Below are positions 1-39,012 of a stretch of DNA of 39,012 nt, in pieces. The notes beneath the pieces are model-generated. The model was not told the origin of the DNA, ran no database searches, and worked only from the letters and a program-made list of their open reading frames with translations. Position numbers and translations under genes: made by a program. The stretch is from a virus (Duplodnaviria; Caudoviricetes), in IMG/VR virus record IMGVR_UViG_3300037851_000465, positions 1 to 39,012 of that record. One strand, 5' to 3'. The first letter of the stretch is position 1, and the number at the start of each line of letters is the position of its first letter.

Positions 1-157
1 TCGACAAGGGTCCGTTTTTAAATAGGACCCTTTCTTCGACCATGTCTTTTACAGGGGGTTTTTCCTCGCATGTGTCCGGAAACAGGGCAGACACCAGGAT
101 GTCCCGACTGATCGCCATGATCCTGGATTGGACCAACGACAGACGATCCGCCTGGGC
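1..157 (+). repeat. Terminal direct repeat, left copy (circular assembly overlap)
   Basis: Identical to 38856-39012 except T31 vs C38886. Confidence 0.97.
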
Positions 158-286
158 GGTGATCTTGTCGTTGCCGTGAAACCGCAAGGCGGATTCCACA
201 TTGGTCAACGACAGACCAAGGTCTGTCAGTTCTTTACAGACGTTGTTGAGGAAAGTGCCGAAGGCGGCAGTGAGGTGGTGTGGCAT
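1..286 (-). CDS. 5' part of Bro-N antirepressor-like gene spanning the circular junction (continues at 38855 down to 38494; about 215 aa)
   Basis: ATG at 286 with GGAGG RBS; open frame MPHHLTAAFGTFLNNVCKEL...ADRLSLVQSRIMAISRD joins in frame to ORF 38494..38991. Confidence 0.85.
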   Translation of the reverse strand, partial: MPHHLTAAFGTFLNNVCKELTDLGLSLTNVESALRFHGNDKITAQADRLSLVQSRIMAISRDILVSALFPDTCEEKPPVKDMVEERVLFKNGPLS

Positions 287-305
287 GGGGGCCTCCATGC
301 CGGGC

Positions 306-358
306 ATTGTACCCAACTGGAAACACCACGTCAACCCGTAATGGTTCCAGGTAGAAAC
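306..358 (-). promoter_or_regulatory. Sigma70-type promoter of the antirepressor gene with two palindromic operator-like sites
   Basis: Minus strand TTGACG(334-329)-N17-TACAAT(311-306); sites GTACCCA-AC-TGGAAAC (309-324) and GGTTCCA-GG-TAGAAAC (343-358). Confidence 0.75.
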
Positions 359-360
359 AC

Positions 361-570
361 CTAGGACAACAACAGGTCTTTCCCAAGCGCTTTTGCTAGT
401 GCTTCTATTGTTTCGACAACACAGGATTTCCCTGACAGAAATTTGGAAATGGCCGACGGCGCCACATCCGCCCGCCGGGCGATCTCCCGCAGGCTGGTCC
501 CCTTGGCCAACTCTGCGCGGATCGCCTCCCGAAGCTGTTCCGCCACCGACAGTTGCATGCGTTTGGCCAT
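361..570 (-). CDS. Small XRE/Cro-type HTH regulator
   Basis: SLREIARRADVAPSAISKFLSGK...ETIEALAKALG HTH_3 pattern. Confidence 0.85.
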   Translation of the reverse strand: MAKRMQLSVAEQLREAIRAELAKGTSLREIARRADVAPSAISKFLSGKSCVVETIEALAKALGKDLLLS

Positions 571-612
571 GATGCCTCACAGGGTAGGCGGTCGGGCGGG
601 CAGTCCAGAGGC

Positions 613-1476
613 TCACGCCACGTTCCCCCGGCTGGCGATCCACACGTCCAGCTTGTGTATGGCGTGGTCGGGATCGGGCCGGCCGGTGGCCTCGACCTTC
701 GGGAGCGTCGCGTACAGGGCCTTGGCCTTGTCGGTCCCGACCACCTTCACCAGTTCGCCGTACAGGGCCTTGGCCAGGGCGCGCCCCAGTTCGGCATCTT
801 CAGTCGGTGCGCCGCTGTGGGCCTTGTGGACCGCTTCAGCGGCGGCGGCGTCCAGCCGCTTGAGGCGCACGAATAACACATTGCATTTCTGCTCGCTGGT
901 CAGCGCGGCCGGGGGCGGCTCGACGGGCGTGGTCACGGTGGCGGTGGCCTGCGGGGCCTCGGCCGGCGGGGCGGTGGGGTTCGGGGCGGCAACAGCTTCG
1001 CGCTCCTTGCGCTTCTGGGCGTCCAGCCACGCGGCGGCCTGCTCCTGGTAGCCGTCTTCCTCGAACTTCCCGGCGTAGATGTCGGCCATGAAGCCGACCT
1101 TCTTGAGGGCCTGCTTGAGGCCGTCCGTCGTGGCCTTCTTGAAGCCGTCGGTGTCCACCTGGTTGCCATCCTTGCGGCGGATGAACAGATCCGACGAGGC
1201 CACCACGTCGAACTCGGCGCGGCTGCCGTCTTCGGGGTCCAGATACCAAAAGCGCATGGACACCACGGCCATTTCGCCAGCGGCGAAGGGCGGGAAGGGG
1301 AAGGTCCAGCCGAAGCCCTGACCGCAGGGGCCGAAGGCTTCTGTGGCTCGTTCCAACAGGTAGCCCATGTCCACGGCGGTGCATTTGAAGCCACCGGGCA
1401 GCTGGGCTTGTTTGGTCTCGCGGGGATCGGTGATCTTGACGCGATCCCAGATCCGGCGGTTACGTTTGGGGTCCAT
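613..1476 (-). CDS. Rad52/Sak-like single-strand annealing protein
   Basis: IWDRVKITDP..TK, ATEAFGPCGQGFGW, DGFKKATTDGLKQAL..VGF.ADIY.G motifs; GGAG RBS. Confidence 0.8.
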   Translation of the reverse strand: MDPKRNRRIWDRVKITDPRETKQAQLPGGFKCTAVDMGYLLERATEAFGPCGQGFGWTFPFPPFAAGEMAVVSMRFWYLDPEDGSRAEFDVVASSDLFIRRKDGNQVDTDGFKKATTDGLKQALKKVGFMADIYAGKFEEDGYQEQAAAWLDAQKRKEREAVAAPNPTAPPAEAPQATATVTTPVEPPPAALTSEQKCNVLFVRLKRLDAAAAEAVHKAHSGAPTEDAELGRALAKALYGELVKVVGTDKAKALYATLPKVEATGRPDPDHAIHKLDVWIASRGNVA

Positions 1477-1493
1477 GGGGTCTCCAGGGGGTT

Positions 1494-1614
1494 GGTGATG
1501 AAGAGCCGGTGCTGTTCCCGGCTGTCACGGGCCTTTCCCCGCGTCACCGTTTGTCCGGTCGGTGTCCGGTCTTCACCCACCTACCCCGCCACGGGAACAC
1601 CCCGTGGGGCGCGG
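1494..1614 (-). ncRNA. Candidate structured leader RNA (four-way junction plus upstream hairpin)
   Basis: Closing stem GGUG(G)GUGAAGA/UCUUCAUCACC enclosing CACCG/CGGUG, CGCGGG/CCCGUG and GCCGG/CCGGC hairpins; upstream CCACGGG/CCCGUGG hairpin. Confidence 0.45.
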
Positions 1615-1803
1615 TTAAACCTTGGGATTTTTAGGGACAATGCCGAGCAACCGCCGGATAAACCGGCACGGCCGCGACGGCATGGGACGGGGCGATTGCC
1701 CGCGAATGATGGGAAGGCGGGCGGTGATCACGCCCGAGCCTTCCCGGTTCTCCGGTTTAGGGGATTGAGACATGCGCTGCGTCGTAGCGTTGGGATCAAT
1801 CAC
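1615..1803 (-). CDS. Hypothetical protein
   Basis: Short ORF packed directly after the 1807 stop in the leftward operon. Confidence 0.35.
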   Translation of the reverse strand: MIDPNATTQRMSQSPKPENREGSGVITARLPIIRGQSPRPMPSRPCRFIRRLLGIVPKNPKV

Positions 1804-1806
1804 GGG

Positions 1807-2106
1807 TCACCTCAAGGCAAAGGCTGGGATGAAGTCAGACATGCGGATGCCACGATACCCAAACGGATCGTCCCGTTCGGCCTGGTCCTCAGCCGCGTCC
1901 CGCAGAACGTAGGCCTCCGTCCGGTCCCGCTCCTGCCGCAGGCGGCGGCGCAGGGTGGCCAGCCAGCCGGGGGACGTGGTGCGGGTGGACAGGAAGTCCA
2001 CCACAACGCGCAGGCGGGCCAGCCGCGCCTCGTTTTCAGTTGGGATTCTGCGCATCACGTTGCATCCTTTCCCACCAGGACAGGCCTTGAGGGTGGTGGG
2101 TTCCAT
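1807..2106 (-). CDS. Hypothetical protein, first gene of leftward early operon (probably leaderless)
   Basis: ATG at 2106 directly follows the promoter at 2107-2141. Confidence 0.6.
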   Translation of the reverse strand: MEPTTLKACPGGKGCNVMRRIPTENEARLARLRVVVDFLSTRTTSPGWLATLRRRLRQERDRTEAYVLRDAAEDQAERDDPFGYRGIRMSDFIPAFALR

Positions 2107-2141
2107 GGCTAAACATTTACTAAACGTTGGCCCATTGTCAA
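2107..2141 (-). promoter_or_regulatory. Leftward early promoter with overlapping palindromic operator
   Basis: Minus strand TTGACAATGGGCCAACGTTTAGTAAATGTTTAGCC-ATG; operator AACGTTTA-G-TAAATGTT; aligns with 5208-5245. Confidence 0.75.
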
Positions 2142-2179
2142 GCGTTGATATAGGCCCATGGTTTGCGTTGGAGGTAGTC

Positions 2180-2626
2180 ATGAGAAAACATCGATTCACC
2201 GCAGCAATCAAAAGGAAAAACCTTTCACAGGGGAAATTGTCGCGATTGATAGGTGTTGATCCATCCTATCTCAGTCAGTTGATAAATGGGAATAGGCCAG
2301 GCGATGGGGTCATGGAGCGATGTGCGGAAGCGTTAGAAGTTTCACCAGAATGGTTGCGAAATGGGATGAATCCCCCTGATTGGTACACGCCGCCAGTCCA
2401 AACCTCCATCGTCTTCGGCCCTGGCAACCGAGGCCAACAGGTCATCGGCGACGGCAACACCGTGGGTTGCATCCCGGCCTTGTGTGCGAACGGGAACGAA
2501 TGCCGGACCATTCATAATGAGCTGGCGGCGGTGATCCGGGAGCGGGATAGCCTCAAGGCGCAGTTGGACGTTTTGCAGAATAAATTGATTGAGGCGGCGA
2601 TATTGCCGAAGAAAGGAAGCAAATGA
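2180..2626 (+). CDS. CI-like XRE HTH immunity repressor with coiled-coil C-terminus and no S24 peptidase domain
   Basis: GGAGG RBS, ATG 2180; LSQGKLSRLIGVDPSYLSQLING...CAEALEVSPEWLRNG; divergent from the leftward promoter. Confidence 0.85.
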   Translation: MRKHRFTAAIKRKNLSQGKLSRLIGVDPSYLSQLINGNRPGDGVMERCAEALEVSPEWLRNGMNPPDWYTPPVQTSIVFGPGNRGQQVIGDGNTVGCIPALCANGNECRTIHNELAAVIRERDSLKAQLDVLQNKLIEAAILPKKGSK

Positions 2627-3201
2627 CCCCGGCCAAACCCCTCCCGCCCACCGTCGCCATCCCCGACGACTTCATTGCCGGGACGCTGATGATTTGTGAA
2701 AAAATCCTGAAACAGGACACCGGAAACCTGACGATTGTTTCGGTTTTCAATAATGCCCACATCGAGTTGCAGGACGACGGCGAACCCAAAGGCGGCATCC
2801 CCATCCCCGCCGCCAGCATGCATCTGCGCATGGTCGCCATGAGACCGACCAGCATCCCCTGGACGGTCTTCCTGCGCGTGCTGACCTGGAACGGCACGCC
2901 CGAACCTGCAACCCGCATCGCGGCCGTCTTCGGTGGGACCACTCATCTGGAGGACGGCGGTCCGCTGGTCTCTGATCTTCCCATGGATTATCGCGGCGGA
3001 TTCTTCCGCATAACACCAGACAGGCCCATACCGACCGATGGGAAACTGTGTGTCACCGCACGGTTTGAATTGTGGACCGGTGACCGTTTCCTGGTTGCCC
3101 AGCCGATTGACTTCCATTATACTTTCGTCAAGGTCCAGCCCCCAACAGCGGAAGGAGAACAGCATGCCAGCGCTCCTCGATCATCCGCAGGTGCCCCATG
3201 A
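2623..3201 (+). CDS. Hypothetical beta-rich protein (DUF6941-like)
   Basis: LMICEKILKQDTGNLTIVSVFN N-terminal motif; ATGA coupling to the repressor. Confidence 0.55.
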   Translation: MTPAKPLPPTVAIPDDFIAGTLMICEKILKQDTGNLTIVSVFNNAHIELQDDGEPKGGIPIPAASMHLRMVAMRPTSIPWTVFLRVLTWNGTPEPATRIAAVFGGTTHLEDGGPLVSDLPMDYRGGFFRITPDRPIPTDGKLCVTARFELWTGDRFLVAQPIDFHYTFVKVQPPTAEGEQHASAPRSSAGAP

Positions 3202-3421
3202 GATCACGGTACATGGGGAAATCGTCAGGGTTACGCTTACCCACGACGAGTTGGGATATTTGGCTGAAGGAAAACCATCATTCGCCGATGGAGTCGTTTC
3301 TGGTGGTGGCGCATCAGAGTCAGAAGCCATCGAGTCATTCATTGATGAATGCGAATTGGTTTTTTCATTTGCCCATGAATCAGACGAACCATGGTGGAAG
3401 GAACGCTACCTTCCGAGGTAG
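3164..3421 (+). CDS. HicB-like antitoxin-fold protein without DNA-binding domain
   Basis: AAGGAG RBS; VTLTHDELGYLAE..SF.DGVVSGGGASESEAIESF fits the HicB N-terminal pattern. Confidence 0.55.
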   Translation: MPALLDHPQVPHEITVHGEIVRVTLTHDELGYLAEGKPSFADGVVSGGGASESEAIESFIDECELVFSFAHESDEPWWKERYLPR

Positions 3422-3424
3422 CAA

Positions 3425-3913
3425 ATGAAAAAGGACGACATTAAACGCGGTTTCATATTTGGCACCTTAGGGATGCCTAAATTCCCGTCTAAAATTCGTT
3501 ATTGCATCGTAACAAAAACAAACGATGATAGTTCATTTACGCTTACGACATTAACGGCAGATAAATACAATTCATTATCTTATCATCAGAAAATACAAAT
3601 AGATCCCAAAGATTTCCCAGAGATTTATTACCATTTCAGATTCAACAAAACAGGACTTCCTGTAGTCAAAAGTTATATTTCTCTGCATAATTATCAAACA
3701 AACTCAACGGCCTTTATGGAAAATGTGGTATTTAGACCAAGTCTGGGTGATCATGGCATGATACAATTAGATAATGGGTCTATGGTTGAAGTTCACCCAT
3801 CAATATCCCGTAGGGTTGAAACTCAAATGAATGAATTTCATTTTAATACGATCGCAAGGACACAAAACAACACGGACTATCAACGCTTTTTTGGCTCCGA
3901 CGAAGACATCTAA
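3425..3913 (+). CDS. AT-rich protein, possible PemK/MazF-like RNase
   Basis: IKRGFIF...P..KIRYCIV...ND...TTLT...GLPVVKSYI resembles PemK motifs; GC far below genome average. Confidence 0.45.
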   Translation: MKKDDIKRGFIFGTLGMPKFPSKIRYCIVTKTNDDSSFTLTTLTADKYNSLSYHQKIQIDPKDFPEIYYHFRFNKTGLPVVKSYISLHNYQTNSTAFMENVVFRPSLGDHGMIQLDNGSMVEVHPSISRRVETQMNEFHFNTIARTQNNTDYQRFFGSDEDI

Positions 3914-3916
3914 CCC

Positions 3917-4984
3917 ATGCCCTCCATCCACTCCCGCCGCCGCAACTGGTATCAAATCCGCTGGTACGAAGGCGGAAAACGCCGCGCCAGCCCCGTGGTC
4001 CGCAGTCGTGCCGACGCCGAAGCCATGTCCCGCGCCATCGAGGCCCGCCTGGCCGCCCAGAAGTCCATAGGGTGCCGTGACGGCCTGCCGCTGCCCCTGG
4101 CCGAAGTCGTCCACCGCTGGAAGACCGACCGCATCAACAACGGCCGCAGCAAGGAATACGCTGACGAAGCCGCCGGCCTGGTCCTGCGCGTGGCCGAGGA
4201 ATACCGCTGGACCCGGACCAGCCACGTCACCCCGGCCGCCATCGATGCCTGGCGACGCGACAAGAAGGGCCGCATTACCCGGACCTTTTCCTACCTGCGG
4301 GCCGTCCTGCGTTGGGCTAGGGATCGCCTGGGCCAAGAAGTCCACCAGGCCGCCCTGGTCGAAACCGCCAAATCGCCCCGCCGTCGTCCCTCGGCCGATC
4401 TGCTCACCGATGACCAGATGACCGCCCTGGAGGCCGAAGCCGCCAAGCAAAGCCCCAGCTGCGTCGCCCTGCTGCGCTTCCTGGCCACCTACGGCCACCG
4501 GCCCATCACCGCCGCCCGCCTGACCGTGGCCGATCTCGACCTGGAGCGCGGCACGCTCACCTTGAACGTCAAAGGCGGCGACACCATCCGCCACGCCGTC
4601 CTTCCGTCCACCATGGACGACCTTCGCCCCCTGATCGAAGGCCAGCGCCCCACCTGTCCCATCTTCCGCACCGTCACCGGCCTGCCCTACCTGGACCCAC
4701 GGGCCACCCGCACCCGCCAGCGCATGCCGGCCTGGTTCCGGGATCTGGCCGCCAGGGCCGGGGTCAAGGCCAGCATCTACGACCTCAAGCGCCTGGCCGT
4801 CTCCCGCCTCTTCGCCGCCGGGGCCGACCTGGCCACCATCGCCAGCATCACCGGCCACCGCACTCCGGCCGTCCTCCTACGCTACGCCAGGACGAATGAA
4901 GCCCGTCAGCAGGCAGCATTACAGCACATCGCCCGGCAACAAACGGACGCACGACGGACGCACGATGGACCACCCCAGGCATAA
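3917..4984 (+). CDS. int: Tyrosine integrase
   Basis: N-terminal arm-binding WYQIRWYEGGKR; catalytic TYGHRP...L.V.D.D, VKGG, YDLKR, TGH...RY; adjacent attP. Confidence 0.92.
   Translation: MPSIHSRRRNWYQIRWYEGGKRRASPVVRSRADAEAMSRAIEARLAAQKSIGCRDGLPLPLAEVVHRWKTDRINNGRSKEYADEAAGLVLRVAEEYRWTRTSHVTPAAIDAWRRDKKGRITRTFSYLRAVLRWARDRLGQEVHQAALVETAKSPRRRPSADLLTDDQMTALEAEAAKQSPSCVALLRFLATYGHRPITAARLTVADLDLERGTLTLNVKGGDTIRHAVLPSTMDDLRPLIEGQRPTCPIFRTVTGLPYLDPRATRTRQRMPAWFRDLAARAGVKASIYDLKRLAVSRLFAAGADLATIASITGHRTPAVLLRYARTNEARQQAALQHIARQQTDARRTHDGPPQA
4945..4964 (+). repeat. Integrase arm-type sites, left pair
   Basis: GGACGCACG at 4945 and 4956 (11-bp period); same motif at 5172 and 5183. Confidence 0.8.
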
Positions 4985-5019
4985 AAAAAGCCACGTCAAC
5001 CATTGTGGTGACGTGGCTT
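4983..5019 (-). terminator. Rho-independent terminator downstream of the tRNA fragment
   Basis: 11-bp stem AAGCCACGTCA/TGACGTGGCTT ending in a T7 run on the minus strand. Confidence 0.85.
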
Positions 5020-5023
5020 ATAT

Positions 5024-5069
5024 TGGAGGCGCCACCCGGAGTCGAACCGGGCTTCACGGATTTGCAATC
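5024..5069 (-). tRNA. 3' half of tRNA-Cys(GCA), the attP core; not a complete tRNA gene
   Basis: Minus strand GATTGCAAATCCGTGAAGCCCGGTTCGACTCCGGGTGGCGCCTCCA: GCA anticodon loop, T-arm, U73 discriminator, CCA; 5' half absent. Confidence 0.92.
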
Positions 5070-5171
5070 GGTTTTTGACTATTTGGCCGAAATGGTCGGA
5101 TAAAAAAACCGGATAAAGCCAATGTTTTTGGAATGTCACCGCGGATGGGACGAGGCTGTATGCGCCCGCGT

Positions 5172-5191
5172 GGACGCACGGTGGACGCACG
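5172..5191 (+). repeat. Integrase arm-type sites, right pair
   Basis: GGACGCACG at 5172 and 5183, on the opposite side of the att core. Confidence 0.8.
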
Positions 5192-5207
5192 GGGGATGAT
5201 GTGGGGG

Positions 5208-5242
5208 TTGACTATGTATAAACGATGAGTAAACGTTTGTCC
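5208..5242 (+). promoter_or_regulatory. Rightward early promoter with overlapping palindromic operator
   Basis: TTGACTATGTATAAACGATGAGTAAACGTTTGTCC-ATG; operator AAACGATGA-G-TAAACGTTT at 5220-5238. Confidence 0.75.
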
Positions 5243-5518
5243 ATGACCACGGAACAAAAGACGCCTTTGTCGGTCCTGGAAGAAATGGCCGATCAAAAAG
5301 GATACTTCATTGCTGGAGTGGTGCCGTGGACCTGGCGCCGTTGGTCGCTCGGCCACCCCATCTCCCGCCTCGCCCGCCCCGTCGCCACCCGCGCCATCAA
5401 GCGCCTACGGGCGCTGGCGATCAAGCGAGGGGTTCCGGCGAGTGAGGTGCCGGATTTGGTGGTAAAAGATGGACGGGTGGGGGTGCGGTGCGGTCATAAA
5501 ACTAACAACAAAAAATAA
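5243..5518 (+). CDS. Cro-like or excisionase-like small DNA-binding protein
   Basis: IAGVVPWTWRRWSLG resembles an HTH recognition helix; first gene after the operator-containing promoter. Confidence 0.5.
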   Translation: MTTEQKTPLSVLEEMADQKGYFIAGVVPWTWRRWSLGHPISRLARPVATRAIKRLRALAIKRGVPASEVPDLVVKDGRVGVRCGHKTNNKK

Positions 5519-5564
5519 TAATTCACACAATAAATCATTTATATAACAAACAGGAGATACGTTC

Positions 5565-5822
5565 ATGAACTTTACACAAAAAGACCCAGCGACGGTAGAT
5601 CAAGACTTCGTTTTGTCTGAGTCAATCATCGATAATTTTGATAAGGAAGAATGGATTCGGATGACCACCTGGCAGAAACGGTATTGGGTGGTCAAGGCAC
5701 AACCGCAACACAGATGCCACCCCTGGTCCTATCATGTCATTGGCGGGCCGTTTGTACGCTTTGTGCGTCGGTGGTGGTTCCGTGTGCGGTGGCATGTGTT
5801 TGGTTTCGTGGTCAAACGGTAG
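5565..5822 (+). CDS. Hypothetical protein with basic/aromatic C-terminus
   Basis: AGGAG RBS after an AT-rich spacer. Confidence 0.6.
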   Translation: MNFTQKDPATVDQDFVLSESIIDNFDKEEWIRMTTWQKRYWVVKAQPQHRCHPWSYHVIGGPFVRFVRRWWFRVRWHVFGFVVKR

Positions 5823-5824
5823 GG

Positions 5825-6016
5825 CTACACAGCAAGGCCTCCTGCTTTCCGCGTTTTTTCGGTATATCGAAACAAGGAGTCGTCGTGGATCATCGCGTGA
5901 ATCTTGTGAATGGCTTCCCGGATCGCGGCGGGGTCACTGCGTTTGCCGGGGTCCAGGATGGACAGGGCTGCGGCCAGATAGGCCGGGCGTTGGTCGTAGG
6001 GGATTACGGTCTCCAT
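5825..6016 (-). CDS. Hypothetical protein oriented against the replication operon
   Basis: AGGAGG RBS; 63-aa ORF abutting the stop of 5565-5822. Confidence 0.55.
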   Translation of the reverse strand: METVIPYDQRPAYLAAALSILDPGKRSDPAAIREAIHKIHAMIHDDSLFRYTEKTRKAGGLAV

Positions 6017-6127
6017 GGGGAGGCCTCCTGTGTAGGTGCTGGCGTGGGCCAGCGGGGTGAATCAACCACTATGGCGGTGTGACCCGCCAGGACAATAAAT
6101 GCCGGTCTTCCGGCGAGGGGGGCGATC

Positions 6128-6544
6128 ATGAGTCTGGCAACCATCGTACTGGTCGGGAACGTGGGGAAGGACCCCGTCGTGTCTCAGGCCGGCGATACGA
6201 ATCTGGCGCGGTTCTCGGTGGCGACATCGAGCCGGGTCAAGAAGGATGGGGAATGGGTGGATGCTGTGTCGTGGTGGTCGGTGAAGGTGTTTGGGAAGAA
6301 GGCCGACTTCGTGGGGAATCATGTGAAGAAGGGGACCTCGGTGGTGGTGACGGGTGAGGCCCAGATCCAGGATTGGACGGATAAGGATGGGAAGCAGCGC
6401 CGGGATGTGGTGGTGACGGCGACGGAGGTGCGGTTTGCGGGGGGATCGAAGAAGGATGGGGGTGAGGCGCGGGTTGAGCGGCAGGCGAGTGCGCCAGCGG
6501 CCGCTCCGGCGGCGGCCCGTGTGGACGACGAGCCCCCATTCTGA
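6128..6544 (+). CDS. ssb: Single-stranded DNA-binding protein
   Basis: LVGNVGKDP...ARFSVAT...W..VKVFGK.A...KKG..V.V.G OB fold; acidic tail DDEPPF. Confidence 0.96.
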   Translation: MSLATIVLVGNVGKDPVVSQAGDTNLARFSVATSSRVKKDGEWVDAVSWWSVKVFGKKADFVGNHVKKGTSVVVTGEAQIQDWTDKDGKQRRDVVVTATEVRFAGGSKKDGGEARVERQASAPAAAPAAARVDDEPPF

Positions 6545-6552
6545 GGTGCCAT

Positions 6553-7722
6553 ATGATCACTGAACAAGAGCACAAGGATTTCGTGGCCCTGTTCGCATCC
6601 CCTGAGGGCGTGACGGCGGGATCGGTGCCGGGGGCGTCGGCGGTGACGGTGGGCGATCTGGCCCATAGTCCGACCGGGCCGTCCTCGGCGGAACGGATCA
6701 TCCGTTGCCCTGGGTCGCTGCGGGTGTCGGCCGTGTGCCCGCAGAAGGATGATGAGCACAGTTCACGCGGGACTCGGCTGCATGGGATCGTCGGCCAGGT
6801 GTGCGCGGGTGACCGTGCTGGGTATGACGCTCTGCCGGCTGAGGATCAGGCGGCGGTGGATTTCGTTGTTGAGGCAGTGAAGGACGCCCAGGCGCTGATG
6901 CCGGTGGGCGGTCTGGATCTGTGGGAAGAGCGGATTGATTTGAGCGACTGCGGGGCCGGGTTTGGGACGGTGGATCATGCGGTGGTGGTGCCGGGTTCGT
7001 GGGCGACGATCGAGGACTTCAAGTTCGGCGCTCGGGCGGTGAAGGCCCCACAGCACAACTGGCAACTGATCCTGTATGCCCATGGCATCGCCCGTGCCTT
7101 CGGGGTGCGGCAGGTGACGACGACGATCCTGCGGCCGGCGGCGGATGATCCCTGGCGCAAGGTGGGGTATATCTGGTCGGCTGAGGATCTGGCGGGGCTG
7201 GCGAGGGCGTACCGGGAGGCCGTGGATCTGGCGCATAGCCCGATGGCGCCGCTGTGTGTGGGCGAGCATTGCACGTTTTGCGCGGGGCGGGAGATGTGCC
7301 CGGCCCGGTGGGCAGCGGTGGCGATGGTGCCGCGCTTTGGCAGCTTCAAGGATCTGGTGCGCAGTCTGTCAGCCGAGGACCGGCGGCGGCTGTGGGACCG
7401 GGTGCGGATGGCGCAGGCCCAACTGGGAGCCCTGCGTGAGTGCATCGAGGCCGGGGCCATTGCCGGGGATTGGGCGGTTGCCGGGTGCAGCGTGGAGGCC
7501 AGCGAGGGCCGGCGCGGCTGGGCCAATGAGGCCGAGGCGGCGGTGGTGCTGGCGCGGCTGGCGTCGGCCAAGGGGAAGCCGGCGGATGCGGTGTGGATGA
7601 AGGACCTGATCAGTCCGGCGCAGGCTGAGAAGCTGCTGGGCAAGAGTGCTGCGATAACGGCCGAGATGGCCCCGCTGATCGTCCGTAAGCCGGGTGCGCC
7701 GGCCCTGAAGGCGGTGGGCTGA
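6553..7722 (+). CDS. Cas4-like PD-(D/E)XK nuclease (DUF2800-like)
   Basis: PSSAERIIRCPGS, GT.LH, FGTVD, IEDFKFG, NWQL.LYA, GEHCTFC....CPA. Confidence 0.85.
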   Translation: MITEQEHKDFVALFASPEGVTAGSVPGASAVTVGDLAHSPTGPSSAERIIRCPGSLRVSAVCPQKDDEHSSRGTRLHGIVGQVCAGDRAGYDALPAEDQAAVDFVVEAVKDAQALMPVGGLDLWEERIDLSDCGAGFGTVDHAVVVPGSWATIEDFKFGARAVKAPQHNWQLILYAHGIARAFGVRQVTTTILRPAADDPWRKVGYIWSAEDLAGLARAYREAVDLAHSPMAPLCVGEHCTFCAGREMCPARWAAVAMVPRFGSFKDLVRSLSAEDRRRLWDRVRMAQAQLGALRECIEAGAIAGDWAVAGCSVEASEGRRGWANEAEAAVVLARLASAKGKPADAVWMKDLISPAQAEKLLGKSAAITAEMAPLIVRKPGAPALKAVG

Positions 7723-7724
7723 CC

Positions 7725-9131
7725 ATGCTGGCGCTGCGCGACTACCAGACGGCGATTGTGGACGGCTTGCGGTCTGAACTGCGGGCGGGCAAGCGTCGTC
7801 TGGTGGCGGTGGCACCGACAGGGGCTGGGAAGACGGTCATTGCCAGCCATATCATGGCCAGTGCTGCGGCGAAGGGGTCCAGGGTGTTGTTTCTGGCCCA
7901 CCGGGCGGAACTGATCGATCAGTGTAGTCGGAAGCTGGACGCCTGCGGGGTGGCGCATGGGCGCATCGTGGCGGGCGGGTCGTATGACGGTCAGGCGGTG
8001 CAGGTGGCGTCCATCCCGACGTTGGCGCGGCGCAAGGATGTGCCGGGTGCCGACCTGGTGGTGGTGGATGAGTGTCATCATGTGTGTGCGAAGTCCTGGG
8101 CCTCGGTGGTGAAGCGGTATGACCGGGCGGCCCTGCTGGGGCTGACGGCGACGCCCTTCCGCCTGGATGGCCGGGGACTGAAGGAACATTTCGACGCCTT
8201 GGTGGCCCGCGTGGGCATCCAGGATCTGATCGCCATGGGGCATCTGGTGCCGCCCGTGGTGTACACGCAGCCGGGGCCGGATCTGCGCGGGGTGCGCCGG
8301 GTGGGCGGGGACTTCGCCCAGGGGCAACTGGCAACGCGGGTTGATCAGCCGCGGCTGGTCGGGGATGTGGTGCGCCATTGGGCGCGGCTGGCCCTGGACC
8401 GGACGACGGTGGCCTTCTGCTGCACGGTGCAGCATGCCGAGCATGTGGCGGCAGCGTTCAGCGCGGCGGGGATTCCTGCGGCGTCGGTGGACGGTGCGAC
8501 GCCTGCGGCCGAGCGTGAGGGCCGGCTGGCTGATCTGGCGTCGGGGAAGATCAAGGTGTTGACCAACGTGGCGATCCTGACCGAGGGATGGGATCTGCCA
8601 CGGTGTGGGGCGGTGATCCTGGCCCGTCCGACGCAGTCGCGGGCGCTCTACCTGCAGATGGTTGGGCGGGGGCTGCGGACGGACGCGGGCAAGGATGACT
8701 GCCTGGTGCTGGACCATGCGGGGAACACCTTGCGGCATGGGTTCGTCACTGACCCGATCGCGTACTCGCTGGAGGGGCTGGAGGCCCAGGGAGCGGCCCC
8801 ATCGGTGCGGTTGTGCCCCCAGTGTGCGGCGGCGCTCAAGGCCGGGACGCAGACGTGCCCGCTGTGCGGGTATGCGTTCCCGCCGCCGGATGAGGACGAC
8901 CAGGTGCCCGAGGCGGCGGCCGGGGAACTGGAGCGGGTGGACCCGTCGGCGCTGCGGCCGGTGGCGGATGAGAGTGAAAAGCGCCGGGCAATGAACCGGC
9001 TGCGGGCCGAGGCCAAAAGCAATGGCTACAAGGCCACCTGGGCCCATATCAAGTTCAAGGCCATCTACGGTCACTGGCCGAGCGCGGCGCTGCTGCGTGG
9101 CGGTCCTGAGCGGCAGGCGGTGGCGTCATGA
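7725..9131 (+). CDS. SF2 DEAD/DEAH-box helicase (RadD/YejH-like) with C-terminal Zn ribbon
   Basis: LRDYQ, APTGAGKT, DECHH, LTATP, EGWD, QMVGRGLR, CPQC..CPLCG. Confidence 0.95.
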   Translation: MLALRDYQTAIVDGLRSELRAGKRRLVAVAPTGAGKTVIASHIMASAAAKGSRVLFLAHRAELIDQCSRKLDACGVAHGRIVAGGSYDGQAVQVASIPTLARRKDVPGADLVVVDECHHVCAKSWASVVKRYDRAALLGLTATPFRLDGRGLKEHFDALVARVGIQDLIAMGHLVPPVVYTQPGPDLRGVRRVGGDFAQGQLATRVDQPRLVGDVVRHWARLALDRTTVAFCCTVQHAEHVAAAFSAAGIPAASVDGATPAAEREGRLADLASGKIKVLTNVAILTEGWDLPRCGAVILARPTQSRALYLQMVGRGLRTDAGKDDCLVLDHAGNTLRHGFVTDPIAYSLEGLEAQGAAPSVRLCPQCAAALKAGTQTCPLCGYAFPPPDEDDQVPEAAAGELERVDPSALRPVADESEKRRAMNRLRAEAKSNGYKATWAHIKFKAIYGHWPSAALLRGGPERQAVAS

Positions 9132-9495
9132 GCGAGACCGTGATCGTGGCTCAGGTGCTGCTGGCGTTGTCGGCCGAACTGGGCGACCGGGTGCGCGTGT
9201 GGCGGCAGAACACCGGGGCGCTGCCGGATGCGCGGGGGCGTCTGGTGCGCTTCGGGATGCCGGGTGCGGCTGACCTGACGGGGCTGTTCCTGGGGTCGGG
9301 CCGGCGGCTGGAGATCGAATGCAAGACGCCCACGGGGCGGCAGAGCGGTAAGCAGATCGCCTACGGGAAGATGATCCGCGCCCATGGCGGGGTGTATCTG
9401 GTGGCCCGGTCGGCGGCGGATGCGGTTCGGCAAGTGTTGGCAGTGATCGAGGAAACCAAGGCCGGTGACACGGCACAACAAGCGAGGCAAGGGGA

Positions 9496-9499
<4 letters not shown>
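9128..9499 (+). CDS. VRR-NUC family nuclease
   Basis: VWRQNTG...FG.PG.ADL...IECKTPTGRQS..Q...GG.Y.VARS. Confidence 0.9.
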
Positions 9500-10716
<1,217 letters not shown>

Positions 10717-10729
10717 GACGGAGAAAACC

Positions 10730-11728
10730 ATGAGCGACGACAACGAAACCGTGACGTTGAACACGAAACAGAAAATCCCACCGGAATACGCCGGTTGGAA
10801 ACTTCCGGAAGCCATCGCCAAGTTGTCCGGGCACTGGCAAACCCTCGTCCTGACGGGTGGACCGGGAACGCGCAAGACGACCCAGATCTGGACGATTCGG
10901 CGGGTCGCATCGGTTCCGGTGCATGTCCTGTCCGAGTCCTCGGACATCGACACGAACCGGTTCAGCCTGCCGCACCTGGACGCTTGGGCGAGCTTCAAGG
11001 GGATCCTGTGCATCGATGACATCGGGTACAAGAAACCCACCGAGTGGAATGTCCAGGTCTTGTTCGCCGTACTGAGCCATCGGCGCATGTACGGGCTCAA
11101 AACCATCCTGACGACGAACCATGAACGGGCCAAGTTGGCAGACCTGTACGGTGAGCCGGTGGCATCACGGGTGTTTGCCGACCAGGTGATCAACGTCGGG
11201 AACATCGACCTGCGCGGCAAGGTCGAAGCCGCGTCCTGGAACCGGTTGGAGCCTGCCGCCCCCACGGCCGCACGCTCGACCGAGACCAAGACCGAGGTCC
11301 GGGATCCGAAGGTGATCAACGACGCCAACGAGGTGTATTACCGCGCCAACCGCCCTTCGAACGACGTGGCGCGGCGGTGGTATCTGAACCGGTTCAAGAT
11401 CCAGGTCGGTCCAAACCTCAAGGCCTGGCTGCCCATGTTTGACCGGAGTGACTACGCGGCGTTCTTCGACCAGGTGGCGACGCTGCCGGTCAAGGATCGC
11501 ACGCTGGCCGCAGCAGGCCGGATGCACTACGGGACGGGACCCGATGAGGGCGAGGATGCCACGCCGCAGGCAGCAACTAGGCCAAGGACGCACAGCGACG
11601 CCGAAACCATAGACGAGCCAGGGTGGGGAGACATAGGGCCAGGAAGGGCCGTTCAAACCACCATAGACATGGGTTCACATAAACACACATCGAAACCCAT
11701 TACCGACCTGATCGACGAGATGTTCTAA
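10730..11728 (+). CDS. DnaC/IstB-like AAA+ helicase loader with C-terminal extension
   Basis: LVLTGGPGTRKT (variant Walker A), ILCIDDIG, TILTTN, YGE.VASRV. Confidence 0.85.
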   Translation: MSDDNETVTLNTKQKIPPEYAGWKLPEAIAKLSGHWQTLVLTGGPGTRKTTQIWTIRRVASVPVHVLSESSDIDTNRFSLPHLDAWASFKGILCIDDIGYKKPTEWNVQVLFAVLSHRRMYGLKTILTTNHERAKLADLYGEPVASRVFADQVINVGNIDLRGKVEAASWNRLEPAAPTAARSTETKTEVRDPKVINDANEVYYRANRPSNDVARRWYLNRFKIQVGPNLKAWLPMFDRSDYAAFFDQVATLPVKDRTLAAAGRMHYGTGPDEGEDATPQAATRPRTHSDAETIDEPGWGDIGPGRAVQTTIDMGSHKHTSKPITDLIDEMF

Positions 11729-11940
11729 TGACCACCACGCCTACCACCGAACACCACTTGCGCGTCCGACTCCCCAATGGGGAATGGGTCTGGATGGAAC
11801 GGGATGCGGTCCGCAAGGCCATCGCCTGTCCGCATGCCATCCGTGACGATCTGCGGATCAAACCGCAGCCGCTCAAGGGGCGCAAGCGGCCCTTGCTGCA
11901 TGGCAACGGGCATGACCACCTGGAGCGGTTTGAATCATGA
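11728..11940 (+). CDS. Hypothetical protein
   Basis: Start and stop overlap neighbouring genes on both sides (TAATG, ATGA). Confidence 0.6.
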   Translation: MTTTPTTEHHLRVRLPNGEWVWMERDAVRKAIACPHAIRDDLRIKPQPLKGRKRPLLHGNGHDHLERFES

Positions 11941-12272
11941 AAACCAGGGGGGTCCGCAACCTTGGCGAGTGGGACCGGCAGTACGCTATGGACCGGCGGT
12001 CGATGGCTGCTGGGATCCTGGCGCGGTTCACCGATGACGGGATTCCGCTGGCCCGGCTGGCGGAGATCATGGGGGTGCCGCCCAATGGGCTGCGGTCCAC
12101 GCTGGCTCCGGACAACCTGTTCCTGTTCACCATCGTGCGGCATCCCCAGCATCGGCGGGGGGTGTGCCAGGTGCGGCTGAATCCGGAGGCGCGGATACGG
12201 GTGGACGAGGTGGCGCGGGTGGTGGGGGTGGATTCGCGGCCAAGGTTGGCGGGACCAAAACAAAAATCGTAA
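11937..12272 (+). CDS. HTH-like protein, candidate late transcription activator
   Basis: GIPLARLAEIMGVPPNGLRSTL HTH-like; last gene before terminase. Confidence 0.5.
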   Translation: MKTRGVRNLGEWDRQYAMDRRSMAAGILARFTDDGIPLARLAEIMGVPPNGLRSTLAPDNLFLFTIVRHPQHRRGVCQVRLNPEARIRVDEVARVVGVDSRPRLAGPKQKS

Positions 12273-12281
12273 GGATTTTGT

Positions 12282-12650
12282 ATGCCATTCAAGAAGGGCC
12301 ATAAAAAAATACCGGGATCTGGCCGAAAAAAAGGTCAGACAGCCATGACAACGGCGGTGCAACGGGCTCAGTTGGAAGATGTCATCGGGGGGAACATTCC
12401 GGTCGAGATGGCCAAGATCGCATGGCCGATGCTCAAGAGCAGGTCCGAGAAGCGGCGGATGGTGGGAAATCAGATGATGAAGACGGCGCTGCCGTACATC
12501 TACCCGTCCCTCAAGTCGGTCGAACACTCCGGCCGCATCGATGGGCCGGCCGTGTCCCTGTCGATCATCGAGCGGCGTATGGACGAGCCCAAGCCGGTGG
12601 ACGGCCAGGTGGTTGAGGCGCCCAAGGCGCTGGAGTCTGATCGTGGCTGA
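12282..12650 (+). CDS. terS: Terminase small subunit
   Basis: MPFKKGHKK..GSGRKKG N-terminus, LPYIYP.LKSVEHSG; overlaps terL start. Confidence 0.8.
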   Translation: MPFKKGHKKIPGSGRKKGQTAMTTAVQRAQLEDVIGGNIPVEMAKIAWPMLKSRSEKRRMVGNQMMKTALPYIYPSLKSVEHSGRIDGPAVSLSIIERRMDEPKPVDGQVVEAPKALESDRG

Positions 12651-14007
12651 GGTGGCCTTGTGGCCGCGCCAGATGCAGGCCCTGACGACGCCGGCGACGG
12701 AGGTGCTGTATGGGGGCGCGGCTGGTGGGGGGAAGAGCCATCTGATGCGTGTGGCGGCCATCGCCTGGGCCTTGTCGGCCCCTGGGGTGCAGGTGGTGAT
12801 CGTGCGGCGGGAGTTCCCGGATCTGAAGGCGAATCACTTTAGTGGTCGGCAAGGGTTCCCGGCCCTGCTCATGCCGTGGATCGCCAGCGGGCAGGTGCGG
12901 TTCAATGTGTCGGATCTGACGATAACATTCCCGAACGGGTCCACCATCGTGGGCAAGCATTGCCAGCGGGAAAAGGACGTGGATGGGTTCCAGGGTTCGG
13001 AGATTGACGGCCTGCTGGTGGACGAACTGACGCATTTCACGGCCTACCAGTATGAGTTCATCCGGTCCAGGTGCCGGTCGGCGAATCTGCCGCCGGGGCG
13101 GTTCCGCTTCCCGCGCATCCTGTGCGGGTCGAATCCTGGCAGCGTGGGGCATAACTGGGTGAAGGGGATGTGGGTGGATCCGCGCCCGGTGAATGAGGCG
13201 TGGCAGGCTGAGGGCGGGTGGATGCGCCAGTTCATTCCGGCGCGACTGGCCGACAACCCGAGCCTGGGGCAGGAGTACGCGGCGAGCCTGGAGGCGCTTC
13301 CGGAGCATCTGCGCAAGGCGCTGCGGGATGGGGACTGGAACATCGTGGCGGGCGGGATGTTTGACGATGTGTGGCGCGGTGGCGTGGTGCGGTCGGCCAT
13401 TCCCATTCCGGCGTCGTGGCGGCGGTCGCGGTCGTTCGACTGGGGATCGTCCAAGCCGTTCGCCGTGTGCTGGTGGGCGCAGTCGGATGGGACGACGGCA
13501 CCGGGGTGCATGGATCTGCCCAAGGGGTCGTGGGTGCTGACCGATGAGTGGTATGGGTGGAGCGGCAAGCCGAACGAGGGCGCCAAGATGCTGGCGGTGG
13601 AGGTGGCGCAGGGGATCAAGGAGCGCGAGGCGGTAATGGGGATCAAGGACGTGGCTCCTGGGCCGGCCGATAGTGCGATCTTCGCCAGTGAGAATGGGAA
13701 CTGCATCGCGGATGACATGGCGAAGCGTGGGGTCAGATGGGTGCCGGCGGAGAAGGGTCCGGGGAGCCGGGTCAATGGGTGGGAGAAGATGAGGTCTTTG
13801 ATGCAGGAGGCGGCGAAGAACCGGCCGGAAGGGCCATGCCTGGTGATCTTCGACCGCTGCCGGCATGCGTGCCGGACGCTGCCGACGCTGCCGCGGGATC
13901 ACCTGAAGACCGACGACGTGGACACGGATGCGGAAGACCACATAGCCGACGCCGTGCGTTACCGGGTGATGCAACCCGACCGCAAGGTGGGCGGCATCCT
14001 GGTCTAG
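12643..14007 (+). CDS. terL: Terminase large subunit
   Basis: LYGGAAGGGKS, LLVDEL, GSNPG..GH.WVK, FIPARL.DNP, SFDWG, EDH.ADA.RY; GTG start at 12643. Confidence 0.95.
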   Translation: MAEVALWPRQMQALTTPATEVLYGGAAGGGKSHLMRVAAIAWALSAPGVQVVIVRREFPDLKANHFSGRQGFPALLMPWIASGQVRFNVSDLTITFPNGSTIVGKHCQREKDVDGFQGSEIDGLLVDELTHFTAYQYEFIRSRCRSANLPPGRFRFPRILCGSNPGSVGHNWVKGMWVDPRPVNEAWQAEGGWMRQFIPARLADNPSLGQEYAASLEALPEHLRKALRDGDWNIVAGGMFDDVWRGGVVRSAIPIPASWRRSRSFDWGSSKPFAVCWWAQSDGTTAPGCMDLPKGSWVLTDEWYGWSGKPNEGAKMLAVEVAQGIKEREAVMGIKDVAPGPADSAIFASENGNCIADDMAKRGVRWVPAEKGPGSRVNGWEKMRSLMQEAAKNRPEGPCLVIFDRCRHACRTLPTLPRDHLKTDDVDTDAEDHIADAVRYRVMQPDRKVGGILV

Positions 14008-14008
14008 G

Positions 14009-14055
14009 TGCGATGACTGACCCTTGGTCGTCGCGGTCCGTCGGTGGCATACGGT
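14009..14055 (+). promoter_or_regulatory. Putative late promoter 1 (dyad element plus -10)
   Basis: TGCGATGACTGACCCTTGGTCGTCGC-N15-TACGGT; near-identical to 29355-29401. Confidence 0.7.
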
Positions 14056-14061
14056 GGGGGC

Positions 14062-15510
14062 GTGATCCCTGTCCAAGTCGGTACTGCGCTGCCGGTCCAT
14101 GCTGCCTACGCCTCCCAGGCGCAGGCCCGCGCCTTTTGGCGGTGGTCGGATCGGTGCGCGTGGGATTACGCACGCGGGCGGGATGCGGCGATGCTGCCCA
14201 TCCTGCCGCGCCATGAGCGCGAACCGGACGAGGAACCATGCAAGCGGTACACCCGGCGCCTGTCGCAGGCGGTGGGGCGGCCGTATGTGCGCAGCATCGT
14301 CAGCCGGTTCAATGACCACGTCTGCCGGCAACCGGTGGAGCGTCCGGACGCGGGCGGTGAGTATGCCGACCTGGTCGCGGACGCTGACGGCGCTGGGACG
14401 ACGCTGGCCGCGCTGATGCGGAGGGCCCTGCGGATGGCCCAGGTCGAGGGGACGGCGTACCTGCTGGCGGATGCGCTTCGGGTGGGGACGTTCGAATCCC
14501 AGGCCCAGGCCCTGGCGGCCGGGCAGCGGTCCATCCTGCGGGTGGTGACTCCCGATGCGGTCTTGGACTGGCGCGAGGACGCCCACGGCAACGTTGTGGC
14601 GGGTCTGGTGGTGCTGGTCGATGACGCGGGGAATCATTACGGCTGGAACGTGGACGCAGAGGCGGTGCAGCGGGTTGAACTGGCGCAGGAACGGGCCACG
14701 GGGTCGGCCACCTGGCGGGTGGTGGCGGTAGGACCGCTGATGCCCCACACGGCGGGCGGGTGCCCCCTGGTGCGCCTGACGCCGCTGGTCGGGGCGACCT
14801 CGCAGGCGGAACCCATCGCGGAATCGCAGAAGGCGATTTGCAATTTGGAATCGTGGCTGCGGGAAGAACTTCAGGCCAGCACGTTCACCGTGCCGGTCAT
14901 TTTGGGCGCTGACCCGGAACTGGTCAAAGCGCCGACCGTGGGCGCGGGCATGATCATGGTGATCCCGCCCGTGGCGGGGACGGTGCCCTCCCTGGACCGC
15001 ATTGCGGCCGATCCGACGCAGGCTGACAGCTTGCGCCAGTCGCTGGACCGTGAGGTGCGGGAGTTGTACCGGGCGGCCGGGCTGGCACCTGGGAATCCCA
15101 CTGAGGTCGGGCAGCCGGAAAGCGGCGTGGCAAAGGCCTTCGCGTTCAACGAGGTGGAGGCGACCCTGGCGGCGCTGGCCGATGCGGCCGAGGCGGCCGA
15201 GAACCGGGCCGTTGCCATGGCTGCCGGCTGGGGTGGCTGGGCGTATCCGGGTGACTGCGATTGGCCGGATGATTTCGCACCACAGGACCTGGCCGCTGAA
15301 CTGGATTTCACCATCCGCCTGACCACAGCCACCACGGCCCCGCCGGTCTTGCGTCAGAAGGCCTGGCGCGAGTTCGCGGGCCGCTGGGGCAACCTGACGC
15401 CCGAGGAACAGGCCACGCTGGAGCGGGAACTGGCCGAGGCCAGCGAGCGGGACGCCGATCTGGCGGCCTCGCCGTTTGTGCAGATGCCGACGCGGAGGGC
15501 TGCGACATGA
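14062..15510 (+). CDS. Portal protein
   Basis: Follows terL; LPRH.RE....Y.RRL..A, D.DGAGT.L, ESGVAKAF.F motifs; start GTG 14062 (or 14044). Confidence 0.85.
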   Translation: MIPVQVGTALPVHAAYASQAQARAFWRWSDRCAWDYARGRDAAMLPILPRHEREPDEEPCKRYTRRLSQAVGRPYVRSIVSRFNDHVCRQPVERPDAGGEYADLVADADGAGTTLAALMRRALRMAQVEGTAYLLADALRVGTFESQAQALAAGQRSILRVVTPDAVLDWREDAHGNVVAGLVVLVDDAGNHYGWNVDAEAVQRVELAQERATGSATWRVVAVGPLMPHTAGGCPLVRLTPLVGATSQAEPIAESQKAICNLESWLREELQASTFTVPVILGADPELVKAPTVGAGMIMVIPPVAGTVPSLDRIAADPTQADSLRQSLDREVRELYRAAGLAPGNPTEVGQPESGVAKAFAFNEVEATLAALADAAEAAENRAVAMAAGWGGWAYPGDCDWPDDFAPQDLAAELDFTIRLTTATTAPPVLRQKAWREFAGRWGNLTPEEQATLERELAEASERDADLAASPFVQMPTRRAAT

Positions 15511-15737
15511 GCGAGGCCGTACACGGAACCATCACGATCATCCATCCCGAGCGTGGGGTGGCGCACTGTGCGCCGCACCAACTGGCCGAGTTTGAGGGCC
15601 TGGGGTGGACCATGTTGACTGAGACCCCAGCGCAGACGGCGGATGCCGTCACGACCACGGCGGATGCCGAGGCCGACAAGCGCCCCAACCCCAAGCGGGC
15701 GGATACCCGCACCCGTGCCCGGACGGGCAAGGACTGA
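15507..15737 (+). CDS. Small hypothetical head-module protein
   Basis: GGAGG RBS; ATGA overlap with portal. Confidence 0.6.
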   Translation: MSEAVHGTITIIHPERGVAHCAPHQLAEFEGLGWTMLTETPAQTADAVTTTADAEADKRPNPKRADTRTRARTGKD

Positions 15738-15741
15738 TCCC

Positions 15742-16377
15742 ATGCCGAAGAAGGTCGAAATCCACGGACTCACCCTGGAACTGCCCGACGATCAGGCGGA
15801 CGCGGTCATCAAGGCCCGCGACGCCGACAAGGACGCCCGCCGGGCCATCGAGGCGCGGCTGGCTGAGATCGAGGGCAAGGCCAAGGCTGCCGATGAGGCG
15901 AGCCGTAAGGCGGCCGAGGAAGCCGAACGGACCAAACTGGTCAATAAGGGCGAGTACGAGAAGGCCTTGCAGATCGAGCGGGAGGCCAACCAGAAGCGCA
16001 TCGACGCCCTGGCCGGCAAGTACCGCACCACGGCCCTGGAACGTCAGATCGCGGCCATTCCCGGCGTGTTGCCGGGCGCGGTCAAGGATCTGGCGACCAT
16101 GCTGGAACGGCAGGTCGGCTATGACCTGGAAAAAGACGCTTTGACCGTCGTGAATCCGCCCTTGGGGAAGGACGGGAAACCGCTGGACGCGGCGGCGTTC
16201 GTCCAGCAGTTCATCACCGAACGCCCACACTTCCGCGCTGCGACCGGTTCGCCCGGCAGCGGCGCGGCCGGCACGGGGCAACCCGGCGCTGCGACCATAC
16301 GGCGGGCCGACCTGGCCACCGTGACGCCAACGCAGCGGGCTGACCTGATCGCCGGTAAGCTGACCGTCATCGACTGA
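15742..16377 (+). CDS. Capsid scaffolding protein
   Basis: Coiled-coil with KGEYEKAL and PHF...GSG C-terminal motif; directly before the capsid gene. Confidence 0.8.
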   Translation: MPKKVEIHGLTLELPDDQADAVIKARDADKDARRAIEARLAEIEGKAKAADEASRKAAEEAERTKLVNKGEYEKALQIEREANQKRIDALAGKYRTTALERQIAAIPGVLPGAVKDLATMLERQVGYDLEKDALTVVNPPLGKDGKPLDAAAFVQQFITERPHFRAATGSPGSGAAGTGQPGAATIRRADLATVTPTQRADLIAGKLTVID

Positions 16378-16402
16378 ACCACCACAACCAAAGGAATAGC
16401 GC

Positions 16403-17566
16403 ATGAGCGCCAACACCCTCACCAATCTCGTTCCCACCATCTACGCGGCCCTGGATGTCGTTGCGCGTGAGCGCATCGGCCTGATCCCGGCCGTGGATCG
16501 CTTGCCCGGCGCTGAGCGCGTGGCCAAGGATCAGACCATCCGCTGGCCGGTCGTTGGTGCCATGTCCACCGCTGATCAGAGCGCGTCGATGACGCTTCCT
16601 GACCCCTCGGGCGTGACCATCGGCAGCGACACCATGACCCTGGATAATTTCAAGGGCGTCTCGTTCCCCTGGACGGGCGAGGAACGCTTGAGCCTGGGCC
16701 AGAACATCGATCCCGTCTTCCGCGACCAGATGGCCCAGGCCATGCGCGTGTTGGCCAATACCGTGGAGGCCGACCTGGCCGCTCTGTATGTGGCCGCGTC
16801 GCGGGCGTATGGCACGGCTGCCACCGCCCCCTTCGGCACCGCTGGCGACCTGTCCGACGTGGCCCAGGTTCGCAAGATCCTGGAAGACAACGGCTGCCCC
16901 GATAGCGAACTGCGCCTGATCATCAACACCACGGCCGCCGCCAACCTGCGCGGCAAGCAGTCGGCCCTGTTCAAGGTGAACGAGGCCGGCACCGATGCGA
17001 TGCTGCGGCGCGGCACCATTGGCGACCTGGAAGGTTTCCAGATCGGCGTCAGTGGCCAGATCAAGTCCCACACCAAGGGCGCGGGCACCGGGTATCTGAT
17101 CAACAACGCCAGCGGTGAGGGCATCGGTGAGACGACCATCGCCCTCGATGGCGGCACGGTCAACACCACCGGCATCAAGGCCGGCGACGTGGTGACCTTC
17201 GCGGGGGCTTCGACCGCGCATCGGTATGTGGTCAAGACCGGCATCACCGCCGTCAGCGGCAACATCGTGCTGGGTGCGCCCGGTCTGCGCGTGGCCGAGG
17301 CTGACGATGCGGCCATGACCATCGGCGGAAGCTATACCGCCAACATGGCCTTCCACCGCGCCGCCCTGCGTCTGGCCATGCGCGCCCCGGCCCTGCCGCC
17401 TGGTGGCGATGCGGCCAGCGATGTGATGGACGTGTCGGATCCGACCAGCGGTCTGGCCTTCCAGGTCGCGGTCTACAAGGGCCACCTGCAACAGGCGGTC
17501 GTGGTCCGCGCCGTGTGGGGCGTCAAGTGCGTGAAGCCTGAGTTCCTGGCTCTGCTGCTTGGCTGA
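16403..17566 (+). CDS. Major capsid protein (P22 coat-like, with insertion domain)
   Basis: NTLTNLVP.IY.ALDVV.RE..G.IP, QAMR.LAN.VEADLA, NMAFHR.A..LA.R.P, AVWGVK.VKPE; strong codon bias. Confidence 0.9.
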   Translation: MSANTLTNLVPTIYAALDVVARERIGLIPAVDRLPGAERVAKDQTIRWPVVGAMSTADQSASMTLPDPSGVTIGSDTMTLDNFKGVSFPWTGEERLSLGQNIDPVFRDQMAQAMRVLANTVEADLAALYVAASRAYGTAATAPFGTAGDLSDVAQVRKILEDNGCPDSELRLIINTTAAANLRGKQSALFKVNEAGTDAMLRRGTIGDLEGFQIGVSGQIKSHTKGAGTGYLINNASGEGIGETTIALDGGTVNTTGIKAGDVVTFAGASTAHRYVVKTGITAVSGNIVLGAPGLRVAEADDAAMTIGGSYTANMAFHRAALRLAMRAPALPPGGDAASDVMDVSDPTSGLAFQVAVYKGHLQQAVVVRAVWGVKCVKPEFLALLLG

Positions 17567-17574
17567 CCCTAACC

Positions 17575-17597
17575 GGGGCGGCGCCCAGGGCCGCCCC
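17575..17597 (+). terminator. GC-rich hairpin after the capsid gene (attenuator or mRNA stabiliser; no U tract)
   Basis: GGGGCGGC/GCCGCCCC 8-bp stem. Confidence 0.5.
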
Positions 17598-17612
17598 ATA
17601 TCCGAGGATTCC

Positions 17613-17816
17613 ATGAGCCCGACCGACAAGATTCAGATCGTCCGCAATCTGCTCCCGCATCAGGCCGGCAGCTGTCGCCACGAGTGTGAGCGGCGGGAAC
17701 TGCCGTACTTCATCAGCCTGGGCTGGCGGGTTGCGGACGGTGCTGGCGTGGATGTGCCGCCCAGCGGTCCGGCGGCCAAGAGCGCCGCACCGCAGGCGAC
17801 CGCCACCGGCACCTGA
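17613..17816 (+). CDS. Small hypothetical protein
   Basis: GAGG RBS, ATG 17613; typical small gene after a capsid gene. Confidence 0.55.
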   Translation: MSPTDKIQIVRNLLPHQAGSCRHECERRELPYFISLGWRVADGAGVDVPPSGPAAKSAAPQATATGT

Positions 17817-17852
17817 TCACCACGATCACCGTCAACCAACGGAGCCACCACC

Positions 17853-18278
17853 ATGGCAAGCCTGCTTTTCGATTCGATGCTGTATGACCTCGCCAAGGGG
17901 TCCATCGATTTCGACACCGACACCTTCAAGGTGATGCTGGTCACCAACGCCTACAGTCCCAACAAGGGCACGCATGCCAAGCGCAGCGATGTCACCAACG
18001 AGGTCAGCGGCACCGGCTACACGGCCGGCGGCGCGGCCACCACGGTGACGGTGACCAATGACACCACCAACCACCGGACGGACATTGCCTTCAGCAATCC
18101 GTCGTGGGCAAACTCCACCATTACCGCCCGTGCGGCGGTCATCTACAAGTCGCGGGGCGGGGCCTCGTCGGCGGATGAGTTGGTGGGGTACTGCGACTTT
18201 GGCGCCGACGTGGCGTCCAACAACGGCACCTTCCAGGTGACGTTCAACACCCCGCTGCGCCTGACGAACCCGAACTGA
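17853..18278 (+). CDS. Virion structural protein, highly expressed; possible fibre or filament subunit
   Basis: IDFDTDTFKVMLV...EVSGTGYTAGG...W...TITARAAVIY...LVGY.DFG phage structural motif; strong codon bias. Confidence 0.75.
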   Translation: MASLLFDSMLYDLAKGSIDFDTDTFKVMLVTNAYSPNKGTHAKRSDVTNEVSGTGYTAGGAATTVTVTNDTTNHRTDIAFSNPSWANSTITARAAVIYKSRGGASSADELVGYCDFGADVASNNGTFQVTFNTPLRLTNPN

Positions 18279-18288
18279 CGGGGGCCTC

Positions 18289-18729
18289 ATGACCGGCCTA
18301 CGCGATCGCGTCGTCTCGGCCTGTCGTGGCGCGGTGGTGGCCGCTGCTGCGGGCGTGGCCGAGGCGACCTGGTCGTCGGCCACCGTCCCGCGTGTGTTTG
18401 GTACGGGCGGCGGGCTTGTGGGGCAGCGCAACCGGGGGCGCTGCCCGTTTGTTGAGGTAGCCCTGGAGTATGGGCCGCAGAACCATGACCGACCCGGTGG
18501 CGGGGCCTCGGCGGTCATATGCCGGTTGTTTGTATGGGTGAACGATCGCGACGAGGCTACGGCGCATGATAGGGCGCGGGTCATCGCTGCGGCCTGCGCT
18601 GATGCCATCGCAGCCCTGGATGACGCGCCGGCCATCACGCCAGGGCCGCAGGACTGGGGGCGCGTGCCGGTCGGGTTCCGGCTTGAGTGGCCCTTGTCCA
18701 TCCCTGTGTCCTGGCAGTTCGGAGCCTGA
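18289..18729 (+). CDS. Hypothetical virion protein (tail terminator-like?)
   Basis: Size and alternating beta/helix pattern; position in structural operon. Confidence 0.45.
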   Translation: MTGLRDRVVSACRGAVVAAAAGVAEATWSSATVPRVFGTGGGLVGQRNRGRCPFVEVALEYGPQNHDRPGGGASAVICRLFVWVNDRDEATAHDRARVIAAACADAIAALDDAPAITPGPQDWGRVPVGFRLEWPLSIPVSWQFGA

Positions 18730-18732
18730 CCT

Positions 18733-19794
18733 ATGGCCTATCCACCCGACACGATAGCGGCCAACAAGACGGCCCTGCTCAAGACCCTGACGGATCACCC
18801 GGCGCATCACAATGCGCTGGCCACGGCCATCAATGATATTGTGGGAATGCTGGGGACGGATCCGGCGGGGGACTCGGCCACGCTGACGGCGCGGCTGACG
18901 GGGATTGCATACCTTGATGACCGGACGCAGATTTCAGCACTGAGCAGCGAGACGATACGCGCGCGATCTTCGGCGGGTCTGGTGCTACAGGCGTCTGGCG
19001 GTAGCGCATGCCTTACCATTGGAGCCAGCGGCGGAACAGCGGCAGCATTCGCAGGCCAGGTTCTAGCAAACGACACGACCGACTGCACCGGATCGGAAAC
19101 GGGGTCGCTGCAAGCGTACGGTGGTGTTTATGCAGCCAAACAGATCCGCACCGATGCCTTCATCGTCGTCGGCAGTGGCAACTCGTCCGGTGGAGGCATA
19201 GCAATCGACCGCGATAGCTACCCATTCATCAACTTCAAGGCTGGCAACACGTCACTCGCCTTCCTGCGCGGCGAGACGGCCAACCGACTACAGGTAACAA
19301 ATGCCGACGTCTCTGCATTGGGCGATCTAAACGCCAGCATTTACTACGCTGCAAGCTTCATGCAGGTCGGCACGACCACCACCGGCACCGGCACCGCAAC
19401 GCCCAAGTACGTCTCCGCTGGCGATACCTACTGCAACGCCCAGCACGCGAATACACGCGCCGCCCTCAAGCTCCGCACATACGACGACGGCAGCGGGGCG
19501 TACGGTCTGACCGTCACCTACGACGGTGTGACTGCCGCTCAGGAATACCATGCTGACATTACCTCTGTAACTGCGTCGTCCACCGCACAACATAGATTTT
19601 ACATTGGAAACGACCAGATTCCGAAGGTCGTTATAGACAAGGCATACTGCAAGATAGCAGACGGTAACTTTTTCTACCTTCGAGGAGACGCTTCCACAGA
19701 CGGCAGCGTCCGCATCAGCAGCCCGTCGTCAGGGACCGCAACCTTAGAAATCCGCAAGTCTGGAACCTGGACTACTGTCCAGACGTGGAGCTAA
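18733..19794 (+). CDS. Tail/head fibre-like receptor-binding protein
   Basis: N-terminal H.NAL..AI..I...LG.DP.G...L.ARL anchor; G/S/T-rich beta body; altered codon usage. Confidence 0.65.
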   Translation: MAYPPDTIAANKTALLKTLTDHPAHHNALATAINDIVGMLGTDPAGDSATLTARLTGIAYLDDRTQISALSSETIRARSSAGLVLQASGGSACLTIGASGGTAAAFAGQVLANDTTDCTGSETGSLQAYGGVYAAKQIRTDAFIVVGSGNSSGGGIAIDRDSYPFINFKAGNTSLAFLRGETANRLQVTNADVSALGDLNASIYYAASFMQVGTTTTGTGTATPKYVSAGDTYCNAQHANTRAALKLRTYDDGSGAYGLTVTYDGVTAAQEYHADITSVTASSTAQHRFYIGNDQIPKVVIDKAYCKIADGNFFYLRGDASTDGSVRISSPSSGTATLEIRKSGTWTTVQTWS

Positions 19795-19797
19795 ACC

Positions 19798-20259
19798 ATG
19801 GCTGAAATAAGCATGATCGGCGCAAATGTCCGCATTGTGGACGACACCAGCACGAACGAACGTGGGCTGCAACTCAAGGTCATCAATCGCACCGGGGCGA
19901 CGTCGGTCAAGGGCACCATCGTTACCCCTTCAGCCAGCTACGACAACGCCGCTGAACTTGTAACCACAACGTCCCCATACGACGCAACCGGCGTGGTATA
20001 CGAGGCCGGAGTCGCTGACGGTTCTCCCATGTGGATATGGACCACTGGCGCAATATGCAAGGTTTTGATGGAAGATTCCGAAGCGACGACGCGGGGCGAC
20101 TGGATGCGGTGCAGCACCGTTACCAATGGACGCGGCAAGTCAGACGCAATCCCGACCCCACCGACCAGCGATACCCATTTCCAAGAGATCGGACACGCGA
20201 TGGAGAGCAACGCAGGCGGCACCGATCAGCTTGTCCTTACCTGGTTCCACACCCTCTAG
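19798..20259 (+). CDS. Structural protein (cement/fibre-associated beta fold)
   Basis: INRTG....KG..V, GVV, G...V......GD, IG.A pattern. Confidence 0.55.
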   Translation: MAEISMIGANVRIVDDTSTNERGLQLKVINRTGATSVKGTIVTPSASYDNAAELVTTTSPYDATGVVYEAGVADGSPMWIWTTGAICKVLMEDSEATTRGDWMRCSTVTNGRGKSDAIPTPPTSDTHFQEIGHAMESNAGGTDQLVLTWFHTL

Positions 20260-20262
20260 GGA

Positions 20263-20646
20263 ATGACGATGCCCAACACCTACGCCCCCACCGCCAACCC
20301 AGGCGACACCCGCACGAGGTGCTATCGCCTGCGAATCAATAACCCCAACGGCGGCCTACCGGACGCGATTATCTACGAAGAAGACGTGGTCCTGCTTGCC
20401 GATGGCGAGCGCCACCTGGCCGACCGTGAAGCATTCACCGTGCAGGTCGACATGGACGAACCGGTCGATCTGCTAAACCCGCTTACTGACGAGCCTCTTG
20501 GCAAGACCATGACCGCCGGCCAGATACAGGCCACGATCTATTCATGGGTCAGGTTGCAACAGAAGAAACGCGACGCTGCCGCCCAACCCAAACCGACCAC
20601 CACGCCAACCGAACCAACTCCGACCACTACGACCATTGATCCATGA
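20263..20646 (+). CDS. Fibre-associated or assembly protein
   Basis: TRC.R..I.NP....P.....EE and LLNP.T.EP.G.T.T motifs; follows fibre genes. Confidence 0.55.
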   Translation: MTMPNTYAPTANPGDTRTRCYRLRINNPNGGLPDAIIYEEDVVLLADGERHLADREAFTVQVDMDEPVDLLNPLTDEPLGKTMTAGQIQATIYSWVRLQQKKRDAAAQPKPTTTPTEPTPTTTTIDP

Positions 20647-20649
20647 CCG

Positions 20650-21468
20650 ATGAAGACCTACGGTGATGGCACCTACGGCACCGGCACCTATGGCGAGCCC
20701 AGCATATCGCTGGCCACCAATGGGGAGTCGTATGCCTACGCCGTGGGACCGGCCATCACCGCGAGCGGGGCGCTGTGGTTCGCGCATCGCTACGTCGGGA
20801 CGACGCCGGATGATGACCAGGTCATCGTCCAGACGCCCAACCTGCTGGCGGTGATCGATGACGACTTGGTGGCATCGCTGACGCTGCGTCTGGCCTTTGA
20901 CCAGGCCGTGACGGCCTCCGCCCAGATACCCGATGATGGGCTCTGGCATCACGTCGCGTTTTCCTGGGAACTGACGGCGAGCGGGTACGCGGTCACGGCG
21001 TTCGTTGATGGGGTCGAGGTCGCTACGGCGGTGGAACCGGTCGAAGAGATGGCACCGGGTGACGGGGTTATTTATGCGCTCAATGGCACGGTACCCGATG
21101 GGTGCCCTGGCCACCGGGTGTATGATCTAGCCCTCTGGTCGGTGGCCACCGACGCGGCAGACGTGGCGGCCGGCATGCTAGCCCTGGTGGGCGATGAGGC
21201 AGGCCTGGCGCATCTGTGGCGCGGCGACGATGAGACCGGAGCCGAGGCCATCAATGCGGTGATCGGCGGCCCGGCCTTGGTTGAGGCTGCGGACAGTCTG
21301 TGGGCGGGTCGGGTGACGACGGCCACGGGGGATCTGGGCGTGGCGGCGTCATCGCCTGCGGCGGTGGTGGGCGTGGCCGAGAACCCCGCGCTGGTAGACC
21401 CGCCGGCCGTGGTCGCTGCGGCGATCTGTTCGGTGACCGTGTACATCATCAGGATGGAGGAATCATGA
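20650..21468 (+). CDS. LamG/concanavalin-like domain structural protein
   Basis: DDGLWHHVAFSW...FVDGVEV...YDLALWS...L.GDE.GL..LW. Confidence 0.7.
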   Translation: MKTYGDGTYGTGTYGEPSISLATNGESYAYAVGPAITASGALWFAHRYVGTTPDDDQVIVQTPNLLAVIDDDLVASLTLRLAFDQAVTASAQIPDDGLWHHVAFSWELTASGYAVTAFVDGVEVATAVEPVEEMAPGDGVIYALNGTVPDGCPGHRVYDLALWSVATDAADVAAGMLALVGDEAGLAHLWRGDDETGAEAINAVIGGPALVEAADSLWAGRVTTATGDLGVAASSPAAVVGVAENPALVDPPAVVAAAICSVTVYIIRMEES

Positions 21469-22073
21469 CTACGGCCTATAACAAAACCGTTGGTACCTCG
21501 CTGCTCGCCTGGACCACCGTGACCACGGGCAACGTGTCGGTGGGGTCGGCGGTGGATGTGGGGACGAAGATCACGGCCCGCTTTGCGGTGTCCATTGGCC
21601 GGGTGTCTGCCACGGCCTGGACGCCCGGCTGGCCGCTGGTGCGCATCGATGCGTCGGCCAAGGCCAGCGGGGATGATGCGTGGTTTCCGGCCCTGGTCTG
21701 GAATCCGTTTGTGGGGGCGAGCGTCGCGGCGACGACCTTCAACGGGGCGAAGTCGGCCGGGGATACGTCCATCGTGGTGACCTCGGCCACCAACATCACG
21801 GCCGGGGATCTGCTGTTCCTGGGGCATACCACCGACAGCACCAAGTATGAACTGGCGCGGGTGAAGGGCATCAGCGGGACGACGGTGACGCTGGATGCGC
21901 CGCTGGCGTATGATCACGACAGTGGGGCGGCGATCACCGACCAGGCCGAGCTGCTATCGGCTGACCTGGACCTGTCGGCCATCACGCGGATACGGGTGGT
22001 GGTGGATAATGCGAACGGGGGGCAGTCGGTGTTGGCGCGGGTGATCCTGTCTACCCTGGACAGTGTGGGGTGA
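21465..22073 (+). CDS. Virion structural protein, paralog 1
   Basis: GGAGG RBS, ATG 21465; colinear similarity to 22077-22706. Confidence 0.75.
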   Translation: MTTAYNKTVGTSLLAWTTVTTGNVSVGSAVDVGTKITARFAVSIGRVSATAWTPGWPLVRIDASAKASGDDAWFPALVWNPFVGASVAATTFNGAKSAGDTSIVVTSATNITAGDLLFLGHTTDSTKYELARVKGISGTTVTLDAPLAYDHDSGAAITDQAELLSADLDLSAITRIRVVVDNANGGQSVLARVILSTLDSVG

Positions 22074-22076
22074 TGT

Positions 22077-22706
22077 GTGGCCAAGGCGTATGTCAAAACC
22101 ATAGGGACGACGCTCCTGGATTGGACCAGGATAGCGGCGGGTGAGGCGTCGGCTACGGCGGCGGCCAGCGTGGCGGGGAAGATGGTGGCCAGGGTCCATG
22201 TCAGCGTGGGCGGTGAAAAATCATTACAGGCCAACGCCTGGTCACTGATTGCCGCGATCGATGTTTCCCCATCGGACTCAGGTGACGATTGGGTTGAGGC
22301 CATAACCTGGGACTACCGGGCCTTTGCCGTGACGACGGATAGGGTTAGTGAAATGACGGCGTCCGTTTCGGCTGGGTCCAGCGTGGTCAATATCACGTCC
22401 TGGAATGGTGCTATGCAGCCGGGTGACCTGGTCTTCCTGGCTGATGTGGATGGGTCTACCATCTACGCCTGCGAAATGAAACGGGTGAAGTCGGCGTCCA
22501 CATCGGACACCACGTTCAGCGAACCAACGGTGAACGCTTATGATCACACCCGGTCGGAATGTTACTTGACGGCATCGGCGTGGGATCTGTCGGCGGAAAT
22601 CCCGCTAGATGGAGTGAAACGTTTACGGGTACGGCTGTTGAATGCTGAGGTGGCCCGTGATGTGTTTCTGCGTGTGCTCCTGTCCACCCTCGACGCCATA
22701 GGCTAA
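22077..22706 (+). CDS. Virion structural protein, paralog 2
   Basis: AY.KT.GT.LL.WT start and RV.LSTLD..G end shared with 21465-22073. Confidence 0.75.
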   Translation: MAKAYVKTIGTTLLDWTRIAAGEASATAAASVAGKMVARVHVSVGGEKSLQANAWSLIAAIDVSPSDSGDDWVEAITWDYRAFAVTTDRVSEMTASVSAGSSVVNITSWNGAMQPGDLVFLADVDGSTIYACEMKRVKSASTSDTTFSEPTVNAYDHTRSECYLTASAWDLSAEIPLDGVKRLRVRLLNAEVARDVFLRVLLSTLDAIG

Positions 22707-22710
22707 CCCC

Positions 22711-24693
22711 ATGCCCCTGATCGCAGCCACCCCGCGCCTGGGCGTCCCTCGCATCGCAGAGATGGTGCGCCAGGCCGGCGGCTTCAATGATCGCAAGGGG
22801 CGGTATTCGGTCGGTTCGGATGGGTACATCCGCATCAGCCGGGCGCAGATCGATTACGGTCTTTCGGTGATGCTGCTGGACGGCGTTGGGCGCACGTCGG
22901 GGCGGTTCTATGTTGAGGCGCTGGGCATTGCGACTGGGACGCTCAACGCTGGGGTGCAGGTGGGGCTGGTGAACCAGGGGAATGACGGGGTTGGGTTCAT
23001 CCTCAATGGTTCGACGCCGCAACCCTGCGCCCAGACCTTGCGTGTGGACCAGGGCAGCGGGACGAACTACACGAACCATCAGCGGTTCCCGTTCAGCACC
23101 ACGTCGGACCACACCAAGACTGGGTCATGGTCGAACGTCTACACCTCGTGGATAGGGGTCGGGATCGACTACGATGTGGGGTCCATCAAGTTGTGGATCA
23201 ATGGGATTCTGACGGGTGAACTGAAAAGCAGCATCGGCACTGATGGCCCGTTTCGGGTGCCCAAGGATTGGGCGATGGTGCCGGCCCTGTTGGTGGGGCT
23301 CAATGCCAACACGGCCCAGGACTACCTGATCAACCTGGGCCAGGTGCCCTTCCGGTATCCACCACCGCCGGGGTTTGACCGGCGGTTCATCCCCAGCGCC
23401 AAGAAGCCTTTGGCCCTGTTCGCGGATGGGGACGGGACTGGGGCCGGGGATCTGGTCGCGGTGGTGGCCGAGGTGCCGACGGCGTCGGTGGTGTCGGTGG
23501 ACTTCGATGCGTTCACCAGCCTGTGCATCCCGCCCGTCGTGGCGGTGCTGCCCGATGTGGTCGGCGGGCCGTGGGAAGAGGCGGTCACCAGTCCGCAGGC
23601 CTCGTCCTGCGAGGCGATGACCGGGTCGGCGTCGGTGATCTACGAGGCGTTCACGGAGCCGCCTGAGGTGGTCGCGGAGATCCCTGAGGCGGTGATGGAT
23701 CTGATCCAGCGGGTGGACCCGCCTAGCGCGGTGGCCCAGCCGGTGACCGGGATCGCGTTCCGCTTCTTCCCCTTCCCGGTTGATGTTACGGCGGCGGCCT
23801 GCGCGGCCCCCAGCGTGTCGGCGTGGATCACGGTGACGGCACCGACCCAGGTCCCGGCGGCTGGGGTGTCTGCGCCTGAGGTGGTCGCGGCCTCGGTGCG
23901 CCTGGCGGTGGCGAATCCACCGGCCGCACCAGCGACACCGGCCGAGGCCTCGGCGCAGGGTGGGGCAGGTTCAGGCGTGGTGGTGCCGGCTGTGGTGGCC
24001 GCTGCGGCCACGGGGTCGGCGGCGGGTGGCGTGGTATCGGATGGGCAGGCGGACGGCAGTCTGCCGGAGGCTGTGGTTGCTCCGGTTCTGGGATCGGTGG
24101 TGCAGCAACGCGACGGGGTGGCCGTGGTGCGGTTGCCGGTTGTGGTTGCTGCGGCTGCGCGGACCGGGGCTGGGTCATCGCAGGCGGTGACGCCTCCAAG
24201 TGTCATAGCGGGTGCCATAGCGGGTCAGGCTGAGGCGGTGCATGCTGCCTGGGGCGATCTGATCCAGGCCCCGACCTCTGCGGCCCAGGCGGGCGCGGTG
24301 GTGGCGGGTGCTGCGTCAGGCGACCAGGGCGCGGCGGTGGCGCGGCCCATCATCACGATGGCGACCGGAGTGGATACCAGCCGACAGGGTGCGGCGTCGG
24401 GATCCTGGCCCTCGGCGGTGGCTGAGGCTGCGTTTGGCTCTGCCCTCCAGGTGGTGCCGGTGTCTCTGCCCGAGGCCTCGGCCGAGGTTCCCCAGGTGGG
24501 CAGCGTGGTGGTGGCGCGGGCTGCCATCGCCTGGGCCAGCGCGGCGGCGATCAGCGCGGCTGCGGTCAGCGACGCCCCACAGCACGGGCGGCGGGTGGCG
24601 CAGGTCACCAGCCCCCGGCGGACGGTCCGGCTGGTGCGCTACGACCGGCCCTTGGTCGTCGCACCGGCGCGGCGGCGTAGTGTGGTGCCGTAA
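22711..24693 (+). CDS. SPRY-like domain plus about 420-aa Ala/Val/Pro-rich repeat stalk (appendage protein)
   Basis: SGRFYVE, IGVGID...G.I...ING, INLGQVPFRYPPPPGF; low-complexity C-terminus. Confidence 0.7.
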   Translation: MPLIAATPRLGVPRIAEMVRQAGGFNDRKGRYSVGSDGYIRISRAQIDYGLSVMLLDGVGRTSGRFYVEALGIATGTLNAGVQVGLVNQGNDGVGFILNGSTPQPCAQTLRVDQGSGTNYTNHQRFPFSTTSDHTKTGSWSNVYTSWIGVGIDYDVGSIKLWINGILTGELKSSIGTDGPFRVPKDWAMVPALLVGLNANTAQDYLINLGQVPFRYPPPPGFDRRFIPSAKKPLALFADGDGTGAGDLVAVVAEVPTASVVSVDFDAFTSLCIPPVVAVLPDVVGGPWEEAVTSPQASSCEAMTGSASVIYEAFTEPPEVVAEIPEAVMDLIQRVDPPSAVAQPVTGIAFRFFPFPVDVTAAACAAPSVSAWITVTAPTQVPAAGVSAPEVVAASVRLAVANPPAAPATPAEASAQGGAGSGVVVPAVVAAAATGSAAGGVVSDGQADGSLPEAVVAPVLGSVVQQRDGVAVVRLPVVVAAAARTGAGSSQAVTPPSVIAGAIAGQAEAVHAAWGDLIQAPTSAAQAGAVVAGAASGDQGAAVARPIITMATGVDTSRQGAASGSWPSAVAEAAFGSALQVVPVSLPEASAEVPQVGSVVVARAAIAWASAAAISAAAVSDAPQHGRRVAQVTSPRRTVRLVRYDRPLVVAPARRRSVVP

Positions 24694-25010
24694 TGGGCAG
24701 CGTGAAGAACCTGGTGCGTGGCGATACCTGGACCCTGGATGCGATCCTGGATGTGGGGCAGGACCGTATGCCCTTGGCCGGGGCGGCGGTAACGGCGCAT
24801 CTGTGCTTTGCCGACCGGGCGCACGTCCTGGACGCGGTGACCTGCACGGTGACGGACGAGGCCGGGCAAGTGCAGGCCGAGTTCGCGGCCGACGATACGG
24901 ACACCATCGCTCCGGGTGATTACCTGCTTATTTTTCGCGTGGTGACGGCCACGGATAAGATCTACACCTGGGAACCGGCCGTGGTGACGGTCGTGGAGGA
25001 CTGCGCATGA
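24693..25010 (+). CDS. BppU-like Ig-fold structural protein
   Basis: RGDT..L......L.GA.V, G.V......DT..PG.Y....V pattern. Confidence 0.65.
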   Translation: MGSVKNLVRGDTWTLDAILDVGQDRMPLAGAAVTAHLCFADRAHVLDAVTCTVTDEAGQVQAEFAADDTDTIAPGDYLLIFRVVTATDKIYTWEPAVVTVVEDCA

Positions 25011-25375
25011 GCAGCGGCAGCGATAGCGATCCTACCGGCAAGCTGGCGGCAGAGATCGTCCGGCAGGCCGAGAAGAATGCCAAGCGGTCTAGTGGCGAGA
25101 CGACGCATGTCTGCATTCAGGACAGTGCGATCCGCGCCATCATGGCGGAACTCCAGGACATCAAGAATACAGGGCTCAAGGAAATCAAGAACGAGGTGAG
25201 CGAGATCAATCAGCGTCTGGCCGCAGGGGCTACCAAGATGGCTCTCCTGGATGAGCGGAGTGAAAACGTTGGCCGCATCATCTGGGGGATCGGGGCTGTG
25301 GTCGGTCTCGGGCTGCTGACCCTGCTGGGGAGCGCGGTGGTCTGGGTCATCACCAAGGCCGGGGGGCATCCATGA
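25007..25375 (+). CDS. Holin-like membrane protein (coiled coil plus C-terminal TM)
   Basis: Heptad region followed by IIWGIGAVVGLGLLTLLGSAVVWVI. Confidence 0.55.
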   Translation: MSSGSDSDPTGKLAAEIVRQAEKNAKRSSGETTHVCIQDSAIRAIMAELQDIKNTGLKEIKNEVSEINQRLAAGATKMALLDERSENVGRIIWGIGAVVGLGLLTLLGSAVVWVITKAGGHP

Positions 25376-25752
25376 GGTTGTTCATCTCGTTTCTGATAAT
25401 CCTGGGTTTGCAGGGATGCTTGCTGACCACCTCCCAGGCCCGCGCCAAGCAGGTGGAGGCCGGCAGCCGTACCGTCACCGATCCGGCCGCGCCGGGTCCG
25501 GTGGTGACCGCCTGGAAGGTGACGACCACGACCGACACGGCGAGCGAGACGCGGGAAGAGATCCAGCCGCCGCAGATCATCATGCAGGCGGCGCAGGGCG
25601 CGGCCTCGATGGGGATGGGGGACATGGGTGGGGTGGCGTCGTCGTTTCTGATGCTGATCACCACGCTTTTTGGTGGATACGGAGCGGCGAAACTGCGCGG
25701 CCTGGAAAAGATTGAACAAGAGAAGCGCCAAGAGCGCAAGAAAGGTTCCTGA
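25372..25752 (+). CDS. Lipoprotein with C-terminal TM helix, unimolecular spanin candidate
   Basis: MRLFISFLIILGLQG-C lipobox; TM GGVASSFLMLITTLFGGYGAA; charged tail. Confidence 0.55.
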   Translation: MRLFISFLIILGLQGCLLTTSQARAKQVEAGSRTVTDPAAPGPVVTAWKVTTTTDTASETREEIQPPQIIMQAAQGAASMGMGDMGGVASSFLMLITTLFGGYGAAKLRGLEKIEQEKRQERKKGS

Positions 25753-25988
25753 TGAATCCCGCTCCAACTGGCTATCGTACCACGACCAACATCAACAACT
25801 GCTTCAACTGCGGCAGGCGCAAAACCGTCGGTAACGTCACCTGCTGCAATCGGGATCGTGATGCTCCGTCTGAGCCGTTGACGGCTGATGGTCAGATCTG
25901 GGTCCAGAACCATACGGCTGACAAACTCCATCTGTGCGATCTGCACATCTTCAGCCGCATGGTCATCACCCGCGGATCCGGTGGCTGA
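25752..25988 (+). CDS. Small Cys/His-rich hypothetical protein
   Basis: CFNC...CC...HLCDLH; TGATG coupling. Confidence 0.55.
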   Translation: MNPAPTGYRTTTNINNCFNCGRRKTVGNVTCCNRDRDAPSEPLTADGQIWVQNHTADKLHLCDLHIFSRMVITRGSGG

Positions 25989-25990
25989 CC

Positions 25991-26440
25991 ATGGCCCTGA
26001 GCCTCGCCACCCGCTTCAATCGCTTTGGCGCGTCCTGGACCGAGGTCGCCCCCGTTCTGGGCGCTGCGGCTGACGACCTGGCCACGCCCAGCATGACGGT
26101 CCAGGAAGCCATCGAGGCCGCGCTGGACCGTGCGACGGCGCTGGTGGTGGGGTCTGCGGCGGCTGTGGTGCGGCAATGGATCGACGAACAACCGCCCCCC
26201 GTGACCATCCCCAGCCTGGCCCAGGTGGTCGTCATCGGCGCGGCGGCGGAACTGGGCGGGCGTCTGTATGCCAGCGGGCAGGATCAATGGAGCGTGGTCA
26301 CCGATCTGGCGGCCCGCTTTCAGGCGGTGGTCAATGCGCTGGCGGCGGGCACGTTCCGGCCTGCTGAAATGCCGGTGGACTTTGGCCAGCGGCGCGGCAC
26401 GGCGGGCGGGATCGGCACGTTTTGTTTGATGCGGGGCTGA
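25991..26440 (+). CDS. Head-tail adaptor-like protein
   Basis: Helical, IEAALDRATALV and R......L..LA.G pattern resembling Mu gp36-type adaptors. Confidence 0.55.
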   Translation: MALSLATRFNRFGASWTEVAPVLGAAADDLATPSMTVQEAIEAALDRATALVVGSAAAVVRQWIDEQPPPVTIPSLAQVVVIGAAAELGGRLYASGQDQWSVVTDLAARFQAVVNALAAGTFRPAEMPVDFGQRRGTAGGIGTFCLMRG

Positions 26441-26442
26441 CC

Positions 26443-27030
26443 ATGCCCCGTGAGTTCACCGATTGGATGGTGGCAGCCCGGCAGGCCGAGATGGGCGCAG
26501 TAGGCGCGACGGCGGCAGCGGTGGCCACGGTCGTGGTGCGTCGGCTGGTGCATCAGGGCGACACGGGCAGCCTGGCCGAACCGGGCATGGATCTGCGCCT
26601 TTTGCGGACCGATGCCACGGTGATGGTTGCTCTGGGGAATGATCTGGCGGCGGCCCAGCGGCGGGTCCACAAGGCCCTGGTGGATGCCATGCTGGACGGC
26701 TACGTCCTGGGGGCGCAACGGGCCGCGCCGGGCCTGCCGGTGTCCATCGAGGTGGGCGAGGCTGAACGGGCCGAGGTCGAGGGGTATCCCATCCATGGTT
26801 ACACCGCGTCCGAGGTGGCCACGCATCTGCGCGAGGCCCTGGAGCGCGACATCATGGAGGCGATCACGGCGCCCCTCACCGGAGCCTATGATCCGTCGCG
26901 CATCCCTGGCGAGGTCGAGGCGGCTGATGCCCGTCACGCCCTGCGCGTGGGCAGTGCGGTGGCCGAGGCCTGGCACCTGGGGGCGCAGATCGGTGCGCGT
27001 GCGGTGGCCGCGTTGCTGTCGGGAGGCTGA
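26443..27030 (+). CDS. Helical minor head protein, probably N-terminal part of a split MuF
   Basis: All-helical; PIHG...SE....L...L...I...I pattern seen in minor head proteins; precedes the MuF motif gene. Confidence 0.5.
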   Translation: MPREFTDWMVAARQAEMGAVGATAAAVATVVVRRLVHQGDTGSLAEPGMDLRLLRTDATVMVALGNDLAAAQRRVHKALVDAMLDGYVLGAQRAAPGLPVSIEVGEAERAEVEGYPIHGYTASEVATHLREALERDIMEAITAPLTGAYDPSRIPGEVEAADARHALRVGSAVAEAWHLGAQIGARAVAALLSGG

Positions 27031-27032
27031 CC

Positions 27033-28325
27033 ATGCCCATCACCTGGGACCTGGGCGGTCTGCCAGAGGATGATCCGGCGGTGCAGGCGACCAGGGCCCA
27101 TGGTGGGGCGCTGGATGCCGACCAGGTGGTCATCCGCTTCCTGTGTTCAACCAACGAATCTGGCACCGAGCATGATCCCCAGGCAGCGCCGGACCCTTCG
27201 GTGCGGCCTGAGCATGCGGCGTTTCACAACACGGTGTGGCGGCTGGATGACCCGGCCGCACCGATTCCGCCCCTGGATTGGGGTTGCCGGTGCGCCATCC
27301 GGTACGAGGCGCGGCCCGAGACCCCGGCAGCGGCAGTCATCAAAACCACGACCAGCGAGCCGGCCACAGCGGATCCCAAGCGGCTCTTGCGGACGTGGCT
27401 GGACAAGAACGTGGAGGGATGGCAAGCAGTCAAGGATGCGGCCGAGGCAGGCGAACCGCAGCGGGCCGAGGCGCGGGCGTTTGCGGCAGCGAAGAATCTA
27501 GGAATCAGTCGGGAGGTGGCGCGGGTGATCGTGAAGGCGGCGGATGTGCGCCCGCCGTCGCCCATGGGAACCGGACCGCTGGCGGGGGTTGGCAGGGCGG
27601 GGCGGGAGTTGGCCCAGAAGGCCCTGGCCGGCGACCGGCTTGCTGCGGCGACGCTGGGGCAAAAGTACCCAGCCACGGCCGAGCGGTTGCGGGGGGAGGG
27701 CGCTTTGAGGAATGCACCGGGTCATCTGACACAGAATCCGCCACCACGGACTGATGTTCTGGTGGATAACGAGGCTGATCGGCTGGAGGTTGACCAGACC
27801 TTGCGCGGGGTTCCTATTCGTGCCGGGATTGCCGAGCGGGATGGGAACACTTTGAAGATCGAGGCAGAATTGACCGGTGGCGGTGTTTTAACGTTATGGC
27901 ACGCATTCGATCAGTCAGCGAAAGTTGCTGAGATAAAACGCATGCGTATAGACCCACCAAACATGCGTGGCGGTGGAGCCTCAAGAATGGTTTTGCGGAA
28001 CCTTGTTTCGTGGTGGGACAATATAGACGCCAAAAGGCTTATTATTGACGCAGGCAAGGAAGACGGTGGTTTTTTCTGGGCGCGCTTCGGAATGGTTCCT
28101 GATGCTGCTGGATGGTCGGCGCTGAAAGGGTATTTAGCGAAGCGGATTGAGCATGCGCCAGAGGATGTTCAAGAGATCGTTAATGTAATCATTCGATCAG
28201 GGCCGAGATCCTTGGTCAAGTTGGCATCATTGCCTGACGGGCGCGCCTTGTTACGTGGGTCGCAGTGGACTGGTTTTCTGGACTTTTCGGATATTGATCT
28301 ATACTTGAGGCTGAAGGGACTGTGA
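27033..28325 (+). CDS. MuF-motif head protein fused to C-terminal GNAT-like domain
   Basis: VRPEHAAFHN.VW..DDP...IPPLDWGCRC MuF signature; C-terminal IDPPNMRGGGAS...IDA..DGGFFWARFGM; GC drop from about 27800. Confidence 0.75.
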   Translation: MPITWDLGGLPEDDPAVQATRAHGGALDADQVVIRFLCSTNESGTEHDPQAAPDPSVRPEHAAFHNTVWRLDDPAAPIPPLDWGCRCAIRYEARPETPAAAVIKTTTSEPATADPKRLLRTWLDKNVEGWQAVKDAAEAGEPQRAEARAFAAAKNLGISREVARVIVKAADVRPPSPMGTGPLAGVGRAGRELAQKALAGDRLAAATLGQKYPATAERLRGEGALRNAPGHLTQNPPPRTDVLVDNEADRLEVDQTLRGVPIRAGIAERDGNTLKIEAELTGGGVLTLWHAFDQSAKVAEIKRMRIDPPNMRGGGASRMVLRNLVSWWDNIDAKRLIIDAGKEDGGFFWARFGMVPDAAGWSALKGYLAKRIEHAPEDVQEIVNVIIRSGPRSLVKLASLPDGRALLRGSQWTGFLDFSDIDLYLRLKGL

Positions 28326-28326
28326 C

Positions 28327-28539
28327 ATGCCGCACGGTGACTGGGACGTCATGGGTATGCTGGACGATCACGACATTCCGCCAAAGGGCGATGAATGGGA
28401 CGGCATATTGTCTTTAGGGTTGCCGTTGCGCCTTGTTCGTCGGTGGGGTGAACCGCCACAGGAAAAACTGGTGTCTTTTGGTTATGACATCATGAATCCT
28501 GAAAGCACATGTAGCCACGGGCACCGTAAAACCGGCTAG
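28327..28539 (+). CDS. Small protein with acidic N-terminus, candidate immunity partner
   Basis: Starts 1 nt after the MuF-GNAT stop, in the same lower-GC patch. Confidence 0.5.
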   Translation: MPHGDWDVMGMLDDHDIPPKGDEWDGILSLGLPLRLVRRWGEPPQEKLVSFGYDIMNPESTCSHGHRKTG

Positions 28540-28542
28540 CCC

Positions 28543-29133
28543 ATGGCCGCCGTCTCCCCCAACCTGTACCGCCGCCTGGAAGCCCTACGGACCTTCCTGG
28601 ACCAGGCCCCGACCATCGCGGCCCAGGCCTTCGCCAATGGGTTGGCCGGGCAGGCCTCGCCCATCGTGGACGACCGGTTCAAGGGCCAGGGCAACTGGCG
28701 TTTTCCGGCGCTGATGCCCGAAACGGTCAAAGCCAAGGCGCGGTGGGCCAAGGGCGAGATCCGCAAGATAGGCCGGAACAAGATCTTTTTCCCTGGCGTG
28801 GGCGGGACGGGTTCGGTGATGATCGGTGGCCAGAAGCCCATCCTGGTGGACTCGGGGGCGCTGCGGGCGGCGGTGCTGTCGCGGCGGCATGCCATACGGC
28901 AGGCGGGCGAGACGGCGGTGATCACCTTCGGCGGGCTGCCGGATTACGCGGTTTATCAGCACACTGGGACAGGGCGCATGCCCAAGCGCAGCCCGGTGGA
29001 GCCGGATCAGAACGACCGGAAGATGCTGGTGGCCATCCTCCAGAAGCGCCTCAATGCCATCACGCGGGCGGCCGGGCAGGCGACCGGGGTGCGGCAGCGG
29101 TTTGGGGGTGGGGCGCCGACCGTGGTGGTGTGA
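28543..29133 (+). CDS. Virion morphogenesis / tail-completion protein (Mu gpG-like)
   Basis: L.P.T.K.K, ILVDSG.LR, YA.Y...GT.RMP.R motifs. Confidence 0.8.
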   Translation: MAAVSPNLYRRLEALRTFLDQAPTIAAQAFANGLAGQASPIVDDRFKGQGNWRFPALMPETVKAKARWAKGEIRKIGRNKIFFPGVGGTGSVMIGGQKPILVDSGALRAAVLSRRHAIRQAGETAVITFGGLPDYAVYQHTGTGRMPKRSPVEPDQNDRKMLVAILQKRLNAITRAAGQATGVRQRFGGGAPTVVV

Positions 29134-29165
29134 GACGCGGTCTCATGGCGTGAGACCCCGTCTCA
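29131..29165. repeat. Tandem palindromes TGAGAC-N3-GTCTCA x2
   Basis: 29131-29145 and 29151-29165, 20-bp period; the two copies are also inverted relative to each other with one mismatch. Confidence 0.85.
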
Positions 29166-29354
29166 ATGAGTCATAAGTCCTGTCTGCAAGCATTTCTGCG
29201 ACGTGCCGCGCATTGCGACATTGAATGTCGGAACCGGGTTTTGAAGCATGGCATGCTTCCAAACGGGTCATGATCCAAGAACTGTCTTTCCCAGAAACAA
29301 ACTGTCTTGCCCCTTGAACCCCGCCATGTGTAAGGTCGGGTGTAAAGTCCCGCC

Positions 29355-29401
29355 TGCGATGACCGACCCCTGGTCGTAGCAGGCGCGGTCCTCGGTATCC
29401 T
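29355..29401 (+). promoter_or_regulatory. Putative late promoter 2 (dyad element plus -10)
   Basis: TGCGATGACCGACCCCTGGTCGTAGC-N15-TATCCT; near-identical to 14009-14055. Confidence 0.7.
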
Positions 29402-29442
29402 GGGCGGGGTCCATCCCGTCCACCACGGTCCGAGGGAACCCC

Positions 29443-29847
29443 ATGACCATTACGCGCACCAACCTCAAGAGCGTGACCTTCGATGGCACCCTCTTGGAAA
29501 ACGTCATCAACATCAACGTGTCCGATGAAGGCATCAACCAGCATACCCTGGTCGATCCGGCCACCGGCAATCCGGCCCTCATGGCCGTGACCGGCGGCTT
29601 CAAGCGGGTGACGATCACCCTGGCCAAGCCCATCAACAAGCGGGCCGGCAATAGCGGCATCCTGCTGGTGAAGGGCAAGGATCTGGCGAACGTGGACGGC
29701 ATCGGCGATGGGTTCAGCGGGACCGAGGTGGACCTGGAAACCTGGGACACCAGCAAGAAGGCCATCATCGATAGCGTGACGGCCGGACCGGTGATCGACG
29801 GGGAATCGACCTACGTCTACACCCTGCGCGCCTTCAAGGCGGCCTGA
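29443..29847 (+). CDS. Probable tail tube protein
   Basis: 134 aa beta-rich, strong codon bias, precedes chaperone and tape measure. Confidence 0.6.
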   Translation: MTITRTNLKSVTFDGTLLENVININVSDEGINQHTLVDPATGNPALMAVTGGFKRVTITLAKPINKRAGNSGILLVKGKDLANVDGIGDGFSGTEVDLETWDTSKKAIIDSVTAGPVIDGESTYVYTLRAFKAA

Positions 29848-30275
29848 TGATACCCCTGGCAACCCAGGCCGACCTGGACGTGGTGGCCAAGCCGCGCCCG
29901 GCCCTGGCCATCGCGGTGCCGGTTGGCCAGGGCCTGACCCTGCACATCCCGCCGGCCGTGACGACTGTCCGCAAGCTGTTGGCCTCCCAGGCCTGCGTGG
30001 GCGCACCAGTGGACCCGTATGCTGCCCTGGCCGAACAGGTGCGCGACAGCCTGGCCAGCGCCGAGCGCGGCGAGGGGCCGGGGCCTGTGGACGGCGATCT
30101 GATCCGTCTGGCCGTGCTGGCGATCAAGGCCGGATACCGGGTGGAGGACGGCGACCTCGATGCCGCGCCCTGGTTCACGACGGAGATTTTGCAGAAGATA
30201 TGCTTCGCGGCGTGGGGCATCACCACGCAAAAAAAAACAGAGCCCGACGACGAGCCCTCGCAATTGCATGCCTGA
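29847..30275 (+). CDS. Tail assembly chaperone; probable -1 frameshift product extends to 30370
   Basis: A9 run at 30229-30237; -1 frame open to TAG 30368-30370, just before the tape measure ATG. Confidence 0.7.
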   Translation: MIPLATQADLDVVAKPRPALAIAVPVGQGLTLHIPPAVTTVRKLLASQACVGAPVDPYAALAEQVRDSLASAERGEGPGPVDGDLIRLAVLAIKAGYRVEDGDLDAAPWFTTEILQKICFAAWGITTQKKTEPDDEPSQLHA

Positions 30276-30373
30276 GCCGTCAGGTGATGGACGTGCCGCT
30301 GACGGTGATGGAGCAGGTGGCGCTGGGGGATTGGGCGATGAACACCGGCCAGACGCCGGGCTGGAGATAGGCC

Positions 30374-31801
30374 ATGAGCGACGGCATCACCATTCCGATT
30401 TCTGTTCCCGGCTCGCAGTCGGCCAGGTCCATGATGGATCAGATGCTGGTGGTGCTGCGGTCTATTGACCAGGCCTCGCCGCGGACGGCGGTAGCGGTCG
30501 AGAGTCTGTCCCGGCATTTTTTGGGGCTGGCGGATGCGGAGCGGAAAGCGGCTGGGGCAGGGGACGGGCTGGCTCGTACCATGCCCAGGGTGCGGGATGA
30601 GGTGGAAAAAACAAGCAAGTCTGCGTTGGTTGCCAGGACCTCGCTGGGGCAGTTCGGTGATGGCCTGGTGGCCCGGTTCTTGGGCGTGACGGCCGTATTC
30701 CAGGCCGCACGGGCGGGGCTTAATTCGTTCACGACCCTTTATGATACCCAGATGGCGGCCTACACCAAGAACCTCGACCAGAAGGGCAAGGCCAATCTGC
30801 GGACAGGGGAACTGCGCCGTGATCTGGCCCTGCTCGGCGTATCCGGGACCGAGACCGAAACCCTGACAACCGAGATCGACGCCGCCCGTGGCGGTGGGGC
30901 TCCTGGTCAGGCCCGTCAGTTCGCACTGACCATTGCCGAGACGGAAGCCCGGCGGCGCGGGTCCGATTCCTCCAGTATCGCGGCAGCCGTCAGGGCAGGA
31001 CTCGCAGACTTTCAGGCGCAACAACTGGGCGAGATCACCGGGAGCGCCGAGATCTATCAGCGCCTGCAAGATGCAGACCCAGAAGGACGGCAGTTCGACC
31101 GGCGTGGGGAACTGGCCGCAGCCTTGGCCATTCAGCAACGGCGACTATCGGACGACGACTTCACCCGGTTGATGAACGGACTCACCTCGGGCCAGTTGGC
31201 CGTTGGGGCCTCGGGTAGACTGATCGGGTATGGGGCAGAACAAGACCTGGTGCAGACCATCAATGAGCGCGGTGGGCTGTCGATGCAATCGCGGCCCTAT
31301 GTGTCGGCCATCATCGGGGATCCTCGGTTCTCGGGAGCGTCCACCACGATGACGGAGGATGGGATCAGCATTGGTGGCTTTGCTAATCCTGCATTGGCAA
31401 GCGCCCGCACCGCACAATGGGAAGCATGGGTTCGGGAAAATGTGCCAGATTTTGTTCGTGCTCCACCGCCACCAACCAAAAGTCAGGTTCAACGATTTGT
31501 TGAGAATCCTCTTTTGTATTCCTATGACACTGCAATGGGTGCAATGAATGCAGTCCCTAAAGTCGCAAGTGGTATGGGGAAGGCATTTATGAAGTTCGTC
31601 CCATTCTCAGATGAAAATTTAGAAATGAATGCACGGGCTGACCGTACACAGGGATTGCGTCGTCAACTTGAGTTGAATGCGGAACCATCCATTGCCTACC
31701 CCGACGCGGCCCTACAAAAAAAGATGGATGCCTTTTTCTCGGGCAAGGTCGCCATCCCGGTCAAACCGGTCATGTCTGATTCCGCCCAGGAAACCCAATG
31801 A
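30374..31801 (+). CDS. Tape measure protein (short, 475 aa)
   Basis: Helical Ala/Gly/Gln-rich; follows the chaperone frameshift; ITIPISV N-terminus. Confidence 0.7.
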   Translation: MSDGITIPISVPGSQSARSMMDQMLVVLRSIDQASPRTAVAVESLSRHFLGLADAERKAAGAGDGLARTMPRVRDEVEKTSKSALVARTSLGQFGDGLVARFLGVTAVFQAARAGLNSFTTLYDTQMAAYTKNLDQKGKANLRTGELRRDLALLGVSGTETETLTTEIDAARGGGAPGQARQFALTIAETEARRRGSDSSSIAAAVRAGLADFQAQQLGEITGSAEIYQRLQDADPEGRQFDRRGELAAALAIQQRRLSDDDFTRLMNGLTSGQLAVGASGRLIGYGAEQDLVQTINERGGLSMQSRPYVSAIIGDPRFSGASTTMTEDGISIGGFANPALASARTAQWEAWVRENVPDFVRAPPPPTKSQVQRFVENPLLYSYDTAMGAMNAVPKVASGMGKAFMKFVPFSDENLEMNARADRTQGLRRQLELNAEPSIAYPDAALQKKMDAFFSGKVAIPVKPVMSDSAQETQ

Positions 31802-32157
31802 TCACCCTCGGTTCCTACCAGTTCCACGAATCCCAAGGCGTAGTCCAGCCCCCAGCCACGGGCGTGATCCCCCAGGTCAACCAGGCCTCGGCGCAGTTCG
31901 GGGCCTTCCTGCTGCCAGCGCGGCCGGAGCCGTCCACCATCGCCTTGCGCGGTCTGTTCGCGGAGGCGGCCACGGTCGCCAACCTGCGGGGGCTGGCGGG
32001 GCAGAAGGTGACGCTTTCGGGCATGCCGGTGGGATTCAATGGTGATGTCTGCGTGGTGGACATCCGCGCCGACGCAGTGCCAGCGGATTCCAGCGACGCC
32101 TCCATTCCCAGCGGGTGGTTGGTCACCTGCCAAGCCACGGTGTACCCCATCCCATGA
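31798..32157 (+). CDS. Distal tail-like protein
   Basis: MITLGSYQF start; position after tape measure. Confidence 0.55.
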   Translation: MITLGSYQFHESQGVVQPPATGVIPQVNQASAQFGAFLLPARPEPSTIALRGLFAEAATVANLRGLAGQKVTLSGMPVGFNGDVCVVDIRADAVPADSSDASIPSGWLVTCQATVYPIP

Positions 32158-33857
32158 CCTACCAATCGACCGGACCTGTCACCGTATCCGTGACCATTGC
32201 CGACCAGGTGTATCCGCTGGCCCAGGTGACCAGCATCGCCCAGGCGGCCGGGGCCGAGGGCACCACCATTGCGCTGATGCTGCCCTTGACCAGCTACCGG
32301 CAGGGCGCGTCTGATGCGGTGGCTGCTGCGGCCCCGCCCGACCTGATGGGCAAGGCCCTGGTGGTGACGGTGCGAGGGCCAGATGGGGTCCTAGAAGTCT
32401 TCCGGGCGACCATCACCCGCGTGCGCGAGGTCTACCGCAGCGGGGTACGGTCGCTGGACGTACTGGCCATGGACGGCGGCGGTCAGGCGCAGACCAGTTA
32501 CCTGCACCAGTGGCCCTACCGCAACGATCAGCAGATCTTTTACTGCGCCCCCGGCATCCTGAATCCGAGCCTGCGCGGGAACATGAGCGACGGCAATGCC
32601 AGTTGGGGCGGGGGATCATCAAAAGGCATCCAGCCCCGCAGCGGAACGTATTGGACGGCCTACGAGGCGCTGAACGCGGTCCAGAAGTCGGCCTACAGTA
32701 ACGGGGTCAACTGGCGGCAGGTGGACGGGAGTGGTCCGACGACCATAGGCCAGTGGGATCTGCGCGGGCGCACGGCGGGCGAGGTCGTGGCCAGCATCCT
32801 GGACGCCTGTCCGGACGTGGTGTGGTGGTGGGAGCAGTCCACGGTGGGCGGGCAGCCGACCACGGCCCTGGTGTGGCGTCCGCGCCTGTCGCCAGGTAGT
32901 GACCCGGTGACCACCTTGGACCTACGGGAACCCTGGGTGCAGGACTACACTCTGGACGAGCGCGGGGCGCAGACGGCGAAGGAAGTGCGGACGCTGGGAC
33001 AGCCCACGGTCTGGGTGAAGACCTTCAAGCACGACCCGCTGAACCCCACCGACACCAGCTTCGGCACCACCGACCTGATCGGCGTCTGGGATGCCGACGA
33101 CCTGGAGCGCACCGAGGCCGGCGATCCGACCAGCCCGGCCAAGCGGCGGTTTTCCGTGGATTGGGGCGTGGATCTGCCCGAGACCGGCGACGCGGGAGGC
33201 GGCACCATCAAGGCCGGATTCGGCACCCTGCTGCCGGATCTGCCCCTGGTGCGGGATGTGGGCAGCACGGTCAAACCCGGCAGCGCCCCCATCATGATCG
33301 CGGTCAAGGACGCGGCCGGGACGCTGACCTGCGTCAATGGCCAGGTCGGGGCCTATATCGATGCCGAGGGGTATCTGTGGATAACCGGGGACGGTTGGAT
33401 TGACATCTACAACAACGCGGCCGGCATCGTCATCACCCTGGCCATCCTATCGCCCAGGGCCGTGCAGGTGCAGCATAGCGCCACCCATACGGCCGGCGCA
33501 TCGGTCTGCGTGTGGTCCAACCTGGAAAGCATCCGGTGTGCGGGCAACGTCACCCTGGGCGTGGATGAAGACGGAAGCCCGGTCACGGTGACCGGGGACG
33601 CCATCGATGCCACGCAGTCGCTTCACGACCTGGCCACCGAGGCCTGGGAGGTCTACGGGGAGGACGACACCCGTCTGGAGTGGTCCACCGTGGCATGGTC
33701 CACCATCCAGGTGGGCGACTGGATAGGCGACGTGACGCTGCCCATCGATGCCGACCAGGACCGCACCGTGACCCTGGGCCGGCGGGTGCTGTCGCGGTCC
33801 ATCACCTGGGACGGCCAGCGGTTCACCATGGCTTATATGGCGGGGGCGCGGCGATGA
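32154..33857 (+). CDS. Baseplate hub / tail tip protein
   Basis: VFRATITRV...V.A.D, L.G....V...L, IQVGDWI motifs; position. Confidence 0.6.
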   Translation: MTYQSTGPVTVSVTIADQVYPLAQVTSIAQAAGAEGTTIALMLPLTSYRQGASDAVAAAAPPDLMGKALVVTVRGPDGVLEVFRATITRVREVYRSGVRSLDVLAMDGGGQAQTSYLHQWPYRNDQQIFYCAPGILNPSLRGNMSDGNASWGGGSSKGIQPRSGTYWTAYEALNAVQKSAYSNGVNWRQVDGSGPTTIGQWDLRGRTAGEVVASILDACPDVVWWWEQSTVGGQPTTALVWRPRLSPGSDPVTTLDLREPWVQDYTLDERGAQTAKEVRTLGQPTVWVKTFKHDPLNPTDTSFGTTDLIGVWDADDLERTEAGDPTSPAKRRFSVDWGVDLPETGDAGGGTIKAGFGTLLPDLPLVRDVGSTVKPGSAPIMIAVKDAAGTLTCVNGQVGAYIDAEGYLWITGDGWIDIYNNAAGIVITLAILSPRAVQVQHSATHTAGASVCVWSNLESIRCAGNVTLGVDEDGSPVTVTGDAIDATQSLHDLATEAWEVYGEDDTRLEWSTVAWSTIQVGDWIGDVTLPIDADQDRTVTLGRRVLSRSITWDGQRFTMAYMAGARR

Positions 33858-34417
33858 TGCCCTTCCTGGGTCGGCAGAACAAAGACGCCCTGAAGACCAC
33901 CCGCAGTCCCTTGGATGTGTTGGGCATGACCAGCCTGGCCATCCCTGGCGGTGGTGGTGGCGGCGGCGGACGCATCGTGGCCCTGGGTGCGCCGGGGCCT
34001 GGGGTGAGTGTGGATACAGTTGGCACGGTGCTGATGCTGCGGGACGGGGCGTGGGAGGTCTGCGACGTGGAGACGGTAGGGGGCGAGGACGCCACCGAGA
34101 ACCGGCCCATCCCGTTCGGCCTCCAGATCGGCATGGTCGGGTCCAGCGTGCAGGTGCTGATCTGGGGAACCACGGACTACCAGGGCACGCCCGGCGCGGT
34201 GTATTTTGTCGGCCAGTCGGGCCTGCCGGTGACCTCGCCGCCATTCGATGAGACGCGGCCGACCACGACCCTGACCTTCAATAGGTTTTTGGGCTGGCAG
34301 ATTGACGATGAGACCATGGCCGTGATGCCGCATTTCCAGCCGTGGCTGGTCTGTCGGAGTCTGGTCTGTGTGGATGGCGAGGTCGGGCCGGTGGGACTCT
34401 TGCGGGTGCCGCTGTGA
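33854..34417 (+). CDS. Tail tip-associated protein
   Basis: ATGA overlap; poly-Gly linker, PGAVYFVG..G pattern. Confidence 0.55.
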   Translation: MMPFLGRQNKDALKTTRSPLDVLGMTSLAIPGGGGGGGGRIVALGAPGPGVSVDTVGTVLMLRDGAWEVCDVETVGGEDATENRPIPFGLQIGMVGSSVQVLIWGTTDYQGTPGAVYFVGQSGLPVTSPPFDETRPTTTLTFNRFLGWQIDDETMAVMPHFQPWLVCRSLVCVDGEVGPVGLLRVPL

Positions 34418-35379
34418 CCGACTGCGCGCCGACCTCGGCCGGGTTCGCTGGCAAAGCAGATCCGGTCTTTCGCCTGTTCGACTGCGTGGCGCGCGGCCAG
34501 ACGGTGCGAGGTATCATTCCCCGCTGTTCGTGCGATCTGGCGGCCTCGGCGCTGGCGCGGGCCGAGCAGGGGGCCTTTGCCCTGTGCTACGACCAGGCCG
34601 GCATTGATCCTGCCCCAGCGCCCGTCTTCCGGTCCTGCTGGGGCCTGTTCGATCATCAAAACACCTGGGACTATCTGCACCCGACCAGCGGCGGCGGGAA
34701 GGTGGCCCATGGGTGCGGATGGATTGACGGGACACCTATCGCACCCCATGGCTGGATCTGTTCGGGATCCTTCGGCCACACCTGGGAGGCCGACCATGGG
34801 GCCATGCGCAACAACGGTGGGCAGATCACCGACAGCATGTTCGACCAACTTCCCGACACCATCTCGTTCGACCAGATAGGATCGGTGGCCGTGCATAGGT
34901 CGGCATGTCTGGCGACGGCGTTTGACGGATCAGACACCATCACCGTCAGCAGCCTGACCATCACCAAGGCCAAACGGTTTGAGGGGGACAAGGCCTGGCG
35001 CATGGAGATTGCCGGAACCTTCGCGGGCTACGTCTCGGACGCCTATTATTGCCCGTATTATTGGTGTTTTCCTGGGGCCATGTACCCAACTCTGCATTCC
35101 ATCTTGCGCCCGCGACCAGTTGGCGCGGCGTTCAGTGTTGGCGGTCAACTGCCCTGGATCATGGCGGCCTCGGTGGCCGTGGGCATGGCCGGGGATTGGG
35201 ATGTGTACACCTATCAGCCGGATGGGTATCCGGTGCCCATCAATACCGCATCCAACCACATCGCTGGCGACGCCTGGAAACCGGACTGGATCTGGAAACT
35301 GCCGGATGGCAGTGTCCGCACCCAAAGGATCTATCCGCGCATCCAGGTCCAGATCGGCATTCAGTGTGGTGGCGTATGA
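34414..35379 (+). CDS. Cys/Trp-rich hypothetical tail tip protein
   Basis: GTGA overlap; frame continuous with the tail operon. Confidence 0.55.
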   Translation: MTDCAPTSAGFAGKADPVFRLFDCVARGQTVRGIIPRCSCDLAASALARAEQGAFALCYDQAGIDPAPAPVFRSCWGLFDHQNTWDYLHPTSGGGKVAHGCGWIDGTPIAPHGWICSGSFGHTWEADHGAMRNNGGQITDSMFDQLPDTISFDQIGSVAVHRSACLATAFDGSDTITVSSLTITKAKRFEGDKAWRMEIAGTFAGYVSDAYYCPYYWCFPGAMYPTLHSILRPRPVGAAFSVGGQLPWIMAASVAVGMAGDWDVYTYQPDGYPVPINTASNHIAGDAWKPDWIWKLPDGSVRTQRIYPRIQVQIGIQCGGV

Positions 35380-35606
35380 CCGCCGTGGTCGTCAGTCACC
35401 AGACCGGCCGGGCCATACCGCTGGGACCCATCCCCATGCAGGAACACCGCGCGCGGGAAGCGGCTTGCCGGCAGTGCCAGCATTTCACCGGCGACCGGTG
35501 CCGGCTGATCGGCTGCGCGAGCGCCGACCGCGTCTGGTTGTGGGCGTCACGGTTTGCGGCGTGTCCGATGGGGCAGTGGGCGGGCAGCCATTACGCCAGG
35601 GCCTGA
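35376..35606 (+). CDS. Small Cys-rich metal-binding protein (DUF6171-like)
   Basis: R...C..C......C...GC...CP.G.W motif; stop overlaps the hicB 3' end. Confidence 0.65.
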   Translation: MTAVVVSHQTGRAIPLGPIPMQEHRAREAACRQCQHFTGDRCRLIGCASADRVWLWASRFAACPMGQWAGSHYARA

Positions 35607-35977
35607 CGCGCCGCCTTAGCCAGGAAACCTGAGCGACTGCCCGCCCCGACACGCGCATCAATGCGATGCAGGAGACTGGTCGGAAGGGTGATATTCAGTC
35701 GCACCGACTTGTCCACCTCCGCTACGTTGATGGCGATCCATACCATGGGTTTGTGGGCTCGCACGTCGGCACGCCTCAAAACCACATCCAGCGTATGGGC
35801 GGGCGGTATGGGCTGACCCTGTTCGCGCAGCAGTTCCAGATGTCCAGTCAGGGCCTCAACCGCCATGATACGGGCCTCGTCCAGGGTGCGGCCGGCCGTG
35901 ACGCATCCTGGCAGATCGGGGAAACTGACGCCAAAGTCACTGTCGGCGTCTTTATGGATGGCGGCAAGGTATTCCAT
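35591..35977 (-). CDS. hicB: HicB antitoxin with RHH C-terminus
   Basis: Y.A.IHKD.DS.FGVSFPDLPGC.TAG.T.DEA...A.EAL; VRLNITLP..LL.RID...SRSGFLA.AA. Confidence 0.95.
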   Translation of the reverse strand: MEYLAAIHKDADSDFGVSFPDLPGCVTAGRTLDEARIMAVEALTGHLELLREQGQPIPPAHTLDVVLRRADVRAHKPMVWIAINVAEVDKSVRLNITLPTSLLHRIDARVGAGSRSGFLAKAARQALA

Positions 35978-35988
35978 GGCGTTCCCTT

Positions 35989-36183
35989 TCATCGCGGTGG
36001 CCAAGGCCATCCCGCCTGACGGTAGATGCTGCGCAAGGTTCCCACGGGCAGATCCCGCTTGGGATGGGGCACCGTGACCAGTCCGGGATGCTCGGCATGC
36101 TTGAAATGCCAATGATCACCCGTGGTTCTGATGTGCTGCCACCCGTGGTCACGTAGGCGCTTGATCAGGTGGCGGCTGTCCAT
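35989..36183 (-). CDS. hicA: HicA mRNA interferase toxin
   Basis: MDSR.LIK.L...GW...RT.GDH.HFKH...PG.VTVPHPK.DLP.GTL.SI..QAG. Confidence 0.95.
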   Translation of the reverse strand: MDSRHLIKRLRDHGWQHIRTTGDHWHFKHAEHPGLVTVPHPKRDLPVGTLRSIYRQAGWPWPPR

Positions 36184-36190
36184 GGTGGAT

Positions 36191-36218
36191 GTTATACATA
36201 CGCAGTGTGTATATGCAA
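36191..36218 (-). promoter_or_regulatory. hicAB promoter with palindromic operator (leaderless hicA)
   Basis: TTGCAT-N16-TATAAC-N7-ATG; imperfect palindrome ATACACAC-TGC-GTATGTAT (36194-36212). Confidence 0.75.
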
Positions 36219-36220
36219 GC

Positions 36221-36311
36221 GCCCAACAGGGCGATGCAGCCGACCGGGCGACGATGGGGCAACTGTGGGCGGGATCATGGGCCGCCCGGCGGCTGATCTT
36301 GGGCGTTGGGC
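36221..36311 (+). other. attC: Integron attC recombination site (91 bp)
   Basis: R'' GCCCAAC-5nt-L'' GATGCAGC-CG-A-CCGGGCG...CGCCCGG-CG-L' GCTGATC-6nt-R' GTTGGGC, with both extrahelical bases in canonical positions. Confidence 0.88.
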
Positions 36312-36535
36312 TTCTGCGTGTCACAAGTTAATTTAGGCAGGAAACAAAAAATAAAAATGTCTTTTGTTTCCTGTTCGTTAAGCCACATACAAAACCCGCT
36401 TGGGTATTGTAATTTTACCATTTTCCTATCTGGAGTGAACTCAACGCAAGCAGCCTCCTGAACCATTGACGCAAACCCTCGGTATAAAAACCTATCGCCA
36501 ACTTTTATGTCATCTATTGTTAGCATGCTGCTCAC
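36275..36535 (-). CDS. AT-rich hypothetical protein (SH3/KOW-like start), C-terminus reads into attC
   Basis: DIKVGDRFLY; low GC; ends PNAQDQPPGGP inside the attC. Confidence 0.6.
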   Translation of the reverse strand: MSSMLTIDDIKVGDRFLYRGFASMVQEAACVEFTPDRKMVKLQYPSGFCMWLNEQETKDIFIFCFLPKLTCDTQKPNAQDQPPGGP

Positions 36536-36583
36536 TTTCGTGGAACGGGTTGGTTAGCGGAGTTCGTAGATGTAGTCCATGGG

Positions 36584-36805
36584 TCATCCTTGGTCCTGGG
36601 GTTTTTGGGGCACAGCCACCCAATGTTCCCCAAACGGCAGGCACCGACACGTCACCCAATCGCCAAGGCCTTTCCAGGTGAAGGTCCAGTCCCTGATGTC
36701 GCCATCCATGGGTATGGATGGTTCATAGGTGATTCCGCCGCGTCCATTCGGTTTCCCGTGGAACACTAGGTGTTTGCGCGGGGGCGGGATGGGGGGTGGT
36801 TTCAT
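36584..36805 (-). CDS. Hypothetical protein
   Basis: ATGA overlap with upstream gene; GAGG RBS. Confidence 0.6.
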   Translation of the reverse strand: MKPPPIPPPRKHLVFHGKPNGRGGITYEPSIPMDGDIRDWTFTWKGLGDWVTCRCLPFGEHWVAVPQKPQDQG

Positions 36806-37146
36806 GGTGAACGCCTCTTCTTGGCCGGTGGATCCCCCTGCACCCGTTCCAGTTCCCGTTCCTTCGCGTCCAGGCGGGCAGCGGAGGACAGCATCTCTTC
36901 CAGGGTGACGCCACCAAACAGGACGATACGGTCCAGGCCCTTGGCGGCGATCTTCCGCAGTACCTTGGCCACCTCGACGCCGTTTCCGTGCATGGGCGGC
37001 AGTTTCCGGTCACATTCCAGGCCTTCATAGGCGTGGACGATGATGCGCGGTCGGCCTTTGATGCCCAACCAGTCGCTGGTGATGGATCCCTTGGACGGGT
37101 TGACGGGTTTGCCGCAGACGGCGCAGACGGGGATTTTCTTGGGCAT
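36802..37146 (-). CDS. Hypothetical Zn-binding protein
   Basis: AGGAG RBS; CAVCGKP...H.....C. Confidence 0.7.
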   Translation of the reverse strand: MPKKIPVCAVCGKPVNPSKGSITSDWLGIKGRPRIIVHAYEGLECDRKLPPMHGNGVEVAKVLRKIAAKGLDRIVLFGGVTLEEMLSSAARLDAKERELERVQGDPPAKKRRSP

Positions 37147-37156
37147 GATCGTGCTC

Positions 37157-38497
37157 CTAAAAGAGGTCATCAGCGGTGGTGACGGACGCGGCCACAGTGG
37201 CCGGTTTCTCAGGCGCGACTTCGCTGGTCACATTGTGACGCGGCTGGTCACTCGGCTTTTCAACCTTCACGGTCTCAGTCTGCGGCGCACTGGCCCCCAC
37301 GACCTGGCCGTCCTCGATCACGACCGAGACTTCCTTGCCACGGCCGACCCGTTCCACCCACACCTGGGCGCCGTGCTCGGCCGCGGCTGCGGCCAGGGCG
37401 GCCAGGCTGTCGTCATCCAACAGACTACCGTCGCGGACCAGGGCCACCCGCACGCCGGGGCGCTGGGCCATCGCGATGGCGACCCCCACGCGGATCTGTT
37501 CGGCTTGGCTGGCCTGGGCGAGGGGCACCCCGTTCAGGCGCACCTGGTCAGCGTCTACCGACAAGCCCGGCACCGGCAGTTTCACGGCGGCCACGGCGGC
37601 GCGTTCGTCGGCGTCGGCCTGCTCCAGGGCCTTGGTCAGGCGCTGGCTTTCGGCGCGCCATTTCTCGACCTCGGCAGCCACCTGCTTCTGGGCCGCATTG
37701 TGGCGGATCTTGGCGTTGGTCGCCTCGATGTCGCGGATCTGGGCGGCCAGGTCTTCGGTGCTGGTGGGGGCGGGCATGTTGTCCAGGGCGGCGCGGACCT
37801 GGTCGTGCTTGGTCTTGGCCTGGGCCAGGGCGGCTTCCATGCGCTTGATCTCGGCGTTGATGTTGTCCAGGTCCCGCAGGGCGGTGGCGCGCATGGCGGC
37901 GTTGCGCTCGGCGGCGCGTAGGCGTTCAGCCAAGGCCGATGCGGATTGTTCCTGGTCGGGGAGGTTCGGGTGCAGTTGGGTTTGCTTGGCTTCCAGGTTC
38001 TTGAGCGTCAGGTTGGCCGAGGCCCGCTGATCGTAGATGGCCTTGCGGCGGGTGGCGAACCCTTCCACGTCCAGACCGATCAGGGCCTGCAGGGTGCGCG
38101 CCTGGTCGCGGGGCTTCTGGCGTAGGAAGGCCAGGGGATCAAAGGCGATGTCGCTGGTCAGTTTGTCCAGGACGGCCTGTGGGCTGGCCAGTTTGCCGCC
38201 ATCGGCCGCGGTGACGGTGACCGTGCTGCCCGAGGGCGCGATGCGCCGCTCGATGAGGTAGTCCTGGGTCTTGGCGATGATGGTGGCGCGGGCCTGCCCG
38301 GCGCGGATGGGCTCATCCGGCATGGCGGACTTGCCGGCGAAGGCCCACTGGATCGCATCCAGGACGCTGGTCTTACCTTGGCCGTTGCGGCCACCGATGA
38401 TGACCACCGGCTGGCCGTTGGGGTGGATGGTGACGGCTGACAGACGCTTCACGTTCTGGGCCTGGAGTTCGATGATGGTTTGCGGGTTCTGGGTCAT
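37157..38497 (-). CDS. SMC/SbcC-like coiled-coil ATPase
   Basis: I.EL...NVKRL, GRNGQGKTSVLDAI, long coiled coil, ASQAEQ signature, LVRDGSLLD Walker B/D-loop. Confidence 0.9.
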   Translation of the reverse strand: MTQNPQTIIELQAQNVKRLSAVTIHPNGQPVVIIGGRNGQGKTSVLDAIQWAFAGKSAMPDEPIRAGQARATIIAKTQDYLIERRIAPSGSTVTVTAADGGKLASPQAVLDKLTSDIAFDPLAFLRQKPRDQARTLQALIGLDVEGFATRRKAIYDQRASANLTLKNLEAKQTQLHPNLPDQEQSASALAERLRAAERNAAMRATALRDLDNINAEIKRMEAALAQAKTKHDQVRAALDNMPAPTSTEDLAAQIRDIEATNAKIRHNAAQKQVAAEVEKWRAESQRLTKALEQADADERAAVAAVKLPVPGLSVDADQVRLNGVPLAQASQAEQIRVGVAIAMAQRPGVRVALVRDGSLLDDDSLAALAAAAAEHGAQVWVERVGRGKEVSVVIEDGQVVGASAPQTETVKVEKPSDQPRHNVTSEVAPEKPATVAASVTTADDLF

Positions 38498-39012
38498 GGG
38501 GTGTCCTTGGTGAGAAGGGCGGTGGTGGTGGGGGCGCTGTAGGCCCCGCTTTTGCGCAGGGCGGGGAGGACTTCCGAGACCACCCATTTCTGGAAGGGCT
38601 TGGCCTCGGGACGGTCGGAGCGCATGAGGAGGCGGTAGAGGCCGGGTTCGGTGATGACGGAATATTTTTGGGCACCACCGTCGGTCTGGATCAGTCGAAT
38701 ACTTTTTTCGTCCTCATCGAGAATACGGACAGCATAATCAACGCGACGATATCCAAGAACCTTGCTGACATCAGCAGCGAAAAACCACGGTTGGTCTTCA
38801 ATCATCACCCGAACGTCATGATCGTGAAACGTGAAGGTGGTGATGTCGGACCCTTTCGACAAGGGTCCGTTTTTAAATAGGACCCCTTCTTCGACCATGT
38901 CTTTTACAGGGGGTTTTTCCTCGCATGTGTCCGGAAACAGGGCAGACACCAGGATGTCCCGACTGATCGCCATGATCCTGGATTGGACCAACGACAGACG
39001 ATCCGCCTGGGC
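38494..39012 (-). CDS. Bro-N antirepressor-like protein, 3' part (starts at 286 across the junction)
   Basis: F.F..HDVR.....PWF.AADV.KVLGY, LDEDEK, ITEPGLYRL..RS.RPEAK.FQKWV.SEVLP.LRK.G.Y. Confidence 0.92.
   Translation of the reverse strand, partial: AQADRLSLVQSRIMAISRDILVSALFPDTCEEKPPVKDMVEEGVLFKNGPLSKGSDITTFTFHDHDVRVMIEDQPWFFAADVSKVLGYRRVDYAVRILDEDEKSIRLIQTDGGAQKYSVITEPGLYRLLMRSDRPEAKPFQKWVVSEVLPALRKSGAYSAPTTTALLTKDTP
38856..39012 (+). repeat. Terminal direct repeat, right copy
   Basis: Matches 1-157 with one mismatch. Confidence 0.97.

Follow-up and report, generated by a model that had tools for sequence, protein, structure and literature searches.

Integrons are treated as bacterial devices, and their cassettes face a promoter at attI. 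The locus described here raises the question of what a single attC site does in a phage that has no integron integrase (IntI), and whether the toxin-antitoxin pair beside it is a captured cassette. The stretch of DNA analysed, hereafter the window, is a whole virus record of 39,012 bp. Its 157-bp terminal repeat, which has 1 mismatch, makes a circle with one attC likely; CheckV lists the record as linear and 52% complete. Genes for terminase, portal, coat, integrase, repressor-like and anti-repressor proteins are present, so the sequence is that of a temperate phage. We argue, with moderate confidence, that the attC, with both neighbouring genes lying backwards, is a cassette swap point recombined by IntI from the host or from a co-infecting phage.

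The attC site and its surroundings

As the preliminary description had noted, the site lies at the junction of the + strand late block and the − strand early block. The features needed below are these.

3917..4984, + strand: tyrosine integrase of the phage (distinct from IntI); a 3′ tRNA-Cys-like core comes after it, at ~5025-5070
35376..35606, + strand: last gene of the late block, 76 aa, with the proposed left cassette boundary (35576) inside its coding sequence
35591..35977, − strand: hicB antitoxin, 128 aa, PF15919, its 3′ end overlapping the last + strand gene by 16 nt
35989..36183, − strand: hicA toxin, 64 aa, PF07927
36184..36220, − strand: putative promoter of hicAB with a palindromic operator, immediately behind R″, identified by eye
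36192..36278, − strand: predicted 28-codon ORF that starts in the attC loop, its ATG overlapping the orphan stop (ATGA), and ends 8 nt before hicA
36221..36311, + strand (top strand; the folding bottom strand is −): attC site, predicted crossover G|TT at 36305/36306, from scanner, fold and covariance model R2
36275..36526, − strand: orphan gene, 83 aa (a GTG start at 36535 is possible), inverted relative to attC
36540..36559, + strand: suggested attC remnant, limited to a right arm; its status as a site is unsupported

The attC architecture that had been read from the sequence is borne out over 91 bp: R″ (36221-36227), a 5-nt spacer and an 8-nt L″ (36233-36240) on one side, and L′ (36292-36298), a 6-nt spacer and R′ (36305-36311) on the other. 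The cores, R″ (RYYYAAC) and R′ (GTTRRRY), form an inverted repeat with 7/7 pairs, and the bottom-strand fold (z = −3.29; 0/200 shuffles as stable) keeps both extra bases out of the pairing. This was the sole attC match of our scanner in the window, and 100 simulated windows gave 0 equally good matches. A covariance-model check, which had been proposed for the site, was also run. Our home-made model R2, built on 13 class 1, Shewanella and TJE1 attC sites with the window left out (their alignment was made with an earlier model, R1, which contained the window), found a single match in the window, on the bottom strand, at 52.2 bits (E 4e-10). The R1 score for the window, 78.7 bits, is circular and was left out of the evidence, as was pair covariation on alignment A1, whose sites had been picked for pairing. 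R1, which is phage-trained, detects 7 sites in the class 1 record L049 at 29-51 bits, and a model trained on those finds the window's attC. Box order, spacers and extra bases are indeed those of class 1 sites (MH445380, L049); the difference is in gene placement, which for class 1 is ahead of R″ on the top strand and here is on the bottom strand. The nearest attC sites form a five-site array in another phage, G002, which shares with the window phage a replication-protein segment of 107 residues at 62% identity. Exact attC-arm patterns found nothing in the viral, genome and metagenome collections, and blastn of the site against plasmids gave no match.

A GC-rich region near converging genes could produce a hairpin by chance, or a terminator between convergent operons, and the top strand fold has a z of only −2.03; the simulated windows, the R2 score, which by itself refutes such an origin, and the presence of the same family in arrays reduce its probability to almost nothing. 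On its sequence, the site at 36221-36311 is a genuine attC. By definition the site is a SALIN, a lone attC near which there is neither an integrase nor another att site; a CALIN needs at least two attC sites without IntI, and here there is one, while a complete integron needs an intI gene, which is absent.

Both hic genes are on the − strand, as first described. They are predicted from sequence to be a type II toxin-antitoxin pair, with hicA before hicB and scores of 65.3 and 102.3 bits against a Pfam cut-off of 27. The promoter that had been ascribed to the pair was not recovered by a consensus scan and is plausible by eye only; in an allele from a second sequencing run, X2, the −35 box is by eye better and the operator palindrome is perfect, which favours a hicAB promoter without proving it. 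On the other side, the low-GC orphan reads into the attC, as had been noted, crossing R′ with AAC as an Asn codon and stopping inside the attC loop. It has no Pfam, NCBIfam or PHROG family, and its Atlas leads all fall under 0.9.

The claim that the phage has no IntI of its own holds: the score against TIGR02249 is 12.9 bits against a cut-off of 265, and tblastn of the window with phage IntI found no remnant (best E 2.0). The tRNA-Cys core that had been reported beside the phage integrase is visible, but scores 18.2 bits, under Rfam's 29; Rfam and ARAGORN gave nothing at threshold in the window. A search for the host through this core found no exact match among the species genomes, and Atlas taxa, as a host clue, are mixed. 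The attI-side junctions of 9 viral IntI loci, compared with the window by eye, showed no likeness to it; we know of no general model for attI. Between the repressor-like gene and the integrase, 2623-3913 holds unannotated genes, one of them (3425-3913) visibly AT-rich; two of these genes were tested and have no Pfam or PHROG family, and the stretch is a possible accessory module.

Cassette orientation and sources of IntI in phages

The orientation of genes relative to attC was surveyed in three sets with one composition-based caller, applied alike to all. The surveyed loci include relatives, so the following counts are not independent.

Viral set 1, found with a looser attC pattern (16 viral loci, 11 with sites by the scanner; 33 sites): 23 inverted, 0 canonical, 6 ambiguous, 4 edge
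Viral IntI set, from an IntI alignment scan (288 viral stretches matched, best 80 kept, 39 loci without a called site; 76 sites): 45 inverted, 5 canonical, 16 ambiguous, 10 edge
Metagenome set, from a scan for the window's attC family (125 loci of ~200 stretches; 180 sites): 69 canonical, 6 inverted, 57 ambiguous, 48 edge

Most of the metagenome contigs are presumably bacterial; one, L075, is 508 kb long. On 14 control sites from 4 annotated canonical records, the caller returned 8 canonical, 4 ambiguous and 2 inverted (1 a miscall, 1 probably a false site). The scanner missed sites in Vibrio (L047), in MW202573 and some in Shewanella, and loci called as having none may hold sites. An earlier classifier based on ORF length (20 inverted to 1 canonical in the viral loci, window included; 15 to 57 in the metagenome) was replaced, 7/14 controls having come out ambiguous. 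Inverted genes are thus the usual layout in the phage contigs surveyed, the reverse of the bulk metagenome arrays. Canonical phage arrays do exist, in TJE1, Rctr41k and M16-3; P12002L gave two weak matches (E 0.18) and was kept out of orientation scoring.

The inverted viral genes share further features with the window. AAC at R′ is in frame in 15/15 and 15/16 crossing inverted viral genes (the IntI loci being those from the best 80 of 288 stretches), and likewise in the orphan. An incoming stop falls within 12 nt of a loop ATG at 15/29 viral sites versus 15/143 metagenome sites, and this overlap, too, is present in the window. A loop ATG opens a frame of at least 40 codons beyond the site at 18/29 viral versus 16/143 metagenome sites; the window's ORF has only 28. 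An in-frame ATG through R″ showed no viral enrichment (4/29 versus 29/143).

Several neighbouring observations were made along the way. The published CALIN of MW202573 (L177, 2069-3738) has its bottom strand as the coding strand at all four sites, and is hence inverted. In L023 (2033-2302 and 3685-3987) and L027 (1341-1925), phage genes end in attC-like right-arm peptides where no full site was called; these are possibly decayed half-sites. Inverted arrays repeatedly contain or adjoin DNA methyltransferase genes (L253, L233 and L223; L019 by eye).

The preliminary description looked to the host for an IntI. The host stands as a candidate source; it is not required, since other phages encode IntI beside such arrays. 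None of 19 viral records, 11 of them attC-bearing, passed the IntI cut-off, record G003 reaching 229.5 against 265. The IntI-like protein of G003 adjoins the first inverted cassette and aligns through a region that we take to be the IntI-specific insertion. The G003 array (L037:1-470, L021:5674-5886) spans contig ends into the IntI-like gene, and its two intI-nearest cassettes are near-identical tandem copies, followed by an attI-like junction. Among hand-picked viral IntI, 7/7 passed the TIGR02249 cut-off, and these seven, with two more loci, are flanked by phage integrase, endolysin, terminase, primase or helicase genes. In 37/41 IntI loci with sites (from the best 80 of 288 stretches), attC lies upstream of intI on the opposite strand. 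One locus, L233, runs methylase, inverted cassettes, intI, integrase and a converging endolysin, a setting that matches the position of the window's attC. A true IntI (462 bits) also occurs in viral record L202 (85-2725), two genes before a 40% identical homologue of the phage's replication protein. In Rctr41k (KX853513; L045, 4680-9434), an IntI-like gene annotated xerD is followed in the same direction by five attC-like sites of 127-131 bp with canonical genes; Rctr41k is absent from the phages listed in the accessible part of PMC9892861.

Both host and phage IntI are therefore candidate enzymes for the window's attC. A homogeneous family of 92-93-bp attC sites in canonical arrays (L052, L061, L069, L071 and L075) resembles the window's attC in arms and length, and the integron of these contigs is a candidate host integron.

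Relatives that differ at the site, and the boundaries of hicAB

If genes are exchanged at the attC, relatives should differ there, and the preliminary description had expected gene content to change exactly at G|TT. Related sequences do change at or beside the attC; the exact coincidence with the crossover does not hold for the one nucleotide-level case. Orphan alleles were found on other contigs, P0002 and P0003/P0005, with 66/74 and 69/74 residues identical to the orphan up to the Asn codon at R′. The two L′-encoded residues are kept, after which 1/5 and 0/5 residues match, so that P0002 and P0003 diverge within two codons of the crossover. Tails of this kind would be expected if the same gene were followed by a different attC; P0002 and P0003 are protein evidence only, and a diverged copy of the same site that had suffered a frameshift could look like a new tail.

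The nucleotide-level case comes from run X2, which belongs to a different study. Over 35960-36315, a 398-nt contig of this run shows 7 differences from the window (hicA 0, promoter region 5, attC loop 2, boxes 0) and then continues for 42 unrelated letters. Read by hand, 30 letters of this end are open in the orphan's frame, and the last four residues of this neighbour are those of P0002 and P0003. Seven other pieces of this phage are among the X2 matches listed, at 89-98% identity and similar depth; uncovered bins of the run are no evidence of absence. The match to X2 runs on for 10 nt beyond G|TT before it breaks, and the four additional bases thus shared after R′ stand at that place in 1/109 other viral sites (76 of them from the best 80 of 288 IntI stretches), so X2 is not a clean IntI crossover. 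The junction is one contig at depth 3.9, and could be chimeric or derive from another replicon. A further run, X1, which may be a source of the record, had nothing matching the attC region. A locus search with the phage's 122-aa gene gave 0 loci among those returned, and one with the SbcC-like gene gave 8 distant loci among those returned, none with attC.

These relatives bear directly on the main rival to a swap point, a relic site with ordinary recombination: the attC would be left over from a phage-type array and unused by IntI, its neighbours swapped by mosaic recombination with attC arms or microhomology as linkers. The offset of the X2 break would fit this, as would the four residues that the X2 neighbour shares with P0002 and P0003, the lack of an IntI, attI or second attC, and the two PHROG exonuclease-family proteins that the phage encodes. 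A relic, however, would not be expected to keep its boxes and both extra bases intact, with both within-site X2 differences confined to the loop, nor does it account for P0002 and P0003 changing within two codons of the crossover, and we consider it unlikely.

The second part of the preliminary description, that hicAB is a captured cassette, fared less well. The right boundary is the attC itself; a left core site was not found. The heptamer at 35576 that had been offered as the left boundary occurs 20x on the + strand, and a 95% identical relative of the 76-aa late gene containing it has an unchanged C-terminus. The attC remnant that had been suggested at 36542-36559 does not fold (z ~0) and matches neither R1 nor R2 at E up to 5, and its L′ is >1 mismatch from every L′ occurring at least twice among the fetched sites. 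An 8-codon ORF seen by eye at 36554-36580 (− strand) begins 3 nt after a 73-aa gene and stops in the core of this proposed remnant. With the boundaries at 35576 and 36542 unsupported, hicAB is not shown to be excisable or host-captured. Lacking a left site, and with its 16-nt overlap with the late gene, it is probably fixed.

The notion of hicAB as a host cassette in an exceptional, inverted orientation is likewise unsupported: inversion is the common state in the surveyed phage loci, and the left boundary is missing. In a specific form of it, host IntI would have inserted a bacterial toxin-antitoxin cassette, hicAB together with a promoter of its own, in a single event at a secondary GWT site (attC × attG), as in a SALIN. 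The pair does sit directly behind R″, and the same attC family occurs in canonical metagenome arrays; own-promoter toxin-antitoxin cassettes are known (PMC13108822, accessible text), and SALINs arise at GWT sites (bioRxiv 10.1101/2022.09.11.507474, accessible text). No left junction above chance was found, and no relative with an empty site came up. The nearest sites are in a phage array and the loop stop/start overlap is typical of viral sites, against a bacterial source; so is the outcome of tblastn with HicA and HicB, which found no match in the 125 metagenome loci of the window's attC family (of ~200 stretches). Among viral loci found with HicB, 0/10 had an attC. The orphan alleles themselves have attC-like tails, which a single insertion does not explain. 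Taken with these points, capture from the host is a rather improbable origin.

The perfect pairing of R″ and R′ had been read as the sign of a circular cassette, which does not hold, since it is also found in 7/33 and 13/76 linear viral sites (the 76 from the best 80 of 288 IntI stretches) and in 103/176 metagenome sites, a proportion inflated by the search pattern. This affects the proposal that the whole phage circle is an IntI substrate that integrates into a host integron through its attC. The terminal repeat makes a one-attC circle likely, and a Vibrio prophage flanked by attC sites is reported in the accessible text of PMC9892861; the phage, though, has its own integrase and tRNA-like core, perfect pairing is common in linear arrays, and no joint at attC was seen except one loose end in X2. 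We regard integration by this route as very improbable.

The proposed exchange and its relation to known systems

The swap-point reading draws together the attC anatomy and model score, the orphan alleles, the X2 contig, the orientation counts, the in-frame AAC, the loop stop/start coupling, the phage-encoded IntI, the sites of G002 and published IntI1 data on phage attC. Against it, the ORF starting in the loop ends after 28 codons, and no attI, intI remnant or second attC was found in the window. As we picture it, a phage-type array would lie at the far end of the early operon, and the attC would be its one remaining intact site. Once single-stranded, the bottom strand of this attC would fold and be recombined by IntI at G|TT with the attC of a circular cassette. 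Insertion would place a new gene and a new attC between the orphan and hicAB, and attC × attC excision would restore the state seen in the window. P0002 and P0003 would then be the orphan followed by the attC of an added cassette, and in the X2 contig a different gene would stand ahead of hicAB's attC. The hicAB pair would be on the cassette side with no left site, having perhaps become fixed once attI and intI were lost. Transcription of the genes would come from the early operon, and the loop stop/start overlap may couple their translation.

Phage attC sites and lone attC sites are already published. Qi et al. 2023 (PMC9892861, accessible text) report 17 CALINs in 10,705 phage genomes, and IntI1 recombined 5/6 of the phage attC sites that they tested. 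Their CALINs resemble the window in having attC in a phage without IntI, and MW202573 was inverted too in our orientation test; they differ in that at least two sites were required, where the window phage has one. TJE1 and PH101 are there called typical arrays, P12002L is noted for divergent sites and MW202573 for slots with several ORFs; the accessible text describes neither an inverted-cassette class nor swaps among relatives. A 2026 review cites, in its accessible part, only Qi et al. for phage attC. The SALINs of Loot et al. (bioRxiv 10.1101/2022.09.11.507474, accessible text) likewise have a single attC; they are inserted cassettes in bacterial genomes, whereas the window yielded no insertion junction, has inverted genes and carries its variable slot on the R′ side. 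The toxin-antitoxin cassettes of sedentary chromosomal integrons (PMC13108822, accessible text) also place a toxin-antitoxin pair, probably with its own promoter, beside attC; the window, by comparison, has no array to stabilise, no left site and a phage context. No description of inverted phage cassettes was found in the literature searched, outside which lay subscription journals, bioRxiv supplements and the figures and Dryad file of Qi et al.

The window attC is best read as belonging, in a minimal form without IntI, to an inverted cassette system of the phage type. A wider proposal, to which we give slightly less than an even chance, is that temperate phages maintain an integron cassette pool of their own, whose genes are inverted, share one frame and are translationally coupled through the attC loop, so that they plug into the early operon. 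The window phage would be its stripped-down state, one live attC serving as an empty landing pad for host or phage IntI acting in trans, with relatives carrying extra cassettes there. That viral sites are mostly inverted, while the same family in bulk metagenomes is mostly canonical, points to such a separate phage pool with its own design. Taken singly, the window locus, with one site and relatives in different states, is a modest example; what is of interest is the class. Screens that require two sites, such as those of Qi et al. 2023 and the IntegronFinder default, miss single-attC loci. If it is true that one attC and a borrowed enzyme suffice for gene gain and loss, site-specific recombination would explain part of phage mosaicism.
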